The notes under the pieces: generated by a model
The model's database searches: none
What the model was told of the DNA's origin: nothing
What the model saw: only the letters and a program-made list of their open reading frames with translations
Origin: a virus
Length of the DNA: 13,577 nt
Virus genome (UHGV): UHGV-0354376
Reading direction: 5' to 3' (one strand)
Translations under genes and position numbers: made by a program
Shown here: positions 1-13,577 of the stretch, in pieces
How positions within the stretch are numbered: the stretch's first letter is position 1
How the letters are laid out: every line of letters begins with the position of its first letter

Positions 1-26
1 GCAGTTAACATGACGGGCGTTAGGGG

Positions 27-1340
27 TTAACTTACTGATTTTAATAATCCTCCCGTACTGTTCTCGTGGCTATGGGGCATCAATGGGGCAAAATATGCCA
101 GCTTCTGATTCAGCATTGCGATCTGCTCTGCGCTGCTGTCAGCCATCCATGCACCGTAAACATTGAACACCATCTGCGCGCTCGCATGCCCCATCTGACT
201 GGCAATAAAACTCGGGTTTGCACCAGCAGATAATGACCAGCACGCATAGGTATGTCGTGACTGGTACGCCTTTCTGTGTCTAATCCCCGCGCGCTTTAGT
301 GCAGCTTCCCATGAGTCGCCTACTGAATCGACCCGGTAGATAAATCCGACCTGCTTACTGCGTCTGACCACATGCGGGTTAAAGACGAATGTACACTCAT
401 GGGTCACCGAACGACCGTACTCACGTAACTGCACTTCAATATGATATTGCCTGCCCAGCCTTGTCATTTCAGCCTGATTTTTCAGGATACTGATTGCGGG
501 CTGGATAAGATGCACCACTCGATCTGTACTTGCCTCGGTTTTCGGTAGAGTGAACTCACCAAGTTTCGTATAATTACGCCTGACGGTAATTGTTCCCGCT
601 TTCAGGTCGATATCTTCCCAGGCCAGGGAGACCAGTTCCCCGTGACGCATTCCTGTGTACACTGCTAATGACCACAGGTTTTTCGTCTGCTGATGCCGGC
701 ATGCATCTATCAGGCGAATAAATTCATCACGAGAAAGAGGATCTGGTTCTGCCCGGGCTTTTTTCAGAGGCTTAATTCCCTCGAATGGGTTCACCTCTAA
801 GTAACCGTGATCCGCAGCAAACTGAAACATTCCGGCCATTGTCGTCATGTAATAGTTCACAGTAACAACGCTTCGCCCTTTTGCCGGGGATTTGTTTTTC
901 GTCGGATTCTGGTAACCAATTAGCAAATCTTTCCTGAGATACAGCAATTCCTCTTTGGTTACTGCTGACGCTAGGCGATTACCTCCGATCCTCGGCACCA
1001 TATTCCTTGCGACAGACTCATAGCGATTGAATGCGTTCGCGCAGATTTCCATCCGTTTCAGATCCAGCCATTTTTCTTCAAGTTCTTTCACTGTAATGTC
1101 TTTTTTACTTACACCAAAAGCCTTGAGGTTAGGGGAGTCAGGAAACTGGGTTGCATAATCAAAGGTTCCTGTGCGGATGGCAAAACATACTGATGTCCGC
1201 AGTTCCCCGGCTATCTTCCTGTTCTTAGCGGTGTCAGGGACACCAAGACTTTCCCTGACACGCTTACCTTTAAAATTAAACCAGATGCGTAAAGTGCCAC
1301 CGTGGTTTTCGACGCCTGTTGGATATGTGGCTTTATCCAT
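27..1340 (-). CDS. int: Phage tyrosine integrase (lambda Int family site-specific recombinase)
   Basis: 437 aa ORF with the C-terminal catalytic signature of tyrosine recombinases (RHGEL...SRHTYACW...NVYGAW, i.e. Arg, His-x-x-Arg and Tyr nucleophile region) and an N-terminal arm-binding-like region. It sits at the edge of the prophage, directly downstream of an excisionase-like gene. Confidence 0.9.
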   Translation of the reverse strand: MDKATYPTGVENHGGTLRIWFNFKGKRVRESLGVPDTAKNRKIAGELRTSVCFAIRTGTFDYATQFPDSPNLKAFGVSKKDITVKELEEKWLDLKRMEICANAFNRYESVARNMVPRIGGNRLASAVTKEELLYLRKDLLIGYQNPTKNKSPAKGRSVVTVNYYMTTMAGMFQFAADHGYLEVNPFEGIKPLKKARAEPDPLSRDEFIRLIDACRHQQTKNLWSLAVYTGMRHGELVSLAWEDIDLKAGTITVRRNYTKLGEFTLPKTEASTDRVVHLIQPAISILKNQAEMTRLGRQYHIEVQLREYGRSVTHECTFVFNPHVVRRSKQVGFIYRVDSVGDSWEAALKRAGIRHRKAYQSRHTYACWSLSAGANPSFIASQMGHASAQMVFNVYGAWMADSSAEQIAMLNQKLAYFAPLMPHSHENSTGGLLKSVS

Positions 1341-1398
1341 TGGTGTTACCTCCAGACGCCCAAGAGCGATACGAGCTTACCTTTTTCATGGCATCAAA

Positions 1399-1635
1399 TC
1401 ACCCTGGCTGCTTGCTTTTCATTGAAGCGACCCAGGCATCTACAGCCTTTCTGTTATACATGCACTCACTGGAAGGTTTAGGATTCCCGTCAGGCGATAC
1501 GTGGATATACTCTCTCCCAACCATCCAGCATTCTTTTCTGGCTCGGAGGATGGTACCGGGTTTGAGCCCGGTAACCGCGATAAGAACGCTTTCACAAACC
1601 CACTCGTTGGGGGCTAACTGGAAAATATTGCTCAT
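1399..1635 (-). CDS. xis: Excisionase-like small DNA-binding protein (Xis)
   Basis: 78 aa basic ORF immediately upstream of int on the same strand, the typical xis-int arrangement. Call is from size, position and composition; family membership was not verified. Confidence 0.55.
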   Translation of the reverse strand: MSNIFQLAPNEWVCESVLIAVTGLKPGTILRARKECWMVGREYIHVSPDGNPKPSSECMYNRKAVDAWVASMKSKQPG

Positions 1636-1699
1636 GGTTATTTATCCATTACCCTGGCTGCACCCAGGGGAAATTACAGGTCGCTGCTGGTGGCCGGAA

Positions 1700-2077
1700 T
1701 CAACTTCTGCCAGATCGCGGCTTCGGTGCTGTTGGCTGGTCGCATCCCAGACATGGGCAAGGACACATATTTTCTGATTGCTGCCAGCGGAAATAACCTG
1801 TGCCACCGCAGTATTTACAGGTTGAACCATCCGGAATAACCGGAGAGTTGCCTGCCTTGCAACGATCCATCAGCGATTGAGCCGTTACCGTTAGCAGGTT
1901 TAAATCTGTTTCAGAGCCGTGCATTATCACTGCCAGGCGCGATAGCATAGCCCTTTCGCTAGCGCTCTTTCTTATTTCTCTATCAAGGTCAGCCTGGAGT
2001 TGAATAACCCACCGGGCAAGCTCTCCCTTTTCACCGCTTTCGCGCCGCATATCCTCCAAACGGTATTTATCAATCAT
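1700..2077 (-). CDS. Hypothetical phage protein with a Cys-rich C-terminus
   Basis: The ORF track extends to 2149, but the internal ATG at 2077 is preceded by GAGGA at a good spacing and overlaps the stop of the upstream gene (translational coupling). The C-terminus carries a CxxC...CPCPCLGC cysteine cluster. No family recognised. Confidence 0.45.
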   Translation of the reverse strand: MIDKYRLEDMRRESGEKGELARWVIQLQADLDREIRKSASERAMLSRLAVIMHGSETDLNLLTVTAQSLMDRCKAGNSPVIPDGSTCKYCGGTGYFRWQQSENMCPCPCLGCDQPTAPKPRSGRS

Positions 2078-2936
2078 TACTGTTATCCTCGCAGCAGTAG
2101 TGCCGCCCCTCTGAGTCAGTAGATACATGCCCGCAGATATCGCATTCAATTTCCGGAAGCATCAGTTCTGATTTCTCTTTGATATGCAGTCGCGGTTCTC
2201 CGTCTTTCGGCTCAGGCCATTCGCGCTGCTTATTCACCGCCAGCTTTTCCACCATCGCCTGGGTAATCTGCTCATCACTGATACCGGCACGACGTTGCGC
2301 ATCCCATAACAGGAATTGCATGTCAGCCCATTCGCTAAGGTCGCCTGGTTCAGCAGCAGCCTCGAGCGCTTCTTTGGAAAGGTGCTTCAGCGGACCAACT
2401 GGACCGACATTCCCGAAGGTGTCCTGTGACCACTTCGCGTGCTCCCTGCGTACCTGTTCGCGGTCATTGACGCTATCGGCGATAGCGAATACTTCGCGGA
2501 CCTCACAACCCTCACGAACGGCTTGATTTTTCCCGTGTTCGTCAATAAGTCCCAGCCAGTCACCGTTTACTGATTTGAATTGCCAGCCTGCCAATTCAAG
2601 GCTTTTTGCTGGCTGCGGGACGCGATATTTATCAACGATACGTGCCAGTGAGTTGAAGTTGATAAAAGGAACAGCCTGATGCCCCTTATAAATATCACTC
2701 CATTCCATTGCTGGCCCGCCAGAAACTTCAGCGACAGCATCACGTAGAGCATCAAAAGGCACAGGCTCAGCATCAAACGCTGCAATAACCCCATTAATCA
2801 CCTTCACAGCATCAGCCATTGCGTAGCCGAGATTACCGCCGTCGCTTTGTTTTGCTGCTTTGCTGAGTATTTCGCGTATCTGGTACAGGCGATCGAGTGA
2901 TACAAGACCGTTCGCCGGGTGGTTGTTAGTTGTCAT
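2070..2936 (-). CDS. Two-domain phage protein: N-terminal domain of unknown function fused to a MazG-like dATP/dGTP pyrophosphohydrolase (DUF550-type) C-terminal domain
   Basis: 288 aa ORF tightly packed in the operon. The C-terminal half (WSQDTFGNVGPVGPLKHLSKEALEAAAEPGDLSEWADMQFLLWD...) resembles, from memory, the DUF550/MazG-like nucleotide pyrophosphohydrolase domain common in prophage early regions. Confidence 0.6.
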   Translation of the reverse strand: MTTNNHPANGLVSLDRLYQIREILSKAAKQSDGGNLGYAMADAVKVINGVIAAFDAEPVPFDALRDAVAEVSGGPAMEWSDIYKGHQAVPFINFNSLARIVDKYRVPQPAKSLELAGWQFKSVNGDWLGLIDEHGKNQAVREGCEVREVFAIADSVNDREQVRREHAKWSQDTFGNVGPVGPLKHLSKEALEAAAEPGDLSEWADMQFLLWDAQRRAGISDEQITQAMVEKLAVNKQREWPEPKDGEPRLHIKEKSELMLPEIECDICGHVSTDSEGRHYCCEDNSND

Positions 2937-2939
2937 GGG

Positions 2940-3140
2940 TTAGCCCTCAACTTTGTTTCCGCAATGCGGGCAATAATTAAATTTTCTGGCGAATCCTGGG
3001 TGAGGGATGGCGTGCCTTTTCGTCTTCTCGTCCCAGTCAGTAATAACCTTTTCAAAACTGGCTAACGCATCAGCCCAATCATCAGAAAGAATCGGCCTTG
3101 CTCCAATCAAGCCGACAACACAGCGTCTGCATTTTTCCAC
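2940..3140 (-). CDS. Small zinc-ribbon protein (CxxC...CPHC)
   Basis: 66 aa ORF with two Cys pairs (CRRC near the N-terminus, CPHCG near the C-terminus). It is separated by 3-4 nt from both flanking genes on the same strand. Confidence 0.6.
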   Translation of the reverse strand: MEKCRRCVVGLIGARPILSDDWADALASFEKVITDWDEKTKRHAIPHPGFARKFNYCPHCGNKVEG

Positions 3141-3144
3141 CGAC

Positions 3145-3450
3145 TCACTCCCCCTTCACGCCAATGCCCGCGGCGCTTGCTGATTCTTCATGTGCGCGTT
3201 TAGCAGCGTTAAGTATTGCTGCCAGCGGCGTATATCCGCCGTCCATTCGAATTGTGTTGTGGATGGCGGCTATCGTGTCACGCAGTTTGCTGTGGCTCGC
3301 AGAAAGTTCATCTATGCGCTTCTCTGCGGATTCCAGCTCATCCAGCAGCGCCAGCACATCCTGAGTGGGAGCCCTAAAGTTCGGAATGAAGTTGTCTTTC
3401 GCTCTCTCTGCCGCTTCACGCAGCGCCGCACGTTTGTTGAGTGCTGTCAT
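3145..3450 (-). CDS. Hypothetical phage early protein, coiled-coil rich (Ea-like)
   Basis: 101 aa ORF with a strong RBS (AAGGAG about 8 nt upstream of the ATG at 3450). It is the first gene of the leftward operon; composition is alpha-helical and Ala/Glu/Leu rich. Confidence 0.6.
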   Translation of the reverse strand: MTALNKRAALREAAERAKDNFIPNFRAPTQDVLALLDELESAEKRIDELSASHSKLRDTIAAIHNTIRMDGGYTPLAAILNAAKRAHEESASAAGIGVKGE

Positions 3451-4015
3451 TGGGCTGCTCCTTGTCTGGCTCTGCTCAAGAGCTGGTTAAACATCATGGT
3501 CAGGCTGTTACTACACCCAAACGGCATATCGTTAACACGGTAAGTAGGAATTCCCTTGCGAACACCAGACTTCACGATCCGGCCGGTGCCATAGAGTTGC
3601 GATAATGCGCCATCCTCTTGCCCGGGTGGATTGGGTTATGAGCCCGTCGCCCGGTGATGCCCTTTTCTGTTGTGCCCTGAAAAAGGCTGGCGGTTACCGG
3701 ACAAACGGGAAAACACCGGGCCGCCAGAACAGGGAGTTACTTGTTATTGCTTTGGCCTGCTTTTAACCACATCAGGCGCGGTGGTAGGTATCTTCGGGCG
3801 GGGTGCTAAGGGGGTGATTAGCCCTTGCCCTTAACACTCCTGCTGGTTTTGGTATTCCTGGCTTGGGTATCGCCACCAGCTATAGGAATTTGACTACGAG
3901 TTGCGGTTAATCAGGCCGCGCCTCTGTTACCCCTCCCGAAGACACCTGTAAGCGAATCATCCGGTTATTCATATGCCACCGGCGGCTGTCTTGCCTGTTC
4001 GCAGCTGATGAATTA

Positions 4016-4044
4016 AATATACCTGTGAGTAATTTTTGTGTAAA
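4016..4044 (-). promoter_or_regulatory. Candidate leftward early promoter (pL-like): -35 TTTACA, 17 bp spacer, -10 TATATT on the minus strand
   Basis: Read from the reverse complement of 4016-4044. It lies in an AT-rich island and is flanked by copies of the TAAAT.ACCTGT motif that also occurs in the cI-cro intergenic region. Sequence-based prediction only. Confidence 0.3.
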
Positions 4045-4156
4045 TACCTGTTGGTATATTTTTATTTACCTTAATGGCAACTAATTGCTTTTAATTGGAT
4101 TTTATTTAAGTAGGCGAGGCGTGTTATGCTCAAAAAAACACCAGAAAGGGCTTGGT

Positions 4157-4363
4157 ATGGAACGTGACGAACTGGAAGAAGACCGTGCGGCATTCATAGC
4201 TGGCGAGATTGGCGGCGCAGTTGTCGAATTGATAATTGGCGGAGTAGTGATTGACCGTGATGCGATCGTCGATTGTTTGGAAAGAAAACGACGTGCGGTG
4301 GGTAATGTGATCCACAAAGGTGTTCTGCGTGACGCCGCTGCTATGGTGAGAAAAGGGCAGTAA
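4157..4363 (+). CDS. Small hypothetical protein (68 aa), acidic N-terminus and Gly/Val/Ile-rich core; moron-like gene convergent with the repressor
   Basis: The ORF track starts at a TTG at 4085; the in-frame ATG at 4157 has AAAGGG 8-9 nt upstream. Codon usage is enterobacterial-like. It is followed 1 nt after its stop by a strong hairpin and preceded by an AT-rich promoter-like region. The overlapping minus-strand ORFs are low complexity. Confidence 0.45.
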   Translation: MERDELEEDRAAFIAGEIGGAVVELIIGGVVIDRDAIVDCLERKRRAVGNVIHKGVLRDAAAMVRKGQ

Positions 4364-4364
4364 A

Positions 4365-4386
4365 AACCCGGCTCAGTGGCCGGGTT
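4365..4386. terminator. Bidirectional Rho-independent terminator hairpin between the convergent small gene and cI
   Basis: Perfect 8 bp inverted repeat AACCCGGC / GCCGGGTT with a 6 nt loop (TCAGTG). It is flanked by AAAAA on the 5' side (a U-tract for the minus-strand transcript) and a T-rich stretch on the 3' side. Confidence 0.55.
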
Positions 4387-4438
4387 AGATGTTATTTCTT
4401 AAAGAGTTAGGTCTGTTTCAACTATCCAAAGATAGCAG

Positions 4439-5149
4439 CTACAGTTTATTGTAAGCTATTGATTCATGGAGTAGAGCTTTACCCATGATATACAGTTGTT
4501 CCTGATTTTCTTCAGTTATATACCAGTCTTTGTACACTGGATTATCGGACAGCACTGCAAGCTGCAAGCCCTGCATTTGTAATCGCTTCACGTGGAAGTG
4601 TTGTCCGAAAACGAACGCATAAACACCGTCCACCTTGAAATTTCTTATCGAAATATCGAAAAACAACCTGTCACCAGACTGGATGGTTGGGCACATGCTG
4701 TCGCCATCTACAGTCATTACTTTAACGTCATCCTGAGAACGATTCCCGAAGAGTGAACGAGCGTGCTCAGTGGTGAACTCAATAGCGTGTAGAACCTCAA
4801 CAAACTCAGAAATCATGAAAGACCCTGGACCTGCACTCACAGTAAGATCGAGAACTTCTACACGATAAGTGTCGATATTGCGGGCGGGTACATCAATATC
4901 CATATTTGAGGTTGGGCCAAGACCATCCAACCATCCTCTGCTGATTTTCAAAGCATCTTCGATCTGCCGAGCCGCCTGTTCACCAATATTCCGCTTATTA
5001 GGTTTACCAACAGGGTAAAGCATCCGAGAGACAACAGTCGGATCAAGCCCTGCATTTTCAGCAAACTCTTTCTGGGTTTTATAGCGAGTTACCAACTCCT
5101 GAAGTTTGAGGCGTCGTAACTCGAAGATGTCAGGCGATTCAGTTTTCAT
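4439..5149 (-). CDS. CI-like prophage repressor (N-terminal HTH, C-terminal S24 LexA-like autopeptidase domain)
   Basis: 236 aa ORF with an N-terminal HTH-like region (QKEFAENAGLDPTVVSRM) and a C-terminal S24 peptidase signature (GDSM serine motif and a downstream Lys in HVKRL). It is divergent from a Cro-like gene across a 99 bp AT-rich region. The near-absence of an SD upstream of the ATG would fit a leaderless pRM-type transcript. Confidence 0.9.
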   Translation of the reverse strand: MKTESPDIFELRRLKLQELVTRYKTQKEFAENAGLDPTVVSRMLYPVGKPNKRNIGEQAARQIEDALKISRGWLDGLGPTSNMDIDVPARNIDTYRVEVLDLTVSAGPGSFMISEFVEVLHAIEFTTEHARSLFGNRSQDDVKVMTVDGDSMCPTIQSGDRLFFDISIRNFKVDGVYAFVFGQHFHVKRLQMQGLQLAVLSDNPVYKDWYITEENQEQLYIMGKALLHESIAYNKL

Positions 5150-5156
5150 AATTCCA

Positions 5157-5224
5157 TCTTACTTAAATTTACTTCAAGGTAAATGACCTGTGAGTATTGA
5201 CATGTATTTACTTAAAGGTATATT
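5157..5224. promoter_or_regulatory. Immunity switch region: candidate operator repeats overlapping a pR-like promoter (-35 TTGACA 5197-5202, 16 bp spacer, -10 TATATT 5219-5224)
   Basis: Three copies of TTACTT(A/C)AA, at about 5159, 5169 and 5208. Two form imperfect palindromes: TTTAC-TTCAAG-GTAAA (5168-5183) and TTTAC-TTAAAG-GTATA (5207-5222). The 11-mer ACCTGTGAGTA (5186-5196) sits immediately before the consensus -35. The cro ATG follows at 5249 with an AGGAGG RBS. Confidence 0.45.
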
Positions 5225-5248
5225 TAATTTCCAAACATAGGAGGCGTG

Positions 5249-5491
5249 ATGGAAACGTTAAGAAATTACCTAAACGCTTTGTCGCTCGAAAAACAGAGAG
5301 AATTTGCAGCACGATGCGAAACCTCTCTTGAGTACCTGCGTAAAGCCATTAGCAAAAAGCAAAAGTTGGGAGCTGCTCTATCTGTTTCTATCGAAACACA
5401 ATCTGGCGGCTCAGTTAGTAGAAAAAATCTTCACCCGGATGATTGGGAAAAGATTTGGCCTGAACTGGAGCATAAAAAAACAGCGGCATGA
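5249..5491 (+). CDS. Cro-like / YdaS-family HTH regulator
   Basis: 80 aa ORF divergent from cI with an AGGAGG RBS 6 nt upstream. The C-terminal motif GGSVSRKNLHPDDW resembles the YdaS-type Cro-like family as I recall it. The ATG at 5249 is preferred over the GTG at 5246 listed in the ORF track. Confidence 0.8.
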   Translation: METLRNYLNALSLEKQREFAARCETSLEYLRKAISKKQKLGAALSVSIETQSGGSVSRKNLHPDDWEKIWPELEHKKTAA

Positions 5492-5519
5492 AAGTAACCA
5501 CAGAATTAAGGGGTTAACC

Positions 5520-6071
5520 GTGGGTAACGAACCAATCTGGAAAGTTGAACGTCAGCCAGTCTGGCTGGTGGTAGCGATTAAAAAAACGATTACCGATCTG
5601 CCTGGTGGATATGCCGAGGCGGCGGAATGGTTGGGGGTAACAGAGAACGCGCTGTTTAACCGTCTTCGTGTAGATGGCGACCAGATTTTCCCTATGGGAT
5701 GGGCGATGGTGCTACAGAAAGCCGCTGGCGTTAGCTACATAGCTGATGCGTTTTCTCGTCAAACAGATAACGGGATTCATATCCCTGGCGCAGCACCAGA
5801 AACAGAGAACGAAGAGATTGGCTTAAAGCTGGCTGAGCTGGTGGGCAGGCTTGGTGACTTGGTTAACGCATATCGTCGATACATCGATGATGGTGTGGTT
5901 GATAAAGGGGAATGGGACAGTCTGAACGAAATCGCCTATCAGTTCCGGGTAACGCTTATGACGTTTCTGAACCTGATTTCTCGAGTTTATTGCCTTCCAG
6001 AAAAGAGTGACGCCCGCGAGTGTGCAGCTCCGGGCGCCTTGGCGAACAACTCTTCGAGTATGGAGAAATAA
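5520..6071 (+). CDS. CII-like / YdaT-like regulatory protein with a putative HTH
   Basis: The ORF track runs from 5304, but a GTG at 5520 has AAGGGG 6 nt upstream and lies 29 nt after the cro stop. A putative HTH (AEAAEWLGVTENALFNRL) is present. Its position right after cro matches cII/ydaT-type genes; family assignment is tentative. Confidence 0.5.
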   Translation: MGNEPIWKVERQPVWLVVAIKKTITDLPGGYAEAAEWLGVTENALFNRLRVDGDQIFPMGWAMVLQKAAGVSYIADAFSRQTDNGIHIPGAAPETENEEIGLKLAELVGRLGDLVNAYRRYIDDGVVDKGEWDSLNEIAYQFRVTLMTFLNLISRVYCLPEKSDARECAAPGALANNSSSMEK

Positions 6072-6243
6072 TCCGCATGAGCAGTTTAACGGCTTTTGAC
6101 CGTCTACCGCAACTAAGGATGATCCCGGTTTCGGGTACTCCGTTGTTTCGGTATGAACGCAGATTATCAAACCGCTGGGTTCCGTGTAACCACAGTAGGG
6201 CGGTTTCAATTGTGGGGGTCTACAACCGGAGGGCAAAACGCCT

Positions 6244-6471
6244 TTGCGCGAACTTAACCGAAGGTTCAAAGACCACCGCGGAGTGCAAGTCCGTGTTATC
6301 CGCTGGGAGCCAGAAACACAGCGCGTTATCTATCTGCGTGATGGCTACCCACACGAATGCTTCAGCCCACTTGAGCAGTTCCGACGGAAATTCAGGGAAA
6401 TGAATAAATCGAGTAGTGTAAGCATTGAGAATCACTACCTAAATCAACCTGAAGGAAAAGACCATGACTGA
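6244..6471 (+). CDS. Hypothetical small protein (about 62-75 aa); start uncertain (TTG 6244 or GTG 6283)
   Basis: Protein-like composition (VRVIRWEPETQRVIYLRDGYPHECFSPLEQFRRKF). Its stop overlaps the ATG of the next gene (ATGACTGA). GGAGG lies 12 nt upstream of the TTG. It competes with an alternative frame at 6077-6403. Confidence 0.3.
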   Translation: MRELNRRFKDHRGVQVRVIRWEPETQRVIYLRDGYPHECFSPLEQFRRKFREMNKSSSVSIENHYLNQPEGKDHD

Positions 6472-6760
6472 AGCCGATATCGTATTTGATTACAAATTTA
6501 ACAGCCCATTACATCGTTTAATCATGTTGTTTATCCAAGTAAGCGGAAGCGGTGATGGGGGTAAAGAAAAGCTTATTTCAGATAAGAGATTTACAGACAT
6601 ATGCTGTTGCAGCTCAGCAGATTTTATAAGCGCTATCAATTACCTGACCGAAAACGGCTTTCTTTTGAGAAAAAATTACGGGATGCAGTTCGGTGAGGCT
6701 ACCAGCGGTTATGTCATTACTGTGCCGGATTGGTTAAGGAAGGAACCATGGGAACATTGA
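6464..6760 (+). CDS. Hypothetical protein (98 aa), AT-rich gene
   Basis: ATG with an AAGGAAAAG RBS. Its stop overlaps the start region of the replication gene. Codon usage is noticeably more AT-rich than neighbouring genes (TTA, ATA, AGA codons). A possible winged-helix-like segment (FISAINYLTENGFLLRK) is present. Confidence 0.55.
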   Translation: MTEADIVFDYKFNSPLHRLIMLFIQVSGSGDGGKEKLISDKRFTDICCCSSADFISAINYLTENGFLLRKNYGMQFGEATSGYVITVPDWLRKEPWEH

Positions 6761-7722
6761 TTCAGTTACTTGATCGTCCAATTGCTTACAACCCGGCTTT
6801 TGCCAAGCTGAGAGTTGGCAAAGTTAAAGCTGGCCCGGTTGCGGCTGTTTTTCTTTCGCAGATGGTCTACTGGCATAACCGTATGGATGGCGGCTGGATG
6901 TATAAGACCCAGGCAGATATTGCCAGCGAGACTGCATTAACCCGTGATGAACAGGAAACGGCTCGCAAACGTCTGATACAGCTTGGCGTTCTGGAAGAAG
7001 ATCGCCGTGGTGTCCCAGCAACGATGCACTACCGCATTAATCCTGAACGCCTGGAAGCGCTGCTGCTCGAAACTACGCAGTCAGTGAAGAAGGCCGCACC
7101 TCAGAACAAAACCAGATTGCGGAACATCCAGAATGTGGAAATGCCGCAATCTGGATTGGTGCAGTCCCGCAAACTAGATTGCGGTGATTCCACAAACAAG
7201 GATGTGGATACCCCGCAAACAAGTATGGGACAACCCAACGAACAAGCCTGCGGGGATCCCACAAACTTTCATACAGGAGATTACACAGAGAATACTCAGG
7301 AGAGTACACAGGATAAAAAAACTTATTGTCCGGTTGCGGCGCAACCAGACCCTGAAGTTGTGATTACCGACCAGGCAATTTTGGTTCTGACCCATTTGAA
7401 CCAGATCAGCGGATCCAGGTATCAGAAATCCAAAACATCCCTGGAGAATATCCGCGCCCGACTGCGTGAGGGATACAGCGTTGCAGACCTGCAACTGGTT
7501 ATCGACCTGAAGCATGAGCACTGGCACGAGAACGACGAGCAGTACCAGTACATGCGCCCGGAAACGCTGTTCGGCCCGAAGAAATTCGAGAGCTATCTGC
7601 AAAGCGCTACCCGCTGGGAGCAGAAGGGACGGCCTAAACGCGCTGACTGGGGGGCGAAAAAGCGCGATGTGATGACTTTTGGTCCGGTTGATACAACGAT
7701 TCCTGCGGGGTTCAGAGGATGA
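6748..7722 (+). CDS. Phage replication initiation protein (O-like; N-terminal winged-helix domain, low-complexity linker, conserved phage C-terminal domain)
   Basis: The ATG at 6748 is preceded by AAGGAAGG (the ORF track starts at 6730). The C-terminal region (ILVLTHLNQISGSRYQKSKTSLENIRARLREGYSVADLQLVIDLKHEHW...) resembles, from memory, the conserved phage replication-protein C-terminal domain. The gene contains an internal iteron-like repeat cluster. Confidence 0.75.
   Translation: MGTLIQLLDRPIAYNPAFAKLRVGKVKAGPVAAVFLSQMVYWHNRMDGGWMYKTQADIASETALTRDEQETARKRLIQLGVLEEDRRGVPATMHYRINPERLEALLLETTQSVKKAAPQNKTRLRNIQNVEMPQSGLVQSRKLDCGDSTNKDVDTPQTSMGQPNEQACGDPTNFHTGDYTENTQESTQDKKTYCPVAAQPDPEVVITDQAILVLTHLNQISGSRYQKSKTSLENIRARLREGYSVADLQLVIDLKHEHWHENDEQYQYMRPETLFGPKKFESYLQSATRWEQKGRPKRADWGAKKRDVMTFGPVDTTIPAGFRG
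7114..7266. repeat. Iteron-like repeat cluster inside the replication gene (candidate phage origin)
   Basis: At least seven copies of an 8-9 bp motif in both orientations: AGATTGCGG at 7114-7122, its exact reverse complement CCGCAATCT at 7144-7152, the perfect inverted repeat CCGCAA-N6-TTGCGG at 7167-7184, CCGCAAAC again at about 7213, and CCACAAAC at about 7191 and 7259. A short A-rich tract follows (about 7313-7321). Analogous to the lambda ori iterons within gene O. Confidence 0.45.
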
Positions 7723-8600
7723 CGTTAAACAAATATTGCCAGGCGCTGGCGGCACTACGTAGCCATCCAGCCCACGAATTGAAAGAAGTTGGTGATCAGT
7801 GGCGGACACCGGATCTGCTTTTCTGGGGTATCAACGCGCTATTTGGGCCATTAGTTCTGGACTTGTTTGCTGACGACGACAACGCGAAGTGCCCGGCATG
7901 GTACACCGCCGAAGATAATGCGCTGACGCAGGACTGGTCTGAACGTCTTACAGAACTGGGTGGCGCTGGTTATGGCAACCCACCGTATAGCCGTTCGCAG
8001 TATCACGAGAAACAGGCGATCACCGGCATGACGCACATCATGAACTACGCAGCAACCCAGCGCGAAAAGGGCGGGCGTTATGTATTTCTGATAAAAGCTG
8101 CGCCGAGCGAAACGTGGTGGCCGGAAGATGCCGATCACATCGTATTCATCCGTGGGCGCATTGGGTTCGATCTGCCTGTGTGGTTTATACCTGCTGACGA
8201 AAAACAGAAGCCCACCAGCGCGTTTTTTGCCGGTGCCATAGCTGTATTCGATAAGTCATGGCGGGGTGAGCGGTTCAGCTATATCAACCGCACAGAACTG
8301 GAGGAAAAAGGGCGGGCATTTATGGCTTTGGCTCAATTCGCCGTTGGTAAAGAGCAAACAATCGCAATGCAGGCAGCCAGGGAACCAGCAGCAACACCGG
8401 AAGCTGAGTCACGTATCTGGCCTCTCGAGGTTGGTCTGGTGTTCAACCAGGTGGAAGGCGTTGACGTATTGAGTGAGGCTCAGCAGAACAAGCTGAAAGC
8501 CAACATCAATCAACTCTGGCTGGAACGAACGGCCACCAGCGAAATCATCACAATTGCGCGTGGTCTTGTCGGCAGCATGCAGGGGGTAACCCATGCGTGA
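7719..8600 (+). CDS. Phage DNA N6-adenine methyltransferase (Dam family)
   Basis: 293 aa ORF with the N6-adenine MTase catalytic motif NPPY (GYGNPPYSRS) and N-terminal conserved residues (WRTPDLLF, DLFADDDN) as in phage Dam-family enzymes. Start and stop overlap the neighbouring genes (ATGA). Confidence 0.9.
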   Translation: MTLNKYCQALAALRSHPAHELKEVGDQWRTPDLLFWGINALFGPLVLDLFADDDNAKCPAWYTAEDNALTQDWSERLTELGGAGYGNPPYSRSQYHEKQAITGMTHIMNYAATQREKGGRYVFLIKAAPSETWWPEDADHIVFIRGRIGFDLPVWFIPADEKQKPTSAFFAGAIAVFDKSWRGERFSYINRTELEEKGRAFMALAQFAVGKEQTIAMQAAREPAATPEAESRIWPLEVGLVFNQVEGVDVLSEAQQNKLKANINQLWLERTATSEIITIARGLVGSMQGVTHA

Positions 8601-10590
8601 GATTATCGTTGATAACTTTGCTGGTGGCGGTGGCGCATCAACGGGTATTGAACTGGCAATAGGGCGCAGCGTGGATATTGCGATCAACCACGACGAAAAC
8701 GCCATTGCGATGCACAAGACGAACCACCCGGACACACTGCATTATTGTGAATCCGTATTTGACGTGGATCCGGTAGCCGCCACCGGCGGCAATCCTGTTG
8801 GCCTGGCATGGTTTAGCCCGGACTGCCGACACTTCTCAAAGGCCAAAGGCGCAAAGCCTGTGAAAAAAGAGATACGAGGTCTGGCCTGGATTGTTCTGCG
8901 ATGGGCACTGGCGAAGCGACCGCGCGTGATGATGCTGGAGAACGTGGAAGAGTTCAAAACCTGGGGACCGTTAATTGACATCCCGCCTAAACCTGATTTG
9001 TCGGAAGCCCTTATAGGGGATTTTATTGGCCCAGTTTACCCTGGCAATAGTCGCCCAGACCCTGCCCGCGCTGGCGAAACATTCAATGCTTTTGTCGGTA
9101 TGCTTTCCACTGGCATTCCTGCCGATCACTCGGCACTGTCAGAGGTTTGTGAGTTTCTGTCTATTGAAAGAGGTAGCGAGCAGGCGCAACAGCTGGTGGA
9201 TGGGCTTGGATATGATGTTGATTATCGCGAACTACGCGCGTGTGATTACGGCGCGCCGACGATCCGCAAACGCTTCTTCATGGTTATGCGCTGCGATGGC
9301 TGCCCAATCCAGTGGCCTGCTGTTACCCATGGGGATCCTAAGTCTCTGGAGGTGCAGAGCGGCAGGCTGATGCCATGGCGTACCGCTGCGGAATGTATCG
9401 ACTGGAATGTTCCGGCTCTGTCCATCTTCGACCGCAAAAAACCGCTGGCAGAGAACACTCTGAAGCGGATCGCACGCGGCATACAGCGCTTTGTTATCGA
9501 AAGTGCGTCGCCGTTTATCGTGAAGTGCAACCACACGAGCTCAAAAAATGCGTATGACGCTTTTCGCGGACAGTCACTGAATGAGCCATTACAGACCATT
9601 ACTAAAAAACTCGGCTACGCGTTAGCCGTTCCACACCTTACAAAATTCCGCACTGGCGCAACCGGGCAGCCCGTTACCGAACCTGTTCCGACGGTAACCG
9701 CTGGCACGTCAAAACGCCCGGGCGGGAACGGGCATGCTCTCGGGATTGTTGAGGCTGCATTGACACCATTCCTGGCGGGTAATGGTGGTAGTGAATACCA
9801 GGCTAAACCGCGCCCGCTGAATAAACCTGCTCATACCATTCTGAAGCAATCCCGAGCCTGTCTTGTTGCGCCAGTGATAGCCCGCCAGTTTGGGGCCAGC
9901 GTCGGCCACCGTGCAGACGAACCGAGCGCAACCATCACCGCTGGTGGTGGCGGTAAATCTCAACTGGTAACGCCTACGCTGATCCAGATGGGTTATGGCG
10001 AACGACCTGGACAAGAACCGCGTGTGCTGCGGCTGGATAACCCGCTGGGGACCGTTACTGCAGGCGGAAATAAATTTGCGACGGTGAGCGCATTCCTGGC
10101 GAAACACTACGGCGGTAACTATACGGGGCCGGGTGTCAGTATGGATGAACCCGCGCATTCAGTGACCACTGTCGACCATCATGCGGTAGTTGCCTCTCAT
10201 CTGGTGAAACTGCGTGGAACATGCCGCGACGGGCAACGCCTTGATGTGCCAATGCCAACAATCACTGCTGGTGGCCAACACGTGGGTGAGGTACGCACAT
10301 TTCTCGAGACGTATTGCGGGGAAAGTGACGATGAATGGCTGGTAACGATCGATGGGGTTAAATACCAGATCGTTGATATCGGAATGCGCATGTTGCAGCC
10401 GCATGAACTCTACAAAGCGCAGGGCTTCCCGGATGGATACGTTATTGATCAGGACTACCGTGGAAATCGCTATGCAAAAGATAAGCAGGTAGCCCGCTGC
10501 GGTAATGCGGTACCACCACCATTCGCCCGGGCGCTGGTTGAGGCAAATCTTCCGGAACTGTGTGCAGTGCAACAGCAGGAGGTGGCATGA
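8593..10590 (+). CDS. DNA cytosine-5 methyltransferase, large (665 aa), with an extended variable/target-recognition region
   Basis: C5-MTase motifs are visible: motif I FAGGGG, the catalytic Cys region SPDCRHFS, motif VI MLENVEEF (ENV), and a motif VIII-like PTIRKRFFMV. AGGGGG RBS 6 nt upstream. Stop overlaps the rusA start. Confidence 0.85.
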   Translation: MREIIVDNFAGGGGASTGIELAIGRSVDIAINHDENAIAMHKTNHPDTLHYCESVFDVDPVAATGGNPVGLAWFSPDCRHFSKAKGAKPVKKEIRGLAWIVLRWALAKRPRVMMLENVEEFKTWGPLIDIPPKPDLSEALIGDFIGPVYPGNSRPDPARAGETFNAFVGMLSTGIPADHSALSEVCEFLSIERGSEQAQQLVDGLGYDVDYRELRACDYGAPTIRKRFFMVMRCDGCPIQWPAVTHGDPKSLEVQSGRLMPWRTAAECIDWNVPALSIFDRKKPLAENTLKRIARGIQRFVIESASPFIVKCNHTSSKNAYDAFRGQSLNEPLQTITKKLGYALAVPHLTKFRTGATGQPVTEPVPTVTAGTSKRPGGNGHALGIVEAALTPFLAGNGGSEYQAKPRPLNKPAHTILKQSRACLVAPVIARQFGASVGHRADEPSATITAGGGGKSQLVTPTLIQMGYGERPGQEPRVLRLDNPLGTVTAGGNKFATVSAFLAKHYGGNYTGPGVSMDEPAHSVTTVDHHAVVASHLVKLRGTCRDGQRLDVPMPTITAGGQHVGEVRTFLETYCGESDDEWLVTIDGVKYQIVDIGMRMLQPHELYKAQGFPDGYVIDQDYRGNRYAKDKQVARCGNAVPPPFARALVEANLPELCAVQQQEVA

Positions 10591-10973
10591 AACTTGTGCT
10601 CCCGTTCCCTCCGAGCGTGAACACTTACTGGCGCGCCCCTAACAAGGGGCCGCTGGCCGGTCGTCACCTCATTAGCGCTGATGGTCGTAAATACCAGAGC
10701 GCTGCCTGCGTGGCGATCATTGAGCAATTACGACGTCTCCCGAAGCCATCGACTGAACTGGCAGCGGTAGAAATCACTCTGTACCCGCCGGATGCGCGCC
10801 GTCGGGATATCGATAATTACAACAAAGCCCTGTTTGACGCGCTGACGCATGCGGGTGTCTGGGAAGACGACAGCCAGATTAAGCGCATGCTGGTGGAATG
10901 GGGACCCGTTGTGCCGAAAGGTCGGGTAGAGATAACGATCAGCAGATATGAACCGGCGGGTGCAGCCGCCTGA
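10587..10973 (+). CDS. rusA: Holliday junction resolvase RusA
   Basis: The ATG at 10587 with an AGGAGGTGG RBS gives a 128 aa product. Clear similarity to E. coli RusA as recalled (PPSVNTYWR, RRRDIDNYNKALFDALT, GVWEDDSQ). Confidence 0.9.
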   Translation: MKLVLPFPPSVNTYWRAPNKGPLAGRHLISADGRKYQSAACVAIIEQLRRLPKPSTELAAVEITLYPPDARRRDIDNYNKALFDALTHAGVWEDDSQIKRMLVEWGPVVPKGRVEITISRYEPAGAAA

Positions 10974-10986
10974 TATGGAGAAAAGT

Positions 10987-11670
10987 ATGAGCCAATTAGC
11001 AACAACAGCATTAACCATGTCCAGCAGCGATATTGCTGAGCTGGTGGAATCACGACATGACCATGTTAAACGGTCCATTGAACGCCTGGCAGAGCGCGGT
11101 GTTATTGAACTCCCCCCAATGGGGGAAGTTAAAAATCACCTCAATCAGTCGGTATCGGTTTATCTGATAGGGAAGCGGGACAGTTATATCGTTGTCGCGC
11201 AGCTGTCGCCGGAGTTTACCGCGCGTCTGGTTGATCGCTGGCAGGAGCTTGAGCAGGCACAGCAGCAGACGATTCCTCAATCATTCTCTGAAGCCCTACG
11301 TCTTGCAGCTGACCTTGCAGAACAAAAACAGCAGTTGACTAACGAACTGGCTGCCGCGGCGCCGAAGGTAGCGTTTGTTGATCGGTACTGTACAGCCAGT
11401 GGGTCAATGTCATTCCGCCAGGTGGCAAAACTGCTTAAGGCCAAAGAGCCAGATCTGCGGTTATTCCTCCTTGAGAACGACATCATGTATCGCCTTGGCG
11501 GAACGATGACTCCACGGCATCAGCATATTGATGCGGGCCGTTTTGAAGTGAAAACCGGCACATCCGTGACCTCAAATCATGCATTCAGCCAGGCACGTTT
11601 CACGGCGAAAGGCGTGCGCTGGATTGGTGGACTGTGGGCAGAACACATTGTCAGGGGGCAGGTCGCGTGA
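10987..11670 (+). CDS. Phage antirepressor-like protein (Rha-like N-terminal region, KilAC/Ant-like C-terminal domain)
   Basis: The ATG at 10987 with GGAG 6 nt upstream gives 227 aa. The N-terminal region (SSSDIAELVESRHDHVKRSIERL) resembles Rha-type regulators and the C-terminal region (FRQVAKLL...MYRLGG) the antirepressor KilAC-type domain. Family calls are from memory. Confidence 0.7.
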   Translation: MSQLATTALTMSSSDIAELVESRHDHVKRSIERLAERGVIELPPMGEVKNHLNQSVSVYLIGKRDSYIVVAQLSPEFTARLVDRWQELEQAQQQTIPQSFSEALRLAADLAEQKQQLTNELAAAAPKVAFVDRYCTASGSMSFRQVAKLLKAKEPDLRLFLLENDIMYRLGGTMTPRHQHIDAGRFEVKTGTSVTSNHAFSQARFTAKGVRWIGGLWAEHIVRGQVA

Positions 11671-12656
11671 GGGCTTTGTTAACTCCTGAAGTAGCCCATC
11701 GTATGGGGATTGTGTTGTTCCGTCCCGGTGCGGAACTGATGCACATCTTCATGCGCGGTCGCGTTCTGCTAGAGCCTGAACCAGAAGAAATGGCGTCATT
11801 CAGTACCGGGGCTGTTCCTGCAGCCATTCAGCCGCTGGCTGAGGATCCGGTAATGCGGCAGGTCTTCGAGAATGAGCGGGTTATTCATCGCGCCGGTGGG
11901 CTGGCTTCCCTCGAGCAGTGGCTGAGTTCAAGATTTGAATGCCAGTGGCCACATTCATCGTGGCATGACAAGAACTTCACAACAATGCGGCACCCACCAG
12001 GAAGCATTCATCTGTGCTGGCATTGCGATCACACTTTGTCCGGGCAGCATACTAAGCAGCTTGCAGGTATAGCGGCAGGAAACTTGGTATCCTGGATTCT
12101 GGAAGTTATTCGTCGCGATTCTGGTTTTCCCGAGTCGCATGTACTGACGTTGCCGGAACTGTGCTGGTGGATGGTCAGAAACGACCTGGCTGATGTTATT
12201 CCGGAAAGCGTTGCGCACAAAGGGCTGCGCCTTCCGGATGAGAACATCCGCTCTGTCATGAGGGAAAGCGACATTGTGCCTTCAGCGTCTGCAACCAGCC
12301 TCGTGCAGGAGAAGGCGAAGAAGATCCTCACGCTCTCTGTTGATCCGGAGTCTCCAGAATCTTTCATGCTCAGACCAAAACGTCGTCGCTGGATAAATGA
12401 GACGTACACCCGCTGGGTTAAAACACAGCCCTGTGAGTGTTGCCGACGGCCAGCAGACGACCCCCACCACATGATTGGCCACGGGCAGGGTGGAATGGGT
12501 ACAAAAGCACACGACCTGTTTGTGATACCGCTGTGCAGAGCACATCACAACGAGTTGCATGCTGATCCCGTGGCATTTGAAGCGAAATACGATGACCAAT
12601 TGGTGTTGGTTTTTCGAGTTATAGATCGAGCGCTGGCAATTGGCGTGCTGGCATAA
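11634..12656 (+). CDS. DUF968-like prophage protein with a C-terminal Cys/His cluster; start uncertain
   Basis: Long ORF in the position usually occupied by DUF968/YdfU-like genes upstream of Q in enterobacterial lambdoid prophages. C-terminal cluster CECCRRPADDPHHM...CRAHHNELH. Candidate starts are the GTG at 11634, the GTG at 11667 (overlapping the upstream stop) and the ATG at 11703. Confidence 0.6.
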   Translation: MGRTHCQGAGRVRALLTPEVAHRMGIVLFRPGAELMHIFMRGRVLLEPEPEEMASFSTGAVPAAIQPLAEDPVMRQVFENERVIHRAGGLASLEQWLSSRFECQWPHSSWHDKNFTTMRHPPGSIHLCWHCDHTLSGQHTKQLAGIAAGNLVSWILEVIRRDSGFPESHVLTLPELCWWMVRNDLADVIPESVAHKGLRLPDENIRSVMRESDIVPSASATSLVQEKAKKILTLSVDPESPESFMLRPKRRRWINETYTRWVKTQPCECCRRPADDPHHMIGHGQGGMGTKAHDLFVIPLCRAHHNELHADPVAFEAKYDDQLVLVFRVIDRALAIGVLA

Positions 12657-12670
12657 ATGGAGAAAGCTTA

Positions 12671-13249
12671 ATGATTAATCCTTCTGAAGTTGGCAAGGCT
12701 GGTGAAATGGTGCGCCTTCGTACTCTGGAAAGCATCTGGATACAGGGTAAGTTGCGCATGTGGGGCCGCTGGTCTTATATCGGCGGTGGTAGTGGTGGGA
12801 ACATGTTTAACCAGCTTCTAGCGTCTGGGAAAATCACCAAGACAGCTATCAATGATGCGCTGCGCCGTATGAAGAAAGCGGGTATCAGCAAACCTGAACT
12901 GGAAGCATTCTTCAAAGAGATTCAGGAAGGGAATAATAAAAGCGGTCTGGCGTTCTGTACCGATGAAGAAGCGCTGGCCATCAACGCTGTACTCAGCGGT
13001 ATCCTTGTTCAGTCAGGGCATAAGAAGTTATACGCTCTTATTGAAGATCGTTATATCAAGCGCCTGAGCAAAAAAGCGATGGCCAGAGACTTAAATGAAA
13101 AACATCCTGAATGGTGTTTGCGAACCTGTGAAAGCCGGATTGATGTTTGGCTAAATGTAGCAGAATCGATGCTATACAAGCCAATGTGTGATGCATTCGG
13201 CACAAATAGCGACAGATTCTACTTGAATAATTGCGCGGAAAGTGCTTAA
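12671..13249 (+). CDS. Putative late-gene antiterminator (Q-like)
   Basis: 192 aa ORF with a GGAGA RBS, last in the nin-like region and immediately followed by a candidate promoter and terminator pair, the canonical Q / pR' / tR' arrangement. Assignment is by synteny and a vague family recollection, not by verified homology. Confidence 0.45.
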   Translation: MINPSEVGKAGEMVRLRTLESIWIQGKLRMWGRWSYIGGGSGGNMFNQLLASGKITKTAINDALRRMKKAGISKPELEAFFKEIQEGNNKSGLAFCTDEEALAINAVLSGILVQSGHKKLYALIEDRYIKRLSKKAMARDLNEKHPEWCLRTCESRIDVWLNVAESMLYKPMCDAFGTNSDRFYLNNCAESA

Positions 13250-13251
13250 AT
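13223..13251 (+). promoter_or_regulatory. Candidate late promoter (pR'-like): -35 TTGAAT, 17 bp spacer, -10 TTAAAT, overlapping the stop of the Q-like gene
   Basis: Sigma70-like hexamers with optimal spacing, located where pR'/qut is expected relative to a Q gene. Prediction only. Confidence 0.3.
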
Positions 13252-13301
13252 TGTGATAAGCTCGGGACGTTAAAGCGAACTGAGCAACAGAACAAATAGT
13301 A

Positions 13302-13323
13302 ACCCGCCGCTGTGCGGGTTTTT
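13302..13323 (+). terminator. Rho-independent terminator (tR'-like)
   Basis: 6 bp stem ACCCGC/GCGGGT with a 6 nt loop (CGCTGT), followed by TTTTTGCGTTTC. It lies about 50 nt downstream of the candidate late promoter. Confidence 0.55.
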
Positions 13324-13577
13324 GCGTTTCTGGGGGGATATAAAATGCACAAGTAAAACGGGCAGGCCGCAACCGAATGGTAAAGCAGCAGTCATAATGC
13401 TGCCCCGAGTCTCCGCGTAGAGAGCCAGCTTTGCATCTGGTGAGGGTTAATAAGAAAAGAAGCACCGGTGCCGCCGTGTAATCGCCAATTACGCACTGGT
13501 TAGAGCTAACGGGGAGCAAAGACGAACCGGGGTAACGATCTCAAGGGCATGGGCGCGTCCACTGCGAAAGTGTGGAT

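Follow-up and report, generated by a model that had tools for sequence, protein, structure and literature searches.

Known DUF550 enzymes and the EaA family

Cleavage of (d)GTP or dATP to the monophosphate and pyrophosphate by DUF550 proteins has been demonstrated only for MazZ of phage S-2L and for a fusion protein of the Acinetobacter phage SH-Ab 15497 (PMC8342488, PMC12884076). MazZ is biochemically (d)GTP-specific, and its solved structure (7ODY) has an almost wholly buried nucleotide (PMC8342488). The activity of the SH-Ab 15497 enzyme, from which the current Pfam name is derived, was measured on a fusion of DUF5664 and DUF550, and DUF5664 is a dNTP pyrophosphohydrolase by itself in a related phage (PMC12884076), so the “dATP” of the Pfam name may not belong to DUF550. 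These only characterised relatives work in the 2-aminoadenine (Z-DNA-base) pathway, which is absent from the phages that carry EaA proteins.

DUF550/EaA genes are very common: a search returned more than 4,000 clusters at 50% identity, along with 484 phage records, and the genes are carried by P22, a model phage, as well as by hundreds of Klebsiella phages under consideration for therapeutic use. The EaA enzyme family and its chemistry are already known; a search of the literature for the function of EaA/DUF550 proteins in lambdoid phages returned nothing specific. The neighbouring Ea22 proteins have been described as mosaics that combine a common N-terminal part with a coiled coil and with C-terminal domains, DUF551 among them, that can be interchanged (PMC10834534).

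The gene and its operon

The window analysed here is a stretch of 13,577 nucleotides from the virus genome UHGV-0354376, and contains a DUF550 gene in the leftward early region of a lambda-like prophage. The features of this region are as follows.

27–1340, minus strand: int
1399–1635, minus strand: xis
1700–2077, minus strand: 125-aa gene, the downstream neighbour, translationally coupled to the 288-aa gene through an 8-nt overlap
2070–2936, minus strand: complete EaA-type gene for a 288-aa protein, from the list of open reading frames and translation (ATG at 2936, TGA at 2070–2072)
2940–3140, minus strand: 66-aa zinc-ribbon gene (CRRC ... CPHC), the upstream neighbour
3145–3450, minus strand: 101-aa coiled-coil gene, weakly Ead/Ea22-like, two positions upstream
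4016–4044, minus strand: candidate pL-like sigma-70 promoter (TTTACA-17-TATATT, 10 of 12 consensus positions matched), by consensus match only
4439–5149, minus strand: S24 repressor, with the accessory genes lying between it and xis

The 288-aa gene is a real early gene of this prophage. A GAGGG Shine-Dalgarno sequence lies 7 nt upstream of its ATG; the 66-aa reading frame ends (TAA at 2940–2942) 3 nt before that ATG, and the 125-aa reading frame starts at 2077, overlapping the stop by 8 nt (ATGATTGA). As an identical protein occurs in 37 blocks of public assemblies, a chance reading frame is not a tenable explanation. An origin of the window in E. coli was considered and rejected: the full-length gene was found in no E. 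coli genome, the best E. coli matches span at most 39% of the window, and named close relatives are mostly from Citrobacter. No Rfam family matched anywhere in the window, and a search of positions 1300–4400 for DNA repeats that could act as recombination joints returned just chance-level repeats of 14–15 nt.

A sequence-only reading of this DNA had placed the gene in the variable accessory region between xis and the immunity region, and the minus-strand series of int, xis, accessory genes and S24 repressor bears this out. Leftward, the order is Ea22-like gene, zinc ribbon, DUF550 gene, 125-aa gene, xis and int, and the plus strand carries cro/cII/replication/methylase/Q-like genes. The pL-like candidate would drive the whole leftward operon; on the minus strand between it and the 288-aa gene no second promoter-like site was found.

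In each of the six loci displayed, the 125-aa gene comes after the identical 288-aa gene, and its product runs from a conserved head through the linker KAGNSPVIPDG to a zinc-finger-like end (CxxCGGTG/CPCPC); in locus L013 the same head is fused to DUF551. This protein had no match in Pfam, NCBIfam or PADLOC, nor in phage genomes searched with tblastn. Full-length homologues of the 66-aa protein, with 44–66% identity, occur in Cronobacter, Morganella, Yersinia, Hafnia and Pseudomonas phages, and the gene is not called in the public contigs that carry the identical 288-aa gene. The 101-aa protein scores 26.5 bits against PF13935, just below the cut-off of 27, and is flagged as “faint” in public loci. 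NCBIfam gave no match for the 288-aa protein or its neighbours, and the PADLOC defence models none for the 288-aa protein or its four neighbours.

The DUF550 core

The enzymatic part of the protein is a single domain.

2175–2465, minus strand: aa 158–254, DUF550/MazZ-type all-alpha NTP pyrophosphohydrolase core

The proposal of a MazG/DUF550-like pyrophosphohydrolase, for which a Pfam domain assignment had been suggested as a check, holds at the levels of sequence, fold and active site. PF04447 (DUF550/dATP-dGTP_PPHyd) matches aa 163–257 with E=5.9e-42 and 142.3 bits against a cut-off of 23, and the match spans profile positions 2–96 of 97; against the same profile, stand-alone S-2L MazZ scores 44 bits and the DUF550 domain of the SH-Ab 15497 enzyme 33. 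Canonical MazG (PF03819), PF12643 and PF01503 gave no match to the 288-aa protein at E≤1, and the tie to canonical MazG is one of superfamily and fold only. PDB searches with the single sequence and with a close-family profile returned marginal MazZ matches (E=0.065 and 0.38). A first AF2 model built on 67 close homologues was poor (mean pLDDT 58, with no significant Foldseek match), which was overcome in a second model by adding 120 distant DUF550 sequences. In this model, as in its structural neighbours, the core adopts the four-helix MazG/HisE fold.

The active site is retained. The metal ligands E189, E192, E202 and D205 are present, as are the transition-state arginine R238, the second-chain pocket residues K231, N235, W240, R249 and H251, and D212, which corresponds to the S-2L MazZ aspartate in contact with the 2-amino group of guanine. 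In an alignment of three proteins, MazZ, the SH-Ab 15497 enzyme and the 288-aa protein, 13 of the 21 pocket or metal residues of MazZ are identical. Conservation across 149 diverse sequences reaches at least 90% for E189, E192, E202, D205, D212, K231, N235, R238 and W240, and R249 and H251, equivalent to MazZ R94 and H95, are invariant in the close family. The core is also under strong purifying selection, with pN/pS of 0.02–0.29 in 33 comparisons.

Eight pocket positions differ from S-2L MazZ: I12→H166, I16→S170, N20→F174, K31→H185, E34→K188, I56→F208, A92→E247 and M93→P248. All residues reported as conserved in MazZ-1 are kept except I56 (F208 here); of the guanine-specificity determinants of that enzyme D60 is conserved as D212 and I56 is replaced, and the base-lining H166, S170 and F174 differ as well. 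Several of the replacements are invariant within the EaA group, and the protein may therefore act on something other than (d)GTP.

All-alpha NTP pyrophosphohydrolases such as MazG, iMazG and their relatives have house-cleaning, or sanitation of the nucleotide pool, as their classical role, and several such enzymes are among the structural neighbours of the core. An enzyme of this kind would prefer non-canonical purine (d)NTPs, for instance oxidised or deaminated ones such as 8-oxo-dGTP and dITP/dXTP, or purine nucleotide analogues produced by defence enzymes of the host, and would by their removal protect phage replication. The EaA-invariant H166, S170, F174 and F208, in departing from MazZ, are compatible with another base preference, and in the Pseudomonas phage Baskent_P6 a DUF550 gene adjoins DNA methyltransferases and a gene for DUF4406, which we take to be related to nucleoside deoxyribosyltransferases. 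Both characterised family members, however, use canonical dGTP/GTP (and dATP), and the literature searched for a tie to defence-made nucleotides yielded none; we regard this role as rather unlikely.

Shared membership of PF04447 with MazZ and the SH-Ab 15497 enzyme could also be taken to place the protein in the Z-genome (2-aminoadenine) pathway, in which MazZ supplies dGMP to PurZ. In Z-phages, however, mazZ lies directly beside purZ and datZ (S-2L, SH-Ab 15497), and among viral DUF550 homologues those of Z-phages make up a separate monophyletic group (PMC12884076). Neither PurZ (adenylosuccinate-synthetase-like) nor DatZ (an HD phosphohydrolase) is encoded among the reading frames of the window or in the flanks of the six loci with an identical gene, and their absence effectively refutes a part for the 288-aa protein in Z-base synthesis. 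The positional homologue is instead P22 eaA, and P22 has ordinary DNA.

Exchangeable flanking modules

The 288-aa protein is a member of the phage P22 EaA family, a mosaic of “beads on a string” around a conserved core. An N-terminal extension had been recognised before as a single domain of about 130 aa; the extension is real, with a length of about 157 aa, and divides into three independently exchanged modules. A Cys/His-rich C-terminal tail of 34 aa, absent from the earlier description, is a fourth exchangeable module.

2769–2936, minus strand: module A, aa 1–56, N-terminal helical hairpin “head”
2622–2768, minus strand: module B, aa 57–105, small and probably helical
2466–2621, minus strand: module C, aa 106–157, small beta-beta-alpha-beta module
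2070–2174, minus strand: C-terminal tail, aa 255–288, putative zinc knuckle, stop codon included

Module A is modelled as two helices (14–30 and 35–54, pLDDT 85–93), and occurs with and without DUF550, also heading proteins with DUF551, Lar or no annotated domain. Its pN/pS is 0.56–1.54, with a low pS of 0.07–0.14, so that this module tolerates replacement changes (pN/pS about 1) but conserves its synonymous sites. Module B, modelled at low confidence (pLDDT 48–68), has a narrow distribution, mostly in Citrobacter-type prophages, and is seen with or without module A and with or without DUF550; its pN/pS is 0.06 against locus L042. Module C (pLDDT 86–89, pN/pS 0.08–0.09) is present in 87 of the 120 best matches and, where the two co-occur, always lies directly N-terminal of DUF550. 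It has no significant structural neighbour. A GYF domain was considered and rejected, the Foldseek match (E≥3.6 over 41 columns) not being significant, and a resemblance to a segment of cysteine desulfurase in a PDB search (E=0.015–0.2) covers a strand-turn-helix of 30 residues with no common catalytic context and was set aside as chance.

The tail, with the motif C264-x2-C267-x-H269 ... H278-x-C280-C281, is found as a module of its own in 36 of the 120 best matches, with pN/pS of 0.14–0.49, and recurs in locus L047 on an unrelated zinc-ribbon protein, where H269 is replaced by Cys. DUF551 (PF04448) is not shared by the whole EaA family, being found in just 17 of 150 representatives, and the 288-aa protein has no PF04448 match.

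The family as a whole is hyper-mosaic, with at least 523 clusters at 50% identity (E≤1e-30), a common core that is about 75–95% identical, N-terminal extensions of 7–276 aa and C-terminal extensions of 0–253 aa; Lar restriction-alleviation modules are found within it too. Such extreme variation of the flanks around a constant core would be expected if the core were only a platform, for oligomerisation or nucleotide binding, on which variable modules with the real function are displayed. A pure scaffold would not need catalytic residues, however, and these are invariant or nearly so; moreover, the shortest members, outside the Enterobacteriaceae, are bare domains of 94–120 aa. A role as scaffold therefore appears very improbable.

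Function in the phage

We consider it probable, with moderate confidence, that the gene is best explained as one for an EaA-type protein built around a MazZ/DUF550 pyrophosphohydrolase, which hydrolyses purine (d)NTPs and manipulates the purine pool early. Transcription would start from the leftward early promoter, a candidate by consensus match, and control of that promoter by the repressor would confine the action of the protein to the early stage that follows induction or infection and would exclude it from the lysogen. By analogy with MazZ, the protein would form a dimer or tetramer with active sites between two chains, and would convert a purine (d)NTP to the monophosphate and pyrophosphate with the help of two to three Mg2+/Mn2+ ions. 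The predicted substrate is most probably (d)GTP, possibly with dATP as well, by the precedent of the SH-Ab 15497 enzyme. Non-catalytic accessory roles, in oligomerisation, partner binding and zinc binding, would fall to head A, to modules B and C and to the Cys/His tail, all presumably swapped freely by recombination among related prophages. Most likely the phage would profit by manipulating the purine nucleotides of its host while lytic development is at an early stage, although it is not obvious what a phage whose DNA is ordinary gains by destroying (d)GTP.

An anti-defence role is plausible in view of the position of the gene, the precedent of Atd1 and the Lar-type modules in the same mosaic family. 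Atd1, a MazG-like phage protein, depletes the pool of (p)ppGpp and confers protection from the TIR-STING and retron-TIR defences (bioRxiv 10.1101/2022.06.09.495361). Should the DUF550 core, like Atd1 and E. coli MazG in published reports, hydrolyse the guanine alarmones (p)ppGpp, it could block alarmone-dependent abortive infection or relieve the inhibition of lytic development by ppGpp in starved cells. Retention of D212, the aspartate contacting guanine N2, is in keeping with this, as is the region itself, which in P22 holds the annotated anti-RecBCD genes abc1/abc2 and in related phages ral-type anti-restriction genes (PMC8022706). Against it, the protein matches neither canonical MazG nor any PADLOC model, the near-complete burial of the nucleotide in MazZ leaves little obvious room for a 3'-diphosphate (PMC8342488), and the literature searched shows no experimental link between DUF550 and alarmones. 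The retained MazZ-like, largely buried purine pocket points more directly to ordinary (d)GTP/dATP as substrates than to cyclic oligonucleotides. Overall, we judge an enzyme of counter-defence or stress signalling to be unlikely.

A bolder proposal, which we rate as distinctly unlikely, is that EaA proteins form a combinatorial counter-defence toolkit, in which an invariant “warhead”, the purine-nucleotide pyrophosphohydrolase, is retargeted or regulated by fast-exchanged mini-domains and destroys a guanine or purine nucleotide of relevance to defence, such as (p)ppGpp or a modified purine (d)NTP of defence origin, not bulk dGTP. Among the mini-domains would be heads, small alpha/beta modules, zinc knuckles, DUF551 and Lar-type anti-restriction ribbons; an arms race, or else a dedicated anchor for recombination, would then lie behind the unusual evolution of head A.

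An intact MazZ-like site under strong purifying selection in the lambdoid version, together with the module map, makes it experimentally tractable to ask what purpose a purine-NTP pyrophosphohydrolase serves in ordinary temperate phages. If counter-defence or alarmone control proved true, a widespread enzyme class would join the repertoire of phage–host conflict; simple tuning of the pool would be an ordinary finding. The module map may in addition exemplify domain-level mosaicism within one phage gene.

Comparison with known systems

Among the closest described proteins is P22 EaA, grouped with which are the “Eaa1” and “EaA-like” proteins of Klebsiella, Salmonella and Citrobacter phages. The core is 75% identical to that of P22 EaA over aa 153–265, both proteins share a head-linker-core grammar, and both genes occupy the distal early-left operon just before xis and int, the P22 order being ead-eai-eaA-eaG-eaC-xis-int. 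P22 EaA differs in having 317 aa, another head, no B or C modules and DUF551 at aa 255–316, whereas the protein in the window has modules B and C and a Cys/His tail, and is followed by a separate, overlapping gene. The Ea22 family of lambda and Stx phages shares the neighbourhood and the mosaic build, but is without the DUF550 enzyme core and has a reported pro-lysogenic role through a host partner.

Atd1, from a lytic Pectobacterium phage, is set apart by its description as having a canonical MazG-like catalytic domain and by the lack of a PF03819 match here. With MazZ (7ODY; MazZ-1) the likeness lies in the active site, E35/E38/E50/D53 corresponding to E189/E192/E202/D205 and the equivalents of R83, K76, N80, W85, D60, R94 and H95 all being present. 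Identity is only about 28%, however, and MazZ, a bare protein of 105 aa whose gene is flanked by purZ and datZ, feeds 2-aminoadenine synthesis; the 288-aa protein, in contrast, carries N-terminal modules amounting to about 157 aa as well as a Cys/His tail, and is encoded in a lambdoid early-left operon without PurZ or DatZ. The SH-Ab 15497 enzyme shares DUF550 with its conserved catalytic residues, and an aromatic residue (Y) at the position of F174, where MazZ has N20; it differs by its N-terminal DUF5664 (PF18909), which is absent from the 288-aa protein.

Genomic setting of the gene

The window is a lambdoid prophage, as Pfam scans of its ORFs make plain, with accessory genes between the excisionase and the repressor.

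Features of the window
27-1340, minus strand: integrase (Pfam scan)
1399-1635, minus strand: DUF1233 excisionase (Pfam scan)
1700-2077, minus strand: 125-aa mosaic gene with a CxxCGGTG...CPCPC end
2070-2936, minus strand: 288-aa DUF550 gene
2940-3140, minus strand: 66-aa zinc-ribbon ORF (CxxC...CxxC) with a GTG start, immediately 5' of the DUF550 gene
4044-4016, minus strand: pL-like promoter candidate (consensus match only)
4439-5149, minus strand: S24 (cI-like) repressor (Pfam scan)
5197-5224, plus strand: pR-like promoter (consensus match only)
Plus strand: cro/cII-like genes and Phg_2220_C replication protein (Pfam scan)
Plus strand: Dam and C5 methyltransferases, RusA, antirepressor, DUF968 and Q-like DUF1133 protein (Pfam scan)

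The sequence-only reading had placed a 288-aa gene in the early accessory region between xis and the immunity region; it does lie there, and 37 blocks of public assemblies hold the identical protein. In the ORF list and translation it has 288 codons and an ATG start, with a Shine-Dalgarno GAGGG 7 nt 5' of the ATG. The TAA (2940-2942) of the upstream 66-aa ORF ends 3 nt before this ATG, and the ATG of the downstream 125-aa ORF, at 2077, gives an 8-nt overlap with the TGA stop of the 288-aa gene (ATGATTGA), a close packing typical of a single translationally coupled operon. A consensus scan found no promoter-like site between the pL-like candidate and the 288-aa gene besides the candidate itself; expression would occur solely upon derepression of the leftward early promoter.

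The zinc-ribbon neighbour that the same reading had noticed is the 66-aa ORF, a real small gene missing from annotation: six public contigs spanning the region leave it uncalled, and homologues that match it over its full length at 44-66% identity occur in Cronobacter, Morganella, Yersinia, Hafnia and jumbo Pseudomonas phages. The 125-aa gene, present 3' of the identical 288-aa gene in every locus displayed, is mosaic in the same manner as the DUF550 gene. Its C-terminal end carries a DnaJ-like CxxCGGTG and a CPCPCLGC cysteine cluster, and its first ~75 residues, with an 'AGNSPV(I/T)PD' linker, are joined to DUF551 in another prophage (L013:5539-5991); it has no match in Pfam, NCBIfam, PADLOC or phage genomes.

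The 288-aa and 125-aa genes recur as an identical cassette in prophages (L004-L009) that differ in immunity regions, repressors and replication genes, and that occupy two chromosomal sites, one adjoining a DUF72/yecE-like gene on the yecE/cmoAB/argS side and the other adjoining the dinF-lexA-dgkA-plsB region. Both genes thus travel together from one lambdoid backbone to another. The window does not derive from E. coli, whose best matches span no more than 39% of it; megablast with the 288-aa gene matched only 66 out of 5,426 complete genomes of that species, none over the full length. Most of the named close relatives are Citrobacter.

Elsewhere in the prophage, the plus strand carries a 92-aa ORF at 4085-4386, called as 80 aa in public contigs. 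Antiparallel to the early-left operon, with the repressor gene on one side and the pL-like promoter on the other, it has a moron-like layout and stops at a strong hairpin resembling a terminator (4365-4386); Pfam and PADLOC gave no family match. Two tandem DNA methyltransferase genes with an 8-nt overlap occupy 7719-10590 on the plus strand, the first encoding a 293-aa Dam-type N6-adenine enzyme and the second a 665-aa partner, of which only the first ~120 residues, as the best stretch, were reported to match the C5-cytosine methylase profile, leaving the greater part of it unassigned.

The enzyme core

The proposed MazG/DUF550-like pyrophosphohydrolase was upheld by the Pfam domain check: residues 163-257 match PF04447 (DUF550, renamed dATP/dGTP pyrophosphohydrolase) with E=5.9e-42, and share the fold of that family. 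Joint alignment with MazZ, the PF04447 enzyme of cyanophage S-2L, gave the residue correspondence below, in which the catalytic residues are intact.

Residue correspondence between S-2L MazZ and the window protein
Metal ligands: E35, E38, E50, D53 in MazZ; E189, E192, E202, D205 in the window protein
Beta-phosphate / transition state: R83; R238
Second-chain pocket: K76, N80, W85, R94, H95; K231, N235, W240, R249, H251
Pocket: W15; W169
Pocket: L57; L209
Contact with guanine N2: D60; D212
Differing positions: I12 to H166, I16 to S170, N20 to F174, K31 to H185
Differing positions: E34 to K188, I56 to F208, A92 to E247, M93 to P248

Of the differing MazZ residues, I16, N20 and A92 are described as peculiarities of S-2L, and E34 as not conserved (PMC8342488). 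Among 149 diverse family members, E189, E192, D199, E202, D205, L209, D212, G218, A227, K231, N235, R238 and W240 are each at least 90% conserved. The core is under purifying selection, with pN/pS of 0.02-0.29 against 33 homologous DNA segments (Nei-Gojobori) and synonymous differences up to saturation. Taken together, the PF04447 match, the retained MazZ residues, the conservation and the low pN/pS make it very probable that the core is catalytically active as a metal-dependent NTP pyrophosphohydrolase, its pocket taking purines and most probably guanine. Active sites would be oligomeric, as in MazZ, and (d)GTP, perhaps dATP too, would be converted to the monophosphate and PPi.

A role in the Z-base (2-aminoadenine) pathway is excluded for practical purposes, because neither the window nor any of six loci carrying the identical gene encodes PurZ or DatZ, while purZ, mazZ and datZ are adjacent in Z-phages. 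An alarmone or anti-abortive-infection role is possible by analogy with Atd1, a phage MazG-like (p)ppGpp pyrophosphatase; however, the Pfam scan does not make the window protein a canonical MazG, and the nucleotide is buried in the MazZ pocket (PMC8342488). Just as possible is house-cleaning of non-canonical purine nucleotides: H166, S170, F174 and F208, pocket residues specific to EaA proteins, would be consistent with a substrate that differs from plain dGTP.

Flanking modules and their shuffling

Around this probable pyrophosphohydrolase, the single N-terminal domain of about 130 aa first envisaged gives way to three modules (A, B and C, aa 1-157) that recombine independently. Module limits were drawn from alignments, module-wise BLAST and DNA alignment, by which the window protein reads as five independently recombining pieces: A, B, C, the DUF550 core and a tail. 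Module A (aa 1-56) is modelled as a helical hairpin (pLDDT 85-93), module B (57-105) with low confidence, and module C (106-157) as a beta-beta-alpha-beta unit (pLDDT 86-89); the tail (255-288) reads ECDICGH...HYCC. The flanking modules would be accessory and non-catalytic.

Architectures among the 120 best full-length matches
C + core: 78
A + core + tail: 32
C + core + tail: 4
B + C + core: 2
A + C + core: 2
A + B + C + core: 1
A + B + core: 1

The window protein's own combination is absent among these 120. Used as the sole query, aa 1-158 retrieved 1,865 proteins, in which A, A+B or B stand at the front of proteins without DUF550; most of these show no Pfam-known domain, and in some the head is joined to DUF551 or to a zinc ribbon of the Lar restriction-alleviation type. 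In DNA alignment, breakpoints fall at short conserved linkers (...DAEPV, ...YRxxQPAK, ...HIKE). Purifying selection on B (pN/pS 0.06), C (0.08-0.09) and the tail (0.14-0.49) shows that these are genuine protein modules and not junk.

The tail motif, EIECxICG[H/C]...GRHYCCEDNS, also forms the end of a Kluyvera georgiana protein that is otherwise unrelated, a CPRC...CRNC zinc ribbon lacking DUF550 (L047:3860-4160 versus window 2073-2174). Cys there replaces H269, the swap expected of a metal ligand, which suggests that the tail is a small, portable zinc knuckle. Pfam, PDB profile and structure searches gave no significant match for modules outside the core. The top PDB profile match of module C, to a class V cysteine desulfurase strand-turn-helix (E=0.015-0.3), was judged to be chance; this marginal similarity spans aa 101-149 (nt ~2490-2636).

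Module A (2769-2936) differs from the rest of the gene: five comparisons gave pN/pS of 0.56-1.54 with pS of only 0.07-0.14, whereas two of those loci give, for the DUF550 part, pS values of 0.29 and 0.43 with pN/pS values of 0.15 and 0.21. With just 2-5 synonymous and 9-14 replacement differences to count, this pattern is a lead rather than a result. The possible explanations are a recombination anchor at the 5' end that is repeatedly homogenised, nucleic-acid or mRNA-level constraint at the coupled translation start, and relaxed or diversifying selection on a loosely constrained hairpin.

The wider family

An exhaustive search over 1.84 billion cluster representatives, with clusters defined at 50% identity, returned 4,137 clusters with E<=1e-3, of which 523 reach E<=1e-30. 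Since cores are ~75-95% identical across clusters, it is the flanks that separate them. Among 269 sampled proteins, N-terminal extensions range from 7 to 276 aa (median 135) and C-terminal extensions from 0 to 253 aa (median 72). DUF551 was found in 17 of 150 representatives, Lar in two and an Rv0078B-like segment in one; the remaining flanks matched no Pfam family. When three distant DUF550 domains served as search seeds, the best matches outside Enterobacteriaceae were mostly bare 94-182-aa proteins. By tblastn the core occurs in 484 phage records, 365 of them Klebsiella phages, including lytic Webervirus, where the core gene lies among small early genes.

In several other prophages (L050:3983-4546, L051:3983-4546, L052:4393-4968, L053:4190-4765), an Rv2179c-like 3'-5' exoribonuclease gene (PF16473), absent from the window, lies 3' of the DUF550 gene, directly or after a DUF551 gene, and just before the excisionase/integrase module. 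The two genes could be a recurring pair directed at nucleotides or RNA. In Pseudomonas phage Baskent_P6 (L049:3812-4971), a 288-aa DUF550 protein is encoded downstream of two large DNA methyltransferase genes and directly upstream of a DUF4406 gene, of a family related to nucleoside deoxyribosyltransferases.

Comparison with known systems

The family, fold and chemistry are already known, and public annotation gives DUF550 or dATP/dGTP pyrophosphohydrolase; what is new in the window gene is the way its modules are combined within this very common family. Its two characterised members are S-2L MazZ and a protein of Acinetobacter phage SH-Ab 15497. MazZ scores 44 bits on PF04447, is (d)GTP-specific without hydrolysing dZTP, and has been solved at 1.43 Å with dGDP and three Mn2+ (PMC8342488); it is a bare 105-aa protein, whereas the window protein surrounds its core with flanking modules. 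The SH-Ab 15497 protein, in which DUF5664 is fused to DUF550, reportedly hydrolyses both dATP and dGTP (PMC12884076). EaA of Salmonella phage P22 shares the early-left position of the window gene (P22 order ead-eai-eaA-eaG-eaC-xis-int) and has a core 75% identical to that of the window, but is built with a different head, DUF550 at aa 83-179 and DUF551 at aa 255-316. The degree of module shuffling around a near-invariant enzyme core is noteworthy and has precedent, with comparable mosaicism described for lambda/Stx Ea22 from the same genome region (PMC10834534).

Follow-up and report, generated by a model that had tools for sequence, protein, structure and literature searches.

The analysed stretch of DNA (13,577 nt, called the window here) is the early region of a lambdoid prophage. 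An operon running from an Ead/Ea22-like gene down to the excisionase-like gene and integrase is coded on the minus strand, and a repressor gene is located between pL-like and pR-like promoters (Table 1). The interval 3451-4010, between the pL-like promoter and the Ead/Ea22-like gene, had been described in an earlier note as a GC-rich gap with no ORF of 60 aa or more. No such ORF is contained in it, the longest one having 54 aa, and a spurious plus-strand ORF of 117 aa (3190-3543) overlaps the gap edge by 93 bp. This absence is statistically not unusual, as 86 of 500 shuffles of the gap sequence were likewise free of ORFs of at least 60 aa; the gap is notable only as a non-coding stretch because phage genomes are densely coding. 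Its G+C content of 0.545 is indeed higher than that of the window (0.51), but the excess is modest and conspicuous mainly in comparison with the AT-rich operator region (0.31). The gap is a mosaic of about 400 nt of genuine leader (3612-4009) and about 160 nt of pseudogene (3447-3611).

Table 1. Genes, promoters and predicted RNA features of the early region, with positions in the window
Feature	Position	Strand	Remarks
Integrase	27-1340	minus	
Excisionase-like gene	1399-1635	minus	
dATP/dGTP pyrophosphohydrolase	2070-2936	minus	
Ead/Ea22-like gene	3145-3450	minus	
3' remnant of an 84-codon early gene (codons 31-84 and stop)	3447-3611	minus	in-frame homology
Deletion junction	3608-3612		5-nt microhomology, TGGCG on the minus strand
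Truncated three-way junction (3WJ)	3612-3677	minus	covariance model R1, 40.9 bits
3WJ, hairpin B	3612-3620	minus	first 9 nt only
3WJ, hairpin A	3621-3654	minus	complete
Core motif GACGGGCUCAUAACCCAAUCC, tip of hairpin A	3628-3648	minus	contains GGGCUCAUAACCC
3WJ, P1 5' arm	3657-3677	minus	present in the window
T1, intrinsic-terminator-like hairpin CUGGCGGCCCGG...CCGGUAACCGCCAG and CCUUUUU	3680-3727	minus	
Conserved spacer upstream of T1	3728-3786	minus	hairpin ACCACC...GUGGU and A-rich stretch
Long-range helix, 3' arm ACCCCGCCCGAAGAUACC	3787-3804	minus	minimum-free-energy fold
D2, 124-nt structured domain inside the long-range helix	3805-3928	minus	
Long-range helix, 5' arm GGUGUCUUCGGGAGGGGU	3929-3946	minus	pairs with 3787-3804
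E1, conserved 5' leader element	3950-4006	minus	about 57 nt
pL promoter within repressor operator repeats	4011-4061	minus	promoter scan, 10/12 matches
S24 CI-type repressor	4439-5149	minus	
pR-like promoter	5197-5224	plus	

The pL-like promoter postulated earlier was recovered on the minus strand as TTTACA (4039-4044) and TATATT (4016-4021) separated by a 17-nt spacer, with mirrored operator repeats around it. These repeats mirror those of pR (5160-5229), with 91% complementarity between the arms 4011-4032 and 5208-5229 over 22 nt. According to the location and strand of pL, the leftward transcript should start near 4009 and read the minus strand. When the minus strand was scanned from pL to 3450, no further promoter-like site was found.

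Relatives were retrieved by lookup of the exact Ead/Ea22-like protein, and the contigs are of two kinds. Three of them (L302, L303 and L309) have the arrangement of the window, are 100% identical to it over 3100-4500 and have the same junction. Three others (L304, L305 and L308) are intact, with yfdP, yfdQ (DUF2303) and genes for proteins of 179, 58 and 84 aa between the leader and the Ead/Ea22-like gene. Window positions 3987-3615 correspond to L305 195-567 (99.2% identity) and positions 3612-3100 to L305 2839-3351 (100%), and the 2271 bp of L305 568-2838 are absent from the window. The left side of the junction matches the hairpin-B variant of two other loci (L131 and L001). By these alignments, a microhomology-mediated deletion of 2.27 kb has fused the 84-codon gene, from codon 31 on, to the middle part of the 3WJ. 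Lost with it were the 3' end of the leader and about five genes, i.e., yfdP, yfdQ (DUF2303) and small ORFs. Because independent assemblies carry the same junction, an assembly artefact is unlikely, and the lesion is, judging by these contigs, real and circulating.

To the other side of the junction, window 3414-3611 is 92% identical to a small prophage gene of E. coli Nissle 1917 (L002 1883-2077). The minus strand of 3447-3611 reads in frame as GALSQLYGTGRIVKSGVRKGIPTYRVNDMPFGCSNSLTMMFNQLLSRARQGAAQ followed by a stop codon, which equals residues 31-84 of the Nissle 1917 protein (L002 1913-2167). The start of the remnant is missing and an in-frame stop codon is present just upstream of it, features of a 5'-truncated gene, a pseudogene left by the deletion. 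Two elements proposed for this part of the gap have to be reinterpreted accordingly: the 16-codon minus-strand uORF is, by its match to the Nissle 1917 protein, the C-terminus of the 84-codon gene, and the boxA-like GCTCTTG falls within codons of the same truncated gene. The ATGA overlap at 3447-3450 does exist, the stop of the remnant overlapping the ATG of the Ead/Ea22-like gene, and it is the native arrangement of the two genes. A decayed remnant of deleted early genes had also been considered for the whole gap. This is correct for 3447-3611 and for the truncated 3WJ, but the lost genes were not N, cIII, kil or recombination genes.

The other part of the gap, 3612-4009, is about 99% identical to the untranslated pL leader of L305 and L308. 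In L305, about 500 nt without any called gene separate pL from the start codon of yfdP. The design recurs in Salmonella phage ST64B, where 815 bp without genes separate sb37 from the repressor gene (sb38). A long structured 5' leader, one of the explanations offered earlier, is correct for this ORF-free part of the gap. It is the untranslated beginning of the leftward early (pL) transcript in an SfV/ST64B/CPS-53-like lambdoid prophage without N, cut short by the deletion. In the intact relatives, the pL transcript is a heavily folded RNA of 500-700 nt, ORF-free or nearly so, in which E1 is followed by the long-range-helix domain, one or two strong intrinsic terminators, the 3WJ and the first gene, usually yfdP. 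Some relatives have an additional STnc100-like module with a second terminator. E. coli K-12 CPS-53 was considered as a carrier of the leader and rejected, as it has iteron-like repeats upstream of yfdP instead; K-12 transcriptomics is therefore uninformative on this leader. The anatomy, a leader joined to a pseudogene, can be regarded as close to certain.

E1 is the first element of the transcript. Scanning of IMG/VR and of the loci compared here revealed 175 copies and 84 unique canonical variants. It is always placed a few nt after the -10 box, about 5-12 nt past the inferred start, behind at least 20 promoter/operator types. The core AGCGAACAGGCAGGACGCCCACGAAGUAGCCGCCGGUGGCAUAUGAAUAACCGGAUGAUUCGC is nearly invariant, and the predicted structure consists of the outer stem GCGAA/UUCGC and the inner hairpin CCGGU-GGCAUAUGAAUA-ACCGG. 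Two pairs of the inner hairpin switch jointly (G-C to U-A and U-A to G-C, in proportion 69:15) and are never broken, and one pair of the outer stem covaries. As E1 varies so little, its structure rests on these three covarying pairs, which may reflect one lineage split. E1 could also be conserved as a linker for recombination at the border of the immunity module. The core of the 3WJ was found 290-1270 nt downstream in 134 of the 175 E1 loci, and 28 E1 loci are without it; mEp460 and Stx2a_1447 have the 3WJ and no E1. As each can occur alone, E1 and the 3WJ are separate modules. The E1 of the window has 12 nt deleted (the GCCCACGAAGT region) and differs from the canonical form by substitutions as well. 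This deleted form is present only in the window lineage (L302, L303 and L309); the locus L379 has the same type of promoter as the window ahead of a canonical E1.

Minimum-free-energy folding of L305 and of the leader in the window gives a long-range helix of 18 bp around the domain D2, which is 99% identical in the intact L305 and L308. ST64B has the same two helix arms with a different interior between them. D2 itself had no match among complete E. coli genomes or phage records. The spacer that follows the helix belongs to a block of about 180 bp that about 312 of 5426 complete E. coli genomes share at 95-97% identity. Next comes T1, which contains the inverted repeat noticed earlier: positions 3687-3700 pair with 3716-3727 within the hairpin 3687-3727 (-21 kcal/mol with flanks), and CCUUUUU at 3680-3686 follows on the minus strand. 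The U-run is present on the minus strand only. Members of the family show covariation in the T1 stem and conservation of its apical loop GUGUUUUCCCGUUUGU, and homologous hairpins were identified in ST64B and L305. By these features T1 is predicted to be an intrinsic (Rho-independent) terminator. In folding energy the 201-nt block of the 3WJ and T1 by itself is ordinary (z of -0.4), and its single-sequence z-scores do not stand out on either strand.

Searches of Rfam 15, whose families include C4, JUMPstart, isrK and phage motifs, at gathering scores gave no family for the window, the intact leader of L305 and 14 loci bearing the motif. The only matches were a weak one of CyVA-1 on the T1 loop (20.8 vs 41.4 bits) and neighbouring tRNAs. 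The Rfam/Infernal check recommended earlier was done for the window, for 3350-4450 at E up to 10, and for the SfV, ST64B and GZ7 relatives, and no family in it explains the region. STnc100 (RF02076) had no match in the window at E up to 10. SfV and ST64B have an STnc100-like module between T1 and the 3WJ, scoring 39.5 bits (E = 7e-7) and 35.1 bits (E = 8e-6), respectively, below the gathering score of 47; leaders of the window type are without it. Full-text literature searches found no description of the core or of E1, and queries for STnc100, HK639 and ST64B sRNAs had the same outcome. The RNA modules of the leader match no described family, and the family appears to be undescribed.

These matches bear on the reading of the leader as chiefly an sRNA gene, whose transcripts, started at pL or at an internal promoter that escaped recognition, would end at T1 as an RNA of about 330 nt or a processed Hfq/ProQ-type RNA. 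Terminator-ended RNAs do occur in the regulatory regions of lambdoid prophages; StxS, for example, is an sRNA that results from early termination of the pR' transcript. STnc100 and PasD, which are known prophage sRNAs (bioRxiv 10.64898/2026.05.13.724894), are of the same kind, although canonical copies of STnc100 are located in the late region. Also in agreement with an sRNA are the strong T1 hairpin with its U-tail, the conserved A-rich single-stranded stretch before it, and the sub-threshold STnc100 matches that SfV and ST64B have directly before the 3WJ. The window, however, has no such match and no internal promoter-like site, and an sRNA made from pL would appear only on induction, as pL is operator-controlled. 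This reading also leaves the fixed start position of E1 and the 3WJ unexplained, and we consider it unlikely. The untranslated leader with T1 as a gate, discussed below, is preferred.

The 55-bp core of the 3WJ is about 91% conserved in SfV, SfIV, mEp460, Stx2c and Stx2a phages and phiNP, always between the repressor and the first leftward gene. Scans revealed the 3WJ in 120 metagenome loci, at least 120 IMG/VR loci and about 35 genomes of Enterobacterales, which represent more than 15 genera. The alignment comprised 37 sequences with pairwise identity below 94%, chosen for an upstream T-run. Its consensus has an 18-bp stem P1, a hairpin A with GACGGGCUCAUNNCCCAAUCC and a variable hairpin B. 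Pairing holds in 98% of the alignment cells, and both sides have changed in 10 pairs; none of 500 shuffles was as good, and slid controls had 40-51% of cells paired. The predicted structure is well supported by this covariation. In the wobble count, the window minus strand has 60 G-U pairs and 23 mismatches, and the plus strand 6 and 77, respectively. Scores of the covariance model R1 are 94-112 bits for the sense and 31-35 bits for the antisense orientation (111.8 vs 34.9 bits in SfV). This G-U asymmetry and the model scores identify the transcribed minus strand as that of the RNA.

In all 37 aligned representatives, a set selected for the upstream T-run, the terminator U-run directly abuts P1. 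P1 is followed by the SD-like UGGAGAAAC and a small GC hairpin. A short uORF starting with (A/G)UGGAGAAA after the 3WJ was considered and rejected, since neither its length (3 to more than 13 codons) nor its stop codon is conserved. As it is positioned downstream of the terminator, the 3WJ cannot act on T1. Intact copies score 91-112 bits with R1. The window copy aligns at 3611-3659 with model positions 22-80 of 104, and its score is low because the 3' arm of P1 has been deleted. Among the 121 copies listed, it is the only one without the partner arm of P1.

The strand asymmetry and the substitutions in the family also concern the reading that the region encodes small proteins, for which a 21-codon ORF (3907-3972), a 42-codon ORF starting with GTG (3447-3575) and plus-strand ORFs of 53-54 codons might be taken. 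Such ORFs do exist, and a plus-strand ORF of 47 aa is annotated over the core in mEp460. But the 21-codon ORF has only 7 codons in L001, and indels in hairpin loops interrupt the plus-strand frames across the family. The pattern of substitution is one of compensation in RNA pairs rather than of synonymous change, and the G-U asymmetry favours an RNA of the minus strand. Small proteins are thus very improbable, and coding on the plus strand (MDWVMSPS...) was rejected because of the indels, the compensatory substitutions and the G-U asymmetry.

The tip of hairpin A occurs outside the early leaders as well. Within GACGGGCUCAUNNCCCAAUCC are the 13 nt GGGCUCAUAACCC, the sequence of the anticodon stem-loop of bacterial initiator tRNA (E. 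coli tRNA-fMet). The core motif is present in Enterobacterales of more than 15 genera. Phages of Klebsiella and Raoultella (GZ7, Chronis and others) have the same core as a compact junction of about 70 nt with P1 of 5-6 bp; there it is coded in the late operon 6 nt after tRNA-Arg or tRNA-Asn, and ends with ACCA or GCCA. The exact motif of 18-19 nt was also identified on contigs of Acidobacteriaceae, Deltaproteobacteria, Alphaproteobacteria, Planctomycetaceae, Saccharibacteria and an uncultured gammaproteobacterium. There it has the orientation of the adjacent genes, whose predicted products suggest a phage origin. In these cross-phylum copies the motif tips different, directly abutting complementary stems of 8-11 bp. 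About 17 matches were expected by chance in the genome scan, and non-enterobacterial matches were roughly as many, several of them clearly inside genes. Abutting stems of at least 8 bp are present in at least seven loci, and are not expected by chance, which was estimated at about 4e-4 per locus. RNAfold could not tell closing stems of the cross-phylum motif from chance, as random GC-rich flanks also pair; the claim of closing stems therefore rests on the abutting 8-11-bp stems read in the sequences. The last two loop positions of the motif vary freely (AA, UC, UA, CC, AC and AU).

The 3WJ resembles tRNAs and tRNA-like processed phage RNAs (P1 C4 and P4 CI) in being a junction of tRNA size. 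A GGG/CCC stem bears a 7-nt loop with CAU, and the copies of some phages adjoin tRNA genes and have an RCCA tail. It could be seen as a tRNA-like RNA or mimic of initiator tRNA engaging conserved host machinery, for example RNase P, the 30S P site, MetRS or an anticodon nuclease such as VapC. The remaining leader would then be mere context, and the window would have a dead fragment of the 3WJ. The identity of GGGCUCAUAACCC in hairpin A with the E. coli tRNA-fMet anticodon stem-loop, the compact Klebsiella/Raoultella junction beside tRNA-Arg or tRNA-Asn with its ACCA/GCCA end, and the occurrence of the motif across phyla in the orientation of flanking phage genes speak in favour of it. On the other hand, the 3WJ has no D or T arm, and it is missed by ARAGORN and by the tRNA and C4 models of Rfam; the 3WJ of early leaders, moreover, has P1 of 18-20 bp and no CCA. 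ARAGORN predicted no tRNA or tmRNA in the window and five relatives, with the same result from the Rfam tRNA model, and in GZ7 and Chronis nothing was recognised except the genuine tRNAs next to the junction. The flanks GAC and AAUCC differ from tRNA-fMet, and the two last loop positions are free, unlike positions 37-38 of real tRNAs. We therefore regard a mimic as quite unlikely; for the 3WJ in the early leader, a module at the entry of the operon is preferred.

As the prophage has no N, known antitermination systems were compared with the leader. The put RNA suppresses termination in cis without phage proteins, via the zinc-binding domain of the RNA polymerase beta-prime subunit. Like putL, E1 is a conserved folded RNA of about 60-70 nt a few nt from the pL start; E1 immediately follows the inferred start behind at least 20 promoter types. 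N is likewise missing from the phage, and the early genes are preceded by intrinsic terminators downstream of the promoter. In contrast to the two tandem stem-loops of put, E1 is predicted as one stem enclosing two hairpins; it has no second copy on the pR side and no similarity in sequence or in covariance models. Two tandem stem-loops with CGAACGGCGCG...GGCGGGUUCAGG..GA.CGGCAAU were not found in the leader, and both BLAST and the covariance model were negative. A model of seven put sequences (R2, filters off) gave 94.8 bits for HK022 putL, 90.8 bits for HK639 and 47.3 bits for putR. Its best score in the window was 6.8 bits, at an unrelated site, and nothing was found on E1 in L305, L301, L003, L001 and L379. 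BLAST of putL retrieved 24 phage records, none of them from the SfV/ST64B group. The position and size of E1 can be likened to those published for putL (PMC9378689).

A nut site of lambda type, i.e., boxA (CGCUCUUA-like) and boxB on the transcribed strand together with an N gene, was likewise searched for and not recognised. The boxB-like GCCCTGAAAAAGGC is on the plus strand and is not transcribed. No ORF of at least 60 aa that could encode an N-like protein is present between pL and 3450, and a Pfam scan of ten ORFs, eight of them in the operon downstream of 3450, detected no antiterminator family. With the N-leader of lambda, the window leader shares great length between pL and the first gene and RNA signals with terminators that would gate the operon down to xis and int. 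The lambda leader has nutL, an RNase III site and tL terminators, whereas the leader of the window is without N and without boxA or boxB on the transcribed strand. Leaders of the window type are also about five times longer, and yfdP, yfdQ and other genes replace recombination genes, kil and cIII.

The earlier suggestion of a put-like or nut-like element could not be sustained as a family assignment, with put model scores of at most 6.8 bits (noise) in the window, the boxA-like string being coding sequence and the inverted repeat a predicted terminator hairpin. It is almost certainly wrong to explain the region by a known system, whether HK022-type put or lambda-type nut with N. E1 in the putL position and of similar size, the weak GCTCTTG and the boxB-like GCCCTGAAAAAGGC might suggest one, but the put model gives only noise, putL BLAST hits do not include the SfV/ST64B group, GCTCTTG lies in a coding remnant, the boxB-like string is on the plus strand, and no ORF has the size of N.

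The explanation favoured here is that the region is the untranslated pL leader of an N-less lambdoid prophage, cut by a deletion and acting in its intact form as a transcription checkpoint; we assign to it as a whole a probability of roughly 0.6. Such a checkpoint would control entry into the leftward operon, which extends to xis and int. Because no other promoter-like site is located between pL and the operon, every transcript of the leftward operon must cross T1, where transcription would terminate. As neither an N gene nor a nut site is present, read-through would most likely need a cis-acting RNA. E1 would be the best candidate, since it sits where putL sits in HK022 and does so across heteroimmune phages. 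A put-like function of E1 is plausible by this analogy, and a trans-acting phage protein that binds E1 is also conceivable. Antitermination mediated by E1 is nevertheless a tentative proposal that we hold to be somewhat doubtful, and any specific role of the 3WJ is to be taken with more doubt still. Dense folding would shield the long untranslated RNA from Rho. The 3WJ would most likely be a module of processing, stability or host-factor binding at the entry of the operon.

For leftward early transcription without N in phages of the SfV/ST64B/Stx2c type, no explanation was found in the literature. The leader offers a widespread candidate control, composed of an invariant RNA at the start, obligatory predicted terminators and a covarying three-way junction. 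To our knowledge, put and EAR are the only RNA classes that drive processive antitermination, and a third class would be notable, if true. The tip motif, shared across phyla and resembling the anticodon stem-loop of initiator tRNA, suggests an unrecognised interaction of phage RNA with host machinery. The boldest form of these ideas, rather improbable in our estimation, is that E1 would represent a class of antiterminator RNA of N-less enterobacterial lambdoid phages unrelated to put, and GACGGGCUCAUNNCCCAAUCC an undescribed cross-phylum phage RNA module that engages a conserved host component through its resemblance to the initiator-tRNA anticodon arm.

With a damaged E1 and a 3WJ that is unable to close, the window itself probably has a defective control region, most likely a partly disabled one. 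With two lesions in the control region of the left arm, prophage excision and early-gene expression may be impaired. The copy of the leader in the window is a scar.

Identity to the intact relative L305 stops at window 3987, inside E1, the conserved element that opens the transcript of the leftward early promoter pL, and the immunity module upstream of this position is unlike that of L305 (repressor of 236 aa vs. 229 aa), which on sequence comparison points to E1 as a possible recombination linker at the immunity-module boundary. Immediately after E1, the Nissle 1917-type prophages L001 and L002 encode a predicted zinc-finger protein that is missing from the window; in lambda, this slot is occupied by N. 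Antisense to this predicted gene is an overlapping plus-strand zinc-ribbon candidate ORF with its own terminator. On the other side of pL, a short ORF was placed between the promoter and the repressor gene, convergent with the latter, and revealed no match in Pfam. Its size in identical contigs is 68 or 80 aa according to the gene callers. A hairpin terminator at window 4365-4386 forms its end and could be shared with the repressor gene.

Within the leader, the apical loop of the predicted intrinsic terminator hairpin T1 is kept in many family members, and matched Rfam CyVA-1 weakly, with 20.8 bits (gathering score 41.4) and E of about 0.05-0.1. The matches to STnc100 in SfV and ST64B, both lower than the gathering score of 47, are located within the early-left leader; canonical STnc100 copies are found in the late region. 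An STnc100-like module may be mobile between the leaders of these two regions. In Escherichia coli K-12, iteron-like repeats replace the leader carried by related phages, and the cryptic prophage CPS-53 apparently has a replication-origin region fused to yfdP, the usual first gene after the leader.

Coordinates of features in the window and in other loci
Feature	Locus	Position	Strand	Remark
68-codon ORF and its hairpin terminator	window	4158-4386	+	ATG at 4158, MERDELEEDRAAFIAGEIGG...
T1 apical loop GUGUUUUCCCGUUUGU	window	3701-3715		
121-aa 'ClpX C4-type zinc finger' gene	L001 (Nissle 1917-type)	4249-4614		
121-aa 'ClpX C4-type zinc finger' gene	L002 (Nissle 1917-type)	4236-4601		
STnc100 (RF02076), sub-threshold	L003 (SfV)	2554-2769	-	39.5 bits
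STnc100 (RF02076), sub-threshold	L301 (ST64B)	1665-1783	-	35.1 bits
Iteron-like repeats GATTTTGACGGGTCA	L310 (E. coli K-12 CPS-53)	3400-3520		several copies, upstream of yfdP
Compact ~70-nt three-way junction	L127 (Klebsiella phage GZ7)	2478-2549		same core motif as 3WJ, the junction RNA ending the leader

Compact junctions like that of Klebsiella phage GZ7 were also seen in L128, L165, and L155. In these four loci, the junction has a tail of ACCA or GCCA, and 6 nt separate it from the annotated tRNA genes upstream. It follows Q, precedes the lysis genes, and may represent an unannotated tRNA-like RNA gene.

In distant phyla, the motif GACGGGCUCAUNNCCCAAUCC caps long, unrelated hairpins in L149, L153, L166, L175, L179, L136, L152, L215, and L222, in regions that look like phage regions. 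Additional conserved sequence 3' of the hairpin is common to L153 and L215, and likewise to L166 and L179, which suggests larger RNAs at these loci.

Follow-up and report, generated by a model that had tools for sequence, protein, structure and literature searches.

Repeated 11-mer and a 16-bp dyad on both sides of the repressor gene

In the window, i.e., the whole 13.6-kb stretch of viral DNA analyzed here, the gene of a CI-like repressor lies between two promoter regions that share the 11-mer ACCTGTGAGTA. This raises the question of what the operators of this immunity region are, and whether they are represented by the 11-mer or by the TTTAC-N6-GTAAA palindromes located between the repressor gene and cro, two options between which the original prediction did not choose. 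The repeat itself was confirmed in both regions flanking the repressor gene, with exact copies at 4021-4031 and 5186-5196 on the plus strand and no third copy in the window. As had also been proposed, the first copy lies in a leftward promoter region, within the promoter PL called by our promoter scan, and the second directly adjoins TTGACA (5197-5202), the -35 box of the cro promoter PR, which the scan called with 11 of 12 matches. Each copy corresponds to positions 4-14 of a 16-bp dyad. These dyads are clustered, three of them within 5168-5222 between the divergent cI (minus strand) and cro (plus strand) genes (Table 1), and the two 11-mers very probably form the cores of OL1 and OR2, two operators of an immunity switch of the lambda type. 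Judged from the sequence comparisons below, the recognition unit is the dyad WW(T/G)AC-YY-NN-RR-GTAWW, of the same family as TTTAC-N6-GTAAA, the latter being perfect at 5168-5183 and having one mismatch at 5207-5222. The palindromes thus appear to be operators, but the supposed rivalry dissolves, since the 11-mer and the palindromes both represent one 16-bp dyad motif.

The sites were first defined by eye; the matrix was built from OR sites only, including those of the window and excluding its OL sites. When the 13.6-kb window was scanned with this OR-only matrix, five matches of at least 10 bits were found, namely, the three OR sites, OL1 and OL2, compared with a mean of 0.37 and a maximum of 2 matches in shuffled sequences. 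This recovery of OL1 and OL2 bears out the suggestion that the 11-mer copies sit in operator regions of the OL/OR type. The pattern WWKACYYNNRRGTAWW, allowing at most one mismatch, matches five times within the two promoter regions and once in the rest of the window, giving 11 strand-hits where 0.68 are expected, a number that was reached in 0 of 200 shuffles. Furthermore, four of the five occurrences of TAC-N6-GTA in the window fall in the operator regions.

Table 1. Genes, promoters and candidate operators predicted in the immunity region (positions in the window)
Feature	Position	Strand	Sequence	Remarks
PL, leftward early promoter	4016..4044	-	TTTACA-17-TATATT	-35 4044-4039, -10 4021-4016; promoter scan 10/12
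OL1, candidate operator	4018..4033		TATACCTGTGAGTAAT	holds 11-mer copy 4021-4031; matrix 18.9 bits, top in window
OL2, candidate operator	4043..4058		AATACCTGTTGGTATA	matrix 13.5 bits; contains the proposed 14-bp palindrome
Degenerate third OL site	4065..4080		TTTACCTTAATGGCAA	only left half-site good; matrix <6 bits
CI-like repressor, 236 aa	4439..5149	-		Pfam Peptidase_S24 4.5e-17; PHROG 4 'transcriptional repressor' 2e-46
PRM, inferred repressor maintenance promoter	5156..5183	-		-10 TAAGAT 5161-5156, -35 TTTACC 5183-5178, 16-bp spacer
OR3-equivalent candidate operator	5168..5183		TTTACTTCAAGGTAAA	half-sites perfectly symmetric; matrix 18.6 bits
OR2-equivalent candidate operator	5183..5198		ATGACCTGTGAGTATT	holds 11-mer copy 5186-5196; matrix 15.7 bits
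PR, rightward early promoter for cro	5197..5224	+	TTGACA-16-TATATT	promoter scan 11/12, near-consensus
OR1-equivalent candidate operator	5207..5222		TTTACTTAAAGGTATA	matrix 18.8 bits; register conserved
Cro-like lytic repressor, 80 aa	5249..5491	+		PHROG 35 'transcriptional repressor' 9.6e-13; first gene of PR operon
CII-like activator	5520-6071			after cro; PHROG 101 'CII-like transcriptional activator' 6e-41

The 11-mer is part of the dyad

About 22 exact 11-mer pairs are expected by chance anywhere in 13.6 kb (N^2/2/4^11), and an unrelated exact 14-nt repeat is present within cI, so that the 11-mer might be taken for a functionless chance repeat. This explanation is extremely improbable, as both copies lie in operator clusters with a full-score fit to the dyad, and the surrounding sites are conserved in all relatives for which sequence of these positions is at hand; the chance that both copies land in two promoter regions of ~100 bp is ~0.002-0.005. 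If the sites are taken to be operators of the same family, it is not surprising that two of them agree over 11 nt: an identical 11-mer core in two such operators has an analytic probability of ~0.07, and some pair of sites shares at least an 11-mer in 9 of the 27 distinct related loci.

The same 9 loci bear on another explanation, according to which ACCTGTGAGTA is a discrete element for a protein other than the reader of the palindromes, be it Cro as opposed to CI or a second regulator. The exact 11-nt repeat in both promoter regions would fit such an element, as would the recurrence of the same 11-mer in several distant relatives. However, the flanks of the 11-mer complete the same half-sites as those of the palindromes, its centre changes freely in relatives while the flanking half-sites stay, and in relatives it is found at OL1, OR2 or OR3 and in either orientation. 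We therefore consider a separate element highly unlikely. Relatives whose repressors are 84-98% identical no longer have the exact 11-mer at one or both sites; where the repressor is 84-92% identical, the two 11-mer positions are occupied by ACCCGTGAGTA and ACTCCTGGGTA, the contig L092 with a 100% identical repressor already carries ACTTGTGAGTA at OR2, and in other lineages the 11-mer is found at OR3 instead. As an operator motif the 11-mer itself thus did not hold up, since it includes non-conserved central bases and disappears in close relatives; when conservation in related immunity regions was checked, the 11-mer failed, but the half-sites of the 16-bp dyad are conserved. Nor are the two copies equivalent, one being OL1 within the PL core promoter and the other OR2 upstream of the PR -35 box. 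The mirror partner of OL1 is OR1, with which it forms a 22-nt inverted repeat of 91% identity (4011-4032 versus 5208-5229). On these comparisons, the identity of OL1 and OR2 over 11 nt is best read as a by-product of a constrained consensus, not as a selected unit.

Two further motifs had been proposed in these regions. The extended motif TAAAT-N(0-2)-ACCTGT does occur three times, at 4014-4026, 4041-4051 and 5180-5191 (rather than 5190), but with its variable gap it is not a coherent motif; we rejected it because its TAAAT parts belong to the PL -10 box, the PL -35 box and the right half of OR3, respectively, at varying spacing. The 14-bp palindrome at 4044-4057 shrank to 5-bp arms, ATACC and GGTAT, around a non-palindromic TGTT. 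In addition, the TGTGA within the 11-mer, which is the core of the CRP half-site, could be thought to mark a site for CRP or another host factor. The likelihood of this is practically negligible, as TGTGA is not conserved in relatives, and we rejected a CRP site because TGTGA-N6-TCACA has three mismatches at 5189-5204 and the copy at 4024 gives no match within three. Across the window, matches to TGTGA-N6-TCACA number 41 versus 50.7 expected, i.e., below chance.

Encoded regulators

The repressor appears to consist of an N-terminal helix-turn-helix domain (residues ~1-77) and a C-terminal S24 self-cleaving domain, in which we located Ala106-Gly107, Ser151 and Lys188. Its HTH_3 match is weak (8.7e-4, below the cutoff), and a profile of the N-terminal domain searched against the PDB matched the 'Repressor' of entry 5d50 over residues 7-76 (E = 2.4e-7), the closest solved relative, which we take to be Rep of Salmonella phage SPC32H. 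The helix-turn-helix assignment is thus a putative one, combining a sub-threshold Pfam match with one distant PDB match. In the E. coli relative, the cro and CII-like neighbours carry the annotations 'transcriptional regulator' and 'YmfL family'.

Positions of the candidate operators relative to the promoters

PR and PL were called exactly over OR1/OR2 and OL1/OL2. On the left side, OL1 lies between the -35 and -10 boxes of PL, overlapping the latter, and is found at the same place in all relatives that share the N-terminal domain and have sequence extending this far. OL2 is located 25 bp from OL1, centre to centre; in relatives its half-sites are kept while its centre varies (CTAAAG, CTATTG, CTTTTG, CCATGA and others). 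Both PL hexamers are conserved in the full-length and the Pantoea-type relatives. A functional OL3 in this clade, at 4065-4080, was rejected, as the site scores below 6 bits and its right half is even more degenerate in close relatives (AACAA, GACAA, GTCAA); Pantoea-type relatives keep an OL3 of 12-14 bits, 21 bp from OL2. An Rfam search of the window including the PL leader returned nothing at gathering score, with a lone sub-threshold match of chance level at 3687-3727.

On the right side, OR1 lies between the PR -35 and -10 boxes, 24 bp from OR2. OR2 overlaps the PR -35 box by 2 bp and has base 5183 in common with OR3; its half-sites, ATGAC...GTATT, are conserved in 24 of the 25 distinct relatives, and its centre takes at least 10 different forms. 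The OR2 centre is at -40.5 from the PR start and at -41.5 from the inferred PRM start. OR3 covers the inferred PRM -35 box and spacer, with its centre at -26.5, and its register is fixed in the 25 distinct OR regions, where variation is confined to the centre. A canonical OR3 located 25 bp left of OR2 (5158-5173, CTTACTTAAATTTACT) was rejected, since only its left half is present and it scores below 6 bits; in our reading, the conserved TAC there may be part of the PRM -10 region.

PRM has 8 of 12 matches, which is below the threshold of the promoter scan, and was not called; such a weak score is as expected, because PRM would be an activator-dependent promoter. The repressor ATG is preceded, at a distance of exactly 6 nt, by a -10-like hexamer, which reads TAAGAT here, TATGAT in the Pantoea type and, in two further immunity types, TATATT (L003) and TATGAT (L004). 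The PRM start is accordingly placed in our prediction at the A of the repressor ATG at 5149, giving a leaderless mRNA. Relative to this ATG, the centres of OR1 and OR2 are at -65.5 and -41.5, in agreement with -67.5 and -42.5 in a sibling immunity type.

Conservation of the half-sites and natural domain swaps

In 25 distinct OR regions, no variation is seen in 25 of the 30 outer columns, compared with 15 variable columns among the 18 central ones (Fisher p = 9e-6, a value in which kinship inflates independence). When only the TAC/GTA cores are compared with the four central columns, the invariant ones are 16 of 18 and 0 of 12, respectively (p = 1e-6, the relatives being phylogenetically related). 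The same pattern is seen pairwise with the prophage of E. coli O157:H16, at 87% nucleotide identity. It could be argued that these blocks are conserved merely as promoter hexamers and UP-like AT-rich DNA, without binding of a repressor, given that OL1 and OR1 overlap -10 boxes, OL2 and OR2 touch -35 boxes, and OR3 overlaps the inferred PRM -35 box. However, the same dyad, its symmetric TAC/GTA cores separated by 6 bp, occurs five times, with some half-sites off any hexamer, and the variable columns fall precisely at the dyad centres. Moreover, siblings that differ in the N-terminal domain combine equally good promoters with different dyads at the same positions. Conservation as promoter DNA only is therefore very unlikely.

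These siblings also speak to the link between the sites and the repressor. All loci encoding a repressor with this N-terminal domain have an OR triplet, and all those with sequence reaching far enough also have an OL pair or triplet; the spacing across these loci is fixed at 15 and 24 for OR and at 25 and 21-22 for OL. Pantoea-type repressors have only residues ~1-77 in common with the window protein, their C-terminal domain being unrelated, and the sites are kept. Conversely, none of the 97 loci that encode the same C-terminal domain behind another N-terminus has clustered matches to the dyad; in siblings of this kind, the dyads ATAAC-N4-GTTAT and ATAGC-N4-GCTAT occupy the corresponding position. 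In these comparisons the candidate operator sequence tracks the putative N-terminal DNA-binding domain of the repressor, although this domain and cro are always co-inherited here, so that the comparison does not assign the reading of the sites to either or both. The joint inheritance of the sites and the N-terminal domain agrees with the earlier proposal that the shared sites mark the immunity specificity of the phage, and would make the group a clean natural domain-swap case, in which operator specificity travels with a ~77-residue N-terminal module.

Members of the group were found in Citrobacter, E. coli O157:H16, Pantoea, and gut and environmental metagenomes. No sequenced phage with this immunity region was found at the DNA level, and none of the records in a collection of 50,697 phage records has an N-terminal domain of more than 41% identity, the best being mEp043 cI, with H-19B cI at 32%. 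The locus appears to be a phage lysis/lysogeny switch of the ordinary kind, whose immunity specificity had not been described before, and leaves the general understanding of phage switches unchanged. For this uncharacterised enterobacterial prophage immunity group, a putative operator consensus, five sites and a promoter layout are now defined. Homoimmunity of prophages could be predicted on this basis, including those whose repressors have unrelated C-terminal domains, and the repressor and its operator are a candidate orthogonal pair for circuit design.

Proposed switch and the geometry of OR2 and OR3

In the switch that we propose, dimers of the 236-aa repressor, and presumably Cro dimers too, would recognise the 16-bp dyad via the N-terminal helix-turn-helix, reading the outer TAC/GTA blocks directly and leaving the two central base pairs essentially free. 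Occupancy of OL1 and OL2 would cover PL, and occupancy of OR1 and OR2, which lie over the PR spacer and -35 edge, would shut off cro and the early right operon. Located ~-41.5 from the inferred PRM start, repressor at OR2 would be placed to activate its own gene in the way of lambda CI, and excess repressor or Cro bound at OR3, over the PRM -35 box and spacer, would shut PRM off. Induction would probably proceed by RecA-stimulated self-cleavage at Ala106-Gly107.

The spacings of 24 bp between OR1 and OR2 and of 25 bp between OL1 and OL2 fit ~2.3 helical turns, but the 15 bp between OR2 and OR3, with one shared base pair, does not. Because of this sharing, OR2 and OR3 would be a misfit with lambda-style pairwise cooperativity, and their simultaneous occupancy is doubtful. 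The geometry occurs without an indel in the 25 distinct OR regions, which include two repressor architectures; the canonical 24-25 bp spacing is found in sibling immunity types that share the C-terminal domain. One might speculate, although we consider it rather unlikely, that the arrangement encodes a mutually exclusive (anti-cooperative) toggle, whereby PRM would be activated by repressor at OR2 only as long as OR3 is unoccupied; once a dimer of Cro or repressor binds OR3, the PRM -35 box would be blocked and the activator displaced. If true, such a toggle would vary the lambda switch logic, in that negative autoregulation would not require long-range looping.

Comparison with other phage systems

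The proposed switch resembles that of lambda in its divergent cI and cro genes, in an OR whose three dyad operators overlie PR and PRM, in further operators at PL beyond cI, and in OL and OR arrays that are mirror images of each other. The distances of 24 bp (OR1-OR2) and 25 bp (OL1-OL2), the position of OR2 at ~-41.5 from the repressor start, the -10 box 6 nt ahead of the ATG, from which a leaderless cI mRNA would follow, and the S24 self-cleaving C-terminal domain with its Ala-Gly, Ser and Lys residues are also alike. On the other hand, the window operators are 16 bp long and unrelated in sequence to those of lambda, there are only two good OL sites in this clade, OR3 abuts OR2 at 15 bp with one shared base pair (23 bp in lambda), and the OL-OR distance is ~1.19 kb (~2.3 kb in lambda). 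Furthermore, the window has a small convergent gene between cI and OL that is not rexAB, and no N-like ORF downstream of PL.

The operators of 933W, 434 and P22, systems of the Koudelka laboratory, are rotationally symmetric, with outer positions that are conserved and contacted and central base pairs that are poorly conserved, and 933W has five natural sites (PMC3317979). The window sites are similar to these in their symmetry, conserved outer positions and variable centre, and the weak HTH_3 match is of the 434-Cro/C1 type, but the half-site sequence differs. For the closest solved repressor (5d50), tetrameric binding and inactivation through an antirepressor have been reported (PMC9638917); it differs from the window protein in its C-terminal part, the latter having a LexA/CI-type S24 cleavage domain. 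Finally, the order of a LexA-family repressor, a small Cro-like regulator and a YmfL-family CII-like protein is similar to that of e14/YmfL-type prophages as annotated in E. coli. Those annotations come without operator information, and the prophage of this type in Nissle 1917 encodes a different repressor.

The 11-mer repeat belongs to a family of 16-bp dyads

The window is the integrase-to-replication portion of a mosaic lambdoid prophage, whose genes, promoters and predicted operators are listed in the table. As claimed in the original prediction, the same 11-mer (ACCTGTGAGTA) is found in both promoter regions flanking the repressor gene, with exact copies at 4021-4031 and 5186-5196 and no others in the window; TTGACA (5197-5202) directly adjoins the second copy. 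By our own arithmetic, about 22 exact 11-mer pairs are expected by chance anywhere in 13.6 kb, and the unusual point is where the two copies sit, not their existence. A 14-nt exact direct repeat within cI (CAAGCCCTGCATTT, 4565-4578 and 5044-5057), whose copies by our reading are in different frames, looks like chance, and indicates that exact repeats this long arise without function.

With flanks added, both 11-mers occupy positions 4-14 of 16-bp dyads. The outer blocks of these dyads are common to the TTTAC-N6-GTAAA palindromes also described earlier (perfect at 5168-5183, one-off at 5207-5222), and therefore the two motifs that had been proposed as alternative operators form one family, with outer blocks common to all five sites. 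Two smaller claims hold after minor correction: the TAAAT..ACCTGT motif does occur three times, with its third copy ending at 5191 instead of 5190, and the 14-bp palindrome reported for 4044-4057 consists of 5-bp arms around a non-palindromic centre. Four of the five TAC-N6-GTA sequences in the window are at the operator sites, and WWKACYYNNRRGTAWW with at most one mismatch gave 11 strand-hits in the window versus 0.68 expected. A repeat finder also returned a 22-nt inverted repeat in the window (4011-4032 versus 5208-5229, 91%), which is the mirror relation expected for OL1/PL versus OR1/PR.

We constructed a symmetrised position matrix from 28 distinct OR sites, taken from the window and from related loci; positions 1-7 and 10-16 are highly informative, and positions 8-9 carry about 0.14 bit. 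The hits of at least 10 bits in the window are the five predicted operators, compared with a mean of 0.37 in shuffled sequence. A candidate third OL site (4065-4080) scored below 6 bits and was rejected. A weak operator-like sequence inside the repressor gene (ATTACTTTAACGTCAT, 4716-4731, 8.6 bits) is probably due to chance.

Genes, promoters and predicted operators, with matrix scores and site centres relative to the assumed starts of PR (~5231), PL (~4009) and PRM (5149)
Feature	Position	Strand	Sequence or annotation	Score (bits)	Centre
Integrase	27-1340	-			
PL	4044-4016	leftward	TTTACA-17-TATATT (promoter scan)		
OL1	4018-4033		TATAC-CTGTGA-GTAAT (first 11-mer copy)	18.9	PL -16.5
OL2	4043-4058		AATAC-CTGTTG-GTATA	13.5	PL -41.5
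68-aa ORF	4157-4363	+	Between cI and OL, convergent with cI; PHROG 3975 (function not known)		
CI-like repressor, 236 aa	4439-5149	-	S24 domain 4.5e-17; PHROG 4, 2e-46		
OR3	5168-5183		TTTAC-TTCAAG-GTAAA	18.6	PR -55.5; PRM -26.5
OR2	5183-5198		ATGAC-CTGTGA-GTATT (second 11-mer copy)	15.7	PR -40.5; PRM -41.5
PR	5197-5224		TTGACA-16-TATATT (promoter scan)		
OR1	5207-5222		TTTAC-TTAAAG-GTATA	18.8	PR -16.5; PRM -65.5
Cro-like gene	5249-5491	+			
CII/YmfL-like gene	5520-6071	+			

Outer blocks are conserved in related loci and the exact 11-mer is incidental

A search of sequenced phages did not find this immunity region, and only one complete E. coli genome has it (87% nucleotide identity). The loci found by scanning genome, viral and metagenome contigs fall into three groups: group A (~30), with full-length repressor relatives of 84-100% amino-acid identity; group B (16, from Pantoea and soil/plant metagenomes), with only the N-terminal domain in common; and group C (~97), with only the C-terminal domain in common. 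A 541-bp contig from a Kocuria sabuli (actinobacterial) assembly (L006, NZ_JAVHZE010000104.1) encoding the C-terminal half of this enterobacterial repressor (93% identity) is most likely assembly contamination.

The OR triplet is present in every group A and B locus, and the OL pair, 25 bp apart, in every one whose fetched sequence reaches there; most group B loci have an extra third OL site 21 bp further on. The OR register (15 and 24 bp start-to-start) is kept in 25 distinct OR regions, the sole exception being one locus with a 1-bp indel between OR2 and OR1. Across these regions 25 of 30 outer columns are invariant and 15 of 18 central ones variable (Fisher p = 9e-6, shared ancestry ignored), a pattern present separately in groups A and B. 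When the E. coli prophage is aligned to the window, nearly all within-site substitutions fall in the central six bases, and the prophage has ACCCGTGAGTA and ACTCCTGGGTA in place of the two 11-mers.

Contigs whose repressor is 100% identical retain the 11-mer at both positions, except L092, whose OR2 has ACTTGTGAGTA. Where the repressor is 97-98% identical, one or both copies are changed, and at 84-92% most loci have changes in both, contrary to conservation of the 11-mer in related immunity regions. In other lineages it is found inverted at OR3, or, in a distant Pantoea-type locus, at OR2. Nine of 27 distinct loci have an 11-mer or longer common to some operator pair, which pair varying by lineage, and the matrix-derived probability of such a coincidence among five sites is ~0.07. 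The original interpretation is partly supported, as to a lambda-type operator set; the exact 11-mer identity is incidental. Reading the repeat as pure chance, as a discrete element for a second protein, or as a CRP site is disfavoured.

The sites track the N-terminal domain of the repressor

Group B repressors (228 aa) align to the window protein over residues ~1-77 only, where TVVSRMLYP-GK-NKRNIGEQ-ARQIE is invariant, and carry an S24 domain of unrelated sequence; they retain all sites, including the odd OR2 form ATGAC...GTATT. Group C repressors have the window-type C-terminal domain (~67% identity) and different N-termini. Their loci showed no clustered matrix hits (58 in 593 kb, of which 49 are a single recurring sequence and none has another hit within 60 bp) and have other dyads in the same place, ATAAC-N4-GTTAT and ATAGC-N4-GCTAT. 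Judged from these sequences, groups B and C represent natural domain swaps, one in each direction, in which the predicted sites follow the N-terminal domain; conservation due to the promoters only is disfavoured. As cro is co-inherited with this domain, the comparison cannot tell whether CI or Cro reads the sites.

The ~77-residue DNA-binding domain is joined to either of two S24 C-terminal domains unrelated to each other, in the 236-aa and 228-aa repressors (window versus L007, L008 and L132-L145), and the window-type C-terminal domain is joined to three or more other N-terminal domains. Modules have thus been shuffled at the domain linker.

Promoter geometry and comparison with known phages

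The repressor ATG is preceded, at a distance of exactly 6 nt, by a -10-like hexamer (TAAGAT); TATGAT is at the same position in group B and L004, and TATATT in the sibling-type locus L003. We therefore infer PRM there, implying a leaderless repressor mRNA; in lambda, the repressor mRNA from PRM is leaderless. The best -35 for this PRM is TTTACC, which forms the right half of OR3. Compared with the site centres of L003 (-67.5, -42.5 and -18.5), OR1 and OR2 are kept at lambda-like positions, whereas OR3 is shifted 8 bp upstream and has one base pair in common with OR2.

From these positions, repressor on OR1, OR2, OL1 and OL2 would block PR and PL, repressor at OR2 would be suitably placed to activate PRM, and occupied OR3 would block PRM. 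The S24 domain carries Ala106-Gly107, Ser151 and Lys188, and induction would proceed by RecA-stimulated cleavage at Ala106-Gly107.

The architecture matches that of lambda, 434, P22 and 933W, the only structural departure being the abutting OR2/OR3 pair. Sites in 933W (five natural ones), 434 and P22 are rotationally symmetric, their outer positions being conserved and their central ones poorly so (PMC3317979). OR2 is consistently the lowest-scoring OR site (13.6-17.3 bits), which fits the rule that in well-studied lambdoid phages OR2 has a lower intrinsic affinity than OR1 and is filled cooperatively (PMC3317979). The DNA-binding domain matches no characterised phage (best in the phage collection 41%, mEp043 cI), and among solved structures it is nearest to the N-terminal domain of PDB 5d50 'Repressor' (E = 2.4e-7). 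We predict a standard lambda-type operator set with a new immunity specificity.

The left side and the PL leader

The 68-aa ORF has no Pfam match, is missing from Pantoea-type relatives, and has a hairpin terminator (4365-4386) in common with cI; a conserved extended -10-like TGnTATGCT lies at ~4122-4130. Another leftward promoter-like match (- strand 4099-4127, ATAACA-17-TAAAAT, 9/12) lies upstream of the OL sites and may be a secondary PL or due to chance.

The PL transcript (- strand 3451-4009) would run ~560 nt to the first sizeable gene (Ead/Ea22-like, 3145-3450) and contains no N-like ORF. For RNA from 4009 to 3760 the folding energy is -96.6 kcal/mol (z = -4.3), and a long-range 18-bp helix (~3930-3947 with ~3786-3804) is retained by a 77%-identical relative in which the interior is replaced. 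No Rfam family matches this RNA, which may be a leader or antitermination-type RNA. Some 290-330 nt downstream of PL, a compound hairpin (- strand 3678-3727, CUGGCGG...CCGCCAG then CCUUUUUC; -24.5 kcal/mol, z = -2.8), not called by a simple terminator scan, is a candidate intrinsic terminator for early-left transcription to read through. A 42-bp piece of the leader (3946-3987) is found at 97.6% identity in ~40 complete genomes of E. coli; the Nissle 1917 copy, too, sits directly downstream of the OL side of a prophage repressor, in this case a different LexA-family protein, and precedes a ClpX zinc-finger gene, after which leader part 3618-3786 recurs.

Follow-up and report, generated by a model that had tools for sequence, protein, structure and literature searches.

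Stop/start overlaps and probable ribosome hand-off within the early-right operon of a lambdoid prophage

Five successive gene pairs in the window, the whole 13,577-nt stretch of virus genome UHGV-0354376 analyzed here, are joined by overlapping stop and start codons, and these overlaps probably serve as termination-reinitiation hand-off points in the middle of one lambdoid early-right operon, for which we infer a single transcript, the use of its promoter, and the coupling. The region belongs to a lambdoid prophage of the e14/ST64B/SfV/phiNP group, most probably one of Salmonella enterica, and forms the middle of its early-right (pR-type) operon; its position, with a divergent repressor/cro switch and replication genes on one side and Q on the other, matches that of the lambdoid early-right region. 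Stop/start overlaps in lambdoid early-right and nin regions, with presumed translational coupling, have been described since the 1980s. The stop-on-start overlap is already known, ordinary, and well documented in such phages, and biologically little is added; the added value is modest and quantitative, namely that the geometry is kept across mosaic partners and that the ribosome-binding site moves with the downstream gene.

Table 1. Genes, predicted signals, and stop/start junctions in the window
Feature	Position	Strand	Evidence or detail
S24/LexA-type repressor gene	4439-5149	-	Pfam Peptidase_S24 4.5e-17; divergent, adjoins pR-like promoter
Predicted pR-like sigma-70 promoter	5197-5224	+	TTGACA-16-TATATT; 11/12 consensus positions, top match of scan
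cro	5249-5491	+	Profile searches (Pfam, PHROGs)
DUF4222 gene, 75 aa, TTG start	6244-6471	+	Pfam DUF4222 7.2e-17; phrog_1343 1.1e-32
DUF4222/98-aa gene junction	6464-6471	+	ATGACTGA; ATG of 98-aa gene; TGA 6469-6471; 8-nt overlap
Small winged-helix gene, 98 aa	6464-6760	+	phrog_4617 'replication initiation protein' 6e-10
98-aa gene/rep junction	6748-6760	+	ATGGGAACATTGA; ATG of rep; TGA 6758-6760; 13-nt overlap
O-like replication initiator (rep), 324 aa	6748-7722	+	Pfam Phg_2220_C 1.6e-23; phrog_428 1e-67
rep/dam junction	7719-7722	+	ATGA; 4-nt overlap
Phage N6-adenine methyltransferase (dam), Dam family PF05869, 293 aa	7719-8600	+	Pfam 6.4e-44; TIGR01712 1.8e-60
dam/dcm junction	8593-8600	+	ATGCGTGA; 8-nt overlap
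C5-cytosine DNA methyltransferase (dcm), 665 aa	8593-10590	+	PF00145 4.5e-20, 3 stretches; phrog_23072 8.7e-129
dcm/rusA junction	10587-10590	+	ATGA; 4-nt overlap
RusA Holliday-junction resolvase (rusA), 128 aa	10587-10973	+	Pfam RusA (PF05866) 4.3e-16; SD AGGAGG
Rha/KilAC antirepressor-like gene (ant)	10987-11670	+	Pfam ANT 1.7e-24; Phage_pRha 1.2e-10
DUF968/HNH-like gene, 329 aa, GTG start in GTGA	11667-12656	+	phrog_96 1.7e-155
Q-like late antiterminator gene, last early-right gene	12671-13249	+	phrog_753 9.5e-69; 14-nt spacer 5'
Bidirectional intrinsic-terminator-like hairpin 3' of Q	13301-13320		T tracts on both strands; -10.4 kcal/mol

Overlaps and Start Codons

Direct reading of the sequence located all five overlaps reported in the earlier note, and a sixth, the GTGA at 11667-11670 shared by ant and the DUF968 gene, lies beyond the range it gave. 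The right end of that range, position 10990, is not an overlap, with rusA stopping at 10973 and ant starting at 10987 after a 13-nt spacer that contains GGAG. The chain is interrupted at this spacer (+13) and again between the DUF968 gene and Q (+14), and the stretch 6244-12671 holds six overlaps (-8, -13, -4, -8, -4, and -4) together with spacers of at most 14 nt. The small gene near the left end is AT-rich as had been noted, with a GC content of 0.40 compared with 0.48-0.58 in the adjoining genes. The first overlap presupposes that the upstream gene is the TTG-started DUF4222 ORF and not the ymfM-like ORF that overlaps it, a choice supported by a codon-position test. The third-position variability among relatives fits the DUF4222 frame, 62 of 63 distinct relatives have a start codon at the matching alignment column, positions 1-55 of the phrog_1343 profile align with residues 1-55 of the protein, and the gene has the SD GGAGGG (-10.0 kcal/mol).

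The preference of the earlier note for these gene starts over longer ORF starts is borne out by SD strength, profile coverage, conserved N termini, and the gene calls in four assemblies. SD duplex energies at the chosen starts range from -5.7 kcal/mol, the weakest value, found for both the 98-aa gene and dam, to -11.6 kcal/mol, compared with a background that averages -3.0 kcal/mol and has its 10% quantile at -6.2 kcal/mol, and an SD-like motif within the upstream gene precedes each overlapped downstream start. For rep the duplex energy is -7.5 kcal/mol at ATG6748 and -2.6 kcal/mol at TTG6730; for rusA it is -11.6 kcal/mol at ATG10587 and -5.6 kcal/mol at GTG10560, where the spacing is also poor. 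Related junction contexts, of which 25 distinct ones were compared for rep and 33 for rusA, have a start codon at or adjoining the homologous position. True starts lying further 3', with the genes parted by short spacers, would make the overlaps artefacts of start choice, and the dam family profiles do start only at residue 16-19, placing the N-terminal 15 residues outside the profile. Such later starts are nevertheless highly improbable, being at odds with N termini that are kept in the protein while the DNA differs (MTLNKY/MMTNKY/MNKY in dam, MKLxLP in rusA, and MxxLIQ in rep), with profile alignments that start at residue 1-6 (residue 1 for the PHROG profiles), and with the same -8/-13/-4/-8/-4 pattern in the independent gene calls of four NCBI assemblies. 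In dcm the catalytic motif I (FAGGGG) runs from residue 9, which makes a later start impossible. For annotation, the start codons of six genes are fixed, and the longer ORF starts TTG 6730, GTG 10560, ATG 10948, and GTG 11634 are to be avoided.

Gene Content and Extent of the Transcription Unit

The match of the 98-aa protein to phrog_4617 covers profile positions 7-90 of 223, and its AlphaFold model (pLDDT 75.8, element order H-H-H-H-E-E) has as top PDB matches the N-terminal domains of RepA-type initiators (4pql, 4pt7, and 5kbj), which are weak matches with an E of 4e-3 and a TM of 0.59. On this evidence the gene would encode a winged-helix protein that stands alone and is similar to the DNA-binding domain at the N terminus of replication initiators. 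Its gene is an optional cassette with tblastn matches in 11 of 91 sequences (90 fetched loci and the window), and only 8 clusters of the protein were found. The rep protein is composed of an O-like N-terminal domain and a Phg_2220_C C-terminal domain, with a further match to phrog_9773 ('replication initiation O-like'), and a repeat search places inside the gene ori-like iterons at ~7106-7270 together with an A-rich stretch and, at 7328-7350, a palindrome. Scores exceed the curated thresholds for Dam (150 bits compared with a Pfam cut-off of 28.1), for the DNA_methylase match of dcm (72.8 compared with 22), and for RusA (Pfam, 60.1 compared with 22.8), with dcm falling below the cut-off of the stricter NCBIfam dcm model (53.6 compared with 100.65) and RusA below that of the stricter NCBIfam exception model (69.6 compared with 200). 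The phrog_96 match to the DUF968 protein is full length (residues 1-329 against profile positions 1-334). No Pfam family was matched by the - strand ORFs of the region.

The claim that 6464-10990 forms a single transcription unit is supported in that the genes are co-directional and strong internal signals are not predicted, and falls short in its extent, the predicted unit being larger. Predicted signals point to a unit running from the pR-like site, a candidate promoter facing the early-right operon, via cro and ymfL to Q and the terminator-like hairpin beyond it. Division of the region by internal promoters, for example at the methylase genes, or by Rho-dependent or conditional terminators, comparable with the lambda nin region and SfV dam, is unlikely. 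The SfV record does annotate -35/-10 signals within the gene before its dam; that promoter is only putative, and the SfV dam is from a different family than the one in the window. Within 6464-10990 the promoter scan gave no match above 9 of 12 consensus positions, a level reached by the weak site at 6498-6525; the 8 promoter-like matches found are below the 9.7 expected from shuffles. No + strand terminator hairpin within 6464-10990 is better than -4.5 kcal/mol; weak hairpins occur at 6604-6620 and 6831-6847, and the internal values of -4.2 and -4.5 kcal/mol compare with -10.4 and -14.8 kcal/mol for hairpins after genes. Rho-dependent terminators are placed in the lambda nin region by Cheng et al. 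(1995), as cited in PMC8022706. The lack of non-coding space also speaks against a split unit, such space being zero over 6244-10973, with gaps between genes of at most 14 nt up to Q.

Conservation of Junction Geometry

The ATGA motif alone is uninformative, with 50 copies on the + strand of the window compared with 53 expected, and five overlaps in a row are not unusual for such a phage. Counted over the annotated phiNP and ST64B genomes, overlaps make up 40 of 102 same-strand junctions (39%), and at this rate a run of at least five overlaps among 50 junctions has a P of ~0.24. This whole-genome rate in related phages favors the view that the overlaps are a by-product of genome compaction and stop-codon drift, each gene being translated independently from its own SD with no functional coupling. 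Drift is easy, as a start followed by an A-initial codon gives the upstream frame a TGA, and the SD of -5.7 kcal/mol or stronger at every chosen start makes de novo initiation possible. Compaction alone is an improbable explanation given how the geometry is retained. Across ~90 related loci it is kept far above the overlap baseline, rep/dam being -4 in 63 of 65 loci, dam/dcm -8 in 31 of 32 (15 distinct sequences), and ant/DUF968 -4 in 42 loci, and the dam and dcm geometry is kept over 15-20 distinct junction sequences. The rusA/ant spacing is +13 in 37 loci. In unrelated upstream contexts (<65% identity), rusA retains its -4 overlap in 10 of 12 (P ~4e-6 against a 19.6% baseline), and rep overlaps its upstream gene in 11 of 14 unrelated contexts (P = 0.003).

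The dcm cassette is swapped over 8552-10578, comprising the dam tail and dcm with the boundary at 8551, and the last ~14 dam codons, which hold the dcm SD, are swapped along with dcm. This exchange is an example for a reading in which selection, and not passive compaction, accounts for the overlaps as a "plug-and-play" design, with the initiation region lying in the last ~14 upstream codons and moving with the downstream gene. Such selection is possible, if doubtful, and the behavior of rusA in unrelated contexts would be compatible with it. Because the initiation region would move with the downstream gene, cassettes such as the C5-methylase and winged-helix genes could enter or leave with the ribosome hand-off kept, and the amount of cassette product would then follow that of the replication initiator.

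Translational Coupling and Related Systems

In the proposed hand-off, inactivation of the S24-type repressor would allow RNA polymerase to start at the pR-like site, giving a transcript with cro, ymfL, a structured leader, DUF4222, the winged-helix gene, rep, Dam, the C5-methylase, RusA, Ant, DUF968, and Q in that order. Over 6244-10973 a ribosome would meet each stop codon in or just after the next start (8, 13, 4, 8, and 4 nt), with the downstream ribosome-binding site encoded in the last codons of the preceding gene. Termination-reinitiation is the most likely route, in which the terminating ribosome would be retained via the nearby SD and restart at the adjacent AUG, and a ribosome finishing the upstream gene may also melt RNA structure covering the next site. 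Production of the replication initiator, both methylases, and the resolvase would thereby depend on one initiation event, and the mRNA, kept ribosome-covered, should be shielded from Rho and nucleases. The accessible SDs in the 13-14-nt spacers before ant and Q probably permit independent initiation.

The energy required to open the ribosome-binding site in the window is 8.4-11.5 kcal/mol at overlapped starts compared with 3.6-6.9 kcal/mol at spaced starts, the low value of 3.6 kcal/mol being that of ant. Over 305 distinct contexts, which are phylogenetically related with P inflated, the values are 10.2 and 7.0, and within the DUF968 contexts alone they are 11.0 and 7.9. Overlapped starts are as accessible as average coding RNA, and their openness does not exceed that of random coding sequence, whereas spaced starts are more open; this argues against independent translation, although the contrast could arise from GC-rich coding sequence as compared with AT-rich spacers. 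The published record bears on both sides, with 13 of 14 tested overlapping pairs strictly coupled, contrary to compaction only (PMC6728339), and with bioBF, out of five ATGA pairs tested in E. coli, overlapping without coupling (Huber et al., PMC6728339); menDH in E. coli is only ~60% coupled (PMC6728339). Coupling, a reasonable inference here from that reporter work, probably lets ribosomes pass from gene to gene through the overlaps. The pairs in the window share the -4/-8 geometry and intragenic SD motifs with the coupled pairs of Huber et al. 2019 (PMC6728339) and 2023 (PMC10666635). In E. coli the most frequent geometries are -4, -1, and -8, and spacers of ~20 nt abolish coupling (PMC10666635); the 13-nt overlap of the 98-aa gene with rep is longer than the geometries assayed in either study (PMC6728339, PMC10666635). 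The +13/+14 spacings are similar to the E. coli "+10" class, polycistronic and probably independently initiated (PMC6728339, PMC10666635), and the pairs are not subunits of one complex, unlike the enrichment reported in 2023 (PMC10666635).

The order repressor, cro, ymfL, DUF4222, rep, Dam, (dcm), RusA, Ant, DUF968, Q is common to the closest relatives found, namely e14, SfV, ST64B, phiNP, and the prophage of E. coli Nissle 1917, and the junctions of phiNP (-4/-8/-4) and the Nissle prophage (-11/-4/-4) have the same overlaps as the window. The prophages of E. coli Nissle 1917 and C3728 lack both optional cassettes of the window, the winged-helix gene (98 aa) and the C5-methylase gene (665 aa); dcm is also absent from L095. 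Among complete E. coli genomes and GenBank phages none matched at least 80% of the region. The lambdoid nin region (ren-ninA-H-Q in lambda; also P22 and phage L) is likewise co-directional, packed, ATGA-joined, and located between the replication genes and Q. RusA is here the functional counterpart of the lambda Holliday-junction resolvase Rap/NinG, and both regions end with a Q-type antiterminator. Unlike lambda, Dam, the C5-methylase, Ant, and DUF968 are present in place of ninA-H, and the overlaps begin already in the replication module (DUF4222/winged-helix gene/rep). An N-like gene was not found among the ORFs, an Rfam search of the window gave zero matches, nut sites or a tR2-like intrinsic terminator were not found, and strong intrinsic terminators are lacking from rep to Q. 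N/nut antitermination with tR terminators is a property of lambda proper and not of the whole lambdoid group. Tight packing with ATGA overlaps is described as the usual state of the nin region throughout the lambdoid phages (PMC8022706).

Two further observations may matter more than the overlaps themselves. A structured, apparently non-coding leader lies directly upstream of the overlap chain, and the conserved DUF4222 frame is present, unannotated, within ymfM, the annotated cell-division inhibitor gene of E. coli K-12.

Overlap junctions and the choice of starts

The gene map was built from Pfam, PHROGs and NCBIfam matches, and the junctions were read off the sequence and then each checked by script. 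The five stop/start overlaps claimed in the earlier note are all present, all on the + strand and in frames matching the mechanical ORF list, and the 98-aa small gene that the second junction closes is AT-rich as described (GC 0.40 compared with 0.48-0.58 in its neighbors). No overlap is found at the right end of the stretch given in the earlier note, where the rusA stop (10973) is followed by 13 nt with a GGAG and then by the next start (10987). A sixth overlap is present further on, between ant (a Rha/KilAC-like gene) and the DUF968 gene. This overlap architecture is the textbook lambdoid early-right/nin layout and is already known. Among annotated elements the nearest relatives are the phages phiNP (Citrobacter), ST64B (Salmonella) and SfV (Shigella), the cryptic prophage e14 and a prophage in E. 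coli Nissle 1917. Each of them covers less than 80% of the region, and in megablast searches of GenBank phages and of complete E. coli genomes no record reached 80% coverage either. Across the whole window Rfam gave no match at gathering thresholds and ARAGORN no tRNA or tmRNA.

Features of the window, with overlap junctions placed between the genes that they join
Feature	Position	Strand	Details
ORF, 92 aa	4085-4363	+	short
Hairpin	4365-4386		-14.8 kcal/mol, strongest in window
S24/LexA-type repressor	4439-5149	-	
Promoter-like site	5197-5224	+	TTGACA-16-TATATT, between repressor and cro
cro-like	5249-5491	+	
YmfL	5520-6071	+	GTG start; NF041471 5.9e-39
Hairpin	5728-5749	+	9 bp, -10.8 kcal/mol, then GTTTTCTCGT
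Leader	6072-6243		172 nt; stems 6089-6103, 6107-6151, 6190-6215
ymfM-like ORF	6077-6403		phrog_1170
Promoter-like site	6190-6163	-	GTTACA-16-GATAAT
DUF4222	6244-6471	+	TTG start
DUF4222 > small gene	6464-6471	+	ATGACTGA, 8-nt overlap
98-aa protein (small gene)	6464-6760	+	
Promoter-like site	6498-6525	+	9/12 consensus positions
small gene > rep	6748-6760	+	ATGGGAACATTGA, 13-nt overlap
Replication initiator (rep)	6748-7722	+	O-like N-terminus plus Phg_2220_C
Ori-like stretch in rep	7106-7350		candidate origin
Palindrome in rep	7328-7350		11-bp arms
rep > dam	7719-7722	+	ATGA, 4-nt overlap
Phage Dam	7719-8600	+	
dam > dcm	8593-8600	+	ATGCGTGA, 8-nt overlap
C5-methylase (dcm)	8593-10590	+	665 aa
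dcm > rusA	10587-10590	+	ATGA, 4-nt overlap
RusA	10587-10973	+	
Rha/KilAC antirepressor-like (ant)	10987-11670	+	
ant > DUF968	11667-11670		GTGA
DUF968/HNH-like	11667-12656	+	
Q-like antiterminator	12671-13249	+	
Hairpin with T tracts	13301-13320		3' of Q

The overlaps had been offered as support for the chosen starts over those of the longer ORFs, a choice that stands on independent grounds, namely SD energies, profiles, N termini and gene calls. SD strength, taken as the anti-SD duplex energy in kcal/mol, is -7.5 for rep at ATG 6748 compared with -2.6 at TTG 6730, -11.6 for rusA at ATG 10587 compared with -5.6 at GTG 10560 (14-nt spacing), -6.4 for ant at ATG 10987 compared with -2.9 at ATG 10948, and -9.4 for DUF968 at GTG 11667 compared with -5.2 at GTG 11634. 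The profile alignments start at residue 1 for DUF4222, DUF968 and Q and at residue 6 for RusA, and motif I of the C5-methylase begins at residue 9, too close to the N terminus for a later start to be possible. At the N termini, residues are kept across relatives although the DNA differs. In four NCBI assemblies the called genes are 75 aa (DUF4222), 98 aa (the small gene) and 325 aa (rep) long, with overlaps of -8/-13/-4/-8/-4 (negative values being nucleotides shared by neighboring genes).

Upstream of the chain two ORFs overlap out of frame, the DUF4222 ORF and one whose product is 39% identical to e14/K-12 YmfM. Within the overlap, column variability at DUF4222-frame codon positions 1/2/3 is 0.34/0.25/0.79 (63 distinct relatives), and in the part belonging to ymfM alone it is level (0.54/0.50/0.60) and shows no periodicity. 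This shows that selection acts on the DUF4222 frame, and on this codon-position evidence the ymfM-like ORF is ruled out and the DUF4222 ORF is taken as the upstream gene. The e14 element of E. coli K-12 (locus L093, from NC_000913.3, at 3823-4181) carries a DUF4222 ORF of 59 aa with a TTG start (Pfam 8.6e-19, 85% identical to that of the window). This ORF is unannotated there and lies within the gene labelled "cell division inhibitor YmfM"; the alternative frame goes unmentioned in the paper that defined ymfM.

Conservation of the junctions and probable translational coupling

The chain of five overlaps as such is not unusual. ATGA occurs at expectation (50 compared with 53 expected), overlaps are found at 40/102 same-strand junctions in the deposited phiNP and ST64B annotations, 20 of them exactly -4, and under this baseline a run of at least five among about 50 junctions has a P of about 0.24. 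What is conserved far above baseline is the geometry of each junction, as seen in 90 loci (87 related loci fetched for the purpose and three annotated regions fetched before), where homologues were placed by tblastn and the gap between the homologous start and the closest ORF stop upstream of it was measured. The rep-dam junction is -4 in 63/65 loci with 20 distinct junction sequences, dam-dcm is -8 in 31/32 loci with 15 distinct sequences, and ant-DUF968 is -4 in 42 loci. With upstream contexts clustered at <65% identity over 120 nt, rusA has the -4 overlap in 10/12 unrelated contexts (P about 4e-6 against the 19.6% baseline) and rep overlaps its upstream gene in 11/14 (P = 0.003), these classes representing different upstream genes without guaranteed independence of events. 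In the -4 contexts rusA follows dcm, one of several kinds of Dam gene, rep or another gene.

Two genes of the chain, dcm and the small gene, are optional, both being missing in the prophages of E. coli Nissle 1917 and C3728, and dcm also in the loci L095-L097. Homology to L095 ends at 8551 of the window and restarts at 10579, which defines an exchanged block, 8552-10578 (opposite L095 9092-9125), of the last ~14 dam codons plus dcm. The edges of this cassette do not match gene ends, and the exchanged dam tail carries the SD for the next gene, so that in this one case the initiation region moves with the downstream gene; such travel could be part of the reason that overlaps persist through mosaic exchange. 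A relationship between the two dam tails can still be recognized, and Dam occurs in close relatives in 292/293-aa and 439/440-aa forms.

The small gene product aligns with the N-terminal portion of a PHROG that carries the annotation replication initiation protein (6e-10) and is predicted to form a winged helix (pLDDT 75.8), for which the best PDB matches, weak ones, are N-terminal domains of RepA-type initiators (4pql and 5kbj; E 4e-3, TM 0.59). An origin as a duplicated initiator N terminus was rejected, as BLASTP against rep gave no similarity. NCBIfam gave nothing for the small gene, DUF4222 or the ymfM-like ORF. A CCC motif in the small gene product is invariant, and the protein also has a GDGGKEK loop. 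It is rare, with only 8 protein clusters among 5.8 billion sequences, yet 1251 assembly-index blocks contain its exact sequence, one of the assemblies that carry it being GCA_976942615.1. A cluster 99% identical to it is named Salmonella enterica, and on this cluster and the exact hits Salmonella is taken as the probable source of the window.

In reporter work coupling was strict in 13/14 overlapping pairs; of the five pairs from E. coli, menDH reached only about 60% coupling and bioBF showed none (PMC6728339). Spacers of ~20 nt nearly abolish coupling, the commonest E. coli geometries are -4, -1 and -8, and a separate "+10" class is polycistronic with probably independent initiation (PMC10666635). 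The window fits this picture, with six short overlaps and two spacers of +13 and +14. If overlapped genes rely on the upstream ribosome and spaced ones initiate for themselves, a contrast in accessibility is expected, and an indirect computed test shows one. Opening positions -15 to +3 of a start, folded with its neighboring sequence, takes 8.4-11.5 kcal/mol at overlapped starts, except for the AT-rich small gene (3.5), and 3.6-6.9 kcal/mol at starts after spacers, with background coding sequence at 8.8 +/- 3.3 kcal/mol. Over 305 distinct junction contexts, from mutually related loci, the means are 10.2 (overlapped) compared with 7.0 kcal/mol (spaced), and for DUF968 alone 11.0 (n = 31) compared with 7.9 kcal/mol (n = 17). 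The contrast could instead be an effect of composition, and because of this and the kinship of the contexts translational coupling at the overlaps is rated no higher than likely. A literature search found no paper linking the nin region with translational coupling.

Extent of the predicted transcription unit

The earlier note proposed one transcription unit over 6464-10990. Its operon-like packing holds, and its extent was understated. The region contains zero non-coding DNA, the terminator-like hairpins on its + strand are weak, at -4.2 and -4.5 kcal/mol (-10.4 and -14.8 for those 3' of genes), and promoter-like matches number 8 compared with 9.7 +/- 3.2 expected from shuffles, the site at 6498-6525 inside the small gene being the only + strand one in the region. 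On the - strand of the region the six longest ORFs were searched with Pfam; none has a family match, and they are therefore treated as shadow ORFs. From these features we infer that internal signals are absent. The top promoter-like site of the scan lies between the repressor and cro, and the data are consistent with a larger predicted single transcript running from this pR-like promoter to beyond Q.

Rho-dependent terminators or weak internal promoters may nevertheless be present within the region. Rho-dependent terminators have been reported in the lambda nin region, according to a citation in PMC8022706, and the SfV record (U82619.2, 5362-5388) annotates a putative dam -35/-10 inside the preceding ORF. 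An internal promoter of that kind would break the single-operon model, but the SfV dam belongs to a different family, unrelated to that of the window. The strongest terminator-like site inside the predicted operon is the hairpin within the ymfL coding sequence.

Structured leader and candidate origin

The leader between ymfL and DUF4222 has no coding periodicity, and 19 diverse relatives conserve its stem-loops and show compensatory changes. The paired fraction of leader cells is 80.7%, compared with 32-42% in slid controls, and 22 cells are changed on both sides compared with 8.2 in shuffles; single-sequence folding of 6061-6249 is no more stable than shuffles (z = +0.31). The leader has no Rfam match. 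The homologous stretch is annotated "immunity region" in the SfV record, and the - strand promoter-like site falls on conserved columns. Possible identities for the leader are an antisense RNA of the OOP type and an immunity element that acts by termination.

The linker-coding part of rep contains at least four iteron-like copies of TCCCGCAAACT spaced 23/46 nt apart, which have inverted partners, together with a pair of CAGGAGAxTACACAG repeats and an A-rich stretch, in addition to the palindrome; its AT skew is high (0.34). These elements are arranged like ori inside lambda gene O, and from this pattern the replication origin is predicted to lie, probably, within rep.

The interval that separates the repressor from the leftward early genes holds the short ORF and, after it, the window's strongest hairpin, with promoter-like sites nearby (region 4085-4386 and 4016-4127), and the ORF with its hairpin could be a moron-type insertion.

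Follow-up and report, generated by a model that had tools for sequence, protein, structure and literature searches.

The origin of phage lambda follows a plan of iterons, AT-rich region and palindrome inside gene O (PMC6022878, PMC7466680), and the Shiga-toxin phages 933W and P27 carry six lambda-like iterons, of which the outer ones bind more weakly yet are needed for replication (PMC7466680). The locus described here keeps the same plan and, like 933W and P27, has more than four iterons; those phages use the O protein and iteron sequence of lambda itself, whereas here both the DNA-binding domain and the iteron are different. We predict from the sequence that its repeats are very probably a lambda-type (theta) origin lying within its initiator's gene, and what is new is the iteron class, within a known origin type. 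An origin inside the replication gene, resembling lambda ori in gene O, had been proposed in the preliminary description; conservation, co-variation of repeat and initiator, the position in the linker and natural hybrids now support it, and each computational check suggested there has turned out favourably.

The window, by which we mean the whole stretch of DNA analysed (13,577 nt), is the early region of a lambdoid prophage: the gene order cI-like repressor, cro-like, cII-like, initiator is the same as in lambda, with the initiator gene located where lambda carries gene O. Dam and C5 methyltransferases lie downstream, and whereas lambda has the P loader gene, Pfam and PHROG searches of the window found no phage-encoded helicase or loader of the lambda P type beside the initiator gene. 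Upstream, a 98-aa ORF (6464–6760) was considered as a conserved partner and rejected because it has no similarity to the 74-aa ORF upstream of the initiator in phage F1055. Rfam gave no RNA family match anywhere in the window. The initiator gene and the parts of its product are:

6748–7722, + strand: replication-initiator gene, O-like, 324 aa (translation, PHROG, Pfam, AlphaFold)
aa 1–111 of the initiator: N-terminal winged-helix domain (AlphaFold)
aa 112–196 of the initiator (nt 7081–7335): disordered linker (AlphaFold pLDDT <50)
from about aa 200 of the initiator: structured C-terminal Phg_2220_C/DnaD-like domain (Pfam PF09524 on aa 213–285)

The initiator is identical to Citrobacter freundii protein P0021 and matches PHROG 428, “replication initiation protein” (1e-67), and PHROG 9773, “O-like” (1e-52); PHROG 1701 and 6493 place it in the DnaD-like “replisome organizer” theme. 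BLASTP against lambda O shows no similarity (E = 0.6), and aa 1–200 have no Pfam hit at E ≤ 0.01, PF04492 (Phage_rep_O) included, on which lambda O scores 5.7e-36. The only link between the two proteins is through shared profiles, PHROG 678 (6.8e-11 for the window, 1.7e-35 for lambda) and PHROG 345 (9.6e-8 and 5.2e-17), where the matches of both N-domains cover overlapping profile positions. The C-domains differ in kind as well, that of lambda O being P-binding and this one Phg_2220_C/DnaD-like.

The initiator has no significant match in the PDB by sequence, its N-domain belongs to no Pfam family, and our literature search found no paper describing this N-domain or this origin. The AlphaFold model of the N-domain is a winged helix (pLDDT 86), whose best PDB matches in Foldseek include the DnaD N-domain and, at the top, the iteron-binding RepA_N plasmid initiators (pSK41 and pTZ2162 RepA; PDB 4pql, 4pt7, 5kbj), all weak matches (E ~5e-3, TM ~0.5, with 10–13% identity to RepA_N) that generic winged-helix regulators about equal in score. 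RepA_N replicons also place the iterated repeats of their origin in the middle of the rep gene, but they are Gram-positive plasmid elements with different hosts, and their initiators have no sequence similarity to the phage initiator here. The origin-binding protein G38P of Bacillus phage SPP1 likewise has oriL repeats and an adjacent AT-rich region inside its own gene, and shares the DnaD-like “replisome organizer” theme; SPP1 has a loader and a helicase of its own, G39P and G40P.

The repeats (7117–7264) lie inside nt 7081–7335, between the winged-helix and Phg_2220_C coding regions, so that the cluster coincides, as first proposed, with the linker of the replication protein; lambda ori, too, sits mid-gene in the part coding for the inter-domain linker. 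Every item in the preliminary description was found where it had been placed. The motif CCGCAAWC or its complement, said to recur at least five times within about 150 bp, is present seven times in the 13.6-kb window, five of them in 7115–7220 (expectation about 1.3 over the full window; none of 200 shuffles gave as many as 7), and two CCACAAAC variants are present at 7190 and 7259. The exact inverted pair AGATTGCGG (7114–7122) and CCGCAATCT (7144–7152) is there and extends to 11 bp (7112–7122 with 7144–7154), as are the palindrome CCGCAA-N6-TTGCGG at 7167–7184 and the A-rich tract, ATAAAAAAA, at 7313–7321. The anatomy, however, needed revising: the 8-mer does recur, but is only half of a 17-bp dyad, TTGYGG-N5-CCRCAA, with a pitch of 23 bp, and the element does not stop with the cluster but continues right to ~7350, taking in a conserved AT-rich block and a palindrome. 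The units of the array are:

7117–7133, no strand: iteron A, TTGCGG-AACAT-CCAGAA, 11/12 specified positions
7133–7149, no strand: iteron B, ATGTGG-AAATG-CCGCAA, 11/12, exact core match
7156–7172, no strand: iteron C, TTGGTG-CAGTC-CCGCAA, 10/12, left half-site degenerate, in 23-bp register
7179–7195, no strand: iteron D, TTGCGG-TGATT-CCACAA, 12/12
7202–7218, no strand: iteron E, ATGTGG-ATACC-CCGCAA, 11/12
7225–7241, no strand: register position F, ATGGGA-CAACC-CAACGA, 7/12, in register, decayed in the window
7248–7264, no strand: iteron G, CTGCGG-GGATC-CCACAA, 11/12, the copy closest to the AT-rich block

Five copies match at 11–12 of the 12 specified positions, one, half-degenerate, at 10, and one is degenerate, all scored on a 17-bp pattern that was defined after inspection of the data. 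The 15-bp core TGYGG-N5-CCRCA has four exact matches in the window, all within 7134–7263, against an expectation of ~0.09 from dinucleotide shuffling of the window. The 23-bp period of the tandem array, about two helical turns, gives a lag-23 self-identity of 0.537 in 7110–7320, compared with 0.246 ± 0.031 (maximum 0.324) for 244 other segments of the window, and the self-identity of the array at lags 46 and 69 is 0.44. Iteron A stands outside this register, 16 bp to the left of iteron B, with which it makes a 25-nt imperfect palindrome (7106–7160); of the good copies it shows the weakest conservation, and in E. coli C5 it has undergone rearrangement. Iteron B is found at gene offset +383/+386 in nearly all relatives with CCGCAA arrays (class I, see below), and in relatives iterons D, E and G are at +429/+432, +452/+455 and +498/+501. 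The iteron C-like unit TGGTG...CCGCAA is repeated in one relative (L045), and register position F, here probably not bound, is an exact site (+475 or +466) in three others (L003, L037, L050). By analogy, the degenerate outer and intermediate units may behave like the outer iterons of 933W and P27.

The lambda iterons are imperfect 6-5-6 dyads too (TCCCTC-N5-GAGGGA), with annotated spacings of 20, 24 and 23 bp where the present array has 23 bp, and they begin 348 nt into gene O, the first iteron here starting 369 nt into the initiator gene. Lambda has four of them, whereas this locus has 5–7 units with a different half-site sequence. On the right of the iterons, both have a purine-skewed, AT-rich block with a GC-rich palindrome beyond it, here as follows:

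7265–7327, no strand: AT-rich purine-skewed block, putative DNA-unwinding element (GC minimum, repeats, conservation)
7328–7350, no strand: GC-rich palindrome, GTCCGGTTGCG-G-CGCAACCAGAC, 10 pairs with 1 mismatch

The A-rich tract seen at the outset exists, but the easily melted region would be the whole block, 7265–7327, and not the 9-bp tract. GC content is the lowest of the gene at 7260–7319 (35–37.5%), with a strong A-over-T skew; in a gene of ~50% GC this is only moderately AT-rich, and the lambda region is more so, the block here being made of conserved 11/12-mers. Three of these, GAGAnTACnCAG, stand in tandem at 7277–7288, 7289–7299 and 7300–7311, equivalently two 15-mers CAGGAGAkTACACAG placed 23 bp apart in register with the iterons, and after them comes an A7 run (7315–7321). 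The stretch 7265–7312 is retained whichever of the two iteron classes it adjoins, and alongside three or more kinds of C-terminal module.

The palindrome stands where the N-domain/origin module meets the C-terminal module, and is identical in L071, a relative whose N-domain is unrelated. Its stem is preserved in relatives by compensating changes, the linker residues changing (AAQ to PAE or SAK) while the symmetry stays, an indication that selection maintains symmetry and not sequence identity. A minus-strand intrinsic terminator (hairpin 7350–7328, then AATAAGTTTTTTT) was also considered and rejected as the function under conservation, since relatives do not preserve the T-run: phage 118970_sal3, for instance, has only TTTT after a G-rich stretch.

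For comparison we used ~50 related loci of ~5 kb each, which as related prophages are no independent samples; in them the motif is confined to the initiator gene, where its offsets are conserved. Class I (CCGCAA) and class II (CCGCCA) arrays are never mixed among these relatives. Class II members, with N-domains 75–79% identical, have five to six head-to-tail 23-bp iterons, TGGCGG-N5-CCGCCA, in the same place, and homologues at 43–52% identity each have their own 22–24-bp iterons there. In L071, an unrelated HTH_36 N-domain with an identical C-domain goes with different repeats. The iteron sequence co-varies with the N-terminal DNA-binding domain of the initiator, a type specificity that extends over classes I and II and the distant homologues.

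Within the N-domain, residues 20, 55 and 56 separate classes I and II (K/Q, Q/R and A/E,T, respectively), residues 55–56 beginning helix 55–62 of the helix-turn-helix in the AlphaFold model; class II relatives thus carry a Q55R change. The recognition helix (aa 66–79) is the same in both classes, so the proposed specificity residues are peripheral. It is possible, though we are inclined to doubt it, that the block 7265–7312 is a sequence-specific element read by the initiator through single-strand binding, or by a host replication factor, or that the lone Gln55-to-Arg exchange retargets the initiator from CCGCAA to CCGCCA. Across the two iteron specificity classes the block hardly varies at any codon position, and as a sequence-specific rather than a passive melting zone it would compare with the 13-mers and DnaA-trios of bacterial oriC; the exchange, if it acts in this way, would be a simple recognition switch creating new origin incompatibility types.

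In lambda, the N-domain with its iterons is one exchangeable module and the C-domain another, and the same is seen here. The present N-domain and iteron module is joined to a lambda O-homologous C-domain in L027, L042 and L035 (E 1e-41, 1e-28 and 1e-26), of which L027 and L042 have lambda's palindrome nearly verbatim, and to another C-domain in E. coli C5, where DnaC-like and DnaB-like genes follow. There is no clean relation among the relatives between the type of C-domain and the downstream gene: L035 has a P-like helicase loader next (phrog_109, 5e-64) and L027 a small “activator” gene, and in L042, despite a lambda-type C-domain, the gene that follows matches PHROG 630, a family of unknown function. 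The points at which replication modules are cut and rejoined can be read from the hybrids, whose C-modules are of lambda type, of DnaC/DnaB type or loader-less, and the homology breakpoints between N and C modules fall at 7322–7350.

The cluster lies within a disordered linker and two of its copies encode similar peptides (CGDSTN and CGDPTN), which could make the repeats a by-product of a repeated peptide or of low-complexity linker coding with no role as DNA. That account is already contradicted by the sequence comparison and can for practical purposes be dismissed. Copies occur in both orientations and in several reading frames, successive ones reading as PQ, SRK, STN and PTN because the 23-bp period is not a multiple of 3, and linker amino acids change to preserve the DNA symmetry, as in the palindrome. 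Over 45 distinct class-I sequences, conservation in the N-domain is 0.93 at codon positions 1/2 and 0.595 at position 3, compared with 0.88 and 0.906 in the iteron half-sites and 0.92 at all positions (0.922 at position 3) in the block 7265–7312. The comparison of DNA-level with protein-level conservation that the preliminary description had called for therefore comes out on the side of DNA (half-site third positions 0.91, N-domain 0.60), and the repeat is not merely a repeated peptide. A cluster of host DnaA boxes, suggested by the resemblance of the CCACA core to TTATCCACA and by two one-mismatch matches overlapping iterons B (7134–7142, ATTTCCACA) and E (7203–7211, GTATCCACA), is barely credible: those matches are not kept, TGTGGATAC becoming TGTGGAAAC in 118970_sal3 and F1055, and the window holds 18 boxes (TTWTNCACA, ≤1 mismatch) against 23.5 expected, with no enrichment. 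Moreover, the conserved positions make up the CCGCAA/TTGCGG dyad and no DnaA box, and the motif changes with the phage's own N-domain.

Could the repeats instead be sites at which the encoded protein acts as a transcription regulator, on its own gene or on a neighbouring promoter? Homologues are annotated “transcriptional activator” or “DNA-binding protein” (Salmonella phage 118970_sal3, E. coli C5), and structure search shows the winged-helix fold to be common to many regulators of the MarR, PadR and CodY type. We nevertheless consider this improbable, as the sites are mid-gene, away from a promoter (a sigma-70 scan of 6300–7800 for an internal promoter gave a single weak site, at 6498, which does not exceed chance), and adjoin a conserved AT-rich block. 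The gene is at the lambda gene O position, its PHROG families are replication initiators, and in nature the module is found fused to lambda-O C-domains accompanied by a P-like loader, or upstream of DnaC/DnaB-like genes. The module breakpoints, together with the fact that the same palindrome links unrelated N-domains to the same C-domain, would also fit a region that acts chiefly as a junction for recombination, with conserved DNA (the palindrome and the 47-bp block) that serves as “linker” homology for module swaps and has no direct role in initiation. This is very unlikely, for it leaves the iteron array, its 23-bp period and its co-variation with the N-domain unexplained, and the palindrome is kept by compensating changes; roles in recombination and in initiation can, on the other hand, coexist.

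In the lambda-type origin that we favour, dimers of the winged-helix N-domain would bind the 17-bp dyads in 7117–7264, and the nucleoprotein complex would melt the adjoining AT-rich block (7265–7327), aided by negative supercoiling and, possibly, by rightward transcription from the cro-side promoter. The GC-rich palindrome (7328–7350) would bound the melted region and serve as well as the junction for module exchange between phages. The C-terminal DnaD-like (Phg_2220_C) domain would then bring in the replicative helicase, presumably through the host DnaB system, since no helicase or loader is encoded in the window; for the same reason, how the helicase is recruited is a guess.

The design follows the classical lambda scheme; it is well supported and unsurprising, and introduces no new principle. 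It does supply predicted origin parts at base level for a widespread enterobacterial prophage group (Citrobacter, Salmonella, E. coli, Klebsiella, Serratia and others). The two iteron classes, which differ by one base pair per half-site and very few residues, are a natural pair for studying the evolution of origin specificity and therefore of replication incompatibility between co-resident prophages. Initiators of this group are labelled in public records as “hypothetical”, “transcriptional activator” or “conserved phage C-terminal domain protein”. A protein database search with the full-length initiator gave roughly 1,500 homologues and was more useful than one with the 115-aa N-domain, which returned only 20 proteins, mostly truncated.

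The proposal in the preliminary description of an origin of replication at 7114–7321, inside the replication gene, is very probably right and can now be described in far more detail: the array would be a lambda-type origin with a new class of iterons, at which initiator binding, melting, helicase recruitment and replication would take place. The design is classical; the N-domain of the initiator is unannotated, and we found no description of this origin in the searchable literature. The window is the early region of a lambdoid prophage, with these genes:

27–1340, minus strand, integrase
4439–5149, minus strand, cI-like S24 repressor
5246–5491, plus strand, cro-like gene
about 5304–6071, plus strand, cII-like gene
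6464–6760, plus strand, 98-aa ORF, overlapping the initiator start by 13 nt
6748–7722, plus strand, 324-aa replication initiator
7719–8600, plus strand, Dam methyltransferase, 293 aa
8593–10590, plus strand, 665-aa methyltransferase of the C5-cytosine type
10948–11670, plus strand, antirepressor
11634–12656, plus strand, HNH protein

No helicase or helicase loader gene is present in the window. The initiator, Dam and C5 methyltransferase genes are consecutive, with overlapping stop and start codons, and the methyltransferase pair (7719–10590) is also found in the related loci L071 and L072. The 98-aa ORF has a weak match to PHROG 4617 (“replication initiation protein”, 6e-10); phage F1055 has in its place a 74-aa ORF, to which it is unrelated. 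A dATP/dGTP pyrophosphohydrolase domain (Pfam PF04447, 6e-42) is encoded by a 288-aa ORF (2070–2936, minus strand) that lies between integrase and immunity region.

All the sequence features first described lie where they were reported, and CCGCAAWC is clustered, with five of its seven copies in the window falling within 7115–7220 (about 1.3 expected window-wide). As the repeat unit, however, the CCGCAA-type 8-mer is only half of the story: when both strands are read, it is one arm of a 17-bp imperfect dyad, TTGYGG-N5-CCRCAA, present in seven units:

A, 7117–7133, 11/12 specified positions
B, 7133–7149, 11/12
C, 7156–7172, 10/12
D, 7179–7195, 12/12
E, 7202–7218, 11/12
F, 7225–7241, 7/12, decayed
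G, 7248–7264, 11/12

Units B to G are spaced exactly 23 bp apart; A precedes B by 16 bp. The four exact 15-bp dyad cores in the window all lie in the array (0.09 expected per shuffle), but the pattern was defined after the data had been seen, so the comparative conservation tests carry the weight. An unbiased measure, the lag-23 self-identity of 7110–7320, is 0.537 versus 0.246 ± 0.031 (maximum 0.324) in 244 other window segments, with harmonics at lags 46 and 69. The central spacer of G, the iteron nearest the AT-rich block, contains GATC (within GGATCC, 7254–7259), and the phage encodes its own Dam methylase.

The initiator, of which Citrobacter freundii has an identical copy, hits two PHROG families, 428 (“replication initiation protein”, 1e-67) and 9773 (“replication initiation O-like”, 1e-52), and has a Pfam Phg_2220_C match at residues 213–285. 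In the AlphaFold model the N-domain (pLDDT 86) is a helix-helix-helix-wing with a C-terminal helix; its top PDB matches, all weak (E 5e-3 to 3e-2, TM about 0.5), are iteron-DNA-bound RepA_N plasmid initiators (5kbj, 4pql, 4pt7), generic winged-helix regulators and the DnaD N-domain. Throughout the linker (residues 112–196, nt 7081–7335) pLDDT stays under 50 and secondary structure is absent, and the model suggests that the protein tolerates a linker sequence dictated by the origin. Because BLASTP gives no similarity to lambda O and the PF04492 profile no match, while PHROG 678 and 345 match the N-domains of both proteins, we believe that the initiator probably works like lambda O at ori-lambda, and we do not place it in the lambda O Pfam family.

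In lambda the parts follow one another in the same way: iterons, AT block and palindrome (PMC6022878; PMC7466680). Its four iterons, TCCCTC-N5-GAGGGA, begin 348 nt into gene O at spacings of 20, 24 and 23 bp, and the AT block between them and the palindrome is purine-rich. Homology between N- and C-terminal modules breaks at about 7322–7350. Beyond this junction the window and its close relatives have the Phg_2220_C domain and no loader gene; the related loci L027, L042 and L035 have a lambda-O-homologous C-domain (E 1e-41, 1e-28 and 1e-26), with lambda's palindrome almost verbatim in L027 and L042 and a P-like helicase loader next in L035; and E. coli C5 has a third kind of C-domain, then DnaC-like and DnaB-like genes. 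The best argument that the N-domain and repeats would do the job of the lambda O N-domain and iterons comes from these natural hybrids.

The 23-bp register of the iterons extends into 7272–7317 as two copies of CAGGAGAkTACACAG or, equivalently, three 11/12-mers GAGAnTACnCAG at 7277–7311. This AT-rich block has the GC minimum of the gene (35–37.5%) and a strong A-over-T skew, and is closed by an A7 run (7315–7321); its 47 bp move with the N-domain and iteron module, being kept in both iteron classes and absent from L071. At the junction lies the GC-rich palindrome GTCCGGTTGCG-G-CGCAACCAGAC (7328–7350), identical in L071 (2964–2986), whose N-domain is unrelated. Across 20 distinct junction sequences its stem is 86.5% paired versus 18–40% with the partners slid, a comparison in which the inner four pairs alone are informative, the outer ones having been fixed by the selection pattern; one inner pair is GC in 13 sequences, CG in five and UA in one. 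The encoded amino acids vary (AAQ to PAE or SAK) while compensating base changes keep the symmetry (7328–7350 and its equivalents in L001–L058). The palindrome may mark the limit of melting, fold into a hairpin in single-stranded DNA or serve as a junction for recombination.

Could the repeats merely encode a repeated peptide? This is excluded: the 23-bp period puts successive copies in different frames (read PQ, SRK, STN and PTN), copies occur in both orientations, and third codon positions are conserved. Among 45 distinct close relatives, conservation at codon positions 1/2 and 3 is 0.93 and 0.595 in the N-domain, 0.88 and 0.906 in the iteron half-sites, and 0.79 and 0.705 in the central N5; block 7265–7312 has 0.92 over all positions and 0.922 at the third. 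The comparison of DNA- with protein-level conservation suggested in the preliminary description thus comes out for the DNA, and this pattern indicates that selection acts there, least on the 5-bp dyad centre, as expected for dimer binding sites.

A cluster of DnaA boxes is not supported. The repeats are unlikely to be an operator array with a purely regulatory role, since the sites lie mid-gene and adjoin an AT-rich block, hybrids with lambda-O C-domains exist, and a promoter signal is lacking; an Rfam search found no known RNA. A recombination junction in the right-hand part is compatible with the origin and could coexist with it rather than replace it.

Scans with the N-domain yielded 51 viral and 15 genome contigs, to which phage and E. 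coli records were added. Wherever N-domain identity is 80% or more, the exact cores are confined to this gene within the roughly 5 kb examined per locus, at gene offsets +383/386, +429/432, +452/455, sometimes +475, and +498/501. Loci at 75–79% (L041–43, L046, L047, L062, L063) have no class I (CCGCAA-type) motif. These loci, class II, carry in the same place 23-bp iterons TGGCGG-N5-CCGCCA, arranged head to tail in five or six copies and differing from class I by one base pair per half-site, and the classes never mix. Only three residues of the folded N-domain separate them (K20/Q, Q55/R and A56/E,T), of which 55–56 start helix 55–62 of the helix-turn-helix in the model. Among more distant relatives, four further lineages pair Gln55 with half-sites of the GCAA type, and Arg55 is found with other half-sites (L052 is an ambiguous case), a pattern that fits the common Gln–adenine and Arg–guanine contacts but is only suggestive. 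Each homologue at 43–52% identity has iterons of its own, 22–24 bp long, immediately downstream of the N-domain coding sequence.

L071 combines an unrelated HTH_36 N-domain with a near-identical C-domain (100% from CPVAAQPD on, bar two residues close to the C-terminus), and the methyltransferases downstream are the same. Its repeats at the equivalent place (2804–2906), TCAAAATCTGACrCA, are 15 bp long, number four or five and differ from the window iterons. Since 15 is divisible by three, these L071 repeats also show in the protein (SKSDA, SKFDT), so that L071 alone does not separate DNA-level from protein-level selection. In Candidatus Symbiopectobacterium endolongispinus (L059, 2501–2914) the initiator gene is shortened to 137 aa and three exact cores remain, which suggests a decaying prophage. 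The homologous gene of Salmonella phage 118970_sal3 (L001, 3989–5302; KU927493.2) is annotated as a single 437-aa “putative transcriptional activator”, while the same DNA in phage F1055 gives the 324-aa initiator and a separate 157-aa PHROG 1324 protein, so that the 437-aa gene looks like a fusion or frameshift. The genome announcement of 118970_sal3 gives 39,464 bp (PMC5043551), versus 77,375 bp in record KU927493.2.

Follow-up and report, generated by a model that had tools for sequence, protein, structure and literature searches.

Bacillus phages array several target-recognition domains (TRDs) in a single polypeptide (PMC12707154, PMC5778455, PMC3526280). When aligned, four experimentally multispecific C5 methylases of temperate Bacillus phages, M.SPRI, M.Phi3TI, M.Rho11sI and M.H2I, show near-identical cores and differ by cassettes of 33-55 aa with T[IL][TS] cores; 2-4 cassettes differ among them and one is common to all four. 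Here we compare with these systems a pair of adjacent methylase genes in the virus genome UHGV-0354376, the whole analysed stretch of which (13,577 nucleotides) is hereafter called the window. With moderate confidence, we read this pair as an orphan two-methylase module of a prophage, in which the C5 enzyme is probably multispecific and would serve anti-restriction in lytic growth only.

The first gene of the pair (7719-8600; features lie on the + strand unless stated otherwise) encodes a phage Dam-type N6-adenine DNA methyltransferase of 293 aa, and the second (8593-10590) a C5-cytosine DNA methyltransferase of 665 aa. The stop of the former overlaps the start of the latter by 8 nt (ATGCGTGA, 8593-8600), and a Shine-Dalgarno-like GGGGG lies ahead of the C5 start at 8583-8587; the translational coupling proposed in an earlier note on this DNA is plausible. 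Overlaps also join the pair to its surroundings, since the Dam start shares ATGA (7719-7722) with the stop of an O-like replication gene and the C5 stop overlaps the start of a probable RusA gene by ATGA (10587-10590), the same 4-nt overlap being present in relatives. The flanking genes are those of the O-like replication protein, RusA, Ant, DUF968 and a Q-like antiterminator; neighbour annotation revealed no restriction endonuclease next to the pair and PADLOC no defence partner, in agreement with its earlier description as lacking an endonuclease. The order rep-Dam-C5-RusA-Ant-DUF968-Q, again without endonuclease, recurs in Salmonella contigs, metagenome contigs and Citrobacter phage phiNP. 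The prophage is lambdoid and enterobacterial, and the methylase pair belongs to its early-right operon (delayed-early, pR).

The identity of the second protein as a C5-cytosine methyltransferase is borne out by its match to PF00145 (72.8 bits, cut-off 22) and by a complete series of motifs, which were recognized in the translation and in alignments with the family or with PDB 3g7u: motif I, FAGGGG, for AdoMet binding (aa 9-14, 8617-8634); motif IV, SPDCRHFS (aa 75-82, 8815-8838), with Cys78 as the catalytic nucleophile and Asp77 in place of the canonical Pro; motif VI, ENV (aa 116-118, 8938-8946); motif VIII, PTIRKRFF, containing the R-x-R element (aa 222-229, 9256-9279); the motif IX region, RMLQPHELYKAQGFP, containing QGFP (10387-10431); and motif X, GNAVPP (aa 637-642, 10501-10518), with Asn638 invariant in the family alignment. 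The catalytic domain is modelled by AlphaFold2 with pLDDT > 90, and the best Foldseek matches of the model in the PDB are 3g7u, DNMT1/MET1 and M.HaeIII. At least 8,000 homologues carry the annotation 'DNA cytosine methyltransferase', and the product of the enzyme is predicted to be 5mC.

The absence of the canonical PCQ and a score on NCBIfam TIGR00675 that remains under the cut-off (53.6 vs 100.65) might suggest that the C5 protein is catalytically dead or decaying, a possibility that we regard as highly improbable in view of the distribution of its variant motif. The family comprises at least 2,500 clusters at 50% identity (2,536 at E<1e-30), and the variant is nearly invariant over these thousands of clusters; SPDC[KTR]H[FH]S is found in nearly all of 150 family representatives, in which ENV, R-x-R and GN are conserved too. 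In the alignment with 3g7u, SPDC pairs with GPPC; the catalytic Cys is therefore kept, with Asp instead of Pro before it and Arg instead of Gln after it. Moreover, seven distant members carry an intein exactly between the Asp and Cys of motif IV, which marks the site as conserved, and the dN/dS of the catalytic domain is 0.04-0.17. The motif had been rightly described as non-canonical, but the strict conservation of SPDC in the family argues that it is no mark of an aberrant or inactive enzyme, and we read the protein as an active member of a large, distinct Ser-Pro-Asp-Cys subfamily.

The near-invariance of Asp77 and His80, both missing from canonical C5 methylases, could alternatively reflect a different chemistry, namely transfer of a non-methyl group, or a different substrate such as single-stranded replication intermediates or RNA. 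A precedent is CmoX, a natural phage homologue of C5 methylases acting in self-protection, which transfers carboxymethyl and the cofactor of which, Cx-SAM, is made by enteric hosts (PMC12783734); its structure (PDB 8yf3) appears among the fold matches of the window enzyme. However, CmoX has Arg at the position of the motif X Asn (Asn304 in M.HhaI), which is the invariant Asn638 of our family alignment, and its gene adjoins cmoA (PMC12783734), whereas neither cmoA nor a ligase gene lies near the window pair. As the protein retains the remaining motifs of C5 DNA methylases and its nearest structural neighbours are DNA methylases, we consider such alternatives improbable and retain the assignment to DNA cytosine methylation.

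The extra length of the C5 enzyme consists of seven tandem units, each TRD-like. The region of roughly 300 aa previously reported after motif VIII is real, with about 370 aa separating motif VIII from motif IX and the repeats occupying aa 311-572. The units are 32-43 aa long. Each is built on a P-x-x-T-[IV]-T core, in many cases with a loop rich in Gly, and includes a hydrophobic strand of short length, an arrangement that corresponds to one target-recognition element. U0 (aa 311-347, 9523-9633; 16.8 bits) has the core PLQTIT and, behind it, the strand ALAVP; U1 (aa 348-390, 9634-9762; 7.6 bits) has PVPTVTAG and is cleanly missing in relative P0101 and in phiNP; U2 (aa 391-427, 9763-9873; 9.9 bits) has PAHTIL and is missing in P0062; U3 (aa 428-459, 9874-9969; 9.4 bits) has PSATITAGGGG, which is like residues 247-257 of M.HhaI, IAITLSAYGGG; U4 (aa 460-499, 9970-10089; 17.0 bits) has PLGTVTAGG and is wholly missing in P0004, P0045 and P0062; U5 (aa 500-536, 10090-10200; 23.2 bits) has PAHSVTT; and U6 (aa 537-572, 10201-10308; 19.9 bits) has PMPTITAGG, with extra units right before it in some relatives. 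Seven P..[TS][IVL][TSLK] cores are present in the protein vs 0.23 expected, a number reached in none of 20,000 shuffles. All seven units score 7.6-23.2 bits, vs a shuffle maximum of 5.3, with an HMM derived from other family members, part of this signal being there by construction because the units were first located by regular expression.

In two independent AlphaFold2 models, pLDDT is below 50 over most of the unit region, which may indicate that the units are not independently folded domains, and no individual unit matches a solved structure. An enzyme of single specificity, or of a relaxed or short one, would accommodate these observations if the repeats were strand-loop elements of one large composite DNA-binding domain; gaining or losing a repeat would then adjust affinity or the length of the site and would add no independent targets. 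The common core of the units, the failure of AlphaFold2 to fold them separately and the lack of significant similarity between any unit and a TRD of known specificity are all consistent with such an arrangement, as is the largely conserved, collinear order of the units across 390 proteins, which also fits one composite domain. Yet the same 390 proteins show 92 signature orders with some inversions, so that some unit pairs are found in both orders (for example, A/B 80 vs 7), and each internal unit is individually dispensable in common natural alleles: of 121 close sequences that were compared, for example, 36 have no U4. Since unit size and anatomy also match the cassettes of enzymes proven to be multispecific, we deem the single-specificity alternative unlikely.

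Close relatives acquire or drop these units singly. Eleven proteins with 82-97% identity differ by clean, in-frame indels of whole units, and the window protein together with the 120 sequences nearest to it displays 15 unit architectures. Purifying selection on the unit region is strong, with dN/dS of 0.01-0.07, values as low as or below those of the catalytic domain. Because this pattern of cassette gain and loss matches that of the multispecific Bacillus phage methylases, we read the C5 protein as a probable multispecific anti-restriction methylase, a result that supports the previous suggestion that its long region may confer multiple specificities. A single catalytic core would use the cassettes alternatively to methylate several unrelated sequences, as in M.SPRI, M.Phi3TI, M.Rho11sI and M.H2I. 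If so, phage DNA would be shielded from many host restriction enzymes, and methylation of the replicating DNA would let the progeny withstand restriction in the host that they enter next.

The adenine methylase encoded upstream matches Pfam Dam PF05869 (E 6e-44) over its catalytic domain (aa 19-199), scores 203 bits vs a cut-off of 97 on TIGR01712 phage_N6A_met and is covered in full length by PADLOC MTase_II PDLC03332 (531 bits). Its resemblance to the phage Dam family resides in the catalytic motif NPPY (aa 87-90, 7977-7988, from the translation) and in scores well over both cut-offs; its earlier classification as a Dam-family N6-adenine enzyme is correct as to identity, but the family is the phage Dam of PF05869, not that of E. 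coli Dam. Some members of the PF05869/TIGR01712 family methylate GATC. The window protein differs from this family by an added C-terminal domain outside the family model, which is small, probably of three helices (aa 231-287, 8409-8579), matches phrog_16025 and follows the catalytic domain after an Ala/Pro/Glu-rich linker. The Dam ORF was unexpectedly found to be bipartite, combining a catalytic domain with a small domain of C5 association, a feature missed earlier.

This small domain of about 60 aa travels with the C5 gene, not with Dam. A homologue lies directly upstream of the C5 gene in all related IMG/VR loci of the enterobacterial clade that retain upstream sequence; elsewhere the domain is free-standing or fused to Dam, PAPS-reductase+Dam, MT-A70 or Methyltransf_11-like domains. 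In gp21 of Pectobacterium phage ZF40 and in 18 database proteins, the C5 enzyme itself carries the domain as an N-terminal fusion. For P0344, where the fusion is natural, the AlphaFold2 model of the domain has three helices with pLDDT of 89-96. Functionally, the domain would belong to the C5 enzyme, on which it probably docks, so that the adenine enzyme would be anchored to the cytosine enzyme.

With regard to expression, a consensus promoter scan located a pR-like candidate (5197-5224; TTGACA-16-TATATT, 11/12 matches) in the intergenic region between repressor and cro, facing the gene of a cI-like S24 repressor on the opposite strand (4439-5149). On the + strand, no promoter-like site private to the methylase genes was present from 6525 to these genes and no strong terminator was found between the candidate and the Q-like gene, the clearest terminator-like hairpin downstream lying after the latter (13301-13320). 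The pR-like candidate is probably the transcription source of both methylase genes. Since these belong to a series of overlapping genes behind such a promoter, which faces a cI-type repressor gene, the lysogen is expected not to express them, and the methylases would appear upon induction or infection; by analogy with lambda, they are probably made only in lytic growth. Prophage orphan methylases are reported to be silent in lysogens (PMC12707154, PMC5778455, PMC3526280).

The early gene chain and its promoter bear equally on the idea, advanced in the earlier note, of epigenetic effects on the host, in which lysogens would express the pair from the prophage, with consequences for the activity of host genes. 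Some prophage methylases do act in lysogens; one methylase of an S. aureus prophage has been the subject of a study (PMC12435837). We also found no terminator that would exclude read-through from elsewhere. Against this, the window genes are placed within overlapping early genes without a + strand promoter-like site of their own, behind a promoter opposed by a repressor gene, and comparable prophage methylases were found to be silent in lysogens (PMC5778455, PMC3526280). A regulatory role of this kind is not supported by the position of the genes and appears very doubtful. The predicted silence has a further consequence: a lack of extra methylation in lysogens, which had been regarded as contrary evidence, would leave the anti-restriction reading standing.

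Among known methylases, M.HhaI, M.HaeIII and the CP-933R prophage enzyme (3g7u), the last being the closest match in both sequence and fold, are folded like the window enzyme, and their motifs I, IV, VI, VIII, IX and X follow one another in the same succession. Canonical monospecific C5 methylases have a Pro-Cys-Gln loop, one recognition region and 320-380 aa, whereas the window enzyme has Asp-Cys-Arg-His, seven units and 665 aa; each of these units resembles the sole element that monospecific M.HhaI has near Thr250-Leu251. The Bacillus phage enzymes resemble the window enzyme in being orphan C5 methylases of phages that possess a single catalytic core. Their cassettes, located between motifs VIII and IX, share with the window units a T-[ILV]-[TS] core, behind which come a loop that contains Gly and a hydrophobic strand. 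In both groups, the presence or absence of whole cassettes separates close relatives. Bacillus TRDs score -0.4 to -1.8 bits with the unit HMM of the family, within the range of shuffles, so that homology at the level of units is not significant. The two groups differ in motif IV (SPDC vs SPCQ/FPCP) and in unit number, family representatives of the window enzyme having up to 10 by a motif count that is a proxy only. The hosts of the window family are mainly Proteobacteria, and Bacillus phage phi105 also has a homologue. Unlike the Bacillus phage enzymes, the enterobacterial clade has a dedicated small partner domain and a second methylase upstream; multispecificity, experimentally proven for the Bacillus enzymes, is a prediction for the window enzyme.

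The gene at 8593-10590, which the earlier note had described as a C5-cytosine methylase of 665 aa, indeed encodes such an enzyme. Its product matches PF00145 with 72.8 bits (Pfam gathering threshold 22) and the NCBIfam dcm superfamily model TIGR00675 with 53.6, under the cut-off of 100.65, and it displays motifs I (FAGGGG), IV, VI (ENV), VIII (IRKRF), IX and X (GNAVPP) all in the canonical order. The AlphaFold2 model of the protein has pLDDT values >90 over most of aa 1-310 and 590-650, with dips around 81-90 and 131-150, and was matched by Foldseek with a probability of 1.00 to 3g7u (the structure of the prophage CP-933R C5 methylase), DNMT1 and M.HaeIII; MET1 is also among its Foldseek matches. 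The closest homologues belong to Salmonella enterica (94% identity), Citrobacter, E. coli, Klebsiella and Enterobacter, with no database record found that is identical to the window protein. Between motifs VI and VIII, the catalytic domain contains a 21-aa insertion, IDIPPKPDLSEALIGDFIGPVYPGNS (window 8974-9051, aa 128-153), which some close homologues share and where others have a short LADEM-type loop instead; model confidence is low at this insertion (pLDDT 59-69). The synonymous divergence between the gene and its counterpart in a related locus (L012) is 0.18 in the N-terminal catalytic part versus 0.01-0.02 in the unit region described below and the C-terminus, an unevenness that indicates recombination within the gene and thus a mosaic history.

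The non-canonical catalytic motif pointed out in the same note is real and constitutes a hallmark of the protein family. Alignment with 3g7u places SPDC opposite GPPC, so that the catalytic Cys is kept while the Pro of the canonical Pro-Cys(-Gln) is changed to Asp and the Gln to Arg. Among 1.84 billion cluster representatives searched, 8,354 relatives of the C5 protein were found, 2,536 of them at E<1e-30. For the best 150 (identity to the query 41-76%), the sequence of motif IV is [FLAM]SPDC[KTR]H[FH]S in almost every case, and FAGGGG, ENV, R-x-R, QGFP and GN are likewise retained. It follows that the near-invariant SPDC variant, far from being a lesion, marks a distinct subfamily under selection. 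Seven family members of exceptional length (P0131, P0164, P0197, P0205, P0206, P0229 and P0263, of 931-1113 aa, none of which is encoded in the window) harbor an intein inside motif IV, positioned exactly between Asp and Cys (junctions ...SPD / CFPAGT...VVHN / CKHFS). The intein contains a Hint domain and, in most of the seven proteins, also a LAGLIDADG domain. Given this insertion point, the catalytic Cys of the methylase is the intein +1 residue, a position that acts as a nucleophile in protein splicing. Inteins usually sit at highly conserved sites, and the position found here fits an essential Cys in motif IV. Bacillus phage phi105 has an unannotated homologue of the Asp-Cys family (KY197768.1, 29224-30543, H33), which aligns with 48% identity in two pieces over ~440 aa; the family thus extends beyond Gram-negative hosts. 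Another possible activity is that of the phage cytosine C5-carboxymethyltransferase CmoX, whose motif X has Arg instead of Asn (Asn304 of M.HhaI) and which requires the adjoining gene cmoA (PMC12783734). We rejected this reading for the window enzyme because its motif X residue, Asn638, is shared by all 133 sequences of the family alignment and cmoA was not found among the window genes.

The large size of the protein is explained by the stretch between motifs VIII and IX, where aa 311-572 (window 9523-10308) form seven tandem TRD-like units, U0 to U6, of 32-43 aa each. The units share a common anatomy: a P-x-x-[TS]-[IV]-[TL] core comes first, in many cases with a loop rich in Gly behind it, and a short hydrophobic strand closes the unit. 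Against an expectation of 0.23, the protein has seven of these cores, a count reached in 0 of 20,000 shuffles, and an HMM of the unit trained exclusively on distant family members recognizes all seven with 7.6-23.2 bits, the maximum among 1,000 shuffled sequences being 5.3. No off-diagonal matches were obtained by self-BLASTP of the unit region and no direct repeats were detected at the DNA level in 9500-10400; consequently, the units must be old and diverged, and their insertions and deletions among relatives do not derive from recent slippage. The dN/dS ratio of the unit region is 0.01-0.07, equal to or below that of the catalytic parts, from which we conclude that the units are functional. 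In two AlphaFold2 models the unit region has pLDDT values <50, and searches of PDB sequences with either the whole C5 protein or the C-terminal 164 aa of its homologue in Citrobacter phage phiNP matched the catalytic motifs, never a unit. Instead of a series of separate cassettes, the whole region may be a single composite recognition domain.

In a cassette alignment of eleven proteins with 82-97% identity, whole units are cleanly lost in frame: U1 in the homologues P0101 and phiNP, U4 in P0004 and P0045, and both U2 and U4 in P0062. Additional units are inserted ahead of U6 in four other homologues (P0024, P0089, P0106 and P0114). Altogether, 15 unit architectures occur in the set made up of the window protein and the 120 relatives closest to it; the seven-unit form of the window is the commonest (46 proteins), and the one without U4 comes second (36 proteins). 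Linker signatures distinguish 92 unit orders in 390 proteins, mostly reflecting collinear presence or absence of units, with a few true inversions (for example, 80 vs 7 for the two orders of units A and B). An obligatory pairing of two unit sub-types was rejected, since natural alleles miss single units of either sub-type. Our literature search, which lay largely outside subscription journals, found no publication on the cassette structure or multispecificity of the Asp-Cys family.

The ORF preceding the C5 gene, at 7719-8600, encodes an adenine methylase, as the earlier note had proposed, which belongs to the phage Dam family. Its product of 293 aa matches PF05869 with 150 bits (cut-off 28.1; E 6e-44) and TIGR01712 with 203 bits (cut-off 97), and has the NPPY motif at aa 87-90. 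No solved or characterised relative of this protein was retrieved, and three leads were dropped: M.EcoGII, a beta-class enzyme that does not belong to PF05869; Hia5/Hin1523, which group with E. coli Dam-like enzymes; and M.EcoGIX, which is plasmid-borne. The Pfam match covers aa 19-199 only, and the ORF is in fact bipartite, with aa 231-287 (window 8409-8579) forming a separate small domain outside this match. A homologue of the small domain is encoded at every IMG/VR locus of the enterobacterial clade in which the upstream sequence is retained (45 loci in the first pass, 47 with an HMM; L016-L057, L065, L077 and L092:2752-2920, besides window 8409-8579), ending 0-12 nt 5' of the C5 start or overlapping it. 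Only 20 of these loci have a Dam domain ahead of the small domain, which is elsewhere free-standing (in ORFs of ~70-110 aa) or carried on PAPS-reductase+Dam fusions, MT-A70 (PF05063) proteins or Methyltransf_11-like proteins. The small domain is also fused to the N-terminus of the C5 methylase, both in gp21 of Pectobacterium phage ZF40 and in 18 proteins of the database, from such genera as Pectobacterium, Dickeya and Rahnella. In the AlphaFold2 model of one natural fusion, P0344, it consists of three helices (pLDDT 89-96) that run directly into strand 1 of the methylase. The small domain was not detected in more distant C5 relatives (with 50% identity or less), and a database search with the domain alone returned near-identical fragments only. 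Because it adjoins or is fused to the C5 enzyme while its upstream partner varies, the conserved unit is the small domain together with the C5 methylase, and the methylase upstream of it is exchangeable. Judging from this arrangement of sequences, the small domain would have a role in docking or tethering, which suggests that the adenine and cytosine methylases may act as a physical pair.

The gene content of the window corresponds to the immunity and early-right region of a lambdoid prophage, with a cI-like S24 repressor gene (4439-5149, minus strand), a CII-like gene and an O-like replication gene (6730-7722) on one side of the methylase genes and RusA, an Ant/Rha antirepressor, DUF968 and a Q-like antiterminator downstream of them. 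A near-consensus sigma-70 promoter, TTGACA-16-TATATT (5197-5224, 11/12 matches), lies in the intergenic region between repressor and cro, and the clearest terminator-like hairpin on the plus strand 3' of it (13301-13320, bidirectional) is found just after the Q-like gene; these elements are compatible with a lambda-like pR operon and late-promoter region. The replication gene overlaps the Dam ORF by ATGA (7719-7722), the latter overlaps the C5 gene by ATGCGTGA (8593-8600), and the C5 gene overlaps RusA by ATGA (10587-10590), a chain of overlaps that assigns both methylases to the pR transcript. The RusA ORF is listed as 10560-10973 with a GTG start at 10560; its start is more probably the ATG at 10587, which overlaps the C5 stop and is preceded by GGAGG (10578-10582), as in relatives. 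By analogy with lambda, both methylase genes should be repressed in the lysogen, and the epigenetic effects on the host envisaged in the earlier note thus find no support.

The absence of an adjoining restriction endonuclease, also claimed previously, holds for the window, where the neighbors of the methylases are all ordinary lambdoid early genes, and for related loci, which have the same gene context. The locus consequently lacks the adjoining endonuclease of a type II restriction-modification system. The DUF968 protein (11634-12656) has a weak HNH-nuclease-like match to PF16784 (23.5 bits, under the cut-off). Its gene is common in the lambdoid nin region, PADLOC gives no defence match for either DUF968 or Ant, and the protein does not qualify as a restriction partner. 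Related phages possess a third orphan methylase just 3' of the Q gene, a position that the window stops short of: in one related locus (L006:6111-7157) it is a PF01555 beta-class protein of 348 aa, and in phiNP (L001:9917-10969) a protein of 350 aa annotated as DNA-adenine methylase, both approximately as long as the non-specific M.EcoGII (349 aa). Anatomy and comparative sequence evidence argue for the view that the window genes form an orphan, self-protective pair with a possibly multispecific C5 enzyme.

A wider reading can be formulated, which we consider possible, if on balance rather doubtful: a large Asp-Cys C5 family with a library of swappable cassettes and a three-helix docking complex with an interchangeable adenine methylase. 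Accordingly formulated, phages mainly of Gram-negative hosts would share a very large, uncharacterised C5 family with an Asp-Cys catalytic loop and combinatorial recognition cassettes, up to ~10 per enzyme by motif count, with a range of specificities that would far exceed that of the classical Bacillus enzymes. In enterobacterial phages, the C5 enzyme would be complexed via the three-helix docking domain with Dam, MT-A70 or another class I methylase, producing a modular 'methylation toolkit' for simultaneous escape from many restriction systems. If the cassettes are independent recognition domains, a single enzyme could pre-methylate phage DNA against many such systems, and its carriers would be thousands of enterobacterial prophages in Salmonella, Citrobacter, Klebsiella, Enterobacter, E. 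coli and Pectobacterium, with consequences for host range, phage therapy and horizontal gene transfer. SMRT sequencing detects cytosine-5 methylation poorly (PMC8936443, PMC11954522) and the genes are probably silent in the lysogen; this activity has therefore probably escaped routine methylome surveys. Natural alleles that are one cassette apart provide a ready-made experiment for mapping cassettes to targets and could supply epigenetic tools with new m5C specificities. The conserved Asp-Cys loop is of mechanistic interest, as the Pro-Cys dipeptide is supposed to be essential.

The known systems closest in design are the Bacillus phage enzymes that carry several recognition domains on one polypeptide (PMC12707154, PMC8936443), of which M.SPRI, M.Phi3TI, M.Rho11sI and M.H2I were retrieved and aligned. 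These four enzymes have near-identical cores and differ by whole cassettes of 33-55 aa, the same pattern as that seen among relatives of the window enzyme. Their cassettes have a SPT[IL]TT, ATTLTS or HTLSA core, then a Gly-containing loop and a hydrophobic strand, an anatomy equivalent to that of the window units. The window enzyme shares with the SPR type the tandem TRD-sized cassettes between motifs VIII and IX, and its close relatives share the gain and loss of whole cassettes on a constant core; however, it shows no significant sequence homology, in cassettes or core, to the SPR/phi3T/rho11s/H2 group. When applied to the Bacillus TRD cores, the unit HMM finds the right positions but scores -0.4 to -1.8 bits, within the range of shuffled sequences, and motif IV of the window enzyme is unlike that of the Bacillus enzymes. 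The window enzyme therefore lies outside their family. The last unit of relatives (PLHTVTTNDRFGLV) looks similar to the Bacillus segment EPAFTVNTIDRHGVA; because this similarity lacks statistical support, no common target is proposed. In the monospecific M.HhaI there is a single unit-like element, IAITLSAYGGG, around Thr250-Leu251, in comparison with the seven of the window enzyme, which by analogy probably works like the multispecific enzymes of Bacillus phages.

Follow-up and report, generated by a model that had tools for sequence, protein, structure and literature searches.

The 3' end of the 13,577-nt window (the whole stretch of DNA analysed, from UHGV virus genome UHGV-0354376) raised the question of what follows a Q-like gene there: the original prediction was a pR'-tR' pair producing a short terminated transcript, followed by unexplained sequence. 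With high confidence, the region consists of two adjacent modules, 12671–13323 and 13332–13576. Our preferred reading, to which we give a probability of roughly 40%, takes together a late-gene switch, a copy of an undescribed RNA family of ~245 nt, and a ribosome-docked module that would act in cis on the operon as a whole.

The Q-like ORF matched DUF1133 in Pfam (1.9e-90), PHROG 753 'anti-termination protein Q-like' (9.5e-69), and Phage_antitermQ (PF06530; 2e-9, 37.8 bits against a cut-off of 26), and its top PDB match was Q21 (6P18/6JNX, E = 0.023). These matches agreed with the Q-like identity proposed for the gene and suggested a remote homologue of the Q21 family; the homology search, named beforehand as a possible refutation, thus returned Q-type families, the homology being remote. 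In relatives the gene order was DUF968, DUF1133, ~80 nt, a variable moron, holin, and lysozyme. The DUF1133 gene lay directly 5' of the lysis genes in four homologous prophages, and the window stops before any lysis gene. With a lysis cassette 3' of it in relatives, and with conserved non-coding sequence and then a terminator behind it, the gene probably occupies the usual position of Q.

A promoter-like element had been proposed to overlap the stop codon of this gene (13247–13249). The two hexamers, their 17-nt spacer, and the overlap were present, but a sigma-70 promoter scan of 12000–13577 reported no site, and the proposed -10 hexamer was weak and variable, lacking A at position 2 and being replaced by TTGAAT in 2/5 homologous modules. 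A better candidate for a promoter or a pause site was TGnTAAGCT, in which TG, TA, and the final T were invariant in 5/5 homologous modules and the 'n' varied; it may represent the real -10 element of pR' or a sigma-dependent pause element. The 50 nt past the Q-like stop codon were almost invariant in relatives, and conservation in this non-coding stretch exceeded that at the 3' end of the coding sequence. The near-invariance of 13250–13300 is compatible with elements of a Q cassette lying in the non-coding region; we know of no sequence rule for the sites of a DUF1133-type Q. The predicted fold of 13258–13325 had an energy of -24.2 kcal/mol (z = -2.73).

The strong intrinsic terminator expected past the Q-like gene was confirmed by a terminator scan positive on both strands, with a hairpin of -10.9 kcal/mol (z = -2.15) located within ~200 nt of the putative start site. 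Its stem was invariant in homologues and its loop variable, and homology to E. coli DUF1133 prophages stopped at the T-run. The published layout of such cassettes is Q, pR', pause element, and terminator (bioRxiv 10.1101/651190), and 13223–13323 is plausibly an ordinary Q-type late cassette. Without Q, the first module would release a short RNA of ~55–67 nt, for which StxS of Stx phages is a precedent as a short pR' RNA (PMC7547250). A search of Rfam over 13246–13323 gave only a chance-level match to isrJ (E = 6.3; 15.3 bits, cut-off 37), and thus no match to a described RNA family that would support identity with an Hfq-dependent, StxS-like RNA or with lambda 6S RNA. The Q/terminator part would be one more member of a textbook switch, and through it DUF1133 proteins would now be linked to Q function. 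The features of both modules are listed in the table.

Table. Features of the Q-like gene, the terminator region, and the RNA module (window coordinates)
Feature	Position	Strand	Basis
Q-like antiterminator gene (DUF1133, 192 aa)	12671–13249	+	Pfam, PHROG, and PDB matches; synteny
Weak candidate promoter hexamers, TTGAAT (13223–13228), 17-nt spacer, TTAAAT (13246–13251)	13223–13251	+	Visible in sequence; without promoter-scan support
TGnTAAGCT, extended -10-like	13254–13262	+	Invariant in homologues (alignment A2)
Putative short-transcript leader, near-invariant, hairpin GCUCGG...CUGAGC (13260–13285)	13260–13300	+	Alignment A2, fold
Intrinsic bidirectional terminator, tR' candidate; stem AACCCGC/GCGGGTT (13301–13307/13314–13320), T-run 13319–13323	13301–13323	both	Terminator scan, invariant stem
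5' junction of RNA module (GCGTTTCTGG...) with Shine-Dalgarno GGGGGG (13332–13337)	13324–13344	+	Shared junction, Shine-Dalgarno counts
Mini-ORF ATG CAC AAG TAA (M-H-K, 3 codons)	13345–13356	+	Position conserved in family
P1 hairpin ACGG-GCAGG-CCGC	13358–13370	+	CGG/CCG core invariant in 94 sequences
P2, small variable hairpin ACC-GAAT-GGT	13372–13381	+	All three pairs changed on both sides
P3 hairpin GCAGCA (13385–13390), conserved loop GTCATAA (13391–13397), TGCTGC (13398–13403)	13385–13403	+	Six covarying pairs
P4, CCC (13404–13406)/GGG (13444–13446), enclosing P4a and P5	13404–13446	+	Covariation
P4a, TCTC/GAGA	13410–13413/13420–13423	+	Alignment and single-sequence folds, without formal count
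P5, CCAG/CTGG	13425–13428/13437–13440	+	Alignment and single-sequence folds, without formal count
Pseudoknot Ha, TGC in P5 loop (13432–13434)/GCA just 5' of P7 (13462–13464); purine-rich linker between partners (13447–13461)	13432–13464	+	Covariation
P7, outer CCGG (13465–13468)/CTGG (13496–13499), inner GTGTA (13476–13480)/TACGC (13490–13494); conserved GCCA in loop (13484–13487)	13465–13499	+	Covariation
Variable P8 region	13500–13539	+	Three alternative versions in family
3' domain: P9, CTCA (13540–13543)/TGGG (13550–13553), loop AGGGCA; GCGCG linker; P10, TCCAC (13558–13562)/GTGGA (13572–13576)	13540–13576	+	Covariation

Beyond the terminator, the original prediction had pointed to a hairpin that could be part of a small RNA or of the leader of the lysis operon. 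Because the short RNA would end at ~13323, the hairpin lies outside it, and the terminated transcript is excluded as its source; the hairpin does belong to a structured RNA, but this is a separate, complete module of ~245 nt. When the window copy was left out of the family HMM, the model still matched 13328–13576 (nhmmer E = 2.6e-52), and with high confidence 13332–13576 represents a complete copy of an unannotated and undescribed sense-strand RNA family. The family was searched by nhmmer and its helices were evaluated by direct pair counting, the element being ~245 nt and pseudoknotted. At least 135 distinct copies were collected from Enterobacterales prophages and phages, including mEp213, mEp237, phiKO2, and Stx2c phages; these were gathered by sequence patterns, so that conservation at the pattern motifs looks inflated. 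A copy was present in 131 of 5426 complete E. coli genomes (~2.4%), none of which had an RNA annotation for it, and IMG/VR contained more than 120 contigs for each of two independent sequence patterns. In the genome scan, full-length copies were confined to ~42 Enterobacterales species representatives, and matches in other orders were discarded as containing the 21-mer alone. Conservation spanned Escherichia, Klebsiella, Edwardsiella, Pectobacterium, and Hafnia. Close relatives of the window prophage were without the element, which is therefore an accessory module.

No Rfam 15 family matched the element, whether in the window, in phiKO2, in EPP-1, or at eight further loci (E <= 1-10), chance-level matches to aceE-II, isrJ, istR, and miRNAs in the window and 10 homologous loci having been set aside, and ARAGORN detected no tRNA or tmRNA. 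Full-text literature searches by conserved sequence words and by carrier phages returned no description of the element; an earlier description among papers on put-like RNAs or non-coding elements is possible.

The RNA of this module is predicted to form eight or more helices and a pseudoknot, with strong covariation in eight helices. Among 94 sequences, 96.8% of the cells were paired, as against 31–34% with slid partners, and double changes occurred in 338 cells compared with 70 in shuffles, none of 500 shuffles being as high. The fold energy of the window copy was no better than that of shuffles (z = +1.08), so it is covariation that carries the case for structure. The P3 hairpin, which the original prediction had placed ~3 nt off, showed 13–43 compensatory double changes at each of its six pairs in 94 homologues, far beyond chance. 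In P4, pair 90/150 was either C-G (75 sequences) or U-A (18 sequences), and in P7 each inner pair had 8–29 double changes and the outer pairs were 95.7% paired. The pseudoknot had at least eight compensatory variants in the family, and matched partners averaged 3.9 bp as against 2.5 bp for swapped ones. At the 3' end, the outer pairs of P10 had 25 and 10 double changes, and P9 covaried (CTCA/TGAG versus CCCA/TGGG) in copies retrieved independently by the 5' pattern. The window ends 1 nt past P10. P1 and most of P9 were invariant and fell outside the covariation test; since the core of P1 never varies, covariation neither supports nor refutes this helix, and a recognisable P1 was missing in 12/135 copies. 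RNAalifold gave a long-range alternative to P1, pairing CCG (13367–13369) with the CGG in GCGCGG, whose positions are likewise all invariant and beyond covariation testing. Inspection by eye suggested that the mini-ORF might pair with the 3' flank (GAAGCACU/AGUGCUUU) in one subtype, but such a closing helix failed in other subtypes and was rejected.

These data also bear on whether a protein gene on the minus strand, such as the ORF at 13172–13519 (115 aa), explains the conservation. Stop-free runs on the minus strand were indeed long (median 69 of 86 codons, with 16/135 copies fully open), but the open frame was inconsistent, falling in the three frames in 58, 42, and 16 copies, and minus-strand ORFs of the 13324–13577 region had no match in Pfam or PHROG. 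The compensatory pair changes, together with G-U pairs that were frequent on the plus strand only, argue for a plus-strand RNA and not a minus-strand protein. The minus-strand ORF was rejected on these grounds, and we regard a protein gene there as very improbable. The earlier statement that the region has no convincing ORF thus holds for proteins, but it overlooked a three-codon mini-ORF with a Shine-Dalgarno sequence.

An ATG was found at the site of this mini-ORF in 110/118 members and was absent in the other 8/118. The ORF was 1–3 codons long in 108/110 members, including 16 copies with a start-stop ORF, and the peptide had no conservation. An SD-like 4-mer preceded the ATG in 105/110 members, most commonly with a spacing of 7–8 nt; from a Shine-Dalgarno sequence with an ORF of at most three sense codons in 108/110 copies, translation of a minigene would be predicted. 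The A of the ATG lay 14 nt before the CGG of P1 in 89/110 members, including the window copy, and 13–15 nt before it in 106/110. The spacing of 14 nt between start codon and P1, which is kept irrespective of the position of the stop codon, corresponds to the leading edge of an initiating ribosome, and the element therefore looks built for docking a ribosome on the fold. Ribosome-binding sites and stable hairpins are known features that stabilise mRNA, and an element at the 5' end of a late transcript might be a passive stabiliser or processing site, or no more than the lysis-operon leader, its hairpins being incidental. This is unlikely, given that the conservation of sequence and structure across genera, the pseudoknot, and the fixed spacing between ATG and P1 exceed what such a role needs.

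Copies of the element were located either behind cI/pL/boxA-boxB (nutL) and before N genes, or behind Q and tR'. The Q genes 5' of copies belonged to three unrelated families (PF03589, PF06323, and DUF1133/PF06530), and the junction of the window was also found behind tR' of other Q families in mEp237 and at loci L016, L036, L041, and L061. No copy had opposite-strand genes on both sides. The first downstream genes were highly diverse, with 67 clusters among 108 proteins, and only 12/100 copies, for example that of phiKO2, had a terminator of their own, so a terminator was rejected as an integral expression platform. A riboswitch-like sensor, in which the pseudoknotted core would bind a metabolite or ion and gate the operon, would account for a multi-helix junction, a pseudoknot, and conserved unpaired nucleotides in a 5' leader; yet with a terminator in 12% of copies and a variable distance to the next ORF there is no consistent expression platform, the downstream genes are functionally unrelated, and no Rfam aptamer matched. 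We consider this the least probable of the RNA-based explanations.

The element lies in sense orientation where long operons begin, or in the interval from lysis to packaging genes, and this location would suit an RNA modifying RNA polymerase in cis for processive antitermination or against Rho, like HK022 put or Bacillus EAR, giving more read-through of long lytic operons; diverse first genes, and a host machine as the sole conserved partner, would be expected of it. However, carrier phages already have N plus nut, or Q, and the mini-ORF would be left unexplained. At ~70 nt, a put RNA consists of two stems and lacks an ORF (PMC9378689). No similarity to the putL/putR region was detected either: the family HMM found nothing in HK022 27000–40751 (best E = 11), which dismissed homology to put, and blastn of the element against HK022 and HK639 gave no match. 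An antitermination RNA of this kind is improbable, about as much so as a passive stabiliser.

The main rival to a module acting in cis is a trans-acting decoy. As cargo, the 245-nt fold would be cut from the lytic transcript or survive it as a stable particle that binds a conserved host component (such as the ribosome, a nuclease, a defence protein, or a toxin), serving as a moron for counter-defence or host takeover; its ends would be protected by the 3' hairpin and by a ribosome on the mini-ORF, or these would deliver the RNA to ribosomes. The accessory, mosaic distribution at classic hot spots for morons (after tR', in the pL-N interval, and after Rz) agrees with such a role, and the absence of the element from close relatives fits it equally well, as do the conserved loop and junction sequences, the lack of a conserved partner gene, a host range of Enterobacterales only, and the terminator of some copies such as that of phiKO2. 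Against this, a conserved promoter of its own is absent, 88% of copies have no terminator, and copies cluster strongly at operon starts. We judge a cargo RNA somewhat unlikely, but well ahead of the other rivals.

We return to the cis-acting, ribosome-docked module. The data show the conservation, covariation, mini-ORF geometry, and genomic context of the element, whereas its transcription, the translation of its mini-ORF, and its function are predictions. In the window prophage, synthesis of the RNA would depend entirely on read-through of tR' by RNA polymerase once Q has acted, and the late transcript would begin with these 245 nt. With low confidence, we propose that a particle of ribosome plus fold acts in cis on the whole operon; it might decide what becomes of the long lytic transcript, by protection from Rho or RNases or by processing, and not control one downstream gene. 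Polymerase modified by N or Q is already resistant to terminators and Rho, which speaks against cis protection in that the role would be partly redundant. More broadly, and tentatively, the element may be a new phage RNA device in which a pseudoknotted fold docks an initiating ribosome via a mini-ORF of 1–3 codons, the particle having a dedicated function in lytic growth (a translation-gated switch on antiterminated operons, or a ribosome-linked decoy for counter-defence), and which has spread horizontally among temperate phages of Enterobacterales behind four unrelated antiterminator systems.

Few genetic systems have been studied as closely as lambdoid phages, yet the leaders of their early-left and late operons contain a conserved pseudoknotted RNA, with a putative ribosome-docking mini-ORF, that has escaped annotation. 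This RNA might point to an additional layer of regulation or host manipulation linked to antitermination, also in Shiga-toxin phages, and it can be tested directly in phages already in culture. At a minimum, it deserves an RNA family entry, which would end the calling of spurious 'hypothetical proteins' over the element.

Compared with known systems, the first module resembles the lambdoid cassette of Q, pR', sigma-dependent pause element, and tR', which gives lambda 6S RNA and StxS: directly behind a Q-family gene come conserved non-coding sequence and an intrinsic terminator, placed, to judge from relatives, before the lysis genes, and a short terminated RNA is expected here as well. It differs in that Q is a DUF1133 protein remotely similar to Q21 and that the predicted short RNA has no Rfam match. 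The second module, like HK022 put, would be a structured RNA transcribed in cis near the starts of lambdoid operons without a dedicated phage protein partner; whereas put replaces N, the element here is pseudoknotted, ~245 nt long, carries a mini-ORF, and co-exists with N or Q. With ROOL, GOLLD, and HEARO it shares a complex conserved fold in prophage intergenic regions, but it is far smaller, has a mini-ORF, is found in Enterobacterales only, and has no Rfam match.

In repZ/repA of IncI-alpha/IncB plasmids, translation of a leader peptide enables a pseudoknot, and the short leader ORF abuts helices. The present element is likewise an RNA of an enterobacterial mobile element in which a short leader ORF lies by helices and a pseudoknot, but it has no evident antisense RNA, no start codon at a fixed place downstream for activation, and a much shorter ORF; in the 16 start-stop copies, unwinding of P1 by the ribosome would be unnecessary. 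Finally, the lambda bar minigenes and bacterial 'start-stop' mini-ORFs also combine a strong Shine-Dalgarno sequence with an ORF of 1–3 codons whose peptide is irrelevant; bar minigenes have no conserved folded RNA attached, whereas this element keeps its start codon at a set distance of 14 nt from a structured domain.

The original prediction covered the final 355 bases of the window. Its GCAGCA-N7-TGCTGC hairpin existed, lying 3 nt from the predicted position, and turned out to be part of an undescribed RNA family; this family, and not the Q/terminator cassette preceding it, was the interesting outcome. In a megablast search, similarity to E. coli DUF1133 prophages stopped exactly at the terminator, and 13404–13575 shared 89–91% identity with intergenic stretches that carry no annotation in Klebsiella phage phiKO2 and Edwardsiella phage EPP-1, with weaker matches in mEp237, mEp213, and Stx2c phages. 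These loci had a common anatomy and compensatory changes in the hairpin. A 3'-end pattern retrieved at least 120 IMG/VR contigs and an independent 5'-half pattern at least 120 further contigs, in which the 3' motif was still conserved yet variable, with covariation; 135 distinct copies were collected in total. An HMM built from 93 copies, window excluded, gave a single match in the window (13328–13576, E = 2.6e-52), and the window copy is complete because the window ends one base past the last helix. A copy was present in 131 of 5426 complete E. coli genomes, with an RNA annotation in none, and full-length copies came from approximately 42 species representatives, all Enterobacterales. Close relatives of the window prophage lacked the element, which indicated an accessory, horizontally exchanged module. 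In some copies (L014, L070, L034, and L053), unrelated sequence had taken the place of the 5' end (the mini-ORF, P1, or as far as P4a); these are truncated or recombinant copies retaining the 3' two-thirds. As anticipated, 13324–13577 contained no credible protein ORF. A "hypothetical protein" was occasionally annotated over the element (E. coli RefSeq records H73, H74, and H95; RothC/RothD); such annotations are probably artefacts of the stop-poor minus strand.

RNAalifold applied to an alignment of 94 sequences gave helices with abundant compensatory changes. With 34 pairs in eight helices specified by hand and scored on this alignment, 96.8% of cells were paired, compared with 31–34% when partners were slid by 1–3 columns; both-side changes occurred in 338 cells versus 70 ± 7 in shuffles, and none of 500 shuffles reached the observed values. 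Support was strongest for P3 (the predicted hairpin), P10, and the inner helix of P7. In P4, pair 90/150 was C-G in 75 sequences and U-A in 18. G-U pairs were frequent (e.g., 15 at 176/208 and 13 at 272/290) and would be A-C mismatches on the opposite strand, indicating that it is the sense strand that folds; a minus-strand gene is a less likely explanation of the element. In a pseudoknot, Ha, 3–7 nt of the P5 loop paired with the bases immediately 5' of P7, in at least eight compensatory versions (TGC/GCA in the window; elsewhere, among others, CGC/GCG, AGC/GCT, CACAC/GTGTG, CATACC/GGTATG, TATGC/GCATA, and TACGC/GCGTA), with 3.9 bp for matched partners versus 2.5 bp for swapped ones. By minimum free energy, the window copy did no better than shuffles, so the structural case stands on covariation. 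That the element is a passive stabiliser is also less likely.

An ATG was located shortly upstream of P1 in 110 of 118 copies, and 105 of these 110 had a Shine-Dalgarno 4-mer, usually 7–8 nt distant. The resulting mini-ORF was 1–3 codons long in 108 of the 110 (M, MK, MKH, MKQ, MVH; MHK in the window), with AAG as second codon in 60; neither its peptide nor its stop codon position was conserved. The distance from the A of the ATG to the first paired C of P1 was 14 nt in 89 copies and 13–15 nt in 106, irrespective of the stop position. An initiating 70S ribosome covers mRNA up to approximately +15, and the fold would thus start where a ribosome on this ATG has its leading edge. Since the mini-ORF was simply ATG-stop in 16 copies, unwinding of P1 cannot be essential, and its conserved feature appears to be ribosome docking. 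On comparative sequence evidence, we regard the sense-strand fold with its pseudoknot and the Shine-Dalgarno-preceded mini-ORF at fixed spacing as demonstrated.

The same-strand gene upstream of the copies was a cI-type repressor or a Q gene. The order in the former context was cI-type repressor, pL, boxA/boxB, element, and N gene. The Q genes belonged to three unrelated families (PF03589, PF06323, and the window's DUF1133/PF06530); here the element began directly past the tR' T-run, with the common junction TTTTGCGTTTCTGGrGG, and was followed by holins or other genes. A few copies followed Rz or spanin genes or lay near the phiKO2 right end, and by a crude test none had opposite-strand genes on both flanks. 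As judged from these neighbourhoods, the element sits in antitermination-controlled lytic operons whatever the antiterminator type. In mEp213 (L005) it lay between two N-like genes of the pL operon (1161–1493 and 2646–2918). In several pL leaders (L008, L044, L050, and L059), a second conserved non-coding stretch, …GCAAAYYGAAATGGCGCC…, followed boxA (CTCTTTAACAA) and preceded the element by approximately 60–130 nt; this stretch may be boxB-like or a further structured leader segment. In EPP-1 (L002, ~3640–3760), the copy was preceded by 1.2 kb of non-coding DNA containing tRNA 3'-half-like pieces (…GGTTCAATTCCAGACACTCCCA…, …GTTCAATTCGGACACCGGCA…) that may be attachment-site or tRNA-fragment remnants.

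Beyond fold, mini-ORF spacing, and location, we infer how the element works. The docked ribosome and the fold would act in cis on the whole operon, the most likely reading, with a probability of roughly 0.4. Three features favour this cis role: the element lacks a dedicated promoter, clusters at operon heads, and occurs irrespective of which gene comes next. The first downstream genes fell into 67 clusters among 108 proteins, and just 12 of 100 copies had their own terminator. A riboswitch is less likely. The main rival is that the RNA is cargo acting in trans, for example as a decoy or in counter-defence; the accessory, moron-like distribution favours this reading, and we consider it rather unlikely.

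The window covers the left and centre of a lambdoid prophage, whose early regions include adjoining methyltransferase genes and a pyrophosphohydrolase gene.

Features of the window discussed in the text
Feature	Position	Strand
Integrase	27–1340	-
dATP/dGTP pyrophosphohydrolase	2070–2936	-
S24-type cI repressor	4439–5149	-
Replication protein, RusA, KilAC/Rha antirepressor		
Dam-type (PF05869) and 665-aa Dcm-type (PF00145) DNA methyltransferases	7719–10590	
DUF968 HNH protein	11634–12656	
DUF1133 protein, 192 aa	12671–13249	
TTGAAT hexamer	13223–13228	
TTAAAT hexamer	13246–13251	
TGnTAAGCT motif	13254–13262	
Hairpin GCUCGG…CUGAGC, inner CGU-UAAA-GCG	13260–13285	
Terminator stem AACCCGC/GCGGGTT, then TTTTT	13301–13320	
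RNA element	13332–13576	
Hairpin GCAGCA-N7-TGCTGC (P3)	13385–13403	

The assignment of the DUF1133 gene as Q-like was borne out by matches to PF06530 Phage_antitermQ (2e-9, exceeding the curated cut-off), PHROG 753 "anti-termination protein Q-like" (9.5e-69), and, as top solved structure, Q of phage 21 (E = 0.023), with which it had the W..G.L..WG.W.Y motif in common; the DUF1133 match itself was at 1.9e-90. A homologous DUF968-DUF1133 pair was present in 53 E. coli genomes, followed in the four opened by approximately 80 nt, a variable moron, holin, and lysozyme, which is where Q is located. The strong terminator foreseen after it was likewise confirmed, by a scan on both strands and by fold energy (-10.9 kcal/mol, z = -2.15). 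Across five aligned DUF1133 modules, the 50 nt from stop codon to terminator were almost invariant, exceeding the coding 3' end in conservation; the terminator stem was invariant and its loop variable, and similarity ended at the T-run. In E. coli relatives, a reverse-oriented gene for a 159-aa hypothetical protein abutted the same terminator (L127 and L128, 2220–2699 (-); L003, 4729–5202 (-)), indicating that it works for both directions; strain TST3 had an ISKpn26 copy beside this region. The proposed promoter fared less well: its hexamers exist, but a sigma-70 scan of 12000–13577 reported no site, and its -10 (TTAAAT) did not have A, a key base, at position 2 and was altered in two of the five modules, the same two in which the alternative TAAATT lost its A. 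Among the promoter-like motifs, only TGnTAAGCT kept every key position unchanged. Two alternative roles fit it: as an extended -10, it would set the start near 13268 and yield a terminated RNA of ~55 nt; as a sigma-dependent pause element, it would serve a start near 13258 and an RNA of ~67 nt. The putative short pR' transcript, without a family match in Rfam, would contain the conserved GCUCGG…CUGAGC hairpin upstream of the terminator. Lambda-type pR' regions of HK022 (L258, 9835–10000) and mEp237 (L004, 2160–2270) had the pause motif …AACGATGG… and a very short leader; their terminators end in TTTTTGCGTTT, the same T-run tail as in the window behind an unrelated Q type, so that this tail looks like a recombination junction.

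The Q/terminator reading was reasonable, describing an ordinary cassette of an already known type: the predicted layout in the window agrees with the published one, in which the Q gene precedes pR', a pause element, and a terminator (10.1101/651190), and the putative short RNA fits the precedent of StxS, in which terminated transcripts of this kind can serve as regulatory sRNAs (PMC7547250). For the RNA element, no family in Rfam 15 matched, a 2025 review of phage sRNAs (PMC12197685) contained nothing comparable, and a full-text search for its conserved words, in literature of incomplete coverage, found no description. Put-like antitermination is less likely; HK022, which defines the put RNAs, had no sequence resembling the element, and put RNA is a two-stem structure of approximately 70 nt (PMC9378689), whereas the element extends over approximately 245 nt.
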